A stretch of 64,000 nucleotides of DNA, taken from positions 90,946-154,945 of the forward strand of contig CAWKLM010000010.1 of NCBI GenBank assembly GCA_963850475.1. Direction: 5' to 3'. This stretch comes from Ilumatobacteraceae bacterium. GTDB lineage: Bacteria > Actinomycetota > Acidimicrobiia > Acidimicrobiales > Ilumatobacteraceae. The stretch's first letter is position 1. Each line of letters opens with the position of its first letter. The notes beneath the pieces were generated by a model. That model was given only the letters and a program-made list of their open reading frames with translations, had not been told where the DNA came from and made no database searches. Positions 1-64,000 of this stretch are shown piece after piece. The translations under genes and the position numbers were made by a program.

Positions 1-1365
1 GGGCGCCGGCATCGGACAGCCCGAACATCGAATGCTCGGAGAGGATCATCTCGCGGACGTCGTCGAGGTCGCCGTGCGCATAGTTCATCAACGGCATGTA
101 CAGCAGTTGGCGGCCCTCGTCGGCGAGCATCAGGTCGTACATCTTCTCGACCGGGTCGACGCCCTCGGCCGCTGCCAAACCGGCAACGCTGTCCTCCGGC
201 GTCGGCTCGTAGTTCGGCGGGTCGGTGAGCGGGTACATCCGGTCGAAGCCGGCGTGGATCAGCGCGGGGAAGTCGCGCACCCGGACCTCGGCGTGCTCGG
301 CGATGATCGCAGCACGAGTCGCCGGGTCGGCGAGGTGGGCGACGCGTTCGTCGACCGGCAGGTCGTGGAGTTGCGCGTACGTCGGGCACCGACGCAGCGG
401 GTTGGCGGTCGCGGCGAGCCCGAGCAGCACGCCGATCGGCCGGACGGCGACCTGGGCGCGGACGTCGGCTCCCGCCGCCGACCACTGCTCGATCCGCTCG
501 ACGAGTTCGCGCCACCGGTTCGGGGTCTCGTCGTTCTGCTGGACGGTGAAGCTCAAGCGGGCGATCGACCTCGTCGACGATGCGGCCGAGCAGATCGAGT
601 TCGCGCTCGACCAGTTCGTCGTCGCCCGACTGGTACACGTCGGAGATCAACTGGATCACGCCGGCGCCGGCCCGGTCGAGCGCCTTCGCGACACCGACGA
701 CTTCGTCGGCCGTGGCGCGCAGGGTGCCGATCGATTCGCCCGACGACGTGCGGTGCGCCCAGGTGCGCGAGGTGGTGAAGCCGAGCGCGCCGTTGCGGAT
801 GGCCGATTCGGTCAGCGCACACATCGTCTCGATCTCGTCGGCGGTCGCCTCGGACCGATGGTCGGCACCGCGCTCACCCATCACGTAGGTGCGCAAGCGC
901 GGCATGGGGCACCTGGGCACCGACATCGACCGTCCACGACAGCCGGTCGAGCACGTCGAGGTACTCGTCGAAGCTCTCCCACCCCCAGGTCATGCCCTCG
1001 GCGAGCGCCGTGCCGGGGATGTCCTCGACGCCTTCGAGCAGGCGGATCAGCCAGTCGTGCCGGTCGGGACGGGCGGGTGCGAACCCGACGCCGCAGTTGC
1101 CCATCACGATCGAGGTGACGCCGTTGATCGACGAGGGCGCGAGGTCAGGGTCCCACGTGACCTGACCGTCGTAGTGCGTGTGGATGTCGACCCAGCCCGG
1201 CGTGACGATCAGGCCGGACGCGTCGATCTCGCGGGTTGCGGGCTCGTGGGCGGACACGTCACCGACTGCAACGATCCGGTCACCGACGATCGCGATGTCG
1301 GCGGTGCGGCGTGGCGCTCCGGTCCCGTCGACCACCGTGCCGTTGCGAATGATCAGGTCGGACAT
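1..1365 (-). CDS. N-acyl-D-amino-acid deacylase family amidohydrolase (frameshift ~895; runs off window edge)
   Basis: [45 protein letters not shown]; after one extra base it resumes as [12 protein letters not shown]. Confidence 0.85.
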
Positions 1366-1450
1366 CGTGCTCCCCTTCGTCCCGATCCACCGTACCCAGC
1401 ACGGACCGACGAGGCCCGACCGGCCGGAACCCGAACCGCGGAGCAGGCCG

Positions 1451-2269
1451 TCAGTCTGCGAGCAGCCCGTCCACCCGGTTGAGCACGGCTTGGTCGTCGT
1501 TGTGCGAGTGCGTGAAGCCGAGCGCCCGTTCTTCGCGGACCGTTTCGATCGACCGGTAGGCGTTGATGTACGCCCGACGCCGAGAGTCGTGGCGTGCGAT
1601 TCCCACCCGAGCCGTGGAGCACACCCTCGTTGTGCACGGTGATGTCACCGCGCCGGATCGGGACGGGCCGGAGCTCGTCATCGGGGCGCAGGTCGGTCAC
1701 CAGCGTGTGCTGTTCCTCCCGGCTCGTCCCGGCCGGTCGATGGGGGCGCACCGGCTCACGATGGCTGCCGGGGAGGAACTGCATGCATCCGTTGTCGACG
1801 GTGGAGTCATCGAGCGCCAACCAACAGGTTGCGGTCCGGCGGTCGTCGGTGTTGATCCAGTACGCCTGATCCTGGTGCCAGGCGAACACGGCGTCCTCAC
1901 GGCCGGGCTGTTTCGCGAGCAACTGGTCGAAGTCGAGCGTCATTCCCTCACCGCAGAGCTGCTCGGCAATCGTCTGACCGACCCGTTCGAACACGTTGCC
2001 CTGCCACTCGCGGGTGGTACTTGCGCGGCAACATCACGTTGAAGATCGCGTAGTGCGACGGATCGGTTCCGAACTCGCCCGTCACCATGTCGTACAGGTC
2101 GCGTCCCGACGACGTCGATCTCGCCACGCATGAACGCGTCGTAGACCGGATCGAGTGCGGCGACCTCCTCCTCGGTCAGCACACCTGCGAGGTGGACGTA
2201 CCCGTCGTCGGCGAAGCGTCGTCGTTCGTCCTCGGTCACGATGTAGCGGTCTCCGGAACGCACTCCCAT
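1451..2269 (-). CDS. Phytanoyl-CoA dioxygenase (PhyH) family Fe(II)/2OG oxygenase, frameshifted
   Basis: [11 protein letters not shown] start, [39 protein letters not shown]; assembled across several frames. Confidence 0.85.
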
Positions 2270-2286
2270 GCGACCGAGCGTAGGGG

Positions 2287-3531
2287 TCAGGGCGCGACGG
2301 AGGCTTGTTCGACCGGTCGACGAGCTGCGATGATCCGCGTCCGGAGGTACCCCGCGAGCAGTGATCCGAGGAACAAGGTGCTCGCACCGAAGAGCCACAG
2401 GAGTCGGTAGCTCCCGTTGTCGATGATGACGCCACCGAGCGCTGGCCCGAGCGCGGCGCCGATGAACACGCCGATCTGGCTGATGCCCGTTGCGGCCGCG
2501 GGCGCCGACGGATTGTTGCGGACGACCGACAGGTTGAACAGGCCCGGCCACGCCCATCCGAACGCGAACGCGGGAATCGGCGCGAGCACGTAGGTGAGCG
2601 GTACGTCGACCGCCAGCACGAGCACGCCGACCGCGCCGAGGCCGTACAACCAGACCAGTCGTTGGATCGGGAGGATGCCGAGCCGATCGACCTGCCACCC
2701 CTGCCCGAGCCGGCTGATGATCCCGACGAGCGATCCGAGGCTCAACACCAGACCGGCGACGCCGGGATCGAGACCTGAGGCCTCCGCACCGCTCGTGATG
2801 AACCCGACCATCGCGCCGGCGCTGGTCGCGCCGAGCATGCCGACGGTCGCGTAGAGCACCAGGAGCGGGACCCCGAGATCGGGTCGTGGCGATCGTCGCG
2901 CCCCCGACTCGGTCGTGCTCGTGTTGCGCACCGATCGACCCCCGACGTCGGCCGGGAACCCCGCGATCGCGACGAGCGCCACGACGGCACCGGACACGTA
3001 CGCCCACTGCCAGCCGACCGTGAGTGCGATCGCCGGAACCGCCGCTCCGCCGAGCAACGCCGCGGCGGGCATCCCCGACTGCTTGGTGGCAAGGGCGAAC
3101 CCCAGACGCTCGGGGTCGATGTGAGTGGCCAGCATCAGGTTCGCCGAGGGTTGGTTGATCGCGTTCGCCATACCGGCAACGCCCAGCAGCGCGGCGAACT
3201 GCCAGACGTTGCGGGCGAACGCAGCGATGGCGAGCATCGACAACGCCGAGGTCGTCAACCCGACGCGGAATCCCCGCCGCGGGCCGAGTCGCTCGGCAAC
3301 GCGTCCCATCGGCGCCGACAGGAGTGCAGCGACCGTGAACGAAGCGCCCATCGCCAAGCCGATCTGAGTGGCCGACAGCCCGACGTCGTCGCTGAGCTGC
3401 ACACCCAGCGCGCCGGTCAGGAAGACCGGCAGGGCGCTGCACATCGTGCCGAGCGCGACGACCGGCCACGTGCGTCGGCCATGTGCACGTGCCGCCGCTG
3501 CAGACGATCGAGCGGTGGTGACGTCGGCCAT
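2287..3531 (-). CDS. MFS transporter
   Basis: 414 aa, about 12 hydrophobic segments, GRVAERLGPRR motif A. Confidence 0.9.
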   Translation of the reverse strand: MADVTTARSSAAAARAHGRRTWPVVALGTMCSALPVFLTGALGVQLSDDVGLSATQIGLAMGASFTVAALLSAPMGRVAERLGPRRGFRVGLTTSALSMLAIAAFARNVWQFAALLGVAGMANAINQPSANLMLATHIDPERLGFALATKQSGMPAAALLGGAAVPAIALTVGWQWAYVSGAVVALVAIAGFPADVGGRSVRNTSTTESGARRSPRPDLGVPLLVLYATVGMLGATSAGAMVGFITSGAEASGLDPGVAGLVLSLGSLVGIISRLGQGWQVDRLGILPIQRLVWLYGLGAVGVLVLAVDVPLTYVLAPIPAFAFGWAWPGLFNLSVVRNNPSAPAAATGISQIGVFIGAALGPALGGVIIDNGSYRLLWLFGASTLFLGSLLAGYLRTRIIAARRPVEQASVAP

Positions 3532-3588
3532 GCGGAGGCGACCGTATCGAGCGTCGTCCCGACCGCCGTCGCCGAAGCGCGTCGAATG

Positions 3589-4148
3589 TCAGTCCGGGCG
3601 GAGGCCGGCGAGCATCGCGTCGATCACGTCGGCCGCGACGGCGTCGGCAACCGGCGGCGCCACGAGCGACACGGTCGCGACGCCGTGGATCGCCGCCCAG
3701 AGCGTCAGGCTGATCTGGACCGGATCGCGATCGACCAGCGCACCGTCGGCGATGGCCTGACGGACGTCGTCGACGCCGGACTCGAACACGTCGGTCGCTG
3801 CACCGAGTTCGTTGTCGGCCTCGATGGCGATCGCGTTCGGACGGAACATGAACATCAGTCGGAACAGCTCTGGGTTCGAGCGGGCGAACTCCACGTAGGC
3901 GAGTGCCCGCTCCCGCATCCGCTCGATCGCCGTGTCCGCCGTGGTCGAGTACGCCGCGCGGAGTTCGTCGTAGCCGGACGCCGCGACGGCGCGCAGCACG
4001 GCGTCCTTCGACTCCAGTGGTCGTAGATCGCTGGAGCGGTCACGTCGAGCCGACGTGCGAGGCCGCGCACCGAGAGCCGCTCGTGACCCTCGGTGCGAAC
4101 GATCTCCTTCGCGGTGTCGACGATTCGCTCCGGGGAGAGGAGCGCCAT
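3589..4148 (-). CDS. TetR family regulator with WHG-like C-terminal domain (frameshift ~4015)
   Basis: LSVRGLARRLDVTAPAIYDH HTH; AYVEFARSNPELFRLMF and LWAAIHGVAT. Confidence 0.85.
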
Positions 4149-4152
4149 GTCC

Positions 4153-5546
4153 TCAGTCGGCGATCCAGCTGCCGTGGAAGCCTGCGGGAACCCGACGCGG
4201 GAGGTGCACTTCGGCCAGCGGCGCTGCTGCGATGTCGGAGGCATCGAGGATGCTCAGGTGCGAGGTGTTCGTGGTCTCGTCGTGGACGAACGTCATCAGG
4301 TAGCCGTCGTCCTCGCTCGTTGCGTTCTCTGCGGGCACGAACCGCGCTTCGCCCGGGCGTCTGTCCCTTCGGGTAGCGGTGCGACGTGCGCGCGGCGCCG
4401 TTGTCGAGGTCGTACTTGAAGATCTCCCCGGCGTCGCCGTCGAGCGTCGTCGACATCGAGTAGCCGTACCGGCTCGCCAGACCGACGTTGGCGTCGGGGA
4501 CCTGCGGGAACTCGGACGGTCGATCGTCGAGCTGGCTCTCGCTCACGCCGCCGGTTGTCCGGTTCAGACGCCATTCCCACATCTTCGGCATGTCCTCGGC
4601 GGTGGCGCTGTCGGGGTCGCCGATGTCGGCGCTGTCGCGCCAGATCTCGTTGATGCGACAGCCGCGGACCACGACCTCGTCACCCTCGTCGTGGGCGTTG
4701 AGGGAGTGGAACATGTAGCACGGGTCGACGTCGAACCACTGGACGTCGGCGTCGCTGCCCTCGCGGGGCATCACGCCCATCCGTGCCGGATAGTCGTCGC
4801 TCCAGCGGATCGGCATGCCGCCCGACATCGCGAGCTCCATGTCGAAGATCGCCGGAAGGTCGAAGAAGATCGAGTGATCCCGTGAAACGGTGAAGTCGTG
4901 CATCATCGTCGGCCCGCCGACCGTGATCTCGGTCGACTGCAGCAGCTCGCCGGTCGCGCTGGCGCGGTGATATGTGAGGTACGGCGGCAGCGAGCTGTAC
5001 CCGAAGAACAGCAGCTCGCCGGTCTCGGGGCAGATCTTCGGGTGCGCCGTCATGGCGGTGGTGAGCTTGCCGTCGAAGGTGTGCAAGCCCGACCGTGTCG
5101 AGGTTGCAGTCGATCTCGTACGGGAACGAGCCTTCTTCGAGCGCGAGGATCCGCCCCGCGTGGTCGATGACGTGGGTGTTGGCGACACCGACCTCGAAGT
5201 TGAACTGGAACGTCTCGGGATCGAGGTACAGATCCATCCGCTCGACGCCGGGGTTGGCGAACATCGGGGTCCGCACGTAGCGGTTGCGGTACCAGTTCGC
5301 CTTGCCGTCGGCGAGCTCGATGCCGTGGATCATGCCGTCGCCGAGGAACCAGTGCTCGGACTGCCCGGTCTGCGGGTTGGCGCCGTTGCGGAGGTAGCGA
5401 CCCTTGAGTTCGGCGGGGATGGAACCGCGCACTTCGAGTTCGGTCAGCGTGACCTCGTCGGTGACGGGCGCTCGGTTCTCGCGCAGGTGCCAGGGAAGCT
5501 CCTCGCTGGTCGAATCGCTGGTGACGGACGTGTCGAGAGTGGTCAT
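4153..5546 (-). CDS. Carotenoid oxygenase / lignostilbene dioxygenase (RPE65) family, frameshifts ~5090 and ~4350
   Basis: GRYLRNGAN, HWFLGDGMIHG, MTAHPK, MMHDF, YMFHSLNAHD, EDDGYLM, RVPAGFHGSW (four Fe-binding His). Confidence 0.9.
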
Positions 5547-5592
5547 GTAGGCTGCTCCTGTGAGTGTCGAGATACACGACCCTAGCCGATTC

Positions 5593-5609
5593 ACTGAACA
5601 GTGTTCAGT
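5593..5609. promoter_or_regulatory. Perfect palindrome ACTGAACA-G-TGTTCAGT, candidate TetR operator
   Basis: Lies between the divergent oxygenase-TetR unit and the patatin gene. Confidence 0.65.
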
Positions 5610-5686
5610 TCGGGGACGAATCGGTGCGAGGGCCAGGCGATCACAGCGGGACCACGTCTCGATCCGGCTCGTGGAAGAATGGTGCG

Positions 5687-6640
5687 ATGCCGTCGGTGGG
5701 AGTTGTGCTCGGTGCCGGTGGCATCGTGGGAGCGGCGTATCACGCCGGGGTCCTCACCGCGCTCGCGGAGGCGGGCTTCGACGCCCGCGACGCCGAGCTC
5801 ATCGTCGGAACGTCCGCCGGCTCCGCTGTGGGAGCCACACTACGGGCGGGGTTCCCTCCGCTCGACCTCGCGGCGCGCAATCTCGGCGAATCGGTCTCGG
5901 ACGAGGCGGCGTCGATCGTTGGGTTCACGGGCGGCCCACCCACCCTCGACCTGCGGCCCCGACCGTTCTCACGGCCGCCGCTCCCCTCCTCGCCGAGGCT
6001 GCTCCTCAGGTCGGCACGCCATCCGACCAAGGCGCTCGCCGGCCTGCTGCCGACCGGCACCATCGCCGCCGATGTCATCGGCGAGCGGATCGCACTGCTG
6101 TACGGCGACCGATCGTGGCCGGAGCAGCCGCTCTGGATCTGCGCGGTCGACCTCGAGCACGGCGATCGGGTGGTGTTCGGCCGTGATGCTCCCGACGCAG
6201 CGGTCGGCGTCGCCGTCCAGGCGTCGTCGTCGATCCCCGGATTCTTCCGCCCGGTCGAGCACGACGGCCGACGCTACGTCGACGGCGGTGTCCATTCGTC
6301 GACCAACGCCGATCTGCTCGCCGAGCAGCGGTTCGACGTCGTGGTGATCGTGTCGCCGATGTCGGCGACACGACTCGCCCACGGCGCGCTCCTGCCCAAC
6401 GCACGGCCGATGCACGCCCGCCGACTCGCGACCGAGGTCGACCACCTCCGCCGGGAGGGCTCCCACGTGCTCACGTTCCAGCCGACTCCCGAGGTCGTGT
6501 CGACGATGGGGCGCAACTCGATGGATCCCGGCCGCCGCACGGCGACGACGGCCGCTTCACTCGCGTCCGCCCGCGAACGACTCGCCGATCCGCGGGTGGC
6601 CGAGCGCCTCGAACTGCTTCGAGCTGCCTCACGGACGTGA
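5687..6640 (+). CDS. Patatin-like phospholipase
   Basis: VLGAGG, GTSAG, YVDGG motifs; probable leaderless start. Confidence 0.9.
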   Translation: MPSVGVVLGAGGIVGAAYHAGVLTALAEAGFDARDAELIVGTSAGSAVGATLRAGFPPLDLAARNLGESVSDEAASIVGFTGGPPTLDLRPRPFSRPPLPSSPRLLLRSARHPTKALAGLLPTGTIAADVIGERIALLYGDRSWPEQPLWICAVDLEHGDRVVFGRDAPDAAVGVAVQASSSIPGFFRPVEHDGRRYVDGGVHSSTNADLLAEQRFDVVVIVSPMSATRLAHGALLPNARPMHARRLATEVDHLRREGSHVLTFQPTPEVVSTMGRNSMDPGRRTATTAASLASARERLADPRVAERLELLRAASRT

Positions 6641-6656
6641 CCGAGGCGGCGTCAGG

Positions 6657-7343
6657 GTGAACCGGCGGTTCGTCGCCCTCGGCGCACTGGTGGCATTGGT
6701 CGTCGTGTTCTTCGCCGCCGGTGGCGACGAGTGGGTCACCGGCGACGGCAACGTCGAGCGGCTGCTCACCGAGACCGGAGTGATCGGACCACTGGTGTTC
6801 GTCGCGATCATGTGGTGCACGCAACCACTCGGGATCCCGGGATTCGTCTACATGGCACCGGCCGGCATCGTGTGGCCGTACCCACTGGCGATCGTGCTCG
6901 CGTGGATCGGCAACATGGGCGCGAGCTACATCGCTTTCTCGTTCGCCCGCTGGTCCGCACGGGATTGGGTGACGGTTCGCATTCCCACACGAATGCATCG
7001 ATACGACGACCGCCTCGAATCGGGTGGGGTCTGGCCGGTCGTGCTGCTGCGACTCGTGTTCGGACAACTCCCGCCGGCCGACTGGTTGCTCGGCGTGACC
7101 AAGGTCAGCACTCGCAACTTCCTGATCGGTACGGGGATCGGGATCATCCCGGGCGTCGTACTCTTCGTCGTGGCCGGTGGTGGGCTCATCGAGTTCCTCG
7201 GCGATCTCCCCACCTCGACGCGACGAATCCTGATCGCAGCGGTGTTCGCTGTCGCAATCGGCCGCCGGCTGTGGAAGCTCCGACGCCGGCGCGCCGCCCG
7301 GGCGGCGGCGCTGGATACCGGTGGACGGACCTCGAACGGGTGA
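6657..7343 (+). CDS. TVP38/TMEM64 (VTT/DedA-like) membrane protein
   Basis: Hydrophobic; GNMGASYIAFSFAR, LLRLVF, LGVTKVSTRNFLIGTGIGIIPG. Confidence 0.8.
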   Translation: MNRRFVALGALVALVVVFFAAGGDEWVTGDGNVERLLTETGVIGPLVFVAIMWCTQPLGIPGFVYMAPAGIVWPYPLAIVLAWIGNMGASYIAFSFARWSARDWVTVRIPTRMHRYDDRLESGGVWPVVLLRLVFGQLPPADWLLGVTKVSTRNFLIGTGIGIIPGVVLFVVAGGGLIEFLGDLPTSTRRILIAAVFAVAIGRRLWKLRRRRAARAAALDTGGRTSNG

Positions 7344-7432
7344 CATCACCACCGGTCGACGGAGCCCCACGAGCCGAGATCACGGCCACCCACGGGTTAC
7401 GGTCACACCGTACCGACATGGGGGTGTCTGTC

Positions 7433-8389
7433 ATGACGAGATCAGCAGAGGGATTCGTCGAGTCGTACGTCGCCGATGCAGCGGGAACCGAACCGGATCT
7501 CGAGCGACTGGTGGTCGAACCGTCGGGTCTCGATGCGGCAGGGATGCTGGATGCGATCGCCAACCCGTGGTTCACCGAGCCCGGGCGCCAACCGGTCGCG
7601 CTGCAGATGATGTGCGACTTCATGGCACCGGAAGGGTCGATCTACTACGACGCGATCTACGGCGCGTTCGAGGGTCAGCCCGCGATCCGCAACTGGCTCA
7701 TCCCCACGATGGCGACGATCGACTTCATCGAGTTCGTGCCGACGGCACCTCAGGCGCTGTTCGACGAAGAGGCGGGCAACACGTCGCTCGACGAGTGGCA
7801 GATGTTCGCGGTCATCGGCGACGACCGCATGCCGCTGTCGCGCGGCGTCAGCGTTCGGCGCTACCGCGACGGGTGGATCACCTGGGCGTGCGATGTGTAC
7901 GACACCGGGCCGTTCCGCGTGCCACCCCCGCCGGAGGCCGAGGCCGAGGCCGCACCGATCCCCGATTGGCCACGCACGGTGTGGAAGCGCGACCCGACGT
8001 CCTCCGAGATCAGCGCCGAGTCGATTGATTTCGGTGCGCTTGCGGCGGAGTTCCACCCGACCGACTCGGTGTACCACGACCCGACCGTCGGCGAGCTCCG
8101 CGGACGCCAGGCGATCGGCGCATGGCTGACCGAGGTGGGCGACAAGGCCGGCAACGTCGTGTTCGAGCCGCTCGGCCCACGACTCGACGACGGCTCCACC
8201 TCGGTCCAGGAGTGGCAGCAGATGGCCGTTCAGCCCGACGGCAGTCGCGTGTTCATGACGCGTGGCACGAGTGTACGACGCCGCGCCGGCAACGAGATCG
8301 TGTACGCCGCCGACTACTACGACACCGCATCGTTGGCGGATCCCGACATCCAAGCGGCGGCCCGGGGCGCTGGACGCGCGATCGACTGA
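7433..8389 (+). CDS. Tandem SnoaL/NTF2-like domain protein
   Basis: Two homologous halves: YYD..GQPAIRNWL..EWQM..SRGVSVRR..DVYDT and YHDP..GRQAIGAWL..EWQQ..TRGTSVRR..DYYDT. Confidence 0.75.
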   Translation: MTRSAEGFVESYVADAAGTEPDLERLVVEPSGLDAAGMLDAIANPWFTEPGRQPVALQMMCDFMAPEGSIYYDAIYGAFEGQPAIRNWLIPTMATIDFIEFVPTAPQALFDEEAGNTSLDEWQMFAVIGDDRMPLSRGVSVRRYRDGWITWACDVYDTGPFRVPPPPEAEAEAAPIPDWPRTVWKRDPTSSEISAESIDFGALAAEFHPTDSVYHDPTVGELRGRQAIGAWLTEVGDKAGNVVFEPLGPRLDDGSTSVQEWQQMAVQPDGSRVFMTRGTSVRRRAGNEIVYAADYYDTASLADPDIQAAARGAGRAID

Positions 8390-8445
8390 GGTCAGCAGAT
8401 TCTCGACGATCCGGACGAGAATCCGGACGACAACAGGGCGCGCAA

Positions 8446-9702
8446 TCAGGCGCTCGGGCGAGCCGTCGGCGTGAAGCGGACCGGCAGCCGCTTGATCCCG
8501 CCGACGAGCGGGAGCCCGGCGACGTCGAGCGGCACCGCGTCGCCGACGACTTCGATGTCGGGAAGCCGTTCGAACAGGTGGCGGAACACGACGGCGAGTT
8601 CTCGGCGGGCGAGGTTCGCACCGAGACAGAAGTGCGGGCCGGGGCCGCCGAAGCCGAGGTGCGGGTTCGGGTTGCGTCGCACGTCGAAGACCTCGGGATC
8701 GTCGAACGCACGCGGGTCGCGGTTGGCCGCGCCGTAGAGCATGACCACCTTGTCGCCTTCGACGAAGTCGTGGCCCGACATGGTGAGGTCGGTGGTGAGC
8801 GTGCGCCGCATGAAGGTGACCGGGCGACGCGTAGCGGACGATCTCCTCGACGGCGCTCGCGGTGACTCCGTCGACGTCGTTCTGCCAGATCGCGCGTTGG
8901 TCCGGATGCTGCGCGAGCAGGTTCATGCCGTGGCTGATGGCCGTGCGCGTCGTGTCGTTGCCGGCGACGGCGAGGAGGATGAAGAACGGTGCGACCTCCT
9001 CGGGCGCGAGCATCTCGCCGTCGACGTCGGCGTGCACGAGCTTGCTGGTGAGGTCGTCGGTCGGGTTCTTGCGGCGCGTCGTCGGAGAGCTCGTTCATCA
9101 GCTCGGTGAGCTGCAGACCCGCACCGAGGATCGCGGTCATCGGGTCGCCGTCGCCGACGAATTCGGGGTCACCGCCGCCGAGGATGATGTTCGTCGCGTT
9201 CAGCACGGTGTCGAACTCGCTGCGCGGGATGCCCATCATGTCGCAGATGACGAGCAGCGGGAACGGCTGGACGAGTGCCTCGACGAGGTCGACCTCGCCC
9301 TGCCTCGCAGAAGTCGTCGATGACCTCGCGCGAGATCGTCTCGACCGAGTCGAGCACCTGGGCGAGTTCGGTCGGGGTGAACGTCTTGGCGACGATCGCC
9401 CGCTGACGCTGATGCCGCGGGTTGTCCATGTTGATGAACGAGCCGAAGAACTCGAGCGCCTCGGCGGGCAGGTCGACGATCGAGATCGCACCCTGGGCCG
9501 AGCTGAAGCTCTTGGCGTCCTTGCTGATCGCGACGACCTCGTCGAAGCGGGTGACGGCGAAGAAGCGTTCGTCCTCACCGGTGAGTTCGTTGTGGAACGG
9601 CACCTCGATGAACGGGCCGGTCTCGCGGATGTCGATCATTTCGCGCATCCGCTCGTCGAGCGGCTGCTTCCAGAAGGACGGTTCGATCAGGCGAGCGGTC
9701 AT
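8446..9702 (-). CDS. Cytochrome P450 (about three frameshifts)
   Basis: MDNPRHQRQR, LAVAGNDTT, EEIVR, FGGPGPHFCLGANLAR heme motif. Confidence 0.9.
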
Positions 9703-9777
9703 GATCGCGATCGTACGATGCCGGCGTAGCCGCGACCTCGTGCGCTTGCGATGGAGCAGAACGACCAGCGGCGTGGT

Positions 9778-9791
9778 ATTGTACGTACAAT
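9778..9791. promoter_or_regulatory. 14-bp perfect palindrome ATTGTACGTACAAT containing TACAAT on both strands
   Basis: AT-rich island between the divergent P450 and small Cys-rich genes. Confidence 0.55.
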
Positions 9792-9819
9792 TAGTGCAGA
9801 GGCTCGGAAGGAGCAAGCA

Positions 9820-9972
9820 ATGTGTCAACGAGTGACGTGTCAGACCTGTGACAAGCCCGGGTGGCGTGGGTGCGGAGCCCATGTCGAGCAGGTGCTGGGC
9901 GACATTCCGGCCGACGACCGGTGCGCATGCGCTCCCCAACCGAGCCGACTCGGTCGCGTCTTCGGCCGCTGA
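9820..9972 (+). CDS. 50-aa Cys-rich putative metal-binding protein
   Basis: GAAGGAG RBS; MCQRVTCQTCDKPGWRGCGAHVEQVLGDIPADDRCAC. Confidence 0.75.
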   Translation: MCQRVTCQTCDKPGWRGCGAHVEQVLGDIPADDRCACAPQPSRLGRVFGR

Positions 9973-10034
9973 GAGTCACCGCTGGTCGCCGGCACCAGCG
10001 GGAGAGCCCGAAACAGCCCCGTCGACGAGTTCGG

Positions 10035-11459
10035 TCACTCGTCGGCGAGCACGCTGTTGATGACCTGAAGCCACCGCTCGAGGTGGGTGTCGCCGAGATG
10101 GGTCTCCAGCGCTCGAGCGCGCCCTCCTGCACCGAGGTGCCGCCGTAGATCGTCATCGTCGAGGAGCTCGCAGATGGCAGAACCGAACTCCTCGAGGTCG
10201 GTCGGATCCGCGATCAACCGCCCCGTCTCGCCATCGATGACCTGGTCGACGATTCCGCCCACCGCGCTCGCCACGACCGCGGTCCCCTTCAGCATCGCCT
10301 CGGCGACGGTCAGACCGAACCCCTCGGCGATGCTCTTCTGGGTGACGATCGTGGCGTGACGCTGCAACGCGTTGACGATCGCGGCGTTCTCCTCGAGGTC
10401 GTGCATCGGCAGGCAGACCAGCTGGACGCGCCGCCGGATTGCGTGCGGGAGCCCACGCCAATGATTCCAGCACTCCTGGAGGACGAGTGCACCCTCGGGG
10501 TCGTCGGCCACGGCGGACACGACCGGGCCGGCGAGCACCAACTCGGCGTCTCGGCCTGAGTCCACGTAGGTCGCGAACGCGTCCATCACGCCGACCATGT
10601 CCTTCATCACGTCCCAGCGCGAGACCTGGACGACCATGGGCGTGTCCGGCGCGGTTGGCGGCCCCGTGCGCACGATGTCGCACATCCGCTCGACGCGGCC
10701 CGGCGAACCGTCGGTGTGGAGGAAGGTCGTGTCGCCCTCCCGGCCGGCGATCAGTCCGACGCGGGTGAGGATCGCCTCGACGGTCTCGGGCGACATGTCC
10801 TGGTTCTTGGGTGAGAACGGGTCGATCGACGGCCAGATGGTCGTGTAGCGATCCTCGGGCACCCAGTCGGGAAGGAATTGGCGGTCGGTGAAGACGTAGT
10901 GGTCGACGAACGGCTCGAGGTACGGGCGAAGGAACTCCCAGCCCTCTCGGCTGGCGTCGTTCTGCTCCTCGATGCCGACGTGGCACCGCCACACGACGTG
11001 ACAGCCGAGCCTCTTGGCATGTTCCGCCAGCCCGGCGGGCTGAGGGTCGTGGATGATGACGATGTCGCCGGGGCGCACATACGACGCCAGCGCATCGCGT
11101 TCGGGGACGAGCGTGGCTTCGTACACCTCGTGCTCGTGCGGCCCGAGCGGGCCTCCGTCACCGGCCGTTCCGTACAGGTGGTTGTGGATCCGTTTCGTGA
11201 TGTCGAAGAACTCCGGCTCGCCTCCGATGACGAGCCAGGAGGTGTCGATGCCGACGCCGCGTACGTAGCCGAGCAGGACGTGGAGCATCTCGGCGACGCC
11301 ACCGCCTGCGGCGGTCGAGTTGATGTTGACCACCGCACGCCCGCGCAATCGTTCGAGCGCCTCGGCACCGACGACCAGCGTCAAGTCGTCGGCGCGCTCG
11401 ACGCCGACCACGTGTTCGAAGCTCTGCGGGTTGCGGGTGCGGACCTGAACGGTTTCCAT
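10035..11459 (-). CDS. treT: GT4 glycosyltransferase, trehalose synthase TreT-like
   Basis: INSTAAGGGVAEML, IHDPQPAGL, VWRCH, QVSRWD..KD, QKSIAEGFGLTVAEAMLKG. Confidence 0.8.
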   Translation of the reverse strand: METVQVRTRNPQSFEHVVGVERADDLTLVVGAEALERLRGRAVVNINSTAAGGGVAEMLHVLLGYVRGVGIDTSWLVIGGEPEFFDITKRIHNHLYGTAGDGGPLGPHEHEVYEATLVPERDALASYVRPGDIVIIHDPQPAGLAEHAKRLGCHVVWRCHVGIEEQNDASREGWEFLRPYLEPFVDHYVFTDRQFLPDWVPEDRYTTIWPSIDPFSPKNQDMSPETVEAILTRVGLIAGREGDTTFLHTDGSPGRVERMCDIVRTGPPTAPDTPMVVQVSRWDVMKDMVGVMDAFATYVDSGRDAELVLAGPVVSAVADDPEGALVLQECWNHWRGLPHAIRRRVQLVCLPMHDLEENAAIVNALQRHATIVTQKSIAEGFGLTVAEAMLKGTAVVASAVGGIVDQVIDGETGRLIADPTDLEEFGSAICELLDDDDLRRHLGAGGRARALETHLGDTHLERWLQVINSVLADE

Positions 11460-11590
11460 CACCCGATTCTTACCGGTTTCAAAGGGCGCAGCGACCACCG
11501 GACGGCCAGGGTGCTCGCGGCGGCTGACGTTTCGCTGACCCCACCCCTTCACGCTGGGCATCACGCCCATCGAACGAACAGGTGATCAGC

Positions 11591-13846
11591 ATGAACCATC
11601 AACCTTCTCTCAAGCGAGCGACCTTGGCGACCGCTCTCGGCGCTGCACTCCTCGTAGCGCCGACCTCCGACGCCGTGGCCGCACCCGGTGCCGTCGATCC
11701 GGATCCAAATTGTGCAACGACGTCACTCGCGGCCGAGGCCGACGTCGCGCAGAACGCCGCACTGGGATTCCCGTTGCCGTTCCTCGGCGACACCTACGAT
11801 TCGGTGTTCGTCCACGAGGACGGATTCGTCACGCTCGGAGCCGCCGGTCCACTGCTCGGACTCCCCGACGCGCCGCTCGTCGACCTCGGGCTGCCCGTCA
11901 TCGCTCCGCTGCGTGTCAACGGCGACCGGATCCTGCCGGAAAGCGAGGTCACCTTCGGCCAGACCAGTTTCGACGGCCGGCCGGCGTTCTGCGTGAACTG
12001 GTCGGACCTCACCCAACCTCCGGAGACCGATGCGTTCGGGGTCCCGGGCCCCGGGCCGTTCCCCGGTGATCCGACGAACCTGCTCCAACTGCTCATCGTC
12101 GACCGCTCGGACGTCGCGGCGGGGAACATCGACATGATCTTCAACTACGAGTACATCAACTGGGCCGAAGAACTCCAGTACGCGTCCGATCCGATCCCGG
12201 CGCGTGCCGGTTGGTCGAACGGCAATCCGTTGACGCCCGACACCAGCTTCGAGCTCCCGGGGTCCGGCGAACCCGGAGGTTTGTCCGACTTCTCGAACGG
12301 GCCGGGCGTCACCAGCACGGGCTCGCCGATTGCCGGCAGACATGTCTTCTCGTTCGGCGAGCCTCCTCAGCAGACGACGATCAATGGCACGGTCCGGACC
12401 GCGTTCGACGGATTGCCCGTGCCGGGTGGTCCCGTCACGATCTGCACGCCGGCGGGACAACCGTGCACGGTCGAGTACACCGACCCCGCCGGGCAGTACG
12501 CGATCGACGTGGCCGACGGCGACTACTCCGTGACGGCGTTCGGCCCCGAGAACACCCAGTTGCTCGCGGAGACCACCGAGCCGGTGACCGTGTCCGGAGC
12601 GAATGAAACCGTCGACTTCGCGCTCGGCACCCTACGAACCGGCACCGGCGCGACGCTCAGCCCAGCGATCAATCCCGGCCAGATCTTCTGGGGGACCGAG
12701 ACCGAACTCCGCGTCCCGACCTGCCCGGGCGCCGCGGCCTACTACACCGTCGAGCTGCACGGGAACGTGATCGACGAGGGGTTCATGGTCGAGGACCCGG
12801 TGGGGAGCGGCTCGATGGTGGCCTCGATTCCGGCGCTCTTCCCGAACCATGGCAACGGTGTCATCTCGATCCTCATCGGATGCCCGGATGGCTCCGATGA
12901 GCAGGTCCTGGTCGACCTCTACATCGATCCGAGCGGGACAGTGATCGACGAGGTGACGGGGCTTCCCGTCGCCGGCGCCACGACGACGCTGTACCGGAGC
13001 GACGACCCCACAGGTCCGTTCGAGGTGGTCCCCGACGGCAGCGCCGTGATGTCGCCGTTCAACCGGACCAACCCTGACCTGACCTCGGCGGATGGTCTGT
13101 TCGGCTGGGACGTGATCGCCGGCTTCTACGTCGTGCGTGCGGCGGCCCCGAGCTGCGTGGCCCCGGGCAATCCGTCACAGGCGTACATCGAAACCGACGT
13201 GCTCCCGGTCGAGCCCGAGTGGCTCGGCCTCGAACTGTTCCTGGGATGCGCGCCGACTCTGTCGGTGCCCGCCGACCTCGCCGTCTCGACCACGGACTCC
13301 TCCGGGGCCGCCGTCGAGTTCAGCGTGACCGCCAACGACGACGCCGACGGGCCGCTCACACCCTCGTGTGATGCCACCTCGGGCGATCGGTTCCCCGTGG
13401 GGGGAACGACGATCACGTGTACGGTCACCGACGCGGGTGGCTTCGTCGATACGGCCTCGTTCGATGTCACCGTCAGCCTCGACGACCCCGGTGAGCCGGC
13501 GTGCACCATCGAGGGCGACGGTCGAGGCAACGTCCTCGTCGGCACCTCGGGCGATGACGTGATCTGCGGCAACGGTGGGAACGACCTCATCATCGCCGGG
13601 CGAGGCGACGACATCGTGCGGGGCGGCGACGGTCGCGACGTCATCCTCGGTGGTCGCGGCGACGACGAGTTGCACGGCGAAGACGGACGAGATCTGGTCG
13701 TCGACCACCGGGGCGACAACTCGCTGTTCGGCGGCTTCGGCAACGACATCCTCCTGGCAGGGCGCGGCGACGACATCGTCGACGGCGGACCCGACCGCGA
13801 CCGGTGCCGCGCCGGCTCCGGCAACAACACGGTCGTCAGCTGCTGA
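11591..13846 (+). CDS. Secreted protein: nidogen-like (NIDO), carboxypeptidase-regulatory-like, HYR and RTX Ca-binding repeats
   Basis: Signal peptide; GFPLPFLGDTYDSVFVHEDGFVTL..IFNYEYINW; YIDPSGTV; FPVGGTTITCTVTD; GGxGxDxI nonamers. Confidence 0.8.
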   Translation: MNHQPSLKRATLATALGAALLVAPTSDAVAAPGAVDPDPNCATTSLAAEADVAQNAALGFPLPFLGDTYDSVFVHEDGFVTLGAAGPLLGLPDAPLVDLGLPVIAPLRVNGDRILPESEVTFGQTSFDGRPAFCVNWSDLTQPPETDAFGVPGPGPFPGDPTNLLQLLIVDRSDVAAGNIDMIFNYEYINWAEELQYASDPIPARAGWSNGNPLTPDTSFELPGSGEPGGLSDFSNGPGVTSTGSPIAGRHVFSFGEPPQQTTINGTVRTAFDGLPVPGGPVTICTPAGQPCTVEYTDPAGQYAIDVADGDYSVTAFGPENTQLLAETTEPVTVSGANETVDFALGTLRTGTGATLSPAINPGQIFWGTETELRVPTCPGAAAYYTVELHGNVIDEGFMVEDPVGSGSMVASIPALFPNHGNGVISILIGCPDGSDEQVLVDLYIDPSGTVIDEVTGLPVAGATTTLYRSDDPTGPFEVVPDGSAVMSPFNRTNPDLTSADGLFGWDVIAGFYVVRAAAPSCVAPGNPSQAYIETDVLPVEPEWLGLELFLGCAPTLSVPADLAVSTTDSSGAAVEFSVTANDDADGPLTPSCDATSGDRFPVGGTTITCTVTDAGGFVDTASFDVTVSLDDPGEPACTIEGDGRGNVLVGTSGDDVICGNGGNDLIIAGRGDDIVRGGDGRDVILGGRGDDELHGEDGRDLVVDHRGDNSLFGGFGNDILLAGRGDDIVDGGPDRDRCRAGSGNNTVVSC

Positions 13847-13879
13847 CGGGTCGATGACGGGCGCGAGGCGCCTCGCCGG

Positions 13880-14349
13880 TCAGCCCCGACCGACGAGGCG
13901 CCAGTTCGCGCGGACGTCGACCTCGCGATCGGATCGACGGGCCTGCAGGATGCCGATTGCCTCGGCGAGCAGGGCGGAGCGTTCGGGGTCTCCCATACAC
14001 GCCTCGATCGCGCACGACAGGGCCTCGGACATCCGGTTGTAGTCGTCACACATCGACTCGCAGCGCGAGCGATCCGCCAGCCTCGTGGCGCGCCGCCTGC
14101 AACGCCGCCGCGGTCGGTTCGTCGTGGACGACATCCACGACCCGTCCGACGAAGTCGTCGATCTCGGCGATCTCCTCGGCCATCCACGCGACCTCGTTGT
14201 CGGCGCGCACTGCGCACTGTTCGAGGATGATGTCGATCTGCTCGAGCGCGACCTGCGCGGTCGCGCTCGTGCACCTCCGGCACGATCGTCTCGACCAGCT
14301 CGTGCCGGACGTCGCGAAGAAGCTGGCTGGTGGTCGGACGGACGATCAT
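13880..14349 (-). CDS. Helical hypothetical protein coupled to the phosphotransferase (frameshifted)
   Basis: ATGA overlap with upstream stop; MIVRPTTSQLLRDVRHELVETIVPEV ... ANWRLVGRG. Confidence 0.6.
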
Positions 14350-15402
14350 GACGTGCCTCCCTGGGCATCGAGGACGGCTTGCAGGCCGGCGATGGCCGCG
14401 AGGTTCTGTTCGTGGCCGTAACACAGCGATCCGACCTGAAGGGCGGTCATCACCCCGGAGTTCTCACCCATCGCGAACCGGTCGAGCTGCTCGTTGATCG
14501 TCGCTCCGATCTTGATGCCGGCGAGGATCGTGAAGTAGCCGACCGTCCACTGGTTGACCTCGGCCTCGCCGAACCCGGTGGCGTCGCGGTAGGCGGCAAG
14601 GAACGGCTCGGGATCGTGGGTGTACAGGTTCGGTCCCGCCGCCGACGAGTAGATGTTGTACCAGCCGAGGTCCTCGCGCGGGTCGCCGATCGAGGCGAAC
14701 TCCCAGTCGACGATCAGGTACTCGTCATCTGGGTCGATCATGACGTTCGGCGCCTGCGGGTCGCCGTGGGTGAGGCGCAACGGAAGCGGCGACGGCTTGT
14801 TCGCCGCGAGCCAGGCTGCGATGTAGCGCGAGACCGGATCGCTGTTGACGCTGCGGGTCTCGACGGTCCGCCACATCTCGATGAGCCCGTCGATGTGCTC
14901 GTCCCAACTCGTCGGGTGCGGCATCTCGGCGGGGAGTTGATCGGGGGTGATGGCGTGGACGCTGCCCCACAGCCGGGCCAGCCGCGTCGGGTGATCGCCG
15001 TAGTCGTCGATGTCGTCGAGCAGCGACTGCAGCGAGCCGCCGGCGACATGGTCCATCACGATCGCCTTGGTGCCGAGATGCTCGCCGGTCGAGTCGTAGT
15101 GACGTGCGGGCGGGATCGGGATCGCACCGAGCGCGGTGAGCGCTTCGAGCACCATCCACTCGTGATCGCGATCGGTTTCGATCATCGCGTGACCCGGCAG
15201 GCGGGTCGCCACGCAACACGATCGTCTCCTCGAGTGTCACCTCACCGGCTCGATAGCGGATCCGTGCGCTCGCCATCGAGCGGCTGTACCCGCCGGCCAT
15301 CGGTTCGTACGCGACGACCTCGATCTCGTCGATGTCGTCGCGGTGGAGGCCCAGGAACGCGGCCACTCGCTCGGGCATCAGTTCTCGTTCGTGCACATCC
15401 AA
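14346..15402 (-). CDS. APH/choline-kinase-like phosphotransferase (frameshift ~15200)
   Basis: MAGGYSR, IVLRGDPP, LTHGDPQAPNVMI, IVDWEFASIGDPREDLGW. Confidence 0.85.
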
Positions 15403-15492
15403 CCCCCGTCTCGATGTGTGGACGAGAGTACTCCCGGCACCCAACCGGCGTTGCGCTGAAGCGACCGCGCGAGGTGCACGACGCGGTCGGAG

Positions 15493-15750
15493 TCAGACGC
15501 CTTCGGCGGCGGCGATGCTCACACGGGGGTCGCGATTCGGATCATCGAGATCCGACAGCGCGACATGGAAGGCGTTGAGCGCCTGCATGCGACCATCGTC
15601 GCTCAACTCCGCCTCCATGATCCGGGTCACCGAGGAGATGACGTCGCGGCGCTCGGTCACGATCTGGTGGGCCAGTTGCTGCACCTCGGGCAATTCCTCC
15701 AACGGGGTGCTTCCATCGGACCACTTCGAAACCGGTTGCTTCTTCGCCAT
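15493..15750 (-). CDS. Hypothetical protein (85 aa)
   Basis: MAKKQPVSKWSDG...; protein-like composition, GAG upstream. Confidence 0.6.
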   Translation of the reverse strand: MAKKQPVSKWSDGSTPLEELPEVQQLAHQIVTERRDVISSVTRIMEAELSDDGRMQALNAFHVALSDLDDPNRDPRVSIAAAEGV

Positions 15751-15907
15751 CGACCACTCGTTCTGATGTTGGGATGTACCGGGACGCGGCACACCCCGAC
15801 CGTGCCACACCCGAGAGCCGAACCCACCGATTCCTGGAGTTGTCGCCAGACTGCAACGTTGACCCGACGCGATTCGTGAGCGGCGACGCCCGGATTAACG
15901 TCAATGG

Positions 15908-16408
15908 ATGACCTTCGAACTGACCGCCGAAGAGGTTCATCGCGTTCGCCGCCTGCTGACCGAGGACGACCTCCGCAAGCTCAAAGTCCTCTACTCCCAG
16001 CTGATGGACGCCGGGCGCGTCGACGAGCTGGCCGACTTGTTCACCCATAACGCGATCTGCGTCTTCGGGAGCTTCGGCGAGTGGCACGGCCGAGAGGAGA
16101 TCCGTGCGAATCTCGCCGCTGTCGACCGCGAGCATCACGGCAACACTCCGTTCCACGCGATGCATGCGACCACCGACCACTGGGTGGAGATCACCGGGCC
16201 CGACACCGCCATCGGTCGCTCGTACCTGATCGACCTCGTCACGGCCACGCCAACCGACGGCCAACCCATCGTGATACTCGGAACCTACGACGAGACGTAC
16301 CGCCACGTCGATGACCGCTGGCTCATCGAACGATGTGTGCTCCAGTTCCTCTGGCCGGACAAACAGGTGTCGGACGACTTCACCGACGCCATGCACGTCG
16401 AGAGGTGA
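15908..16408 (+). CDS. SnoaL-like (NTF2) protein
   Basis: LKVLYSQLMD, LFTHNA, GREEI, GTYDETYRHVDDRWLI. Confidence 0.85.
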   Translation: MTFELTAEEVHRVRRLLTEDDLRKLKVLYSQLMDAGRVDELADLFTHNAICVFGSFGEWHGREEIRANLAAVDREHHGNTPFHAMHATTDHWVEITGPDTAIGRSYLIDLVTATPTDGQPIVILGTYDETYRHVDDRWLIERCVLQFLWPDKQVSDDFTDAMHVER

Positions 16409-16521
16409 GGCTGACCCCGACATCGCCCTCGACCTGCAGGGACTCGATCGTGGTGAACGAGGGCGCCACCCAGGACTCGACGTTGTCGTCGTTTCCCACC
16501 TGACGGTCCCCAGCGAACCTG

Positions 16522-17424
16522 CTATTGCCCCTGCCTCCCTCGGGCCGATTTCTCGCGATGCGGGACGACGATCGTCGGAACGGTCGGATGATGGACCAGC
16601 GCAGTGGACACCGACCCGAGCAACAAGTTCTCCAGCACTCCGTGGCCGCGGGAACCGACGACGAGGAGGTCGGCATCATCGCTCGCCGTGCGGAGCGCAG
16701 CACGCGGGTCCCCGGGCACGACCCGCAACTTCACCGCAGGATGCACGTCGAGATCGCTCAGTACTGCCGCCACACCATCCTGGAGCTCCTGGCGAACTCT
16801 GGATTCCGAAACCGCGGGCGGCGGCGACAGTGGATCACCCACGACCGTTTCACTGATGAACGCCCGCACCGCGACCACCTCGGCGGAGCGACGAAGGTGG
16901 GTGAGCGTCCATCGCAGCGCGTCCTGCGCACGGAGCGATCCGTCGAACCCGACGGCGACGCGGAGCTGCTCACGGACTGGTCGCCGCTCTGGCGGGATCA
17001 GGGCGATGGGGACAGTCGTGTGTCGTGCGCAGTAGGCACCGACCGATCCGACCGAGAGGTCGAGTCGGGAGCTCCATCCCCGTGTCCCGACGACGAGCAG
17101 TTCTGATCCCGCGGCCGCCTTGACCAGACATGGACCGGCCCGGTGCTCGATCACCTCGCCGTCGTCCGCGAGTGACGGGGCATACTCCTGCAGAAACTCC
17201 TCGAGGCGCAGAGCCGCCCCACTGCGATAGGGCTCCCCGCTGCCATCGGACCCTCCTGTCGTTCCGAATCCGCGCTCCAGCGGGCCGCTCAAGAATGCCA
17301 TCACGGGCTTGACCCTCCCGAGGTGGCCCGCATGATCGACTGCCCACTGCAACGCGGCGACTGAGCCGACGGAGCCGTCGACGCCGACGACCACTGTTCG
17401 TTCTTCCCTCGATGAGTCCGTCAT
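16522..17424 (-). CDS. Universal stress protein, tandem USP domains
   Basis: VVVGVDGS..ALQWA, LLVVGTRG; VAVGFDGS, LLVVGSRGHG..LLGSVS. Confidence 0.9.
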   Translation of the reverse strand: MTDSSREERTVVVGVDGSVGSVAALQWAVDHAGHLGRVKPVMAFLSGPLERGFGTTGGSDGSGEPYRSGAALRLEEFLQEYAPSLADDGEVIEHRAGPCLVKAAAGSELLVVGTRGWSSRLDLSVGSVGAYCARHTTVPIALIPPERRPVREQLRVAVGFDGSLRAQDALRWTLTHLRRSAEVVAVRAFISETVVGDPLSPPPAVSESRVRQELQDGVAAVLSDLDVHPAVKLRVVPGDPRAALRTASDDADLLVVGSRGHGVLENLLLGSVSTALVHHPTVPTIVVPHREKSARGRQGQ

Positions 17425-17658
17425 GACGTCAACTCTGACGGATCGCGACCTCGTTCGTCAGAGGACTAGGTCCGCGGGCACAAGCCGGCGACGACCAGAT
17501 CCTCTTGAACGCCCACCCTCGTGCGTCGACGATGGAATCTCCGATCGGAGGTCGTCGTGCGTCACCAAACCGCGGTTTCAGTGATCGTGATCGTTGTCAT
17601 CACGGCCCTTGCGGACGGCCGGTGATCGGCGAAGACCGCGACTCCACCCATCGGGCGA

Positions 17659-18130
17659 TGACTCCGACCGCCGAGCAATTCGCAATGGACTCGACCCGCG
17701 ACATCCCGGGCGGGTTCGAGGTGCTCGGCCGTTCCGGAATCGACGGAATCGAGGTCGTCGTCGATGGCGACGCGATCACGATCCGCTTCGGCAAGCTCCG
17801 AGGGCAGCCCGGTGATCACGATCAAGTCATCCGACGATCGAGAACGAGGCCCCGCCATATCGTGCCAACGCGAGCGAGATGTGCCTGCTGTTGACATCTG
17901 GCGTCGATCCTGTCGGCGGCTACGAGGATGCGAACAACCCCGCGCTCGATGAGAACCCGATCGCCATGATCGAGGCAACGGCAACCTCGATCGGCTTCAC
18001 TCTCGACGCCGACCGAACGGTCGAGACGACACGCACTCCGGGGTGGTGGGACGCGCAACCCGGTCCGCGGCCGGCGCGTCCCCAGGACTTCAGGCTCTGG
18101 CGACGGCGGCGCACCGGCGAGATGATGGTC
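17659..18130 (+). other. Possible frameshifted hypothetical gene
   Basis: Protein-like MTPTAEQFAMD..IEVVVDGDAITIRFG, then in another frame EMCLLLTSG..TPGWWD; no clean stop. Confidence 0.3.
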
Positions 18131-18132
18131 GA

Positions 18133-19060
18133 ATGGTGGACGAACCCGTCGACTGGCTGCTTCGTGGCGATCCGGCAATCCGGTGGCAAACCAAACGCGA
18201 CCTCCTCGACGCGTCGACCGACGAGGTGGAGGCCGAACGTGCGCTCGTCGCCACGAGCGGATGGGGTGAGCGGTTGCTCGCCCTCCAAGACCCGTCGGGG
18301 ACGTGGGCCGGCGACCTCTACGGTCCCAAGTGGACCTCGACCACCTACACGCTGTTGTTGTTGCGACACTGCGGCCTCGCGCAGGACAACCCGAACGCAC
18401 GCCGCGGGGTCGAACGGCTGTGGGAGGGCGCCCGCTACTTCGATGGCGGCCTCACCGCAGCCGTCTCGATCGATGCGCCCGAAGCGTGCATCACCTCGAT
18501 GTACATCGCGCTCGCCCGCTACTTCGGCTGTCCGCATCCACACGCCGACGAAGCCGAGCAGTGGTTGTTGGCCAACCAACTCGACGACGGCGGATGGAAC
18601 TGCCGCAACGTCCGATTCGGAGATCGCCACAGTTCGTTCCACACCTCGATCCTGGCGCTCGAAGCACTCGCCGAAATCGAGCGCGACGAACCGCACCGAC
18701 CCGAGATCGCCGCCGCGCTCGCCCGCGGTCGCGAGTTCTTCCTCGTCCACCGGCTCTACAGATCACACCGCACCGGGGAGGTCGTCAATCCTGCCTTCAC
18801 CCGCCTGTCGTTTCCTCCTCGCTGGCACTACGACATCCTCAGAGGCCTCGACCACTTCGCCACAACCGGGGCACCCTGGGACGACCGCTTTCGCGACGCG
18901 CGTCGAATCGCTCACCGGACGCCGACGCCCCGACGGCACGTGGCCGATGCAGAACAAGCACGCCGGCAAGGTGTGGTTCGACATGGAACGGTCGGGAGGA
19001 TCCAGCCGCTGGAACACCCTCCGCGGACTGCGGGTCATCCGCTGGGCGGCGCGGCTGAGC
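18133..19060 (+). CDS. Prenyltransferase/terpene-cyclase-like alpha-alpha toroid protein of unknown function (frameshift ~18900; 3' end uncertain)
   Basis: DWLLRGDPAIRWQ, QDPSGTW, QLDDGGWNC, FPPRWHYDILRGLD, SRWNTLRGLRV. Confidence 0.7.
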
Positions 19061-19268
19061 GCACTTCCTCACCTCCGCCCCGTCAGAGACCGCCGCAGAC
19101 CCCAGGGCCGCCGCGTGTACGAAGGTGCTACGTTCGAGTTGCTCGATCGGTCCCCGATCGTGCTCAACCTCGGGTGGACGGTTTCGATGAGGCGAGCGCC
19201 GGCGCGGCTCATCGATGGGCTCTTCCCGATCGACAGTCAGGAGCGCCATGTTCCAAGCACCGAATGCC

Positions 19269-20459
19269 ATGAGCAGGGCCGAGCGCTCTCCCGTCAAGTC
19301 GCGCAAGCGGGGTCGCCGATCTCTCGTCGCGATCGCCGCCGTATTGCTCGTGGGTGCTTCCGCCTGCGGCAGCGACGCGGACGAGCAATCGGCACCGGCC
19401 ACGGATGCCCCTGCCGATGCCCCTCCGCCGCCGAGGAACGACAGCGCCGCGATCGATCGAATCAAGGACCGAGCCACCGATCGGCTCACGGAGCAAGCCC
19501 CGGAGCAACCCGTCGAAGAGGGCGCGGGCGACTTCGAGGAGGACTACGTCGCAGGCGTCTATGAGGAGATCCGGTTCGCGCCCGGATCCAACGGGACGAC
19601 GATCTCCGGGGCCTTGCAGCCCGGGTCCGTGGACTCGTACTACTTCGGGGCAAGCGGTGGACAGCTGTTGTCGGCCGCTCTGCTGTCGAGCGACGGCTGG
19701 ATGGCTCTCTACGATCCGGACTTCGAGTTCATCGACGAGGGCACAGACATCCGAATCGACAGCCTGCCCGTCACCGGCGAATACACGATCGACGTGTTCT
19801 CGGAGTCTGGAGCGTCGATCGATTACGACCTCGTCCTCGAGATCACGGGTACCGGAGGTGGCTCGGCATCGCCTGCCGAGTGCCCGACCTACACCGATTT
19901 CGAAACCGCGACGTCGACTGACTATCCGATGCGACTCTGTCAGCAGGGCAACGCGGTGCGGGACGTGCAGCTCGCGCTCAACGCTCTGGGCTACGACATC
20001 GTCGCCGACGGCTTCTTCGGGCCGAGCACGGCCGATGCCGTTGGCGACTGGCGCGGTGACGGTGTCGGTGAGCTGGAGCCGGCCGACCTCGAAGCGTTGG
20101 TGTACTTCGACGAGGGAGATCCCGGTCTTGACCCGAACGCTGCGCCGATCGGGCAGCTTTCGCCTCCCAGCGAGCGGGGCTACTTCACCACGATCCGCAA
20201 CCAGGAGGTGTTCGAGCCGATCGACCTCATGGCGGGTGACCACATCCGAATCGATGTGTGGGACGACGGCGACGGAACCGATCCGTATGCCGGGTTGTGG
20301 GACCCCTTCGGGAACTTCGTCATCGAAAACGACGATGTGAGCCCCGGCGACCTCGCTGCCGGTTTCGACGTGACCGTCTCGGCAACGGGCACCTACGAAC
20401 TCCTCATCGGTTCAATCGGGGGGTCGGGCACGGTCGAGGTGAGCATCATCATCAACTGA
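19269..20459 (+). CDS. Lipoprotein with PPC-like domains and a peptidoglycan-binding domain
   Basis: LLVGASAC lipobox; GNAVRDVQLALNALGYDIVADGFFGPSTADAV; DPYAGLWDPFG..ENDD. Confidence 0.75.
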   Translation: MSRAERSPVKSRKRGRRSLVAIAAVLLVGASACGSDADEQSAPATDAPADAPPPPRNDSAAIDRIKDRATDRLTEQAPEQPVEEGAGDFEEDYVAGVYEEIRFAPGSNGTTISGALQPGSVDSYYFGASGGQLLSAALLSSDGWMALYDPDFEFIDEGTDIRIDSLPVTGEYTIDVFSESGASIDYDLVLEITGTGGGSASPAECPTYTDFETATSTDYPMRLCQQGNAVRDVQLALNALGYDIVADGFFGPSTADAVGDWRGDGVGELEPADLEALVYFDEGDPGLDPNAAPIGQLSPPSERGYFTTIRNQEVFEPIDLMAGDHIRIDVWDDGDGTDPYAGLWDPFGNFVIENDDVSPGDLAAGFDVTVSATGTYELLIGSIGGSGTVEVSIIIN

Positions 20460-20679
20460 TCGGTACTCGCCGTGTCCGGCAGGCCGGTCGACGCAGCGGT
20501 TGTCGACGTACTCGTCGGTGATCTCGTCGCCGCGGGCCCGGGTCAACCGCCGTCGCGGACCGAGCCGGGTGTTCGCCCGCTGACAAGCACGGGCTCGGGC
20601 CCTAAGATCGTCGCCTCATGATCGTTTCGATTGATTCGTCGACGCCGTTGCCGAGCCAGCCCCACACGGAGGTGTTCGC

Positions 20680-21702
20680 GTGAGCGCCTCGGGTTCATAT
20701 CTGGTCGGGCTCGACAACGGCGGCACGGCGAACAAGTTCACGGTGATGGATCGCGAGGGAAACTTCCTGATCGAGCGTCTGGTCGAGCTGCCGAGTCGCG
20801 TCACCGAAGGACCGTCCGCCGCGATCGGCGCGCTCCGCGAGGCCTTCGAGGCGGCGATCGAGTTGGCCGACGTCGATCGGGGGGACGTGCTCGGCGTGGG
20901 CTTCGACACGCCTGGGCCCGCGACGGCTCAGGGTGTGATCTCGTCACACGGCGGCACCAACTTCGCGCACGACGACTGGAAGGGCTACGACTTCCGCACC
21001 GCACTCGAGGACGAACTCGGACTGCCGGTCGTCTACAACAACGACGGCAACGCCGCCGCGCTCTACGCCCACCACCAGCACTTCGGCCCGATCGGCGCAG
21101 AACGATCATCGATCTCGGCGATCGTCGGGACCGGCCTCGGCGGCGGCGTCATCGAGAGCGGACGGATCGTGAAGGGTGCGGCCGGGATGGCGGGCGAGCT
21201 CGGACACGTCCACATCCCGATGACCGGTCTGCTCGACGACGGGCAACCGATACCGAGGTGCAACTGCGGTTTCGTCGGCGATGCCGAGAGCGTTGCGTCG
21301 CTCACCGGTATCCGGAACAACCTCTTGCCCTACTGGCTGACGCGCTACCCCGATCACGAGCTCGCTGGCGCCGACCCGCTCGATGCCGCCAAGCAGGTTC
21401 GCGGCTACGGCGAGCGAGGCGACGAGATGGCCCGCCACATCTTCGAGCAGCAGGCGATGGCGTTGGGCCGTTTGTTCACGATCGCCGCCAACTTCACCGA
21501 CCCCGCCGTGTACCTCCTCGGCGGCGGCGTGATCGAGGCCGAGCCGACGTTCCGCGATTGGTTCCTCGAACGGGTCGAGGAGCACACGTTGTTGCGCGAC
21601 GAGCAGCGCGACGTCGCATCGTTCGCACTCGTGACCGATCTCGACATGGCCGGCGCCCGCGGATCGGCAGTCGCCGCCCTGGGCATGTTGGGTCACGGCT
21701 GA
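20680..21702 (+). CDS. ROK family sugar kinase
   Basis: VGLDNGGT, NNDGNAAA, VGTGLGGG, AGELGH, CNCG. Confidence 0.9.
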   Translation: MSASGSYLVGLDNGGTANKFTVMDREGNFLIERLVELPSRVTEGPSAAIGALREAFEAAIELADVDRGDVLGVGFDTPGPATAQGVISSHGGTNFAHDDWKGYDFRTALEDELGLPVVYNNDGNAAALYAHHQHFGPIGAERSSISAIVGTGLGGGVIESGRIVKGAAGMAGELGHVHIPMTGLLDDGQPIPRCNCGFVGDAESVASLTGIRNNLLPYWLTRYPDHELAGADPLDAAKQVRGYGERGDEMARHIFEQQAMALGRLFTIAANFTDPAVYLLGGGVIEAEPTFRDWFLERVEEHTLLRDEQRDVASFALVTDLDMAGARGSAVAALGMLGHG

Positions 21703-21902
21703 CCCGCGATCGGTTGCGGTGTCCGTCCACACCAGCGCACCTGCTCAACACGATCTCGACCGGCAGAGGCCGAGAGCGGAGCGATGCTCAGACGCGTGCA
21801 GGTGTGCCGGAGCCCGCGCGAACAGCGGTTCCCGGACGTGCGATCGCCGCTGCTGGCCGGGCTCGGGTGCGGCCGGCCGTCGCCGTGGGGCAGGATGGTT
21901 CG

Positions 21903-22637
21903 ATGCCCACACCGGACGGACCACCACCCGCCCCCGCCAACGCGCCCGACCGGCCGCTCGCCGGTATTCGGCACGCCGACGTCCCCGAGGTGGAGCTGAC
22001 CACGGAGCTCGCCGAGCGCCGCGAGGCGGTGGTGGAGCTGGGCGACGCGCTGCGCGATCTGACGTCGCGCTCGATCGGCACCGAGGTCGCCGTCGACGTG
22101 CTGCGCCGGGTCGCTGAGCATGCACGCGAGCTCGCTGTGACGCTGACCGAGCGACAACGTCGTCCCGACGAGCCGTCCTCGGTCGACGACCTGCGCCGCG
22201 GCCAAAGGCCGTACAACCCGGTCGTCGGCCTGGGCAACCCCGTCGCTCCACCGATGCGCGTCGAGATCGTGGACGGCGCCGCGATCGGCTCGTGCACGCT
22301 CGATTGGCGCTACGAGGGGCCCTTCACCTACGCCCACGGTGGGATCAGCGCGTTGCTCCTGGACCAGATCATGGGCTACGCCGCTGCGGCGGCGGGCCAC
22401 CCGGGGGTCACCGGCAGGTTGGAGGTGCGCTACCGGGCGACGGTTCCCCTCGGCCAGCCGCTGCACCTGCAAGCCCGGCTCATCGACGTGCTCGGCATCC
22501 GGGCGGCGGTCCGGGGCTCGATCAGCCTCGCAACCGCCCCCGACGACGCGCTCGTCGAGGCCGAGGGGCGGTTCCTGGCGTTGCGTCCGGAGCAGGCCAC
22601 CCGTCTGTTCGGCGGTGTCTCCGGACGCTCCATCTGA
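21903..22637 (+). CDS. PaaI/hotdog-fold thioesterase
   Basis: NPVVGLGNPVAPP, YEGPFTYAHGGISALLLDQIMG. Confidence 0.85.
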   Translation: MPTPDGPPPAPANAPDRPLAGIRHADVPEVELTTELAERREAVVELGDALRDLTSRSIGTEVAVDVLRRVAEHARELAVTLTERQRRPDEPSSVDDLRRGQRPYNPVVGLGNPVAPPMRVEIVDGAAIGSCTLDWRYEGPFTYAHGGISALLLDQIMGYAAAAAGHPGVTGRLEVRYRATVPLGQPLHLQARLIDVLGIRAAVRGSISLATAPDDALVEAEGRFLALRPEQATRLFGGVSGRSI

Positions 22638-22801
22638 AATCCGGGCCCGGCGAGCGATCAGTCCCGGGCCACACCCGCTGCGGATCCCCCTGCTTCTTCG
22701 AGAACTTGCCGGGGCTTCGTTGAGGACCTTCTCCCCTGTTGCCGGTCCGGCGAGCATCGCAGTGTGCAAGCAGCAGCACCCCGGGAAGGAGTCACGAGAT
22801 C

Positions 22802-23416
22802 GTGCGCATTGTTGCGGGCATTCTGGTGGGCCTCGTGCTGTTCACGTCGTGTGGGAGCGACGCCGATTCCGAATCGGATACCTCGAGCGTGCTCACCGAA
22901 GAGGATCAAGCCCTCGTCGAGGAGCTCCGCGAATTGGCGACCGACGACGAGGAGGCCTTGGACGAGGGACTCGAGCGGGCCGCCGAGCGGTCGGGAGATG
23001 CTGCCGATGCTGCGGTCGCCATCGACGTCTCACCGTGTGATCTCGTCACGACCGACGAGGTCGAAGCGATCACCGGTTTCGCCGTCGAGGTGGTGACCGA
23101 CGAGCCCCCCATGGGTTGCCGTTTCGATCTCGTGGCCGACAGCGACCTCTACATCCTGATCACTGTCGATGACGGTCAAGGCCGCCTCGGAGGCCCAGCG
23201 GCGGTCTTCCTGCGAGACCAGGACGAGGGCAGCGAGAGCCCCTTCGAGCCGATCGAGAACGTGGGCGAACGAGCGCTCTACGCGGGGCGCGGGCTCTCGG
23301 TTGATGCCGGTGACGGTCGGTACTTCTTCATCGGCGTCGGAGGCCAATACCTCGAGTTGGCAGAACCTCTTGACCAGGTGATCGCGTTGGCCGAGTTGGG
23401 GCTCGCCCGCCTCTGA
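22802..23416 (+). CDS. Acidic lipoprotein
   Basis: LVLFTSC lipobox; SPCDLVTTDEVEAITG, IENVGERA. Confidence 0.7.
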   Translation: MRIVAGILVGLVLFTSCGSDADSESDTSSVLTEEDQALVEELRELATDDEEALDEGLERAAERSGDAADAAVAIDVSPCDLVTTDEVEAITGFAVEVVTDEPPMGCRFDLVADSDLYILITVDDGQGRLGGPAAVFLRDQDEGSESPFEPIENVGERALYAGRGLSVDAGDGRYFFIGVGGQYLELAEPLDQVIALAELGLARL

Positions 23417-23546
23417 GCACATGCTTCAGCGCTGACGGCGGGTGTTCACAGATCGGGTTCGGGCCTCCGTTTCACCGAACCACCGAAACATGCTTCGTGG
23501 CGGGCACCAACCGACGATCCGAGGCATCCAGACCGTGCAACGTCGC

Positions 23547-24236
23547 TCAACGATGGCTCGCCTCGGCGCCGATTGTCTCGGAACACAGCCCTTGGTGGGT
23601 CTGCAATTCGATTGCCAAGTCGTATTCGACGAAGGGGACATCGAGGTGTCGGCGGCGCAGCCCGCGGCGAAGCGCCCGGACAAACATGCCCTCGCCTTCT
23701 CTGCGGGCCGCGCCCATCAAGGCGGAGTTGAACCTGCGGGCGTCCACCGTTGCCACGTCGACACGGGCGATGACCTCCAACGATTGCGACACATCGAGGG
23801 TGTGGAACACCCCACACGATGGTGACGATCCGACCCCCATGATCCCGACGACCGCGAAGCCGGACCGGTCGTAGTCGGCGATGTCGCGGACGACCTGCCG
23901 CGCCAGGCGTGCGTACACGAAGCGGGAGTGCCACAGGAACACCCGGGTCAATGGGCGCCGCAACCGGTAGATCATCGTTCCGTTCGAGCCATGGACGATC
24001 GCGAGATGCCGTTTGAGCACTCCTCCCCACGCCCGCTGCTCGGGGCAAGGCATCTGGTAGATGCCGACTCCCTCGTCCTGGAACCGGTCCACCAGTTCAT
24101 CGACGCTGCCGGGGTGCCCCGCCCCACCCAGATAGCGGACGTTCTCGTTCAGGATGCAGTGGGACACGAAGATGACGCGCCGACTGCGTCTGTCACCGAG
24201 GGCGACTTGAAGGTGTTCCAGGTTTGTGTTGCGCAC
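23547..24236 (-). CDS. DUF523 / TudS-related putative Fe-S desulfidase
   Basis: SHCILNEN, QMPCPEQ, SSPSCG three-Cys pattern. Confidence 0.75.
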   Translation of the reverse strand: MRNTNLEHLQVALGDRRSRRVIFVSHCILNENVRYLGGAGHPGSVDELVDRFQDEGVGIYQMPCPEQRAWGGVLKRHLAIVHGSNGTMIYRLRRPLTRVFLWHSRFVYARLARQVVRDIADYDRSGFAVVGIMGVGSSPSCGVFHTLDVSQSLEVIARVDVATVDARRFNSALMGAARREGEGMFVRALRRGLRRRHLDVPFVEYDLAIELQTHQGLCSETIGAEASHR

Positions 24237-24472
24237 GGGATGCTCCTCCCGACGCTTCGACACTCGCATCGAGGATCGCCCAACGGCAGGGGCCAACGTC
24301 CTGATCGGGCTGGCGGACCATGCGCTCGCACGAGACTCGTTCCCTGCTCGCCGGGACCGGCCGCACCCGGCAGAGACGGCGGCGACCGGGTTGCGGGCTC
24401 GGTATCGGTTCTGTGCGCAGCCGTGGCGAACGCCCGTGTTCATCGGACCGACCGAGCTGCGATACTCGGCTC

Positions 24473-24697
24473 ATGGCGAGCGGTCGTGCCGTCGAACCTG
24501 CCAGCTCGAGCGGTGTCGGTCCCGCGCTGCTGCTCGGCGGTGCCGGCTTCCTGTTCTACCGGACGATCGCGTTGCTCACCGGTGACGCCCGAACCGTGCT
24601 CGAGCATTGGACCTGGAGCGGAGTCGTCTTCGCAGGCGTGATGTCGGTGCTCGGCTTCTTCGGGGTTCTGGTCGTGTGGCCCTTCCGCCGCAGGTAG
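24473..24697 (+). CDS. Small membrane protein (74 aa, two TM)
   Basis: Two hydrophobic segments and basic C-terminus WPFRRR. Confidence 0.45.
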   Translation: MASGRAVEPASSSGVGPALLLGGAGFLFYRTIALLTGDARTVLEHWTWSGVVFAGVMSVLGFFGVLVVWPFRRR

Positions 24698-24737
24698 GCG
24701 GGGGCTGAGTGCCCGTTCTCCAGCTGGGTGCAGATGG

Positions 24738-27700
24738 TCAGATCGGTGCGCATCCGCCCAGTGTCGAGGAGCAACCGAGCGACAGGTCCGTCATCCCGTT
24801 CTCGAACTGGGTCTTGACCGGTCCCTTGATCTCGCACTTCGCCTGGGCGACGTCGGGGTTGCTCTTGGCGCAGAGGATGATGCGGCATTCGAAGCCGATC
24901 TCGAACGGCCCGGCGCTGCAGCTGTTCTGGGCGTAGATCTCCTGACCGCGTCGACCCTGGTTGGGGTTGAAGCCGACCCCGCCACCGGGGGTGCCACCAC
25001 CGCCGCCGAGGCAGACCGAGCATCCGCTGTCGTCGCAGGCGACCTCGAACTCGATGCAGGCGCCGTAGGCGCACACCTGTATCGACCCGGCCGCAGCTCC
25101 GGTCAGGTCCTGCAGGGTCGTGGGCTGGTTCCGCACGTAGCGGTACAGGTTGGCGTCGCCGGAGTCGATCAGGGTCGGGTCGGGCTGCAACCAGCGTCCG
25201 GTTGCCGGGTCGTAGTCGCGGACACCCATCCGCACCAGGCCGGTGTCGGCGTCGTCGATGCCGCCGCCGTAGCCGATCGGCAGGTCGAACGTGCCGGTGG
25301 AGGACCGCAGCACACCCCAGGCGGTGTAGTCACGCGACAGCACGACCGTCCCGGTGTCGTCGATCACGACGATCGGCGTGCCGACCACGTCGGTCGCAAC
25401 GCTGAACCAGTCGCCGTCACGGCGCAGCGCCGTGAGGAAGCGGGTTCCCTGCTCGTGGACGTACTCGGTCACGACGGGGGTCCCACCGCCGGTCGGGGTG
25501 TCGACGGTGGCGGTGACGAGGGTGCTCTCGTCGAAGTCGCCGTACAGGTACACGGTCGTGTTGCCCGCAGGGTCCACCCGAGCGGTGCGGCGGCCGATCG
25601 CGTCGTAGCTGTAGGTGGCGATGGTTCCGCCGCCGTCGCTGACCTCGACCAGCTCACCGGTCGGCAGGTGATCGAGCGTCAGGCCGCGGATACCGGTGAC
25701 CTGTCCGTTGGCGTTGCTGGTCACCGCGGCGCCGTCGAGGGTTTGCAGCCGGTCCGACGTGTCGTAGGTGGCGGTGGTCGTTCCGCCGCCTTCGGTCACC
25801 GCGGTGCGGTTGCCTCGCTGGTCGTACGTGTAGCTGGCGATCACGGTGTCCGATCCGTCGCGGACGGTCGTCAACTGCCCGTCGGTGTCGTACTCGTAGC
25901 GCTCGATGGTGGTCGCGCCGCTGACGGTCACGGTTCGTTCGGTGACGCGGCCGGCGTTGTCGCGTGTCACGTCGACGTCGACGACATCGACGGGCGACGG
26001 ACCGCCGGTGTCGACGGTGATCGTCGTCCCGGTCGGTTGCTGCAGCGTGTCGGCATCGTGGCGCACCGTCGTAGTGCCGTCATCGGCACCGGAGACCATC
26101 TGCCCCGGGTTGCCGAAGGCCCACGTCCACGGCCCGGTCGCCGCAACCTGCCCGAGCTGGTCGATGTCGAAGGAGATCGGGAGCTCACTGTCCAGTTGGC
26201 GTGCCGCGATCGCATAGCTGCCGAAGTAGCTCCCGCTGCCGTTGTTGCCGTCGTAGGCGTAGGTATGGGCCTGGCCGCCGGCGTTGGTGGTGAGGCTGCC
26301 GGGGACCGACGCGCCGTAGGTCCTCGACAACGACACCTCGCCCGCGCCGACCCCCGTGTCCGGGGTCCAGGTGGCTGTCGACCAGGTGTTGATCGAGCCG
26401 GCGTCGCTGAACGTGCGTGGGTCCCGACCGTCGCGGTACGTGAAGGCCGTTTCGGCGCCGAGGACGTCGGTACCGGTCAATTGGCCGTCGAGGACGGTCT
26501 GATTCTCCACCGACCCGTCGGGCCGCGTGATCGACTCGACGCGACGGTCATCGTCGTAGGTCCAGGTCGTCGGGACCACGTCGTCGGGCGACTGGTGGGA
26601 GGCGAGGAAGCCGTTGGGGGTGTGACCGATCGTGTGGTCGGCCCCCGCGCCCTGGCCGAAGCCGGTCCGGTGGTCACGGGCATCCCAGGTGTTGGTGGTG
26701 ACCCGGCCGGCGGGGGAGGTGAGCGAGACCAGACGGTCAGCGGCGTCGTACACGTGCGACCACGTCTCACCCTCGCCGTTGGTGACCGTGCTGGGCCTTC
26801 CGAGGTTGTCGTAGGTGACGATCTCGACGTGGTCACCCTGCCTGGTCTCGATGACGCGGCCACGTGCGTCGCGGGTGGTCGTCCGGGGCTCCACTCCCGG
26901 CCCGGCGACGTGGCTGGCCACGGCCTCCTGCGGCGAGAAGGTGGTGGTCAGCACCCGACCGTCGAGCTGGGTGATCGTCTCGGTCCGGGTGCCTGTGTCG
27001 TAGGTCCGGGAGCCCTGGCTTCCGTCGTCGTAGGTGACCGTTGTCGTCAGCTGCTCCAGCGAGAGCGGGTTCAGCGGATCGGTGAAGGTGGCCGACCAGT
27101 CGGTTGACACCGTGCGGCTGGCGAACACGCCCCCAGGGGCGAACTGGCTTTCCGACCGCTCGACCTCGACCCGCACGAGGTCGCCGAACTGGGGGTGCGG
27201 ACCGTAGGTGATGTACCGCTGGAACCCGTCGGGCAGGGTGATCGTGACGGTGGACCCGTCGGGGGACGCCTCCACCGTCGAGACCGCACCGGTGGGGTTG
27301 GTCACGGAGGAACTGACCTGTCCGAACGCCTGCGCGATCTCGTACACGCTGGTGTCACGTGGCCCGGACGGGTCGCCGACGCGCACGGTGATGGTGCGGC
27401 CCGACCGGTCCGAGCCGGGCGGCCCGAAGCCGTAGCGGACGGGGAGGATGTCGGTGCGCTCGAGCTCCGTGCGCTGCCCGTCGGCGGCGACAGCCAGGAC
27501 CAGACGGCCGTACTGGTCGTATGCGTAGCTGGACGTGCCACCGGCCGGGTCGGTCTGGCCGATCAGGAGCCCGTCGTCGTAGCTCAGGTTGCGCATACGT
27601 CCGGCAGGATCGACGATCTTGGTCATCATCCCGTCGCTGAGGGTCAGTTCGGCTCGACGGCCGTACGCGTCGATGATGGCAGCGGGGGTGCCGTCGGGCG

Positions 27701-30700
27701 TGCGTTCGATGGTGGTGACGTTGCCCCACCGATCGGTCCGGGTGACCAGCCAGCCCTCGTCGTCGTAGCCGAAGGTGGTCAGGATCGCGCCCGTCCGAGC
27801 GCTCAGTGTGGCCAGGTGGCGGCGGTCGGCGGAGAACGCCCAGATCTCGGTGCCCGCCTCGTCGGGGATGCCGTAGACGATCGGCTCACCATCGATGGCG
27901 CTGCCGAGCAGCGGATCGTCGCCCGGAAGGGCGGTCAGGTCTCGGCTGCCGCCGCCGAGGACGACGATCTCACCGTGCCGATCCAGCGGAGCCGTGCCGA
28001 ACAGCGGCCGCCCTGCGATGACGACCGGGGTGCCGTCGGGGCTGACGTCCAGGCCCGTCGGCGGCGGGATCTCGCTCGAAGGGCCGCTGCGGCCCGGGAT
28101 CCCGACGCCGGCATCCAGGCCGGCGACATAGCCCGACGGCAGGCCCGGCTCGAAGGCCGCAAGGTAGAAGGGGTTGCCCACGAACCGGGTCTGGCCGGTC
28201 CCGAACGCCACGCCGTTTGCGGCGCCGACGTCGGAGTACTCGTCGTCGCGGTACTGCGTCGCGACTCCGTCCACGCCGATCTCGACGTAACCGCCGAAGA
28301 ACCCCTGCACGGTGGGCTCGGGCAGCCCGATTCCGACGACGTCCCCGTCGCTGCTGACGTCGACCGAGGTCGGTGCGTCCAACCGGATGTCGCCGCGGAA
28401 GCACTCCTGCTCACCCGGGTCCTGCTCGTCGTCGCGATCGGCGTCGGCGAAGCCGCCCACGCACAGGGCCTTGGGTTGGGCGAACGTCCCGACCTCGGGG
28501 TACACGTCGAGGGTGCCGCCACCGGCGTAGTGGACGATCTCCCCGTCGGCGGCGATGCGGCGGACCACGTCGTTGCCGGTGTCCGCGACGAACACCGCGC
28601 CGTCGCTGGTGATCGCCACGTCCATCGGGGCGTCGAGTTGGGCGGCGGTCGCCGCACCTCCGTCGCCGGAGTAGCCGGGGCTGCCCGTCCCGGCAACAGT
28701 CGTGATCGTGCCGTCGGGGGCGATCCGGCGGATCACGTGGTTGCCGGTGTCGGCGATCCACAGGCTCCCGTCGGGATGACGGTCGATGCCGTTGGGGTTG
28801 TCGAAGGTGGCGGTGACCGCTGCGCCACCGTCGCCGCCGAACCCGGGTGCGCCCGTCCCGGCGACGGTGACGATCGACGAGGTCGCCCGGTCGATCAGGC
28901 GGACGCGGTTTCGGGTGCCCTCGGTGAGGACGATGTCGCCGTTGGGGGCCACGACCACGCCGGTGGCCTCGACCTCGGCGTCGGCGGCCGCGATTCCCTC
29001 GCTGGTCGAGTCGCTGCCTCCGGTGATCATCCGAGCCGTCGGGTACGTGTCGCCGGCGGTCCCGCGGACGCTCCCGTCGCCCTTGCTGACGGTGGTCCCG
29101 TCGGTGGACAGGGAGTGGTGGTCGGTCAGCGACCAGCCGCCGAGCTGGCGGCTGTCCGGTGTGCCGTTGCGCACCGTTCCGACCCAGAAGCCCATGCTGT
29201 TGACCGAGATGGTCCGCCCGTCGGGCAGGTCGGCGGAGAACAGGTCGAGGTCGTCCAGGCTGAGCGGTGGGAGGGGGAACTCGAACGGCTGGTAGGTCGG
29301 CACGATGATGTAGTTGGGATCCAACCGGATCGGGACCTCGCCGACGACCGGCCGGCCGTAGCGGTCCAGCCCGTCCCAGGTGAACACGCCGATGTCGTCG
29401 GGTTGGGGGTTGGGGTACTGCTGGATGATCTCGCGGCCGGCGACCTGCCAGACGAGTTGCACCTCGCGGATGGCCTCGTTGACGGTGTCGGAGGCGATCA
29501 GGTCGACCTGAACCGTGCGGTCGTCGATGTAGCCGACCTGACGGTCGCTGACGTAGGCGATGGCCGTGTCGGCGCCGACGTCGACGGTCTCACCCAGACT
29601 CTGGGATTCGCAGCGGATGGTCGAGCTGCCGCTCCGCTCGCACGGGTCGTTGGAGTCGGGCTGCTCGGGCGGGTCGGGTGCCAGTTCCTTGATGCTCTTG
29701 CTGGCGGCGTTGTCGTCGTAGGAGGAGAAGTGGGTGACCAGCTTGCGGACCACGGTGTCGCCGGGGGCGAACGTGGCGGCCAGCGAGCGCAGCTCGACCT
29801 CGCTGAACCCGGCGCCCGCCGGAGTATTGGTCACATCGTCGGGCTGGTCGTCGCCGTCGAGGTCGATCGTGGCCACGTCGCCGCCGGGGCCGTCGTCGGT
29901 GGTGAGCACCTTGACCACGATCCCGTCGCCGGCATTCAGCCACGCGTGCAGTTGGGTGTCGTAGTAGCCGACCGGCATGGGGAACCCGACCTCGAATCCG
30001 AGGAAGTTGGTGGTGTGGACCGCGACGGGCTGGTCGAAGTCGACCCGACGTGCGTCGAGGGCCTCGACCTCGTCGATGGAGTACTCGGCGGCGTAGGTGT
30101 ACTGGCTCGTGGCGGGCAGGTCGGCCGGCATCGCCAACGGGCCGTTCTCGCCGACGGTGAACTCGGTCGCTCTGACGGTGAAGCTGCCGTCCAGCGGCCG
30201 GCTGGTCCCGTCGGTGAGGGTGACGGTCGCGGACAGGTTCGGCGGGAACACCAGGTGCGCAGTGCGCTGGCCGTCGTCATCGACCACCAGGGAGGAGGAG
30301 TGGGTGCCGCCGCCCGCTGGGTCGATGACGGTGGCGGCGGTGTCGCGCTGCAGCAGGACGACGTCGCCCACAACGGCCCAGTCCTCCCACGGCACATCGA
30401 CCGTCCGCTCGACGGGGATGTGGTCGTCGAGGGTGAACGTGACGGTGAGCGGCTGGCCGCCGAGGACGACCAGGTCGTACTGGCCATCGGCGCGCGAGAT
30501 GGTCCGGCCGAACTCGGGGTGATCGGCGATTTCAACGGTTGCGCCGGGGAGGGGGTCGCCGTCGCGGTCCAGGAGTCGGCCGGCGACGACGGCAACGTGC
30601 TGGTCGTCGAAGGCGGTGGTGTCCAGGCCCGTCTGCACCGGGTCGGGGCCCTCGTACAGGAAGGCGACGGAGTCGGCGAAGATCGTCTGACCCGTGGCGG

Positions 30701-32100
30701 GGTTCGGCGGGGCGTCGATGACCGGCAGGTTCGGGGTCGGTGGCGGCGTGGGCGTCGTCGTGGTGGTCGTCGTGCTCGTCGTGCTCGTCGTGCTCGTCGT
30801 GGTGTTCGTGGTGTTCGTGGTCGTCGAGGATGGCGTGATGTGGGCGACGACATCGAGGGCGTAGTGCGATGTGGTGGACGTATAGAGGCACACCTCGCCG
30901 GCCGGGTTGAGTGCAACGGTGGTCGCGTTCGCGATGTTCACCCCAGGCGTGTAGTTCAACGTCGACGCCGTCGGCCGCGTGGGCGTGCACGGATACAAAG
31001 TCGCGAACCCGCGACCCTCGTTCTGGATCGCGGTGATGTTCAACTCGACACCCACCGCACCAGCAGGCACATTCCCGCGCCCAGCGATCTTCACCTTCGT
31101 GAACGAACCCGCCTGCACCTTGCCCGCGCCCTCGAACTCGTCGTCGATCGTCTCACCGTTCGAGCGGGTGTCCAACAGACGCGCCGGAACCACCGTCCCC
31201 ACATCCGAACCAGCCGGAACAAACGCCACAACATCCAACGCGTAGTGCGATGTGGTGGACGTATAGAGGCACACCTCGCCGGCCGGGTTGAGTGCAACGG
31301 TGGTCGCGTTCGCGATGTTCACCCCAGGCGTGTAGTTCAACGTCGACGCCGTCGGCCGCGTGGGCGTGCACGGATACAAAGTCGCGAACCCGCGACCCTC
31401 GTTCTGGATCGCGGTGATGTTCAACTCGACACCCACCGCACCAGCAGGCACATTCCCGCGCCCAGCGATCTTCACCTTCGTGAACGAACCCGCCTGCACC
31501 TTGCCCGCGCCCTCGAACTCGCCGTCGATCGTCTCACCGTTCGAGCGGGTGTCCAACAGACGCGCCGGAACCACCGTCCCCACATCCGAACCAGCCGGAA
31601 CAAACGCCACAACATCCAACGCGTAGTGCGATGTGGTGGACGTATAGAGGCACACCTCGCCGGCCGGGTTGAGTGCAACGGTGGTCGCGTTCGCGATGTT
31701 CACCCCAGGCGTGTAGTTCAACGTCGACGCCGTCGGCCGCGTGGGCGTGCACGGATACAAAGTCGCGAACCCGCGACCCTCGTTCTGGATCGCGGTGATG
31801 TTCAACTCGACACCCACCGCACCAGCAGGCACATTCCCGCGCCCAGCGATCTTCACCTTCGTGAACGAACCCGCCTGCACCTTGCCCGCGCCCTCGAACT
31901 CGCCGTCGATCGGTCTCACCGTTCGAGCGGGTGTCCAACAGACGCGCCGGAACCACCGTCCCCACATCACCAACACCGTCATCAGCCTGCGAAATGCTGT
32001 TCGACTGCGCCGCCACAACGAGACCCGACACCACAATCGCCAACGCCGACACCGACCCAAACCAAGCGGCCCGACGATCAGACCTCAACTGCAACAACAT
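24738..32100 (-). CDS. Secreted bacterial teneurin-like RHS/YD-repeat protein (~2453 aa after removing one extra base at ~31911)
   Basis: GGAGG RBS and signal peptide; 3 PARLLDTR repeats; Thr linker; teneurin TTR-like and FN-plug motifs; NHL repeats; YD repeats; RDYDPATGRWLQPDP..NLYRYVRNQPTTLQDLTG core. Confidence 0.9.
30745..30830 (-). repeat. 9-bp microrepeats encoding Thr/Ser/Pro linker
   Basis: (gtgctcgtc)n and (gtggtgttc)n on +; SSTTTNTTNTTTSTTSTTSTTTTTTTPTPPP. Confidence 0.8.
30859..31968. repeat. Tandem repeat, 381-bp unit x ~2.9, nearly identical
   Basis: Same sequence starts at 30859, 31240 and 31621; differences seen are one D/G codon and one extra base. Confidence 0.95.
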
Positions 32101-32632
32101 GAATCCTCCAACGTGATCCCCAAACCAATGCCATGCGACCGGCCGTGCGACCGTCCACTCACGACAGACTGGTCGGCTGCGACGTGACGCTGCAAGTCTG
32201 CGACGTCGTCGTCAGAGCCGACGACGTCGGTTCGAATCGACCGGACAGCGCACTCAGGGGCGCCATGCATGTGACACAGTCGACCAGCTCCGTCACCGCT
32301 CGACCCTCTGCGACGGCGACGACTGGTGTCACCAGCTCGGGATCATGCTCGCCACGTTGGAGCTCAACCTCCGCTTCCGAGGCGCCGCCGAGCCGCTCTC
32401 GGGCCGCGCGGGTCGGTCGAGCGCCTCGGCGGCCGCAGGTGCGCCGGTCGAGGAATGCATATCGCGCCCGCCACGCGGCAGGCAGGGCCGCTCGGGGTCG
32501 GCACGACTGAGAGCGATCACCTGCGCGAGAACAAGCTGCGCGCAACAAGGACCGGTGAGGCGGAACAGCCGCCTACCGCGTCCATTCGAGACTCGTCGGC
32601 GACCTTCGTCGCCGTTGTTCCGCGGTGAATTG

Positions 32633-32839
32633 CTACTCGGAGACGTTGTCGACGAGGAACGAGATCCGCACCAGCGCTCCCCACTCGTCGAGATTGTCCC
32701 CGCGCAGGCCGATCGACACGACGTCGCATGCCTTCACGTCCCGCAGGTTCTTGCTTGCCTCGGCCAACGCGTTCTTCACTGCAGCGTCGGAACTCTCCGA
32801 CGACCGACCGACGACTTCGATGATCTTGGTGACACTCAC
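32633..32839 (-). CDS. Dodecin (flavin-binding) family protein
   Basis: GAAGGAG RBS; KIIEVVGRSSESSDAAVKNALAEASKNLR...VRISF. Confidence 0.85.
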   Translation of the reverse strand: MSVTKIIEVVGRSSESSDAAVKNALAEASKNLRDVKACDVVSIGLRGDNLDEWGALVRISFLVDNVSE

Positions 32840-33226
32840 GTTTCTCAACTCCTTCATCCTGCCCGCCGCCACATTGTTGCAGACGGGGGACCCGCCCTCC
32901 CGGACCGGGCTGTGCCGTCGGGTCCGATTTCGATCCGTGTGTGACCATCGAGCTCGCGCACCAACCGGAAGTGCTCGTCGTCCGAGCCCAAGTACCCCGC
33001 TCTGGAGCGGCACTCAGTAGGGACTCGGCGACCCGCCCGACATCTGCGATCGCCGAACGCGAATCAGTGCCCGGCGGCTGAAGGATTGCCGGTGTTCTCG
33101 GTGTCGGGCCCCGAATGCTCGCTGGCCTTGCCACGGGCGTGTTGCTGCGGTGGTGAACTCGCTGGTGCGCGGAAGGACGGGACGTCGTCGGTGCGGCCTC
33201 TCGGCTGATTCGATAGTTTCGATTTC

Positions 33227-35101
33227 GTGGCGAAGCGACGGCACCGCAAACGCACCGGTGGGCGCACGACACCGAAAGGGACACGTCCTGTCGACTCCCG
33301 GCACCGGCGACCGACGTTCGACGACGCGGACCCGGTCCCCGAAATCGTCGCGGGGATCCGCCCATTGCTCACCGCACCAACTCCCTTCGATCTGATGGTG
33401 CATGCCTCGGGCTTCGTCGAGATCGCGACCGAACGCCCGATGGACCGGCTCGGCCCGGAGCTTGGGGAACGGGTCGACGGCCCGGAGTTCCTCGGGTCGC
33501 TGATCGATTCTGGCTGGCCGGAGTTGACCGTGTTCGGCAAGGCAATGGCAACACTGCTGCCGGACAGCGCGGTGGTGCGTCGACTCCGGGCCCCGGCTCT
33601 GCCGTTGGGTGCGCCGGCGTGGGCGTCCACGATGGACGCAATCGAGGTCACCGGCACGTTCGTGCAGGCCGAGCCGCTCGGCGACGGCGAGAACATGTGG
33701 GTGAGTGTGCGCTGGCCGGACGGCTCCGAGGCGACGGCCATCATGTTCGTCGACCACAACATGGGCACCTTGCTGAAGGACGCGTTCCTGGTCCCGGCGG
33801 GCGCAGATGACGTGATCGCAATGATGCGCGACGTGTCCGACGACGTGATCGACTTGGCGCCGATCGACGAAGCGGAGCTGCGGGCTCGCGTGATGTGGTC
33901 GATCGAGCGTGGCGAATTCACGGTCCCGGTGCTCGAGTCCGAGACGTGGCCGATGTGTCGCCCACTCGTGAAGTGGATCGTCGGTCATCTGCCGGCCGGC
34001 GGCAGGGGTTGGGAGTTCGAGGAGTGGACGCAGTCCGAGCGCGAGGAACTCATCGATGACTTCATGGTGTCGCCGTTCGCAAGGCGGTGTCCGCTGCCCA
34101 CCGGTCGGGTCGCATCGATCGTTGACCACTTCATCTGGCATGGCTGCGACTTCGGCTCCGGCGACCCACTCCGTTGGAGCCCGGTCGTGGTCGAACTCGT
34201 TCTCGCCGACTGGTTCCCGCGCAAGATCTACGGCCTCGCTCAGGACGAGGTCGATGCCGTCCCGGCGATCCTCGAACAGTTCGTGACCTACGCCCATCAC
34301 CGGCGAGGCATCGATACTCGAGCGACAGGTGAGACGTTGTCGGCAATCGTGGTCTGGGAGGACGACTTCTTCGACGCGATGGCCGATCAGCCTCCCAGGG
34401 GATCGTTCGCCACGACCCTGGCGCGCAGGGCCATCGGCCTCGACCCCGACGAGCCCGCGGTCGACGCCCACGATGACAATGCTCTGTTGCGAGCGGTTCT
34501 CGGCGATCAGGGCAGCGGCGACTACATGGATCGTGTCACCGACGAACTCGAACAGCGGGTGATCGATCTCGTTGGTGGACGCGACGCGTACGACACCCTC
34601 GACGACGAACCACTCGGTGACGTCGCGTTCGACTGGTCGGTCGTGCCTGCCGACATGGCCGAGTTGACCGCCGACACACTGGCGTTGCTCGACCGGTGGT
34701 CGATCGAGCACTTCGATACCGAGGTCCGTTCGATCGCTCGGGTCACCCTCGCCGCCGTCGTGACGTGTGACCGATCCGTGTTCAAGCGCTCCGCGCGCAC
34801 CGACGTGCTCGCCGCTGCGATCCTCGGCTACCAGATCCGTCGACTCACCGAACGCTTCGATCGCGCCGAACGCGAAACACTGGGTTGGACCGCGACGTCG
34901 GTGTCGCCCTTCGCTGAAGTAGTCGGTCTGGCACCCGCAACCGTTGGCGCCCGCGTCAAGACGATCAACAACGTGATGGAACGCGCCGAGGTGGACTGGC
35001 CGAAATACCTGCATTCGAGCCAGCGCCGAACCGCACTGCAATCCAAACAGAACATCATCGACTACCGGTCGTCGGCCACCGACGTCGGCCCAGAGGGGTA
35101 A
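33227..35101 (+). CDS. Actinobacterial-type hypothetical protein (624 aa)
   Basis: Intact ORF with good codon pattern; FVDHNMGTLLKDAF, GDPLRWSPVVVELVLADWFPRK. Confidence 0.75.
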   Translation: MAKRRHRKRTGGRTTPKGTRPVDSRHRRPTFDDADPVPEIVAGIRPLLTAPTPFDLMVHASGFVEIATERPMDRLGPELGERVDGPEFLGSLIDSGWPELTVFGKAMATLLPDSAVVRRLRAPALPLGAPAWASTMDAIEVTGTFVQAEPLGDGENMWVSVRWPDGSEATAIMFVDHNMGTLLKDAFLVPAGADDVIAMMRDVSDDVIDLAPIDEAELRARVMWSIERGEFTVPVLESETWPMCRPLVKWIVGHLPAGGRGWEFEEWTQSEREELIDDFMVSPFARRCPLPTGRVASIVDHFIWHGCDFGSGDPLRWSPVVVELVLADWFPRKIYGLAQDEVDAVPAILEQFVTYAHHRRGIDTRATGETLSAIVVWEDDFFDAMADQPPRGSFATTLARRAIGLDPDEPAVDAHDDNALLRAVLGDQGSGDYMDRVTDELEQRVIDLVGGRDAYDTLDDEPLGDVAFDWSVVPADMAELTADTLALLDRWSIEHFDTEVRSIARVTLAAVVTCDRSVFKRSARTDVLAAAILGYQIRRLTERFDRAERETLGWTATSVSPFAEVVGLAPATVGARVKTINNVMERAEVDWPKYLHSSQRRTALQSKQNIIDYRSSATDVGPEG

Positions 35102-35299
35102 CCGCAACCGACACCGATCTGCAGGTCTTCGCCGTCTGCTGCCCCAATCGAAATCGCCCTGTTGGCGTACTGGTGAGGTTCCCGACAACCAGAGTCGATC
35201 GACGCCCGGAATTCTCTGTGAGACCGCGCACGTTCAGAACAGATGACCGAGCGTCGAGGTGCCGAACGGCCCTGGGAGACATCCGCGTGCCGTGGCACG

Positions 35300-36073
35300 A
35301 TGTTCGAAGACATCGAGGAAGGCAACATGGCCGCTCGGGCCACGGACAACAGGCGGCTCGGACATCGCACGGGTCGCTCTCCCGGTGTCGGCGTCCTGGC
35401 TGCGCTCGAGGGTGCGGTGCTGATCCTGTGGCATCTTGTTGCCACCCCGCTCATCGGGCGGAGGCGGCTGCGGTGGGGCACGGTGGGAACGGAGCCAACC
35501 GATTCGCTCCCCGGAGATGAGTTCGTGCCCGAACCGAAGTGGTCCTACACCCTGGGAATCGCCGTCGATGCGGCGCCGGAGGCCGTGTGGCCGTGGATCG
35601 CCCAGATCGGACAGGGCCGCGGCGGCTTCTACACGTATCAGACGCTCGAGAACATGACCGGGTGCAAGATCACCAACACCACTGAGATTCTCCCCGATCA
35701 CCAGCATCCCGCGGTTGGCGACGACATCTACCTGCATCCGAGCGCACCGCCGTTGCGAGTCGAGATCGTGGAGCCTCCGAACGCGCTCGTGCTGTTTGGG
35801 TCACCCGCAGATGTCGGTTCCGAGGAGCGCTGGGGAAGCTCAACCTGGCAGTTCGTCGTCAACCCTGGCCCCGATGGCGGCAGCCGGTTCCTGACCAGGG
35901 GTCGCTATGACCACTCATCGGATCGGAGGAGCCGTCTGACGTTCGGGCGCTTCCCTCTCGAAGCGATCAGTTTCGTGATGAGCCGCAAGATGATGCTCGA
36001 GATCAAGCGACTGGCGGTGCAGTCAGAGCACCCTGGCCCTCGGTCGGGGATTCGCCACCCAACCCCGCCGTAG
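35300..36073 (+). CDS. SRPBCC-like hypothetical protein (start uncertain)
   Basis: RWG..LPGDEFVP, IAVDAAPEAVWPWIAQIGQGRGGFY. Confidence 0.7.
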   Translation: MFEDIEEGNMAARATDNRRLGHRTGRSPGVGVLAALEGAVLILWHLVATPLIGRRRLRWGTVGTEPTDSLPGDEFVPEPKWSYTLGIAVDAAPEAVWPWIAQIGQGRGGFYTYQTLENMTGCKITNTTEILPDHQHPAVGDDIYLHPSAPPLRVEIVEPPNALVLFGSPADVGSEERWGSSTWQFVVNPGPDGGSRFLTRGRYDHSSDRRSRLTFGRFPLEAISFVMSRKMMLEIKRLAVQSEHPGPRSGIRHPTPP

Positions 36074-36144
36074 GAGCGAGCGACGAGCATTCCCGATTCC
36101 GGCCATGGAATCTCGCTGAGTTCGGTCCAGTCGTCGCTGCCATC

Positions 36145-37873
36145 TCAGTAGATCCCGCAGACGAGGTCCTTCGAGGAAGACCGGTCGATCGAACGGGCGG
36201 TCCAGTCGCCGTGCGGGCCGTCGTTGCTGAACACATAGGCATTGGTCCGTGTGGGGTCACCAGCAACTGCGATGGTGAACTTGGACGGGTCGGTGACGAT
36301 CGGGACCATGCGCTCGGGATCGTCGGACTCGGCAAACACCGAGGGAACATGACCGGCAGCCGCGAGGTCGATGAGCGTGCGTCGACCGGCGGTGAGGTTG
36401 CTCCACTCACCGATCAACTTCTCGAACCGCCACGCCGGAATGCGGGCGTGTTCGAACAGTGCGTCACGGACGTCGTCTTTCGACCAGCCGGCGTCAGTGA
36501 ACGTGCGGGCCAACAGCGGAGCGAGCACGAGCAGCGGGCGGTACTGCGCCTTGCCGAGCCCGTAGACGTGGGTGAGATCCCAACCGCTGATCCGGGCGAG
36601 TCCGTCGGCCAGGTAGGGCAGGATCTCGTCGGGCGTCGATCCGTAGACGCTGCCGATCATCGCGCCGCTGTTCATGCGGGCCATCGTGACGACGTCGTCG
36701 GTCTCGTCGAAGCCGAAGTCAGCGCTCAACGGCTGCCATCCGATGTCGGCGAGCGTCGCCATGTCTTCGGCGAGAACGACACGCGCCGAGTTGCCGAACG
36801 TGGCTTTGTCGTGTTCGTCGGGCGTGAACCCGAACACGTTGCGCAGATACAGCCGCAGCCAACGCCCGATCGTGGTGTTGGCCGGGTGACCGTCGCGCAT
36901 TGCGCCCTGGCCGTGGTTGAAGCCGAGGTCGACCGAGGACGGGCCGTCGACGATCATCAACGCGTCGGCGCCGGTCGTGTTCCCTGAGTGTTCGGCGCCG
37001 TAGTGCGGGTCGACGAGGATCTCGGCGACTGCAATCAGTACGGGCAGGTGCGCTGGTTCGCAGCCCGCCATCACGGCGTTCACGGCGATCGACCAGATCG
37101 TGACGTCGCGACCCGACGACGGCGTGACCCCGATCCGTCTCCACGGATCGTGCGCCGTGACCGCAATGAACTGCTCGACGCGGTCCTGGGTCGGGGGGAT
37201 GATCGGCGAGCCGTCGGACCAGCCCCTGGCGATGAACGATCGGTTGATCTCGTCGATCGTTCCGCTCGCCGCCACGTCGAGCGCGGTCGGTTCCTCGGTT
37301 TCGGCCTGACCGTGGCTGACTGCTTCGGTCAGCCCGGCAATCACCTGGTCGACGGCGACCTCGCGGAGGTTGGACAGCACCGACTCTGCGGATTGAGCGT
37401 CGACGTGGCCCGGCATCACGGCGAGCGGCAACCCGTCGCATCCGTGACCGCGGCCGGTTGCCGCGGCCTGCTTGACGAAGCCCTCGCACACCAGGGAGAC
37501 GGATGGGATGCCGGCGGATTCAGCTGCGATGGATGCCCGCATCACGGCGGGCGTACAACTGCCTCAACACCCCATCCCCGACACCACTGCGTCGATGTGG
37601 CGCGACGACAGCCCGTTCGCGAGTCCCGCGACCATCTCCTTCTCGTCGCCACCGTGCGTGTTGCCGAACACGTCGTAGCCCACGATCTCGACATCGGGGA
37701 ACCGCTCGACCAACTCGGCCTCGAGCACCGGGAAGATCTCGTCCCCACGGAACAGGTAATCCCACAAGAACGCCGACTCGCTTCCCGTTCAGCGTGTCGA
37801 GGCGGTCCGCGAGCGGTCGGGACTGCACTCCTCTCGGTGACTTCGGCCAGACGACATCGAACGTGGATTCCAT
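36145..37873 (-). CDS. UGSC-family selenoprotein (Sec ~103) fused to a large C-terminal domain, ~575 aa (one extra base ~37772)
   Basis: GGG ATG GGG TGT TGA GGC AGT TGT ACG CCC = GMGC-U-GSCTP, in frame with the 466-aa ORF; C-terminal WSDGSPIIPPT, IAVNAVMAGC, ANTTIGR. Confidence 0.85.
37535..37552 (-). promoter_or_regulatory. Putative bacterial SECIS hairpin
   Basis: GCCCGC-CGUGAU-GCGGGC beginning 11 nt after the UGA at 37564-37566; G at loop position 2. Confidence 0.7.
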
Positions 37874-37952
37874 GTCCCCATTGTCATTGCGAGCGCGGGG
37901 CACTCGCTAGCGAAGATCAGCCGACGAGCGGTTGCGAGTAGCATCAGTGATC

Positions 37953-38417
37953 GTGGACGAGCTCGATCGCGCAATCCTGTGCCAACTCCAAGCCGATGGA
38001 CGACTCGCCAACAACGAACTCGCGGCCAGAGTCGGGCTCAGCCCCTCGCCGTGCCTGCGCCGAGTCCGCAACCTCGAGTCGACCGGGGTCATCACCGGCT
38101 ACGCAGCCCTCCTCGACCATGCCGCAGTCCGCTGTGACTACGAAGCACTCGTCTGGGTCACCCTGTCCGAAGTCACGCGGACGACGATGCTCGCGTTCGA
38201 AGCGGCGATCCAAGATGTCGCCAACATCACCGAGGCCAACCGGATGATGGGCCAACCGGACTACTTGCTGCGCGTGGTCGCTCGCGACTCCCACGCGTTC
38301 GAAGAGCTGTACATGGACGTCCTCGCTGCGCTCCCACACGTCCAGAAGCTCACGTCCCAGCTCGCGATGAAGATCGTGAAGCGAACTCACGAACTCCCCA
38401 TCGAGACCACGGCCTGA
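37953..38417 (+). CDS. Lrp/AsnC family regulator
   Basis: DELDRAILCQLQADGRLANNELAARVGLSPSPCLRRVRNLE, MMGQPDYLLRV. Confidence 0.92.
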   Translation: MDELDRAILCQLQADGRLANNELAARVGLSPSPCLRRVRNLESTGVITGYAALLDHAAVRCDYEALVWVTLSEVTRTTMLAFEAAIQDVANITEANRMMGQPDYLLRVVARDSHAFEELYMDVLAALPHVQKLTSQLAMKIVKRTHELPIETTA

Positions 38418-38599
38418 TCCGTCCACCAAGCTCGAACCGGCTCGGGCCCATCGGCCCGACGGAACATCTCGTTGTGCGAATGTCGCTCGCAACGACCCGC
38501 CGAACAGCTCGCAGGTGCCGCTCGCGTCCGCACGGCGCCGACATCGAGAACGTGCCCGCGGGCCCCGTCTCGTGGAGACCCGCCATGATCGCAGTCCCG

Positions 38600-39280
38600 C
38601 GACCGGTCTTCTCGTGGCCGGATCGGAGCGCGCAGCCTTCGCCCCGACCGCTACGAGTACGGCCCCTGCGAGCAACTCGACCACTGCCTCGATCGTGCCG
38701 TGCGAGTCGATCCGGTCGACGAACGCCGCACCGGCGCCCAAGACCGCGCGACGACGTCACCGAACGGGGCCGGGGCATCGATGCCCAGTCGTGCGCAATT
38801 CACGAGGTGGATCGATGCGCGCTCTGGGTCGTACAGTCGCTGCAAGACGTTCTGCCGTTCCGGGACATCCGCCAGCTGAGCGATCAAGGCGCTCCCGAAT
38901 CCCTCGCTGATGAGGAATCCGTCGAGCTGCGCCATTTCCGCCAGGGTGCTCCCGTCATCGTCGAGCAACTGCACGATCAGCTGAGGGGTGGGCGACTCCC
39001 AGGTTGCGAGCTCGCATTCCAGCAGCGCGAGGTCGAGCAGCGTTCGGCCGTCCGCTGCAGACGACGAAGCTGGAGCGATCGTTGACGCGTTCGATGATGC
39101 GCCCGACGACAGCTACGTCGTGACCGAACAAGATGCGCTCGTGGAGCTCCCCCAGATCATGCGGATAGCCGTCCGGGCCTGTGACCCGTTGAAGGGCGCT
39201 CTCCGCTTCCCGGATCAGGAGCGGGTCTGTCCGGTGTCGCCTGGTGCTGATATTCGTGGGTTCTCGCCAGTCAGGTCACG
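38600..39280 (-). pseudogene. Fragments of an unknown gene plus a LysE-like C-terminal helix
   Basis: Protein-like stretches across frames (DPLLIREAESAL, LLDLALLECELATW) and VVELLAGAVLVAVGAKAA. Confidence 0.3.
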
Positions 39281-39377
39281 GGGGCGAAGCGTCGCAACGC
39301 GTTGCGATGTCCCTGAGGCTCCCGAGTTGGAGGCCTGACGACGATCGCCAAGGCACCCGACGACCGGCTGTGCTCGG

Positions 39378-40352
39378 TCAGTCGTCCTTTCGTCCGTCGG
39401 GGTGCCGGACACCTTTGACCGCTCCCGGCTCGCCGGTGACGAAGTCGTTCTCCATGTAGGCGATCAGGTCATCGGTGGGCACCACGTTGGCGACGGTGCC
39501 GTTCGCGACCGTCAGCGCCATCTCCTGATTCGCTGTCGCCGTCGCGACGGCGTCACCCACCACGACCACGTCGTATCCACGCGAACTGCCGGCGTAGGCG
39601 GTACTGAGGATGCACTCATCGGTCCAGAGACCCGCCAGCACGATGGTGTCGATGCCCTCGGCCTTCAACTTCTCGTCGAGGTATGAGTCGCCGTTCTCGT
39701 CGAAGGTCCAGAACATGTCGAGGTGCTTGCCGTGGTAGTACCAACCATCTGCCACCTCGTCGTGCGTCGGAGCGATCTCGGAAAGGACTTCCATGCCCGG
39801 CGCCCCGGTGAACATGTACGCCGCGTTCTCCGGCTCTTCGGGGCGGAGGCCCTTGGGGCCATACCACCGGTCCATCGCATTGCTGATCCCGTCGTCGAAG
39901 GTGCGGGTCCACGAACTCCACACGATCTCGACCCCGTCGCTGCCTGATTGCGCCGTCCGGAATGCATCGACCAGCTCGACCAGCTTCGACAGGATGTCTT
40001 CGGCATAGGGTCGGTATTCCTCCTGACAGTCGTCGAGGAGCAAGGCGATCCTCCGGGGCCGGTCGCCCAGATCCCAGGCGGCCCAGAAGCTGAGCGGCTG
40101 CCCGTTCGGGCCACCCGGCGTGCTGGCGAAGTTGTCCATTGGCTCGAGGGCCAGATCCATGTCGCGGTGTCGGCGCGGCTCCGCGAGTGCCTCTTCGAGC
40201 GTGCGAGCACTTGTGTCACCTTGCATGTTCGTCAACCTACTCAAACCGGGTGAGCGCTTGAACCGCTCGGGAACGTACACACCGCCAACCGACTCGATGC
40301 GCTCCTGGTCCTCACTTCCGATCGGTCGATCCGTTCTGCAGCCCAGCAACAA
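39378..40352 (-). CDS. Isochorismatase-family cysteine hydrolase (start uncertain)
   Basis: ALLLDDCQ, GIDTIVLAGLWTDECILSTA..RGYDVVVVGDAVAT. Confidence 0.8.
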   Translation of the reverse strand: MLLGCRTDRPIGSEDQERIESVGGVYVPERFKRSPGLSRLTNMQGDTSARTLEEALAEPRRHRDMDLALEPMDNFASTPGGPNGQPLSFWAAWDLGDRPRRIALLLDDCQEEYRPYAEDILSKLVELVDAFRTAQSGSDGVEIVWSSWTRTFDDGISNAMDRWYGPKGLRPEEPENAAYMFTGAPGMEVLSEIAPTHDEVADGWYYHGKHLDMFWTFDENGDSYLDEKLKAEGIDTIVLAGLWTDECILSTAYAGSSRGYDVVVVGDAVATATANQEMALTVANGTVANVVPTDDLIAYMENDFVTGEPGAVKGVRHPDGRKDD

Positions 40353-40409
40353 TCGCGGCCCTGCCGCCTTTCCGGCAATGCTCGGGTGGCTGGCCGCGAC
40401 GATTGCGAA

Positions 40410-40835
40410 TCAGTCGGCGATGTCAAACCCGGCGATGACCTTGGTTGGGTGGAGTCGCACGAGAAGTTCGCCAGGTACGCCGTTGCGCTCGCCGTACTCT
40501 TCGGCCCGGTCGGCCCCCATGTAGCGGCCGCCGATCAGCGCCGCGAAGCGTCGCACCTCGTCGCCGTCGTCCGATAGGGAGACCGTTCCGTCAACCTTGA
40601 CGAACGAATACGGCGGCATCTGGTCGTCGACCACGAGCGAGGCGCGACCCTCGCGTGCAAGTGCTCGGCCCTTCCCGGTGCCCGAGCCGGTGTTGAACAC
40701 CACGTCGTCGCCGTCGAGTACGAACCAGATCGGTGCAACGTGGGGTGCACCGTTCGCAGCCACCCAAGCAATCTTGCCGGTTCGCGTGCCGGTGGAGAGA
40801 AAGTCGCGAACCCGGTCATCTGAGAGTGATGCCAT
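40410..40835 (-). CDS. PPOX-class F420-dependent oxidoreductase
   Basis: TRTGKIAWV..GAPHVAPIWF, FNTGSGTGKG, GERNGVPGELLVR. Confidence 0.88.
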   Translation of the reverse strand: MASLSDDRVRDFLSTGTRTGKIAWVAANGAPHVAPIWFVLDGDDVVFNTGSGTGKGRALAREGRASLVVDDQMPPYSFVKVDGTVSLSDDGDEVRRFAALIGGRYMGADRAEEYGERNGVPGELLVRLHPTKVIAGFDIAD

Positions 40836-41139
40836 TGGCTCAGTATGGCAAGCGACCATGCGGCCCTGGCAGCACGCTTGACGGCTGCACTCTCTGCCCG
40901 GCGGGCCCCCGACTCGGCACACCGAACATCACGGTCGACCCGGCAGTGCTGAGAGCGTGCGCGAGGCGGGCATCAAGAGGATCGGTGCTCACGTCGATCC
41001 GAGGGCCGTACTCGTCGGCTGCTGACTGGTCGAAGCCCGAGCGTCGCATCGCGGTTCGAGACGCGCAGCGCCCCGCCGGAACGAGTCCGACGGGGCGACT
41101 GTCAGGTCTGGCCGTCACGATCGACGGTGACCGGGAGGA

Positions 41140-43823
<2,684 letters not shown>

Positions 43824-43825
<2 letters not shown>

Positions 43826-43864
43826 GTCAAGCAGACATTCTGGACTTGATCAAGAGCTTGACTT
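43824..43864 (-). promoter_or_regulatory. Candidate FurA operator
   Basis: TCTTGATCAAGTCCAGAA (- strand, 43838-43855) flanked by perfect 9-bp inverted repeat AAGTCAAGC/GCTTGACTT. Confidence 0.6.
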
Positions 43865-44082
43865 CGTCGAAGCGAGAATCCGGCGACCCCGCACGCCCCG
43901 GAGCATGACAAAGGCCCGGAAAGTGCTGCGGCGCCGGCCACACCCGCTCGGAAACGCGCAGAGCGACACCCCACGCACGCCACTCGTGTTCGGCACGTGT
44001 TCGCTCGGGCAGGTGCGCGGGACGCGCATCGTTCTTGAATCGTTGGCCGAGGCTTGGCGTTGGTGCGGAACCAGATGGATCG

Positions 44083-45018
44083 CTACCGGAGCCAGCTGGC
44101 GAGGGCCGCTCTGGTCTGGTCGGCCACTGACGGCACGACCCCGATGCGGAGCTCGGTAGCCCCGGCGTCGACATACTCGGTCATCCCGGCCACGACGACG
44201 TCCATCGACCCGGCGATCAGCACATCAGCGGGCGACTCCAAACCTGCGAGGTCGAGCACTCGCCGATAGGCGGGCAACCCCGCGTAGAGCACGCTCGATG
44301 CGCGCTGCTCAGCAACAAGCGTCTCGGGGTCGTCGGTGACCGCGACGGTGACGAGGGCCGTGATGCGCGGCTCGGGCCGGCCAGCATTGGCGGCGGCTGC
44401 ACGAATGCGCGGCGCGACATGATCAGCAATCACCGACGGCGACATCCCCGGGCCAAGCGAGGTGCCAGCGCACCGTTGCCCAGCCAGGTCAAGCATGCGG
44501 GGGCCGAGCGCGGCGAGCATGATCGGGACCGGTTCACTGTCAACGGTCAACCAGCCCTTGGCGGTGACCTCGTCACCCTCCACGTCGCACGGTTCACCGC
44601 GCAGCAACGGGTCGAGTGCGTCAACGAATTCGGCGGTGTGGGTGAAGGGACGGTCGTACGACTCGCCGAAGAATCCCTCGACGACCATGGCGTGCGACGG
44701 GCCAATGCCCAACGTGAACCGACCCCCGAGGGCGGACTGGGCTGTACGTGCCATCGCTGCGAGCGCCAGAGGGTGACGGCCGTAGATCGGCACCACGGAT
44801 GTACCGACCTCAGCGAGCGGTTCGACGTCTGCTGCCACCGCAGCCAGGGCAACCACGGGATCGACCCCGAAGATCTGCGACACCCAAAGCGCATCGAATC
44901 CGGCATCGACGGCGAAGCGAGCCTCCGCACGCAATTCGTCGATGCTGTTGATGGCGGTACCGGCCCCCCATCCGAGCTGTACGCCCAGCGGGTTGCTCTT
45001 CGATCGCTCCCGAGTCAT
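44083..45018 (-). CDS. LLM-class F420-dependent oxidoreductase
   Basis: GFDALWVSQIFGVD, VGTSVVPIYGRHP, GRFTLGIGPSH, MLAALGPRML. Confidence 0.9.
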   Translation of the reverse strand: MTRERSKSNPLGVQLGWGAGTAINSIDELRAEARFAVDAGFDALWVSQIFGVDPVVALAAVAADVEPLAEVGTSVVPIYGRHPLALAAMARTAQSALGGRFTLGIGPSHAMVVEGFFGESYDRPFTHTAEFVDALDPLLRGEPCDVEGDEVTAKGWLTVDSEPVPIMLAALGPRMLDLAGQRCAGTSLGPGMSPSVIADHVAPRIRAAAANAGRPEPRITALVTVAVTDDPETLVAEQRASSVLYAGLPAYRRVLDLAGLESPADVLIAGSMDVVVAGMTEYVDAGATELRIGVVPSVADQTRAALASWLR

Positions 45019-45071
45019 CTGCGTCCCTCGTTGTCTTGTGCCATGTCGTGCCAGACCATCCTCGCGGCGCG

Positions 45072-45386
45072 TCAATCAAGCTCGAGTACGAGGCGCAGGG
45101 CGTCGTCGATCGCCACGACTTCATCGTGCTTGAGCCGCCCGACGAACTCGCCGAGACGCTCATGAGCAACTGCGGATGTCTGCTCGATGAGGACCTGCGT
45201 GTCGTCACCGTCGATCGTGATCGTCGGGCGAAAGATTCGCGACGAAGACGAACATGAGGTGGGCGCTACGAGCACCGTTGACAGCATCAGATCATCGGAT
45301 TGAAGAAGGACGCCGTAGCGAGCGCCCTGTTGCTCGTGGCCGCGTGTTGCCTTGGGGGCTCGGAGGCGGTGGATGTCACCACGCAC
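45072..45386 (-). CDS. mazF: PemK/MazF family type II toxin
   Basis: RGDIH..RGHEQQGARYGVLLQSD..VLVAPTS..IDDALRLVLEL; overlaps antitoxin stop. Confidence 0.85.
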   Translation of the reverse strand: MRGDIHRLRAPKATRGHEQQGARYGVLLQSDDLMLSTVLVAPTSCSSSSRIFRPTITIDGDDTQVLIEQTSAVAHERLGEFVGRLKHDEVVAIDDALRLVLELD

Positions 45387-45606
45387 GAAGCGTGTCCATT
45401 TCGGCGAGAACGCTACGGCTCTCTGCGCGATCGTCTTCGTCGTTCATCACCTCGAGCGACTCCGCCCGCATCTGCTCGCGCCGTCGGAGGCGCACAGCAT
45501 CTACGAGAGCTTGGCGGATGGCATCCGATGTCGTCGATCCGTCGGCCATGAGTTCTGCGAGCGCGCGCTCGGAGCGTTCGTCCGTTCGAAAGTTCCGAAC
45601 TGCCAT
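45376..45606 (-). CDS. RHH-type antitoxin (76 aa)
   Basis: MAVRNFRTDERSERALAEL..TSDAIRQAL; acidic C-terminus; directly upstream of toxin. Confidence 0.8.
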   Translation of the reverse strand: MAVRNFRTDERSERALAELMADGSTTSDAIRQALVDAVRLRRREQMRAESLEVMNDEDDRAESRSVLAEMDTLRAW

Positions 45607-45612
45607 CTCGAC

Positions 45613-45641
45613 ATTGTAGTACACTTTGTATGACACTTCAA
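45613..45641 (-). promoter_or_regulatory. sigma70-type promoter TTGAAG-N17-TACAAT with two overlapping 9-bp palindromes
   Basis: -10 lies 6 nt before ATG; TGTAGTACA 45615-45623 and TGTATGACA 45627-45635. Confidence 0.8.
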
Positions 45642-45650
45642 CGACACCCG

Positions 45651-45824
45651 ATGGTAGATGCTGGACGGCGGCACACCGCACGCGTCCATCACGAGCGCGC
45701 GGCCACGATCGAGGCCTGGTTCGTGAGCGACCCCGCCGGCGTTCCTCGCGATCTGATCGACCGCGCTCGGCGCAGTGCTGACGCTCGAATCGCAGCCACC
45801 GAGGGTCGCCAAGCCCGGCAGTGA
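45651..45824 (+). CDS. Small hypothetical protein (57 aa)
   Basis: GTGA overlap with next ORF start. Confidence 0.35.
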   Translation: MVDAGRRHTARVHHERAATIEAWFVSDPAGVPRDLIDRARRSADARIAATEGRQARQ

Positions 45825-45960
45825 CGAGGCGAACGGTTCGCGTCGATCCGCAGTTCTTCGCCGAACTCGACGCTCGACTGGGTGAGGCACACGGTCCCAG
45901 TGGCGAACCGTCCGCGACCGACTTCTTGCTGATTGCACTCCCGACGATCGCTGTTGTGTC
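45821..45960 (+). pseudogene. Truncated small hypothetical gene
   Basis: TRRTVRVDPQFFAELDARLG..GEPSATDFLLIALPTI, then loses protein-like character. Confidence 0.35.
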
Positions 45961-46084
45961 GGACTCGCATCGGTGCGCGGCACATCCAGCGAAGCGTGGA
46001 ACGAGGGGTCCGTCGGCAGCGCATCGTCACCGCGGTCGCCGGGCGTCGAGACGAACCAGTGTTCTCGCGCGCGACTATAGGTGG

Positions 46085-46778
46085 ATGGTTGCCGATGACG
46101 ATCCGGCGTCGGAGAATCTCGACGTCTACGACACGAGGAATGGATGGTGGCATCCCGAGTTCGGTGATCTCCTTGTGCCCGACGGGTGGGAGTTCTTGGC
46201 GTCCGGTGATGCGTTCGTCGCCCGGCGGGTGAAAGCCGGTGGCGTCTACTGGAGTGCATGGAAACCGAAGAACCGGCGAGGTGGTCATCGAAGACGCCTC
46301 GGCCTGCTCGCACCCGCAGCCGCTATCGACGCAGCCCGCGTGGATGCACACCTGACGGCCGAGCAACGCGCCACAGCGCGTGTTGCCAGCACCCGTCATC
46401 GAGAGCGCGTCGAGGCTGGCTACCTGGTCGAGCTACGCGACATGGTGCTGCGGTGGCTCGACTTTGCCCCTGAACACAGCGATCTCGCGTCCGACATCGC
46501 TGACGGCGCCGCCGCGCAAGCGACAGTTGTTGGCAGTGGACAGCGTTGGCCGCACCAAGACCCTCAGCGTTGACGAGCGCGCTGCGCTTGCAGCACGGGC
46601 TTACATCCGCCACCACCACACCGGCTACCACGATCGGCTCGACGACGCGACCGTCGGACTTGGCGACGACGTCGATGGCGACGACTACCGCGAGATCAAA
46701 CGCGCCGCTCACCACGAGGTCGAAGCATTCCTCGCAGCCCACCGACAACACGACTCCCCCGGAGGCGCCACGATCTGA
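46085..46778 (+). CDS. DUF2293-like protein (frameshift ~46540)
   Basis: VPDGWEFLASGDAFVARRVK, ATVVGSG/VGRTK, AARAYIRHHHTGY. Confidence 0.7.
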
Positions 46779-46819
46779 AGATCTTCGGGTTGGCCCCGAA
46801 GTCGTCAACCGCTGTCGCG

Positions 46820-47131
46820 GACGCCGACGTGCATCACCTCCGACCCTCCACGGCTCATCGGTACGGGTGGATGATCGACAACTACCTCTCCCCCGCCATC
46901 GGGGACCTGCCGATCCGATCGCTGCGAGCCGAACACCTCAACCGCCTGTACACCGATCTACTTGCGACCGGAAAACTGAACGGCACCGGCCTCGCACCCA
47001 AGACCGTCTACGACGTCCACGTCGTCATGCGCGCCGCCCTGAAACACGCCGTGCGAATCCATCTCGTCGAACACAACGTCGTCCTCGATGCCAACGCGCT
47101 CCGCCCCGCAGCTCGCGCCAAACAAGGGTAG
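46820..47131 (+). mobile_element. Tyrosine integrase N-terminal SAM-like fragment
   Basis: LRPSTAHRY..YLSPAIGDLPIRSLRAEHLNRLY..GLAPKTV..MRAALKHAV; no catalytic domain. Confidence 0.75.
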
Positions 47132-47187
47132 ATATCGGGCGGTGTCAGGGTCTTGCGTCGGTGGTTGGAGATTTGGTGGAGCAGGTG

Positions 47188-47612
47188 TCACCCGCGTCGG
47201 GTTCGGCTTCGTCTGTAGGTCCCGTCGCGATCTCTCGGCACGTCGAGATCGACTTGGCCGGCCCCGGTGACCACCGTCTTGGCTCGTGATCCGTTGCGGG
47301 GGTTCTCGCCGTTGCGGCCCTCGGCGGCGTGCTTCTCATAGCCGAGATGTTCTTCCATCTCGACCTCGAGGCCGGTCTCGAGGACCTGCTTGGTCAAGTT
47401 GCTCAGCAACCCACCCGGCCCGCCGAGATCAACCACATCTGCTCGCGCTTGATCAACGAGCTGCTCCGCAATCGACCTGTCCGGTCGCTCCGCGCTGTCG
47501 TCGTTGGACGGTGTCGCCACCGCCACACTATTTTCTGTCATTGTCTGTCCTTCCGGCCGAGCGTTCAGCTCAGCGTTTCAGGCCAGACCAGTTCCACCGT
47601 TCATCACACTCC
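47188..47612 (-). mobile_element. IS256-family fragment: left end and transposase N-terminus
   Basis: GPGGLLSNLTKQVLETGLEVEMEEHLGYEKH..RNGSRAKTV..DVPRDRDGT; IR-like GGAGTGTGATGAACGGTGGAAC. Confidence 0.85.
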
Positions 47613-48563
47613 GCGACCGCTACATGTCCCCCTGCAGCCGCTTCGTCACGGTCCCCGCGCAACGGTCCGCTGCGCAGCGGCGCAGTCGACGTCTTGAGAA
47701 GACCGATGCTGTCGACGCGGTCGCTGCAGCACGGGCGTTGCTCGCTGAGCCGACTCTTGGACCGGTCCAAACGCTCGAGGTCTATGACGCGTTGGTCGCC
47801 AAGATCGAAGCTGTCTTGGAGCACCGACGGATGCTCGTTGATGTCCGCACGCTGGTCCTTCACCATGCACAGGACCAGATCAACAAGCTGCCGATCGAGA
47901 TCCGTGACCAGCTCACGTCGAACGGCAAGATCGAAGGCCGGCTCCGTCGCCTCGCCCAGATCGACCTCGCCGTCGTGTCGACATTGTCGGGTGAGTATCG
48001 GCTCTCATGGTCTGATCCCGCTCGTCGACCAGGACCGTGCTGCGCGACGCCAGGTGCGTCAGCTTGAACGCGACCTCGACCGCCTGCTCGATGAGCACGG
48101 CACCACGTTGCGCGACGAGTCCGGCGTCGGTCCGATCGCCGCGGCGACGCTGATTGCTGAGGTTGGTGACCCGTTCCGTTTCGCACGCGAGTCCAAGTTC
48201 GCCCGGTGGTGCGGAACCGGAGCGGTCGCGCTGTCCTCCGGCGAGGGCGACGGCCGGCCGCGCAAGCATCGACTCGACTACGGCGGCAACCGTCGCATCA
48301 ACAGCGTGCTCTACATCGCCAGCGTCGTCCAACACCACGACCTGCCCGACGCGACGACCTACATCGACCGCAAACTCGGCGAAGGCAAGACCCGCCGCGA
48401 AGCACGACGAGCCCACAAACGACACCTCGCCAACAGGGTCATCCGACGCATGTGGAAAGACGAACAACACCGCCGAGAACACCCCATCAGCATCGCGGCT
48501 TGACAAGGGAGCGTCTGACACTCCCGACCGCTACATGTCCCCCTGCAGCAGCTTCCGTCACGG
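47606..48563 (+). repeat. ~46-bp imperfect direct repeat flanking the IS110 fragment (47606-47651 and 48518-48563)
   Basis: Shared 25-bp core CGACCGCTACATGTCCCCCTGCAGC. Confidence 0.9.
47652..48516 (+). mobile_element. IS110-family transposase, 5'-truncated (frameshift ~48012), with right end
   Basis: KTDAVDA, GVGPIAAATLIAEVGD..RF, SSG, GGNRRIN..LY, EGKTRREARRAHKRHLA; TTGACA overlapping the stop codon. Confidence 0.88.
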
Positions 48564-48734
48564 GGGGCCTTCCGGGTTGACGATGGCGATCGAGCAGATG
48601 CCTGACAAGGAAGACCGGATCATCAACCGGCGAGTCCGGTTGCAGCGCCTCAGCATGTTGCAGGTGATCGCTGCGGTGAAGAAGACCGTCGAGCATTCGC
48701 GGGGCTGACCGCTCGCCGATCGATCAGGCGGTGT

Positions 48735-49589
48735 TCAGACCGCTCCGCCCGACACTTCGATGTCGAAGGCGGTGATGTACGACGCCTCGTCGGACAAGAG
48801 AAAGAGCACTACAGCGGCCACTTCGTCGAGCGACCCGTAGCGGCGCAGCGGCACTGAGTTGATCATCTGAGCCGCGACCTCATCGGGCTGATCGGAGAAG
48901 TACTGGCTCGGCGTCGCTGCCTGGAGTTCAACCTGCCGGTCCCACATCACACCGGGACCAATGAACGCCGGACTGACCGAGTTGACCCGAATCGAGTGAT
49001 GCGCGAGATCTTTGGCGGCCGTTTTGGTGAGTGCGATGACGGCGGCCTTCGATGCGCTGTAGGCCGCCATGTTCGGCGCGCCGCCATGAGCCATCGAGGC
49101 CGTGTTGACGATTGCACCGCCACCGCCGGCGTCGATGCGGGCCCTCGCGAAACATTGCAGGACGAAGAACACGCCAGCGACGTTGATGTCGAGAACGCGA
49201 CGGAAGTCAGCGGCGGCCACATCGACGATATTGCTGAAGCCGCCTTGATATCCGGCGTTGTTGAACAGCAGGTCGGGAACGACGCCTTGTGCCAGCAAAT
49301 CGTCGAAGACTTGCACCACACCTGCCGGGTCGGTCACGTCGAAACGAACCACGATCGGGTCGCTGTCCGGCTGGGCGCCAGTACACGCCCACGCCGTCTC
49401 GGTGGCGTCGACGAGATCGGCGAGCACAATGCGCGCTCCCTGGCCTGCCAGCTGTACGGCGGTGGCGCGGCCGATATCACCTGCGGCGCCGGTGATCAAT
49501 GCGGTGCGACCAGCGAAACGCTGCGTCGGGGGCGTGGGGTCGCCCGCGAGCGAGTCGGGACTCGCACTTGTCTCCCCGTGAATGATCAT
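48735..49589 (-). CDS. SDR oxidoreductase, xylitol dehydrogenase-like
   Basis: TGAAGDIG, NNAGYQG, PNMAAYSASK, MWDRQVELQA..SQYFS; closely recalls the Gluconobacter SDR xylitol dehydrogenase (from memory). Confidence 0.8.
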   Translation of the reverse strand: MIIHGETSASPDSLAGDPTPPTQRFAGRTALITGAAGDIGRATAVQLAGQGARIVLADLVDATETAWACTGAQPDSDPIVVRFDVTDPAGVVQVFDDLLAQGVVPDLLFNNAGYQGGFSNIVDVAAADFRRVLDINVAGVFFVLQCFARARIDAGGGGAIVNTASMAHGGAPNMAAYSASKAAVIALTKTAAKDLAHHSIRVNSVSPAFIGPGVMWDRQVELQAATPSQYFSDQPDEVAAQMINSVPLRRYGSLDEVAAVVLFLLSDEASYITAFDIEVSGGAV

Positions 49590-49794
49590 CGTCGGACTCT
49601 TTCGACCTCGCCGACCCGCAGCACCATGACCCCCATGTTACGACGCGTGAGGCATCCGCAGCGGAAGGGCCGGGGAGCACTCAGTCGTGACTGGGCTGGT
49701 CGGTGTCCGCGCGATCCCATATCGACTGATGCAATAGTGGCGTCCGCAGAGTGGAACTCGCATGCCACCGAGCGTCATCGCAGAGGAGCGATTC

Positions 49795-51230
49795 GTGTAC
49801 CTAGGACTTGATCTCGGCACAGGATCAATGAAGGCGGTGTTCATCGATCCGAGCGGCACGATGTTGTGGGTCGGCAGCGAGACGTACGCCACAGACCTCA
49901 TCGGCGACCGAGCCGAGATCGATCCGTCGTTGTGGTGGGAGGCCCTCGTTCGCGCTCATCAGTGCAGCGCCCGGGGAGCTGGTGAAACAGGTGCGCGCCA
50001 TCGGTTTCAGCGGACAGATGCACGGGACCGTTGTGCTCGACGCGGCAGGCGACCTCCTGCGGCCCGCAATTCTGTGGCACGATCGCCGTGCGCACGCCGA
50101 AGTGAGTGAGTTCGAAGCCATCGATCGTGCCCATCCGGGGGTACTCGGCAATCCGTTGGTGCCGGGCATGCCAGGTCCGGTGCTCGCGTGGATCCGCCGC
50201 AATGAACCACAGGTGTGGAGCCGCCTCTCATCGATCTCGACCCCGAAGGACTGGCTGCGCGGTGAGCTCGCCGATTCGACCGCACAGTCGCCCTCTGCGT
50301 CGACCGACCACAGCGAAGCATCGGCGTCGCTGTTGTACGACGTCGGCGCTCGGACCTGGTCACACCACGTGGTGGACGCAATTGGCATCCCGACCGGCGC
50401 ATTGGCCGAGCTGAAACCGTCGACGGCGCGCGCTGGTGTGACCGGCCCACGAGCCGAGCAGCTGGGGATTCCGCCAAAGACCCCGATGGCGATTGGTGCA
50501 GGTGATGCCGCTGCTGCGCTGCTCGGCCTCGGCATCGAACGTCCGGGCACGGTGCTCCTCAACGTCGGAACCGGCGCGCAGGCGCTCACGATCATCGAGC
50601 AGCCCGACGCGTCGTACGCAGATTGCGCGTTCCACCAGTATCGAACGGCCGGGGCCGCAGCCGACTGGTACGCGATGGCTGCCGTGGTCAATGGCGGGTT
50701 GGCCCTCGATTGGGTGCGATCTGTGCTGGGCCTCGACTGGGGTGCGTTGTACGCGCTGGGCGCCGACGCCCTCGTTGCCGACGACGACCCGGTCTTCACT
50801 CCATTCCTTGCCGGCGAACGAGACCCACCGCGTCGGGCTCGCCGCACGAGCAGGTTGGTCAAACCTCTCATCGCAACACGATGTTGCGGCGCTCGGCCGC
50901 AGCGCAGTGCTCGGAGTGGCGAGCTACATCGCCGAGCGAACGCGATCGCTCATGAACGCCACAGGATCCGACCACGTTGTGCTCTCGGGCGGATCGGTGG
51001 CCAACGCCGGCTGGGTGCAGGTGTTGGCCGATCTGCTCGGTGTCGACGTCGAGGTCGTCACCGATCCTGATATTTCCGCACGTGGGGCAGCGATCATCGC
51101 CGCCCGGTCGATCGGCGAGGACCTCGCCCCAGCCGAGGTCGAACGCAAGGTCTCGCCCGATATCAGTCGGTCGAGCAGGGCACGCGACGTGATCGACGAA
51201 CTCTCAATCCGACTCTCTCGATCCGCCTGA
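49795..51230 (+). CDS. xylB: Xylulokinase / FGGY carbohydrate kinase (frameshifts ~49960 and ~50840)
   Basis: YLGLDLGTGSMKA, IGFSGQMHG, PAILWHDRR, PKDWLR, GAGDAAA, PFLAGER. Confidence 0.8.
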
Positions 51231-51245
51231 AGCCAGGCGATGCGG

Positions 51246-51359
51246 TCAGACGCTTTCGCCGTCGGGCGCGAAGATGTGGACCGGACCGTTGACAGCGATG
51301 GTCACGTGGTCGCCACGACCGAAGTCGGTGTCGCCGGCAGCGCCGGTGGTCAGCGCTTC
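51246..51359 (-). pseudogene. Orphan 3' remnant of a MalK-type ABC ATPase
   Basis: GDTDFGRGDHVTIAVNGPVHIFAPDGESV* aligns with GQTTIQRGDKVHVAFCGPAHLFGPDGERVGD* at 55381. Confidence 0.7.
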
Positions 51360-51360
51360 C

Positions 51361-52122
51361 TCACGTTGCTGTGTAACCACCGTCCACGACCAAGTTTTCA
51401 CCATTGATCATGCCGGCAGCGCCACTCGTCAGATAGAGCGCGGCAAGCGCGATTTCTTCAGGCTGCGCGAAGCGGCCGGTGGGAATCTTCTTCTTGAATG
51501 CCTCGCCGACTTCGCCAGACCAACTCCCTTGGGCGCCCATCTTGGTCTCGACGACCGTTGGCGAGATGGCGTTGACGCCGATACCGAGGGGACCCCACTC
51601 CATCGCCAGCACGCGGGTCATGCCAAGCACGCCGGCTTTGCTGGCGCAGTATGCGAGGTGGCCGTCGAGTGCGACCAGTGCCGCCTGGGAGGCCATGTTG
51701 ACGATGCGGCCGCCTCCCTGCTTGATCATCTGCTTGCCCACTTCGCGGGCGTAGAGAAACGGACCGCGCAGGTTCACCGCCATCGTGATGTCCCACAGCT
51801 CAGCCGAGGTTTCCTCAGCCTTGGCGAGCGGCCCGACACCCGCGTTGTTCAGAAGAATGTCGATACGCCCCAGTCTTTCAACCGAATCCGCGACGATGCT
51901 CTGTACGGAGGCCTCATCGGCGACGTCACCCACCCAGGCGAGATGCTGCGATCCGAGCGAGCGTGCTGTTTCGTGCACCTCTTCGTTACGGTCGACCAAA
52001 ACCAGCGTGGCGCCGCGCTCGGCGAACAACTCGGCCATGCACTTGCCGATACCGGCAGCTCCGCCGGTGATGAGAGCCACCTGACCATTGAGATCGAATG
52101 CTTTGTCGAATGAGTATTCCAT
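51361..52122 (-). CDS. SDR polyol dehydrogenase, GolD/DthD-like
   Basis: TGGAAGIG, NNAG, VALDGHLAYCASK, VNAISPTVV. Confidence 0.8.
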   Translation of the reverse strand: MEYSFDKAFDLNGQVALITGGAAGIGKCMAELFAERGATLVLVDRNEEVHETARSLGSQHLAWVGDVADEASVQSIVADSVERLGRIDILLNNAGVGPLAKAEETSAELWDITMAVNLRGPFLYAREVGKQMIKQGGGRIVNMASQAALVALDGHLAYCASKAGVLGMTRVLAMEWGPLGIGVNAISPTVVETKMGAQGSWSGEVGEAFKKKIPTGRFAQPEEIALAALYLTSGAAGMINGENLVVDGGYTAT

Positions 52123-52137
52123 GACCGATTTCCCTGT

Positions 52138-53442
52138 TCAGTGCGCCTGAGAGACGCTATTGGGTGCTAGCCCGCTTGCACGGGCGTAGGTTGAGACAAC
52201 CTCTTGGATCCAGTGTCGAATCAGAGAGAGTGGATCGTTGTTCAAGGTCCCGGCACGAAACGCCGCATATTGAAGTGGCATGAACTGGCTCAGGAGTGTC
52301 ATCGGCGCCGGCCGCTCGGAGAGGTTCTTCAGCAACACCTGCACACTGGCTTCGACCTCGGGGTCAGCCCAGTAATAACGCGAGCGGTCGCTGAAGCTGT
52401 ACTTGCGAGCGAAGGCCCGCTCCGCATCCGATCCGGCGTAGTACTTGGCCCAGTTCTGCGGCTGCTCGAGCATTCGCTCATCCAGCACCTGGCGGAGATT
52501 GGACAGGGGCCTGTCAGTGATCCACTCCTGCTCGATATGGCTCAACGCAAAGAGCGCCTCGCGGGCGGCATAGGTCAAACCGGGTCCGACTTTGAGGATG
52601 GCGAAATGGTCATTGACCAGATTCCGCAACTCGGTCTCGGTCTGGTAATCCGTCGAGTGGGCTTCATAGACAATGTTGTCGAAGCCCAATATGGCCTTGC
52701 TCAGCTCCTGTGCCTTGGCAGGTTGGTATCCGATCACAGCGGCGTGATCGAACTCGACACCGGGCTGCACCACCACTCCGATCACCCGTTCCCAGGCTTG
52801 GCCCAGACCACGTTCGGTGAACTTGCTGCGGTGGGTCTCGATGGTTTGCTTCAGATCCTCGATCCGCGTGGTGGCAAGTTCGTGAAGATCTTCCTGCGCC
52901 CCGCCGGGCACCGGAACTTCGGTTCCAATGACGTAGACCGGCGGCGCCGACGGATCGGGAATTGCCGCTTCGGCTGCGGCGCACAACTCTGTGGCACGCT
53001 CGGCGATGGTCTCGTCCGGGAGCGGTTCGACATCATCAGCACACGCCATGCTCGTGTCCAAGTGGATCTTGGAGAAGCCGGCACGAACATAGTCCGCGAC
53101 CATGGTTGTTGCTGCCGCCATCGCCTCTGGCGCCGGTTGCGAGCTCCAAGGGTTCGGGCCCAGGTGATCGCCTCCGAGAACGAGCTGTTGCTCGGGGAAG
53201 TCCACCTGCGCCGCGATGTCCAGCACGTAGTCGCGAAAGCCACTCGGCGTCATGCCGGTGTAGCCGCCCTCTTGGTTGACCTGGTTGCAGGTGGCCTCGA
53301 TCAACAGCGGCGAGCCATCAGACTTGGCTTGGTGCAGAGCGGCTTCGAGTACCAGGCGGTGAGCCGAGCAGACCGAGTAGATGCCCCGCTTGGCGTCGGC
53401 ACGGTTCTCTTCAACAATGTCTTTCAGGATGCTGGCGTTCAT
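52138..53442 (-). CDS. gatZ: GatZ/KbaZ family, probable D-tagatose-6-phosphate 4-epimerase
   Basis: GIYSVCSAH, LIEATCNQVNQEGGYTGM, GGDHLGPNPW, GTEVPVPGG, EAHSTDYQ, FSDRSRYYW. Confidence 0.92.
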   Translation of the reverse strand: MNASILKDIVEENRADAKRGIYSVCSAHRLVLEAALHQAKSDGSPLLIEATCNQVNQEGGYTGMTPSGFRDYVLDIAAQVDFPEQQLVLGGDHLGPNPWSSQPAPEAMAAATTMVADYVRAGFSKIHLDTSMACADDVEPLPDETIAERATELCAAAEAAIPDPSAPPVYVIGTEVPVPGGAQEDLHELATTRIEDLKQTIETHRSKFTERGLGQAWERVIGVVVQPGVEFDHAAVIGYQPAKAQELSKAILGFDNIVYEAHSTDYQTETELRNLVNDHFAILKVGPGLTYAAREALFALSHIEQEWITDRPLSNLRQVLDERMLEQPQNWAKYYAGSDAERAFARKYSFSDRSRYYWADPEVEASVQVLLKNLSERPAPMTLLSQFMPLQYAAFRAGTLNNDPLSLIRHWIQEVVSTYARASGLAPNSVSQAH

Positions 53443-54389
53443 ACGTGTCGCTCCGCTGAGTCGATGAACCTGCCCAGTTCGCGCAGGGTGGTGTTGCCTT
53501 CCATCGGGCCGCGTTTGGTCACGGCCATGGCACCCGCAGCGTTTGCCAGCGTCAGCGCGCGCTCGATTTCGATGCCCTGGGCCAAGCAGGAGATCAGCGT
53601 TCCGCCAAAGCAGTCACCGGCTCCGGTCGGGTCCACCTCAGTGACCTTGAACGAGGGCACGTGCAGTGACCGCGTACGGTCGTAGTAGACGCTGCCCTCG
53701 GCGGCATTCTTGACGACGATCATCTCCAGTCGATGACTGTCGAACAGCGTCGCGACGGCCTCACGCTCAGGTGCGTCGCCGCAGAAGTACTGCAGATCTG
53801 CCTCACTGGGCAGGAGAATATCGCACTCCTCCAGGACGTGGTGAATGGCCTCCCGGATCACGGGTGAAGTCAGAACCTCCGGTCGGATATTCGGATCAAA
53901 GGAGACCTTGCCGTCGCCCTGCTCGACCAGCTCGAGCGCTCGCTTCACGGCGGCAATGGAGCCGGAGCTGCCGAGCGACGAGCCCATGACGTGGAAGTAG
54001 CGGCAGCCACCAGCGAGGGCTGGATCGACCGAGTCGGCATCGATCAGCGCGGCGGCGCTGTTGCCGATGTTGAAGATGAACTCACGGCTACCGTCTCCCT
54101 GATAGGTCACAAATGCGGTACCCGTGGGAAGCTCGTCAGTGCGCGTGATGCCACTCACGTCGACCCCGTCGTCGCGCAGGCGGTTGACGATCAGGTCACC
54201 AAAGCCATCCTGACCGGTGCAGCCGATGAAGGCCACCGAGGCGCCAGTCTTTGCGGCCTGGTCGGCAAAGATTGCGGGCGCGCCGCTGGGATATGGTCCC
54301 AGGAAGACGCCTGGCTCCGTGAAGGTCTGGCCGATTCGCTCGGCCATGATTTCAGCGAGTAATTCTCCAATGCTCAGAATGTCAGCCAT
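53439..54389 (-). CDS. PfkB sugar kinase, probable tagatose kinase
   Basis: GPYPSGAPAIFADQ, SFDPNIR, VDPTGAGDCFG, GPMEG; coupled to gatZ. Confidence 0.85.
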   Translation of the reverse strand: MADILSIGELLAEIMAERIGQTFTEPGVFLGPYPSGAPAIFADQAAKTGASVAFIGCTGQDGFGDLIVNRLRDDGVDVSGITRTDELPTGTAFVTYQGDGSREFIFNIGNSAAALIDADSVDPALAGGCRYFHVMGSSLGSSGSIAAVKRALELVEQGDGKVSFDPNIRPEVLTSPVIREAIHHVLEECDILLPSEADLQYFCGDAPEREAVATLFDSHRLEMIVVKNAAEGSVYYDRTRSLHVPSFKVTEVDPTGAGDCFGGTLISCLAQGIEIERALTLANAAGAMAVTKRGPMEGNTTLRELGRFIDSAERHV

Positions 54390-55341
54390 GGCTCAACACA
54401 TCGCGCTCACTCCACGCGTGACCTTTTTCGGCGATGACCTGCCGGAGTTGGTTCAAGCGATCGACGCCGACGGAACGGAGCACCTGGGCACGCTCCTCGG
54501 GATCGAGGTGGATGGTCTCGCCCCAGATTGTTCGGCCGACGAGCACGCCCGATGCTCCGGCGGAGCACGCGACCGCGGTCTGCTCGAGGAAGACGTCGGC
54601 GGTCACGCCGGCTCCGAGGAGGACCCACGGCGTCGCGCAGGCAGCATCCAGCCGTTCGCACGCTGCTTGCCAGCGCTGCCGATTGTCGAGGTCACCGCCG
54701 GGGAACTCCACTTTCATGATCGCCGGACCGGTGCGGCTCAGTCGCTCCGCCGTCCCCACGACGGCGTCCTCGTAGGCCATCGTCCCCTGCTCGAGCGTTG
54801 TGTCGGGGTCTGGGGAGTACACGAGTGGTTCCAGAAACAGCGGCAACCCGGCGGCCTGGCATTCGCCCGCCACCGTCCGGATGAACTCCTCTTTGTCGGC
54901 GGCGTTCACCGCGTCTGGGTGGTAGTACACGAGCAGCTTTGTCGCCGTGGCACCCATGCGAAGGGCTTCAGAAGCGTCGAAGTCCTCGACCAGCGACGGC
55001 ATTCGTTCCCAGCCCTCGCCCACGTACCCCGTGTTCTCCAACGCAACGATCAATGGGAGTGTGGCTGGCACGTCGGGTGAGGCGATGCACGGTTCGAACC
55101 CGTAGATCGGATCCGTCAGATAGCCGGTCGTCGAGCTGGCCAAGTGCTGAGCGAAGTCGACCTTGAGGGAGGAGAGGAGCGCTGCGGCTTGCTCGGTGTC
55201 GAGGCTGGCGTCGAACTGCTTGAGCACATTCTGGCGGTGGTCGGCAGCGAGCAGAACGAACACGTCCTGATCATCGAGACTGCATGCTCGAAGACGCCGC
55301 GCGATCTCGGGACGTTTGAGCGGGGATGTCGACAAGTCCAT
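54382..55341 (-). CDS. Class I tagatose-1,6-bisphosphate aldolase-like (LacD/YihT family)
   Basis: LAADHR, ALENTGY, KLLVYYHPD, LFLEPL, MKVEFP, PWVLLGAGV, GASGVLVGRTIW. Confidence 0.85.
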   Translation of the reverse strand: MDLSTSPLKRPEIARRLRACSLDDQDVFVLLAADHRQNVLKQFDASLDTEQAAALLSSLKVDFAQHLASSTTGYLTDPIYGFEPCIASPDVPATLPLIVALENTGYVGEGWERMPSLVEDFDASEALRMGATATKLLVYYHPDAVNAADKEEFIRTVAGECQAAGLPLFLEPLVYSPDPDTTLEQGTMAYEDAVVGTAERLSRTGPAIMKVEFPGGDLDNRQRWQAACERLDAACATPWVLLGAGVTADVFLEQTAVACSAGASGVLVGRTIWGETIHLDPEERAQVLRSVGVDRLNQLRQVIAEKGHAWSERDVLSHG

Positions 55342-55380
55342 GGAGTGCCGGAGCGAGGTGAAGGCCCTGACAGCGCGGCG

Positions 55381-56463
55381 TCAGTCACCGACGCGTTCTC
55401 CGTCCGGCCCAAAGAGATGCGCTGGGCCGCAGAAGGCGACGTGGACCTTGTCGCCGCGCTGGATCGTGGTCTGTCCCTCGGCGCGCACCTCGATGTCGAT
55501 CGGCTCACGCTGGTGAATGATGGTGACGTGTACGAACGACTCGGAGCCAAGTTCCTCGACGACCGACACCTCCCCTGCGATGCCTTCGGTGCCGATCTGG
55601 AGATGCTCGGGCCTCGCGCCGACCCCATATGTGCCGGGCCCTGACTTCTCCAGTGCGGCGGCGACTTCGGGCGAGAGGGGAACGTCAAGGTCGCCGATCT
55701 TGAGACCGCTGTCGCCGGTGACGTCGACGTCGATCAGGTTCATGGCCGGCGACCCGATGAAGCCAGCGACAAACCGATTCTTCGGGCAGCTGTAGAGGAC
55801 TGCAGGGGTGTCCACCTGTTGCAGCACCCCGAAGTTGAGAACAGCGACTCGATGTCCCATGGTCAGAGCCTCGACTTGGTCGTGGGTGACATAAACGGTC
55901 GTGACCCCGAGGCGAGCCTGCAGGTCGGCGAGCTCGGTGCGAGTCTGGACCCGCAACTTCGCATCGAGGTTCGACAGCGGCTCGTCCATCAGGAACACCT
56001 GTGGCGACCGGACGATGGCCCGACCCATCGCAACTCGCTGCCGCTGACCGCCACTGAGACTCTTAGGTTTGCGGTCGAGGTAGGGCTCGAGATCGAGAAT
56101 CCTGGCCGCTTCGCGCACTTGCTTGATGCGCTCGGCTTTCGGGATCCCCTGCTGCTTGAGAGCGAAGCCCATGTTCTGCGCGACGGTCATGCTCGGGTAG
56201 AGCGCGTAGTTCTGGAAAACCATGGCGATGTCACGGTCTTGGGGCGGACTGAGCGTCACGTCTTTGCCGTTGATGTAGACACTGCCCTGGTCGATCCATT
56301 CAAGACCGGCCAGCATCCGGAGTGCTGTCGACTTCCCCGAACCGGACGGGCCCACCAGGACCAGTAGTTCACCGTCGCCGATGTCGAGATTGAGCCTGTC
56401 CACCGCAGGCTCGTCGGTGCCCGGGTAGATACGGCATGCCTCGTCGAACTTCACTTCAGCCAC
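55381..56463 (-). CDS. Sugar ABC transporter ATPase (MalK/SmoK-like)
   Basis: GPSGSGKST, LSGGQRQR, MDEPLSNLD, TOBE-like C-terminus. Confidence 0.95.
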   Translation of the reverse strand: MAEVKFDEACRIYPGTDEPAVDRLNLDIGDGELLVLVGPSGSGKSTALRMLAGLEWIDQGSVYINGKDVTLSPPQDRDIAMVFQNYALYPSMTVAQNMGFALKQQGIPKAERIKQVREAARILDLEPYLDRKPKSLSGGQRQRVAMGRAIVRSPQVFLMDEPLSNLDAKLRVQTRTELADLQARLGVTTVYVTHDQVEALTMGHRVAVLNFGVLQQVDTPAVLYSCPKNRFVAGFIGSPAMNLIDVDVTGDSGLKIGDLDVPLSPEVAAALEKSGPGTYGVGARPEHLQIGTEGIAGEVSVVEELGSESFVHVTIIHQREPIDIEVRAEGQTTIQRGDKVHVAFCGPAHLFGPDGERVGD

Positions 56464-56592
56464 GGTCGGCCTCCTTCTGGTCGATCTCTCGCGTTGTTCG
56501 GTCGTCCCCATCGGCGGACCCGGAACCGATTCTGTGCTGATCCACACAACTGGCTCGCGCGGGACCGCGGTCGCCTACGGCAAGGCGACCGC

Positions 56593-57450
56593 TCACTTGA
56601 TCGCTCCCATGGCCAGCCCACGAATCATTCTCTTCTGGGCGACCCAGCCAGCCAGTACCACGGGGAGCACGACCAACGTTGACGCTGCGGAGAGTTTGGC
56701 GATGAAGTCCTCCCTCTGCGACTCGAATCCTGTCACCCAAACTGAGGCCGTTTGCGCACCAGAGGTATTGAGCTGGAGCGAGAGAAAGAACTCGTTCCAC
56801 GCAAAGATGAAACAGAGCAGCCCGGTCGCTGCCAAACCTGGGGCGACGATAGGCATCACCACCGAGATGAGCTGGCTACGTAGGCTCGCACCGTCAATCT
56901 GTGCTGCTTCGATGAGCTCCCTTGGTACTTCGAGAAAGAACGATCGCAACATCCAGACCGCGAGCGGAAGGTTCAGTGCCGTGTACATGATGATCAGTGA
57001 CCATCGGGTGTTCAACAAGTCGAACTCTTTGGCAATGATGTACACCGGCAAGATGCCGGCCACCACCGGCAAGAACTTGGTGGAGATGAAGAAGAAGAGT
57101 ATGTCCCTCCACTTGGCAACCGGTTGGATCGCCAACGCGAATGCAGTCGGCACTGCAAGAATCATCACGATCAGGGTCGACACGAGAACGATGACGAACG
57201 AGTTGGTGAACACCTCACCGAAACTCGCACGGCCCGGAATGTTCTCGGTCACAACGCGGAACTGGTCCAACGTCGGCTTGAAGAAGAAGACCGGCGTACC
57301 GTTTGCTTCATCCTCGGTCTTGAAGCTGTTCAGCACCATCCAGAGCACGGGGAAGAAGAAGATGATCCCCACCAAGTAGGTGAAGGCGGTGAGAAGCGCC
57401 CCGGCAAGACGGTTCGACCCGAAATCGGCGACATCAGTGGATTTGCTCAT
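56593..57450 (-). CDS. Polyol ABC permease (SmoG-like)
   Basis: EAAQIDGAS EAA loop, FAWNEF. Confidence 0.92.
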   Translation of the reverse strand: MSKSTDVADFGSNRLAGALLTAFTYLVGIIFFFPVLWMVLNSFKTEDEANGTPVFFFKPTLDQFRVVTENIPGRASFGEVFTNSFVIVLVSTLIVMILAVPTAFALAIQPVAKWRDILFFFISTKFLPVVAGILPVYIIAKEFDLLNTRWSLIIMYTALNLPLAVWMLRSFFLEVPRELIEAAQIDGASLRSQLISVVMPIVAPGLAATGLLCFIFAWNEFFLSLQLNTSGAQTASVWVTGFESQREDFIAKLSAASTLVVLPVVLAGWVAQKRMIRGLAMGAIK

Positions 57451-58391
57451 GCTGCGTCTTCCCCTTCCAAGAGACCAGAAAGAACTCGAAGTCCAAACGT
57501 GGCAAAGATGATGGTCACGATCACCACCAGGATGCTGTAGGCCGACGCTTCACCGAACCGCCAGCCACCTCCGATCGACGTCCGGAACACAAAGTACGGA
57601 AGGTTGACCGTCGAGGACACCCCACCCGTCAGACCCACGATGTGGTCGAACACCTGAATCAGGTAGATCGCTCCGAGAAGACCACAGAGTTCGATGTAGT
57701 GGCGAAGGTGGGGAAGAGTGATCTGTCTGAAGATCCCCCACTTACTGGCACCGTCGACTCGAGCGGCCTCGAGAACAGACGTTGGCTGGCTTTGGAGGCC
57801 TGCCAGCAAGATGAGCATCATGAACGGGGTCCACTGCCAAACCAACACGGCTATGACCGACCACAGTGGCCGCTTCGAGACGAACTCGTACGGCTCGAGA
57901 CCCAACAGGCCGGTGAACCAATTGATCATTCCGAAGGATGCGTCGAACATCTGCGTCTTCCACACGAGAGCTGCCACGACCGGCATCACGAGAAACGGCG
58001 TCAGCACGAGCGTGCGGACGAAGCCGACACCTCGGAACTTTCGATCGAGCAGCATCGCCATGCCCAGCCCGAACAACACCGAGAGAACCACGGCCCAGAA
58101 CGTCATCTTCGCGGTCACCCACGCGGCCTCACGGAAAAATCGATCGCCGAAAGCGAACGAGTAGTTGTCGAAACCTACGAAGGTTCGAGGGCTGGGCGGG
58201 TTCACCGTCCAATCGGTCAGGCTGTAGAAGATCCCGAGTATGAACGGAACCTGCGTGACGAGGATGACGAAGATGAGTGCAGGGAGCAGAGGAATCCGGC
58301 GTTTCCACCCTTCGCGTTTCTGAAGCTTCTTTGCCGCATCGCTCCGAACATTCGACGGAGCCTCGGCCGAGGTTCGATCGGATACTTGCAT
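57447..58391 (-). CDS. Polyol ABC permease (SmoF-like)
   Basis: WQWTPFMMLILLAGLQS..EAARVDGAS..ITLPHL. Confidence 0.92.
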   Translation of the reverse strand: MQVSDRTSAEAPSNVRSDAAKKLQKREGWKRRIPLLPALIFVILVTQVPFILGIFYSLTDWTVNPPSPRTFVGFDNYSFAFGDRFFREAAWVTAKMTFWAVVLSVLFGLGMAMLLDRKFRGVGFVRTLVLTPFLVMPVVAALVWKTQMFDASFGMINWFTGLLGLEPYEFVSKRPLWSVIAVLVWQWTPFMMLILLAGLQSQPTSVLEAARVDGASKWGIFRQITLPHLRHYIELCGLLGAIYLIQVFDHIVGLTGGVSSTVNLPYFVFRTSIGGGWRFGEASAYSILVVIVTIIFATFGLRVLSGLLEGEDAA

Positions 58392-58442
58392 CAGTTCTCC
58401 TTCCGAGAACGCCCAACAGACTCGGGTCACGAGGAGCGGGTT

Positions 58443-58484
58443 TCGTGCCGGTCGGCTGCACCGAAGTACAGCCGACCGGCACGA
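58443..58484 (-). terminator. Intercistronic stem-loop (16-bp perfect stem, cUUCGg loop)
   Basis: TCGTGCCGGTCGGCTG-TAC-TTCG-GTG-CAGCCGACCGGCACGA on the transcribed strand; no U tract. Confidence 0.65.
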
Positions 58485-58525
58485 CCTAGCTCACGACAAG
58501 CTTGCAGCTACAAGCTGCTCGCCTC

Positions 58526-59989
58526 TCAGGTGCTGAAGCGTGATGCAAACTCGTGGCAGGCCGAGATTGCGGCGTCGAGTCCATCGAGGTTTCCAGAACC
58601 GATGACCTCACCGAACTCACCGGTGCAGAAGTTACCGACCTCTTGGAACTCGGGAACACCGACGAACTGGACGCCGGGGATGCCAGGCCGGGGCGTGGTG
58701 CCCGGCATGTCGATTGGCGCCTCGGCCATTGCCTGCAGCGTCGGGTCAGCAAACGGTGCAACCACGCGGTACTCCTCGATTTCGTAGGTCGACTCGCGGG
58801 TGCCCGGCGGGATGTTGGCCCAGCCACCGTCGATCAGTTCGCCGGCTGCAGCGATGTACTCCGCGCTGGTCGCCCAGCTGATGTAGTCCCATGCAGCGTC
58901 CTGCTTGTCGCTGGTGCTCGCGATGGCGAGGCTCCAGGCCCACAGCCAACCGGAGTTCTCGGTCTCCTTCACCGGAGCGGGCACGTAGCCGATCAGGCCA
59001 GCAACATCGCTGTCCGTCGCTTCGAGGCCGGATGCCGCCGACGTGGCGTCGTACCACATGGCAACCTGGCCTTCCTTCATGAGCGTCTGACACTCGGGGA
59101 AGCTCACGGTCAACGGATCCGGCACACCGGCTTCCTGGGTCAGGGAGATGTAGAACTCGAGCGCCTCACGGAACTCGGGCTGATCAACCTGTGACTCGCC
59201 GATCGAGCCATCGTCATTCGCTGCCCACCAGGTTCCACCGAAGGTGTTGAGCACCGTGGTGAACGCTGCGCCCTGGTTACCCCAGCCCGGCACGCCACGG
59301 AGGCAGATGCCGCTCATGTCGCCAGCGGCTTCGATCTCACGGGCAAACCCGTCGACCTCGGCCCAGGTCGGACGCTCGGGCATGGTCAGGCCCATCTCCT
59401 CGAAGACGTCCGTGCGGTAGTTGAGGAACGACGACTCTGCGTAGAACGGAGCGGCGTAGAGCTCTCCATCGAAGGTGAGGCCTTCCAGGATTGGCGGGAA
59501 GATGTCAGCCTGATTCCAGTCTGCGTCATTCGCAGCATACTCGGTGATCGGTGCAAGCCAGCCGGCCTCGCCGAACTGAGGAGCCTCGTACAGACCGATC
59601 ATGACCACGTCGAACTGGTCGCCCTCGGTGGCAACGTCACGGGTGGTGACCTCGCGAAGCTCGTTCTCCGGAAGGACGGTGTAGTTGATCGTGACGCCCG
59701 TCTCGTCGGTGTAGAGAGAAGGAGTCAGCTCAATAATGTCCTCCATCTGAGGATTCTGAACGATCGCGACGTTCAGTGTCACGTCACCTTCAACGGCGGG
59801 CTCGGCGGTGGTGTCGTCGGTAGCGTCGGCGGTGGTGTCGTCGGTAGCGTCGGCGGTGGTGTCGGCGGTGGTGTCGGCGGTGGTGTCGGCGCCATCGTCG
59901 TCGCTTCCGCACGCTGCGGCCAGCAGAGCGAATGTCGTGAGAACTGCCGGGACGGCAGTCCTCGCCTGAATCTTTCGTGTTCGAGCCAT
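58526..59989 (-). CDS. Polyol (sorbitol/mannitol-type, SmoE-like) ABC substrate-binding lipoprotein
   Basis: LAAAC lipobox; LPENELR, YAAPFYAESS, GICLRG..GWG, AMWYDAT, GWLWAWSL, GVQFVGVPEFQ. Confidence 0.9.
   Translation of the reverse strand: MARTRKIQARTAVPAVLTTFALLAAACGSDDDGADTTADTTADTTADATDDTTADATDDTTAEPAVEGDVTLNVAIVQNPQMEDIIELTPSLYTDETGVTINYTVLPENELREVTTRDVATEGDQFDVVMIGLYEAPQFGEAGWLAPITEYAANDADWNQADIFPPILEGLTFDGELYAAPFYAESSFLNYRTDVFEEMGLTMPERPTWAEVDGFAREIEAAGDMSGICLRGVPGWGNQGAAFTTVLNTFGGTWWAANDDGSIGESQVDQPEFREALEFYISLTQEAGVPDPLTVSFPECQTLMKEGQVAMWYDATSAASGLEATDSDVAGLIGYVPAPVKETENSGWLWAWSLAIASTSDKQDAAWDYISWATSAEYIAAAGELIDGGWANIPPGTRESTYEIEEYRVVAPFADPTLQAMAEAPIDMPGTTPRPGIPGVQFVGVPEFQEVGNFCTGEFGEVIGSGNLDGLDAAISACHEFASRFST
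59802..59890 (-). repeat. 12/24-bp tandem repeats encoding the DTTA linker
   Basis: ADTTADTTADTTADATDDTTADATDDTTAE. Confidence 0.85.
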
Positions 59990-60033
59990 GAGCTCCCCCT
60001 TCAAGTGGTGACGAGCGGCACGGTGCCGTCTCG

Positions 60034-60121
60034 ACGAACAAAGGTCTAGTTGGTTTCATGTTGGATTGCAAGAGGAATCCCAAACTTGCCACACAAAGAC
60101 GGCCTGGACATCTTTGTTCGT
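60034..60121. promoter_or_regulatory. Divergent promoter region with ACAAAG boxes, candidate DeoR operators
   Basis: ACGAACAAAG 60034-60043 is the inverse of CTTTGTTCGT 60112-60121; ACAAAGA at 60093. Confidence 0.45.
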
Positions 60122-60140
60122 GTTGCTTTAGGGTGGCGCC

Positions 60141-61592
60141 GTGCCCCGTGACGTCGACCCTCTCTCTGTTTCTGCGGCCACGCTGCCCGCACTCTCGGAA
60201 CGGGTCGCGTCCCCGGCGTACGACCGGTCGAGCTTGCGACGCAGCATCGTGCACTTCGGTGTCGGCGGGTTTCACCGCGCTCACCTGGCCACCTACATCG
60301 ACGAGCTCGCGAACGGTGGCAACCGCGACTGGTCGATCGTCGGTGCCGGCGTCATGGCGTCGGACGCACGCATGGCCGACGTGCTCAGCTCACAAGATAA
60401 TCTCTACACACTCGTGTCGCGCGGCGCCGAGGAGTCGGAGGTCGCGATCATCGGCAGCATCGTCGACTTCGTCTTAGCGGTCGACGACGCGACGCCGCTG
60501 ATCGATCAGATCGCGAATCCTGACACGCAGATCGTCTCGATGACGATCACCGAGGGCGGCTACCCGGTGGATGACAACAGCGGTGAGTTCGTTCCGGCTC
60601 GGTCGCTGCCGAACGGCGCCTTCGCCATCATCGCCCTCGGCCTCGAGCAACGGCGGTCGAACGGTGGCGGCCCGCTGACCGTCATGAGCTGCGACAACAT
60701 CATGACCAACGGCCACGTGGCCCGCACAGCGATACTCGGCGAGGCAGCACGTCATTCACGCGAACTCGTCGAGTGGATCGAGGCGAACGTCCGCTTCCCG
60801 AACAGCATGGTCGACCGGATCACTCCGGCGACCACACCCGGCGACGGCGAGTGGCTGGAACAGACATACGGCATCGCCGACGCCTGGCCCGTCGTCGCGG
60901 AACCGTTTCGCCAGTGGGTCGTCGAGGACGACTTCGGCGGCGACCGCCTGCCGCTCGAGACGCTCGATGTCATCATCACCGATGACATCGACCCCTACGA
61001 ACTGACCAAGCTCCGCCTCCTCAACGCCGGCCACTCGTGCCTCGCCTACCTTGCTGCGCTCGACGGATTCGCCCGTGTCGACGAAGCGATGGCCGACCCG
61101 GTGCTGCGCGAGTTCGTCACGCGCCTGCTCCACGTCGAAGCCAAGCCGACACTTCCTGCAGCGGCGGGTATCGACCTCGACGAGTACATCGCGTCCCTCA
61201 TCGAGCGGTTCTCGAACCCGGGCGTCGGCGACCAGATCTCACGCCTGTGTCTCGATGGCACCGCCAAGTTCCCCAAGTTCCTGCTGCCCACGGTCCGGGC
61301 GCAACTCGCCGGCCATGACAGTCAGGGCGTCAACGTCGCTCGCTCCGCCCTCGCACTCGCCGGCTGGTGCGAGTACCTTGCGACCTCCGAAACACCCTCA
61401 CCCGATCCGCAGCTCGACCTCGCGATCAAGTTCGCGAAGGCGTCCCAGGACGACCCGTTGGCGTTCCTCGCGTTCGACGACGTGTTCGGAGCGGACCTCG
61501 CGACATCACCGGACTTCGCAAATGCCTTCGAAGCGGGGCTCACAGCGATCCGGCGTGACGGGGTACAGTCGGCCGTGCTGGCAGTGAGCTGA
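60141..61592 (+). CDS. Mannitol dehydrogenase family (long-chain polyol 2-dehydrogenase)
   Basis: IVHFGVGGFHRAH, TITEGGY, MSCDN, FPNSMVDRITP, EPFRQWVVED, KLRLLNAGH. Confidence 0.92.
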   Translation: MPRDVDPLSVSAATLPALSERVASPAYDRSSLRRSIVHFGVGGFHRAHLATYIDELANGGNRDWSIVGAGVMASDARMADVLSSQDNLYTLVSRGAEESEVAIIGSIVDFVLAVDDATPLIDQIANPDTQIVSMTITEGGYPVDDNSGEFVPARSLPNGAFAIIALGLEQRRSNGGGPLTVMSCDNIMTNGHVARTAILGEAARHSRELVEWIEANVRFPNSMVDRITPATTPGDGEWLEQTYGIADAWPVVAEPFRQWVVEDDFGGDRLPLETLDVIITDDIDPYELTKLRLLNAGHSCLAYLAALDGFARVDEAMADPVLREFVTRLLHVEAKPTLPAAAGIDLDEYIASLIERFSNPGVGDQISRLCLDGTAKFPKFLLPTVRAQLAGHDSQGVNVARSALALAGWCEYLATSETPSPDPQLDLAIKFAKASQDDPLAFLAFDDVFGADLATSPDFANAFEAGLTAIRRDGVQSAVLAVS

Positions 61593-61611
61593 GTCGTCGG
61601 CGAACCTCCTC

Positions 61612-62403
61612 GTGACGAACACTTCCGCCACCACCACCGCACTGTTCCAGTCGGAACGCCAACAGGAGATCGTCACCCTCGCGATCGAGAACCGGCGAGT
61701 GGAGGTCTCGGACCTCGCTCACCGCTTCAATGTCACGACCGAAACGATCCGGCGGGACCTCTCCGAGCTGCAAGCACACCGCCTCGTGCGGCGCGTCCAC
61801 GGCGGAGCAACACCGTGGGAAACGCGTGGCTTCGAGCCGCTGCTGTCGAAGCGCGACGATCAGCACGAGAGCGAGAAGCGGCGGATCGCGGTCGCAGCCA
61901 TTCAGGAACTCCCCGACTCCGGCTCGGTGATCATCGACTCGGGCAGCACCGCCGGACGATTCGTCGACGCGATTCCTGCCGACACGGGTTTGCGGTTCGT
62001 CACCAACTCCCTGCTGATCTCGCAAGCGCTGAGCGAGCGCTCTGATGCGGACGTGATCGTGATCGGTGGCAAGGTTCGCAAAAACACGCTGGCCATGGTG
62101 GACGCTCAGGCCGTTGAATCGATCGAACCGATTCACGTCGACACCGTGTTCATGAGCGCAGACGCCGCGTCGGCAACGGCGGGGTTGACCACGCCGTATC
62201 GCGAAGAGGCTGCGTGGAAGCGGGCGATCATCCGGTCGGCGCGTCGCGTCGTCATGTTGCTCGACCACTCCAAGTTCGACCAGGAGCAGTTCGTCCGATT
62301 CGCCGAGTGGTCCGACATCGACGTCTTGGTCACCAACACCGAGACCGATCCCGAGCAGCTCGCCGTGATCGAGGCCAGCGGCACGACCGTCGTCACTGCC
62401 TGA
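61612..62403 (+). CDS. DeoR/GlpR family regulator
   Basis: ERQQEI..LAHRFNVTTETIRRDL..RVHGGA, IDSGST, VTNSL, DHSKF. Confidence 0.93.
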   Translation: MTNTSATTTALFQSERQQEIVTLAIENRRVEVSDLAHRFNVTTETIRRDLSELQAHRLVRRVHGGATPWETRGFEPLLSKRDDQHESEKRRIAVAAIQELPDSGSVIIDSGSTAGRFVDAIPADTGLRFVTNSLLISQALSERSDADVIVIGGKVRKNTLAMVDAQAVESIEPIHVDTVFMSADAASATAGLTTPYREEAAWKRAIIRSARRVVMLLDHSKFDQEQFVRFAEWSDIDVLVTNTETDPEQLAVIEASGTTVVTA

Positions 62404-62404
62404 C

Positions 62405-63202
62405 ATGCCGACCGGACCCGTCCCACCAGGACGATCGCGTGGCCACCACCTCGAAGCCGTCGCCGTGGAGGTCGCCCAACTCGCCGCAGCACTCGTTCGG
62501 GCATCGACTGGACGGGCAGCAGCAGCAGGGACGAAGTCGAGTCCGACCGACGTCGTGACCGCCACCGACTTCGAGTCCGAGGCGTTGATGAGACGCGAAC
62601 TCCTCGAACGATGCCCCGGCTCGTCCATCGCCGGCGAAGAGTTGGAGGACGACTACGGGACGAACGCCGTTGCCTGGACCGTCGACCCGATCGACGGCAC
62701 CGTGAACTTCTTGTACGACCTCCCCGTCGTGTCGGTGAGCATCGCAGCGTCGATCGATGGGCACACGGTCGCCGGCGCCGTGGTCGACGTGCTGCGCTCT
62801 GAGACCTTCTCCGCGTCGGTCGGCGGCGGCGCTCGGCGCGACGGTGCACCGATCACCTCGACGGAAACGGTGGACCTCGGACAGTCACTGATCGGGACCG
62901 GGTTCTCGTACTCCTCGGAACGGCGCGCCGAGCAGTCCTCGATCCTCAACCGCCTCTTGCCCGTTGTGCGCGACATCCGCTGCATGGGGTCCGCTGCTTT
63001 GAACCTGTGCTGGATCGGTTGCGGGCGTCTCGACGGCTACTACGAGCACGACACGAAACCGTACGACTATGCCGCCGGCGCCCTCATCGTCGCTGAGTCG
63101 GGCGCTCGTGTCGAGTTGCCGGTCGACAACGGCGCCGGCCTCTCTGTCGCAGCGGCCGCAGGTGTCTTCGACCAGCTTCGGTCAATCGTCGCCCGCGACT
63201 GA
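62405..63202 (+). CDS. Inositol monophosphatase family
   Basis: DVVTATD, GEE, VDPIDGTVNF, GSAALNLC, YDYAAGALIVAESG. Confidence 0.9.
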   Translation: MPTGPVPPGRSRGHHLEAVAVEVAQLAAALVRASTGRAAAAGTKSSPTDVVTATDFESEALMRRELLERCPGSSIAGEELEDDYGTNAVAWTVDPIDGTVNFLYDLPVVSVSIAASIDGHTVAGAVVDVLRSETFSASVGGGARRDGAPITSTETVDLGQSLIGTGFSYSSERRAEQSSILNRLLPVVRDIRCMGSAALNLCWIGCGRLDGYYEHDTKPYDYAAGALIVAESGARVELPVDNGAGLSVAAAAGVFDQLRSIVARD

Positions 63203-63985
63203 GCTCGGCGTCGTGTCGCGCCAGATCGCCAGGAGACCAGAGACATCGAGGTCGGTCCGCTCGGCAAGGCGCCCCGCGGCGCGAAGCCGACGCCAGGTGT
63301 GGAGCGACGTCGGAGACACCGAGCCCCTGACCGACGCTGCGAACTCGGTCTGTATCGACGTGATCAGGTCAGGGGTCGCGCCGGGCAGGTGGCGAAGGTC
63401 GGTCGCCCCACCGCTCAGCAACAGCAATGTGCGAGCAATGTCTGCGGTCGGGTGGCCGACGGTGGCGTCGAACCAGTCGATCACCACCGGACCGTCCTGA
63501 CCGAGGAGGACGTTGCCTGGATGCAAATCGCCGTGCAGCAGCGCTCCGCCGACCGGTTGCTGATCGAGCAGCTCAGCGGCGCTCGCACGTTCGTCGGCAT
63601 CGAGCTCGTTCGACGCCGACAACTTGAGTCGAAGTCGGTCGACCAGGCTCGGCAGACCATCGGGTACTCCGGCCTCGTGGATCGAGCGCTGGATCGTCAC
63701 CAACTGCCGAACGAGGGTCGAGACGTCGGTCGGTTGGTCGAGCATCCTCTGCCACATGGACGGACCGTCGACGCGTTCGAAGATCACCGCGGCTCGGCCA
63801 TCGATGACGGTGACGTCCCTGACCTCCGGGGCTGGGATCCCGAGTCCGCGAACCGCCGTGGTGAACGCCGCTTCGACTTCAGCCCAGTGCTGAGGTGTCG
63901 CGGGGCTGAGGACCTTGGCCGCGCTGTCGGCTCCGAACCGATACACGTCCGAGGTTCGTCCGTTCGCGATGAGCTGGCCGAGCAC
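63182..63985 (-). CDS. APH-like phosphotransferase
   Basis: GRTSDVY, LLHGDLHPGNVL, IDWFDA; TAGGGT-N6-GTG leaderless start. Confidence 0.85.
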   Translation of the reverse strand: MLGQLIANGRTSDVYRFGADSAAKVLSPATPQHWAEVEAAFTTAVRGLGIPAPEVRDVTVIDGRAAVIFERVDGPSMWQRMLDQPTDVSTLVRQLVTIQRSIHEAGVPDGLPSLVDRLRLKLSASNELDADERASAAELLDQQPVGGALLHGDLHPGNVLLGQDGPVVIDWFDATVGHPTADIARTLLLLSGGATDLRHLPGATPDLITSIQTEFAASVRGSVSPTSLHTWRRLRAAGRLAERTDLDVSGLLAIWRDTTPSSVAGDD

Positions 63986-64000
63986 GGTCAAACCCTATGC

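Follow-up and report, generated by a model that had tools for sequence, protein, structure and literature searches.

The window analysed here, a stretch of 64,000 nucleotides from an Ilumatobacteraceae bacterium, carries on its minus strand a long open reading frame (24738-32060) which ends in a cysteine-rich domain. This C-terminal cargo (24738..25097, minus strand) starts directly after the motif PTTLQDLTG and has 119 residues, among them 11 cysteines and 21 glycines, including the run GGGGGTPGGG; its C-terminus is GGCAPI. The locus raises the question of what a domain of this kind does once delivered, and at whom it is aimed.

Carrier protein and self-cleavage sites

The carrier was originally taken for a generic RHS protein, a description which does not hold. 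By its sequence it is a bacterial teneurin-like protein (TLP), of the family described by Raoelijaona et al. 2026 (PMC13018210; PDB 9pt5 and 9ifo): it matches the solved B. inaquosorum TLP (9pt5) at an E-value of 8.5e-270 and contains the Pfam domains TTR, NHL and YD-shell. From the N-terminal side, and all on the minus strand, a Thr/Pro-rich linker (30720..30830, recognised from its sequence) is followed by the teneurin TTR-like domain (30354..30611; Pfam TTR_TEN1-4, E 2e-21), the FN-plug loop C807-E-R-S-G811/S812...C817 (29610..29642, located by alignment to the solved TLP), the NHL propeller, the best-aligned part of which lies at 28536..28898 (Pfam and alignment to the solved TLP), the YD shell (25095..27869; Pfam TEN_YD-shell and alignment to 9pt5/9ifo) and the RHS core autoprotease (25098..25220; R2281, D2294 and D2318; TIGR03696, E 4e-19).

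Judging by the residues present, the carrier keeps both self-cleavage sites. The bipartite DPxG aspartyl autoprotease with its upstream Arg is there, and the spacing of R2281/D2294/D2318 (13 and 24 residues) is that of R2103/D2116/D2140 in the B. inaquosorum TLP, so that the cut is predicted after A2322. The proposal that the RHS core cleaves itself to free the C-terminal domain is supported by these three residues being in register with a solved TLP, and we consider cleavage of the cargo almost certain. The predicted length of the product changes slightly, as the cut, placed by the solved homologue, falls four residues past the second Asp and the released piece is likely 118 residues long instead of 119. 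The second site is in the FN-plug: in a comparison resting on sequence alignment only, C807 falls on the tether cysteine C719 and G811/S812 on the second cleavage site G723/S724 of the solved TLP, in which C719 of the plug is reported to be disulfide-linked to the cargo (PMC13018210).

Upstream of the linker lie three near-identical repeats of ~127 residues each (30831..31910, minus strand) with no Pfam or NCBIfam match. This repeat is common to many other proteins of the genome, on at least 13 contigs, and is likely a module for surface display and an anchor specific to the lineage. In the 74%-identical homologue P0010, CWB2 domains stand at the place of these repeats. The first repeat contains a reading-frame break (31900..31920, minus strand; near 31.9 kb), because of which the start codon (ATG at 32100), a ribosome site (GGAGG) and an N-terminus resembling a signal peptide (31921..32100, minus strand; the signal peptide was judged by eye) are in another frame than the carrier ORF. 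The break is probably an assembly error; short-read contigs from two of four runs span its position without it and none carries it, the three repeats being collapsed in these contigs.

Sequence and cysteines of the cargo

None of the 11 cysteines of the cargo varies among the four intact close homologues (4/4; 41-84% identity), which at the level of sequence rules out chance, and the description of a 119-residue domain with 11 cysteines and a glycine run behind PTTLQDLTG is borne out. We infer the disulfide pairs 9-14, 21-26, 29-116, 60-109 and 71-88, which would leave Cys76 (window 24870-24872, minus strand) free. In another close homologue, P0002, the cargo is out of frame for ~60 residues and then back, as from paired assembly errors. 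The net charge of the query cargo is -4, its maximum hydropathy over 19 residues is 1.13, and it has neither a transmembrane helix nor a catalytic motif; its GC3 is 0.87, against 0.91 for the shell. In agreement with the original description, no nuclease, deaminase or ADP-ribosyltransferase family or motif was recognised in it with Pfam, NCBIfam, PADLOC or PDB sequences, and the model described below is all-beta. There was no Pfam family of any kind at E<=0.1, nothing in NCBIfam (best E 0.069, single members), no match in PDB sequences, PADLOC or the Atlas, and the Foldseek search that had been proposed gave no match at E<=0.001 against PDB and BFVD.

The assembled genome contains no orphan copies of the cargo. 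With the cargo alone as query, no locus was found in the genome contigs searched or in any of 400 further genomes from this bacterial family (0/400), and a metagenome scan yielded RHS cores without a cargo of the query type. The sequencing runs containing this DNA are sediment metagenomes, one of which, at a share of 0.91, is possibly its source; no RNA run is among the runs listed for this DNA.

Relatives of the cargo

A search of 1.84 billion representatives gave six matches at E<=0.001, three of which are true relatives, each behind an RHS core. Two word-index searches brought P0008, the cluster of which includes the full-length P0010, and scans with the core gave more distant tips; the cargo family is found on TLPs of several phyla. 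L182, where the frame runs on, and L155/P0012, with a long extension, were dropped before the counts given here. An HMM built from 11 distant tips, with the query group left out, scored the query at 21 bits and the three relatives at 18-22 bits, values reached by none of 500 shuffles each, while hhalign gave the 11-Cys subgroup probabilities of 6% and 28% against the wider family. We regard this sequence tie of the 11-Cys subgroup to the wider family as modest.

The comparison of C-termini among orthologues, also proposed originally, gives the 11 invariant cysteines of the close homologues and, in a 13-row alignment of the wider family, Cys29, Cys76 (within a short gap) and Cys116 in 13/13 members. 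Further cysteines appear in this alignment only as pairs (9/14, 3/20, 21/26, 60/109, 71/88 and 82/87), with 62/105 taking the place of the 60/109 pair in L186. The invariant residues of the cargo are glycines and structural cysteines, not those of a pocket. In the shell tree, eight barrel-bearing TLPs group within a single clade of 10 rows (100/98). The query and P0010 share 73.9% identity in the cargo and 74.3% in the shell, an equal divergence which, as far as sequences tell, is unlike that of a rapidly swapped tip; the anchors of the two differ. Among the Paenibacillaceae cargos that are termed outer-membrane-protein-like in PMC13018210, that of P. oryzisoli has, judged by eye, the same strand pattern, an odd number of cysteines (5, compared with 11 in the query subgroup) and the plug cysteine, and the model and cysteine map presented here favour a Vap topology over the published term.

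Cysteine parity and a probable tether to the plug

In the main text of PMC13018210, a disulfide between cargo and plug is mentioned for one protein only. We counted the cysteines of 107 cargos of 60-260 residues, leaving out 15 of 122 which were outside this range. The count is odd in 22 of the 23 cargos from TLPs whose ORF also includes the plug (the exception, L121, is without the plug cysteine), in 43/49 of those with TLP-like core motifs for which the plug was not seen and in 4/12 from the family search. It is odd in 9 of the 23 RHS tips from the metagenome scan (two duplicate pairs included), as against the 22/23, for which the binomial probability is 2.9e-6, ignoring relatedness. When whole genes were fetched, six of the even-count cargos turned out to be likewise without the plug cysteine. 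In a tree set of 35 rows (a subset of L095-L170, L188-L196, L201, the query and P0010; L197-L200, with short or broken ORFs, were left out of the tree), the count is odd in 28/28 rows with the FN-plug cysteine and even in 7/7 rows without it, across unrelated cargo types. The even label needs two changes on the tree, possibly one, meaning that the even group amounts to one or two events, and the plug window aligned poorly for two of the odd rows (L132 and L140).

This match between parity and the plug cysteine suggests that the single cargo-plug disulfide of one structure is a general tether of TLPs. For the query, we hold it highly probable that the cargo is tied to the FN-plug by Cys76. Speaking against the tether, the plug holds two cysteines, which are able to pair with each other. 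The initial view of the 11 cysteines as a disulfide-rich domain would stand for the five pairs, the remaining cysteine probably being a tether and not part of the fold.

Predicted fold and the Vap family

An AlphaFold model made with 13 sequences (pLDDT 73, pTM 0.59) has eight strands and no helix; an earlier model from 4 sequences (pLDDT 44) was too poor for use. In a structure comparison against 48,161 solved chains, plus a second look, the best matches were all four R. equi Vap structures, which match the whole model (residues 1-118): VapD (Z 7.7, rmsd 3.3, 95 aligned), VapG (Z 7.5, rmsd 3.2, 93 aligned) and two structures of VapB (Z 7.4, rmsd 3.2, 93 aligned, and Z 7.1, rmsd 3.2, 95 aligned), all with a Z under 8, as might also come from a common arrangement, and all for one model only. 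The next rows are at Z 5.2; ordinary meander barrels span only residues 1-95, and avidins and small barrels are at Z 4-5.

Vap barrels are described as having the strand order b1-b2-b3-b8-b5-b6-b7-b4, with a glycine 'bald spot' on b3/b8 which binds detergent (PMC4118825). This order places C29 (b3) by C116 (b8) and C60 (b5) by C109 (b8) and leaves C76 alone, so both pairs would be on neighbouring strands, which they would not be in a meander barrel. In the model, the run GGGGGTPGGG makes up the last part of b3 and the loop of the crossover. A Vap topology of the cargo is on these grounds probable, and we describe the model as Vap-like in shape without filing the cargo as a Vap member. Comparison of the cargo with Vap by hhalign gave a probability under 1%, HMM scores were inside the shuffle range both ways, and PF05526 did not match the cargo (the control, the VapA core, was found at E 5e-63). 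Vap-type internal symmetry was not found in the cargo sequence, as at least 3/300 shuffles reached every member's score, and the model lacks the Vap helix between strands 4 and 5; the terminal Trp is also absent. No match to PF05526 over the cut-off was found in the genome. A weak one (18.6 bits, with the cut-off at 25 bits) lies in the 553-aa frame L202 (G000:C41:154397-154639).

Like the R. equi Vap family (PF05526; VapA, B, D and G), the cargo is predicted to be an eight-stranded barrel over its full length, with strand 3 adjoining strand 8 and strand 8 adjoining strand 5, has a glycine-rich end of strand 3 and is presumably a secreted or surface protein of an actinobacterium. Unlike the Vaps, to which it has no detectable sequence similarity, it would be held by disulfides and not by a Trp-centred core, has no predicted helix and is delivered inside a YD shell, whereas Vaps stand behind a disordered N-terminus. 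VapA is reported to permeabilise liposomes and to neutralise phagosome pH, and the Vap plasmid to aid survival in Acanthamoeba. Growth in macrophages is, according to the same literature, supported only by clade-1 Vaps and most Vaps give no intracellular growth, so that the fold does not give the function. Other papers drawn on were PMC11703076, PMC11323580 and PMC10100859.

Genomic neighbourhood and immunity

According to PMC13018210, the immunity gene is directly downstream in "almost all" TLPs, which makes it usual and not defining, and supplementary data 6 of that paper has four actinobacterial TLP 'immunity' entries of 242-463 aa. As noticed originally, no co-directional immunity gene adjoins the query cargo and the next gene is on the opposite strand. 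This convergent gene (24473..24697, plus strand; 41 nt from the carrier stop) is an in-frame-deleted, 75-aa remnant of a membrane-protein family which is not TLP-specific and the full members of which have ~145 aa. We rejected it as a candidate orphan immunity gene, since it is a deleted copy of a family with two further copies in the genome. The carrier stop and the convergent gene are covered by short-read contigs without differences. The next co-directional gene, ~500 nt on (23547..24236, minus strand), codes for a TudS-related putative desulfidase and not for an immunity protein, and past the carrier gene neither a promoter-like site nor a minus-strand terminator-like site was found.

The missing neighbour is a family-wide feature. 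We considered 14 family loci with DNA context, of which 13 carry the C29-C116 staple (the four closest homologues, P0001, P0002, P0003 and P0008/P0010, are not among the 14). A small co-directional gene comes next in one of the 13 stapled loci (L181, coding for a 52-aa one-helix protein; the close relative L185 is without it), a large secreted gene in 4/13, and nothing convincing in 8/13 (with L180 ambiguous). In L098, L101, L102 and L184, the barrel-cargo gene is followed directly by that of a large secreted repeat protein with a signal peptide. The four actinobacterial 'immunity' entries presumably resemble housekeeping enzymes or a foldase, which would suggest that those TLPs are also without immunity genes.

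The unstapled locus L129, a family member at 18.6 bits, adjoins an AT-rich gene for a 152-aa three-helix membrane protein. The predicted complex of this cargo with its neighbour scores 0.44, compared with 0.00 for the best control, and is graded weak; the runs share at least 75% of contacts, and the pLDDT of the partner is at least 63. In the benchmark of the complex score, the mark was reached by 116/157 solved complexes and 2/215 mismatches, but it was reached at 0.60 or under by only 18 of the 157 solved complexes and by both mismatches. L158, L160 and L165, which have other glycine-rich strand tips, likewise have small downstream genes.

Proposed function and alternative explanations

Our best reading is that the cargo is a membrane-active barrel, held on a tether and directed against eukaryotic grazers. 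We put it forward tentatively, rating it at somewhat short of an even chance; membrane activity of the cargo, taken by itself, is moderately probable. The TLP would be exported and held at the surface and, given its conserved sites, would cut itself twice, while Cys76, to judge from parity and one structure, would keep the cargo tied to the plug fragment. The shell would then open and the anchor fragment leave with the cargo. Once out, the cargo is predicted to form a barrel which is stapled by five disulfides and withstands acid and proteases. The glycine-rich strand-3/strand-8 face of this barrel is predicted to bind membrane, and in the acidic food vacuole of a grazer that had swallowed or touched the cell it could cause a proton leak, as VapA does. 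If the producer lacks the target membrane, it would have no need of an immunity protein. The original prediction of a disulfide-rich extracellular effector aimed at eukaryotes thus stands as regards the disulfide-rich extracellular cargo and is in line with a fold like that of the eukaryote-directed Vaps, whereas the eukaryotic target itself is one that we infer. A wider reading, which we find doubtful, combines a TLP clade with an immunity-free VapA-fold barrel against eukaryotic predators and a general one-cysteine leash to the FN-plug, the anchor-cargo pair being released from the shell; the teneurin ancestor would then possibly have been a protist-facing weapon and not an antibacterial one. 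This last point is made because the TLPs of Paenibacillaceae, which are reported to be the ones most closely related to animal teneurins (PMC13018210), appear to carry the same cargo.

A close rival, although we judge it rather unlikely, is an antibacterial membrane toxin which acts from outside on bacteria with another envelope than that of the producer, leaving the latter without need of an adjacent immunity gene, or the immunity gene of which lies elsewhere. So far, tests of TLP cargos have shown them to be antibacterial, and that of B. inaquosorum permeabilises and kills E. coli only when exported (PMC13018210), which leaves room for bacterial targets. The small genes behind L158, L160 and L165 and the completeness of the genome, only 62.5%, also favour such a toxin, as does the three-helix neighbour of L129, and because of this neighbour and its weak predicted complex some members may have a fold that acts on membranes and against bacteria. 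It is less easily reconciled with the 12 of 13 stapled loci without a small neighbour, which include L095 and L100 from outer-membrane bacteria, or with a cargo that tracks one shell clade. Moreover, E. coli with the P. oryzisoli cargo reached an OD of 1.33-1.36, compared with 1.32-1.37, at 6 h and showed no slowing, with a construct that is not described as exported (PMC13018210).

The cargo could also be a non-toxic, stable barrel of about avidin size for ligand binding or signalling, either displayed or released, with a role in adhesion or in recognition between cells, which we consider improbable. Encapsulation and two cleavage sites are a delivery design, the invariant glycines and structural cysteines mark no pocket, and Vap barrels are described as closed and without a ligand site (PMC4518536); on the other hand, such a barrel would agree with the lack of a catalytic motif, transmembrane helix and immunity gene, with the negative net charge, with avidins and other small barrels being at Z 4-5 and with the large secreted protein directly next in 4/13 loci. 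Much the least probable explanation is a decaying gene copy from which the immunity partner and the reading frame were lost together, as the frame break near 31.9 kb, the deleted gene remnant directly downstream and the lack of a cargo match in the 400 family genomes might indicate. The break is, however, missing from all short-read contigs that cross its position (two of four runs, with collapsed repeats), the catalytic residues and 11 cysteines are intact, GC3 is 0.87 in the cargo and 0.91 in the shell, and unbroken relatives are also without immunity genes.

Relation to known systems

The query differs from the solved B. inaquosorum TLP in having no downstream immunity gene and another N-terminal anchor, and from its hydrophobic tip in that the cargo is, as predicted, all-beta with five disulfides. 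The carrier family is already described. The literature searched, mostly without subscription papers, gave no link between the Vap fold and the cargos of TLPs or RHS proteins and no cysteine-parity rule, and likewise nothing on a Vap-like fold of the cargo, a cysteine-parity tether or an immunity-free clade. The release and the targets of TLP cargos are given as open questions in the defining paper (PMC13018210), and through the odd-cysteine pattern what was a remark on a single structure becomes a tether that can be tested directly across the family. With a Vap-type fold in the cargo, the isolated VapA fold would gain a second route of delivery and a setting in the environment, against grazers, and those tips termed 'outer-membrane-protein-like' in the TLPs closest to animal teneurins would be reinterpreted.

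Other tips

The genome contains a second TLP, L201 (G000:C36:992217-1000718), the cargo of which is Cys-free, Gly/Ala-rich and hydrophobic; it lacks the plug cysteine, has no clear immunity gene and is followed by a broken partial RHS core. In L155/P0012, L105, L106 and L111, RHS tips run on into cysteine-rich linkers and long extensions, with a von Willebrand D domain behind the barrel-like start of L155/P0012. The TLPs L067, L068, L070 and L092, from the same bacterial family, have glycine-rich, strand-like cargos with 0-2 cysteines and no small downstream gene, and in L067, L069, L070 and the C36 copy different tips are found ahead of the same oxidoreductase-like gene.
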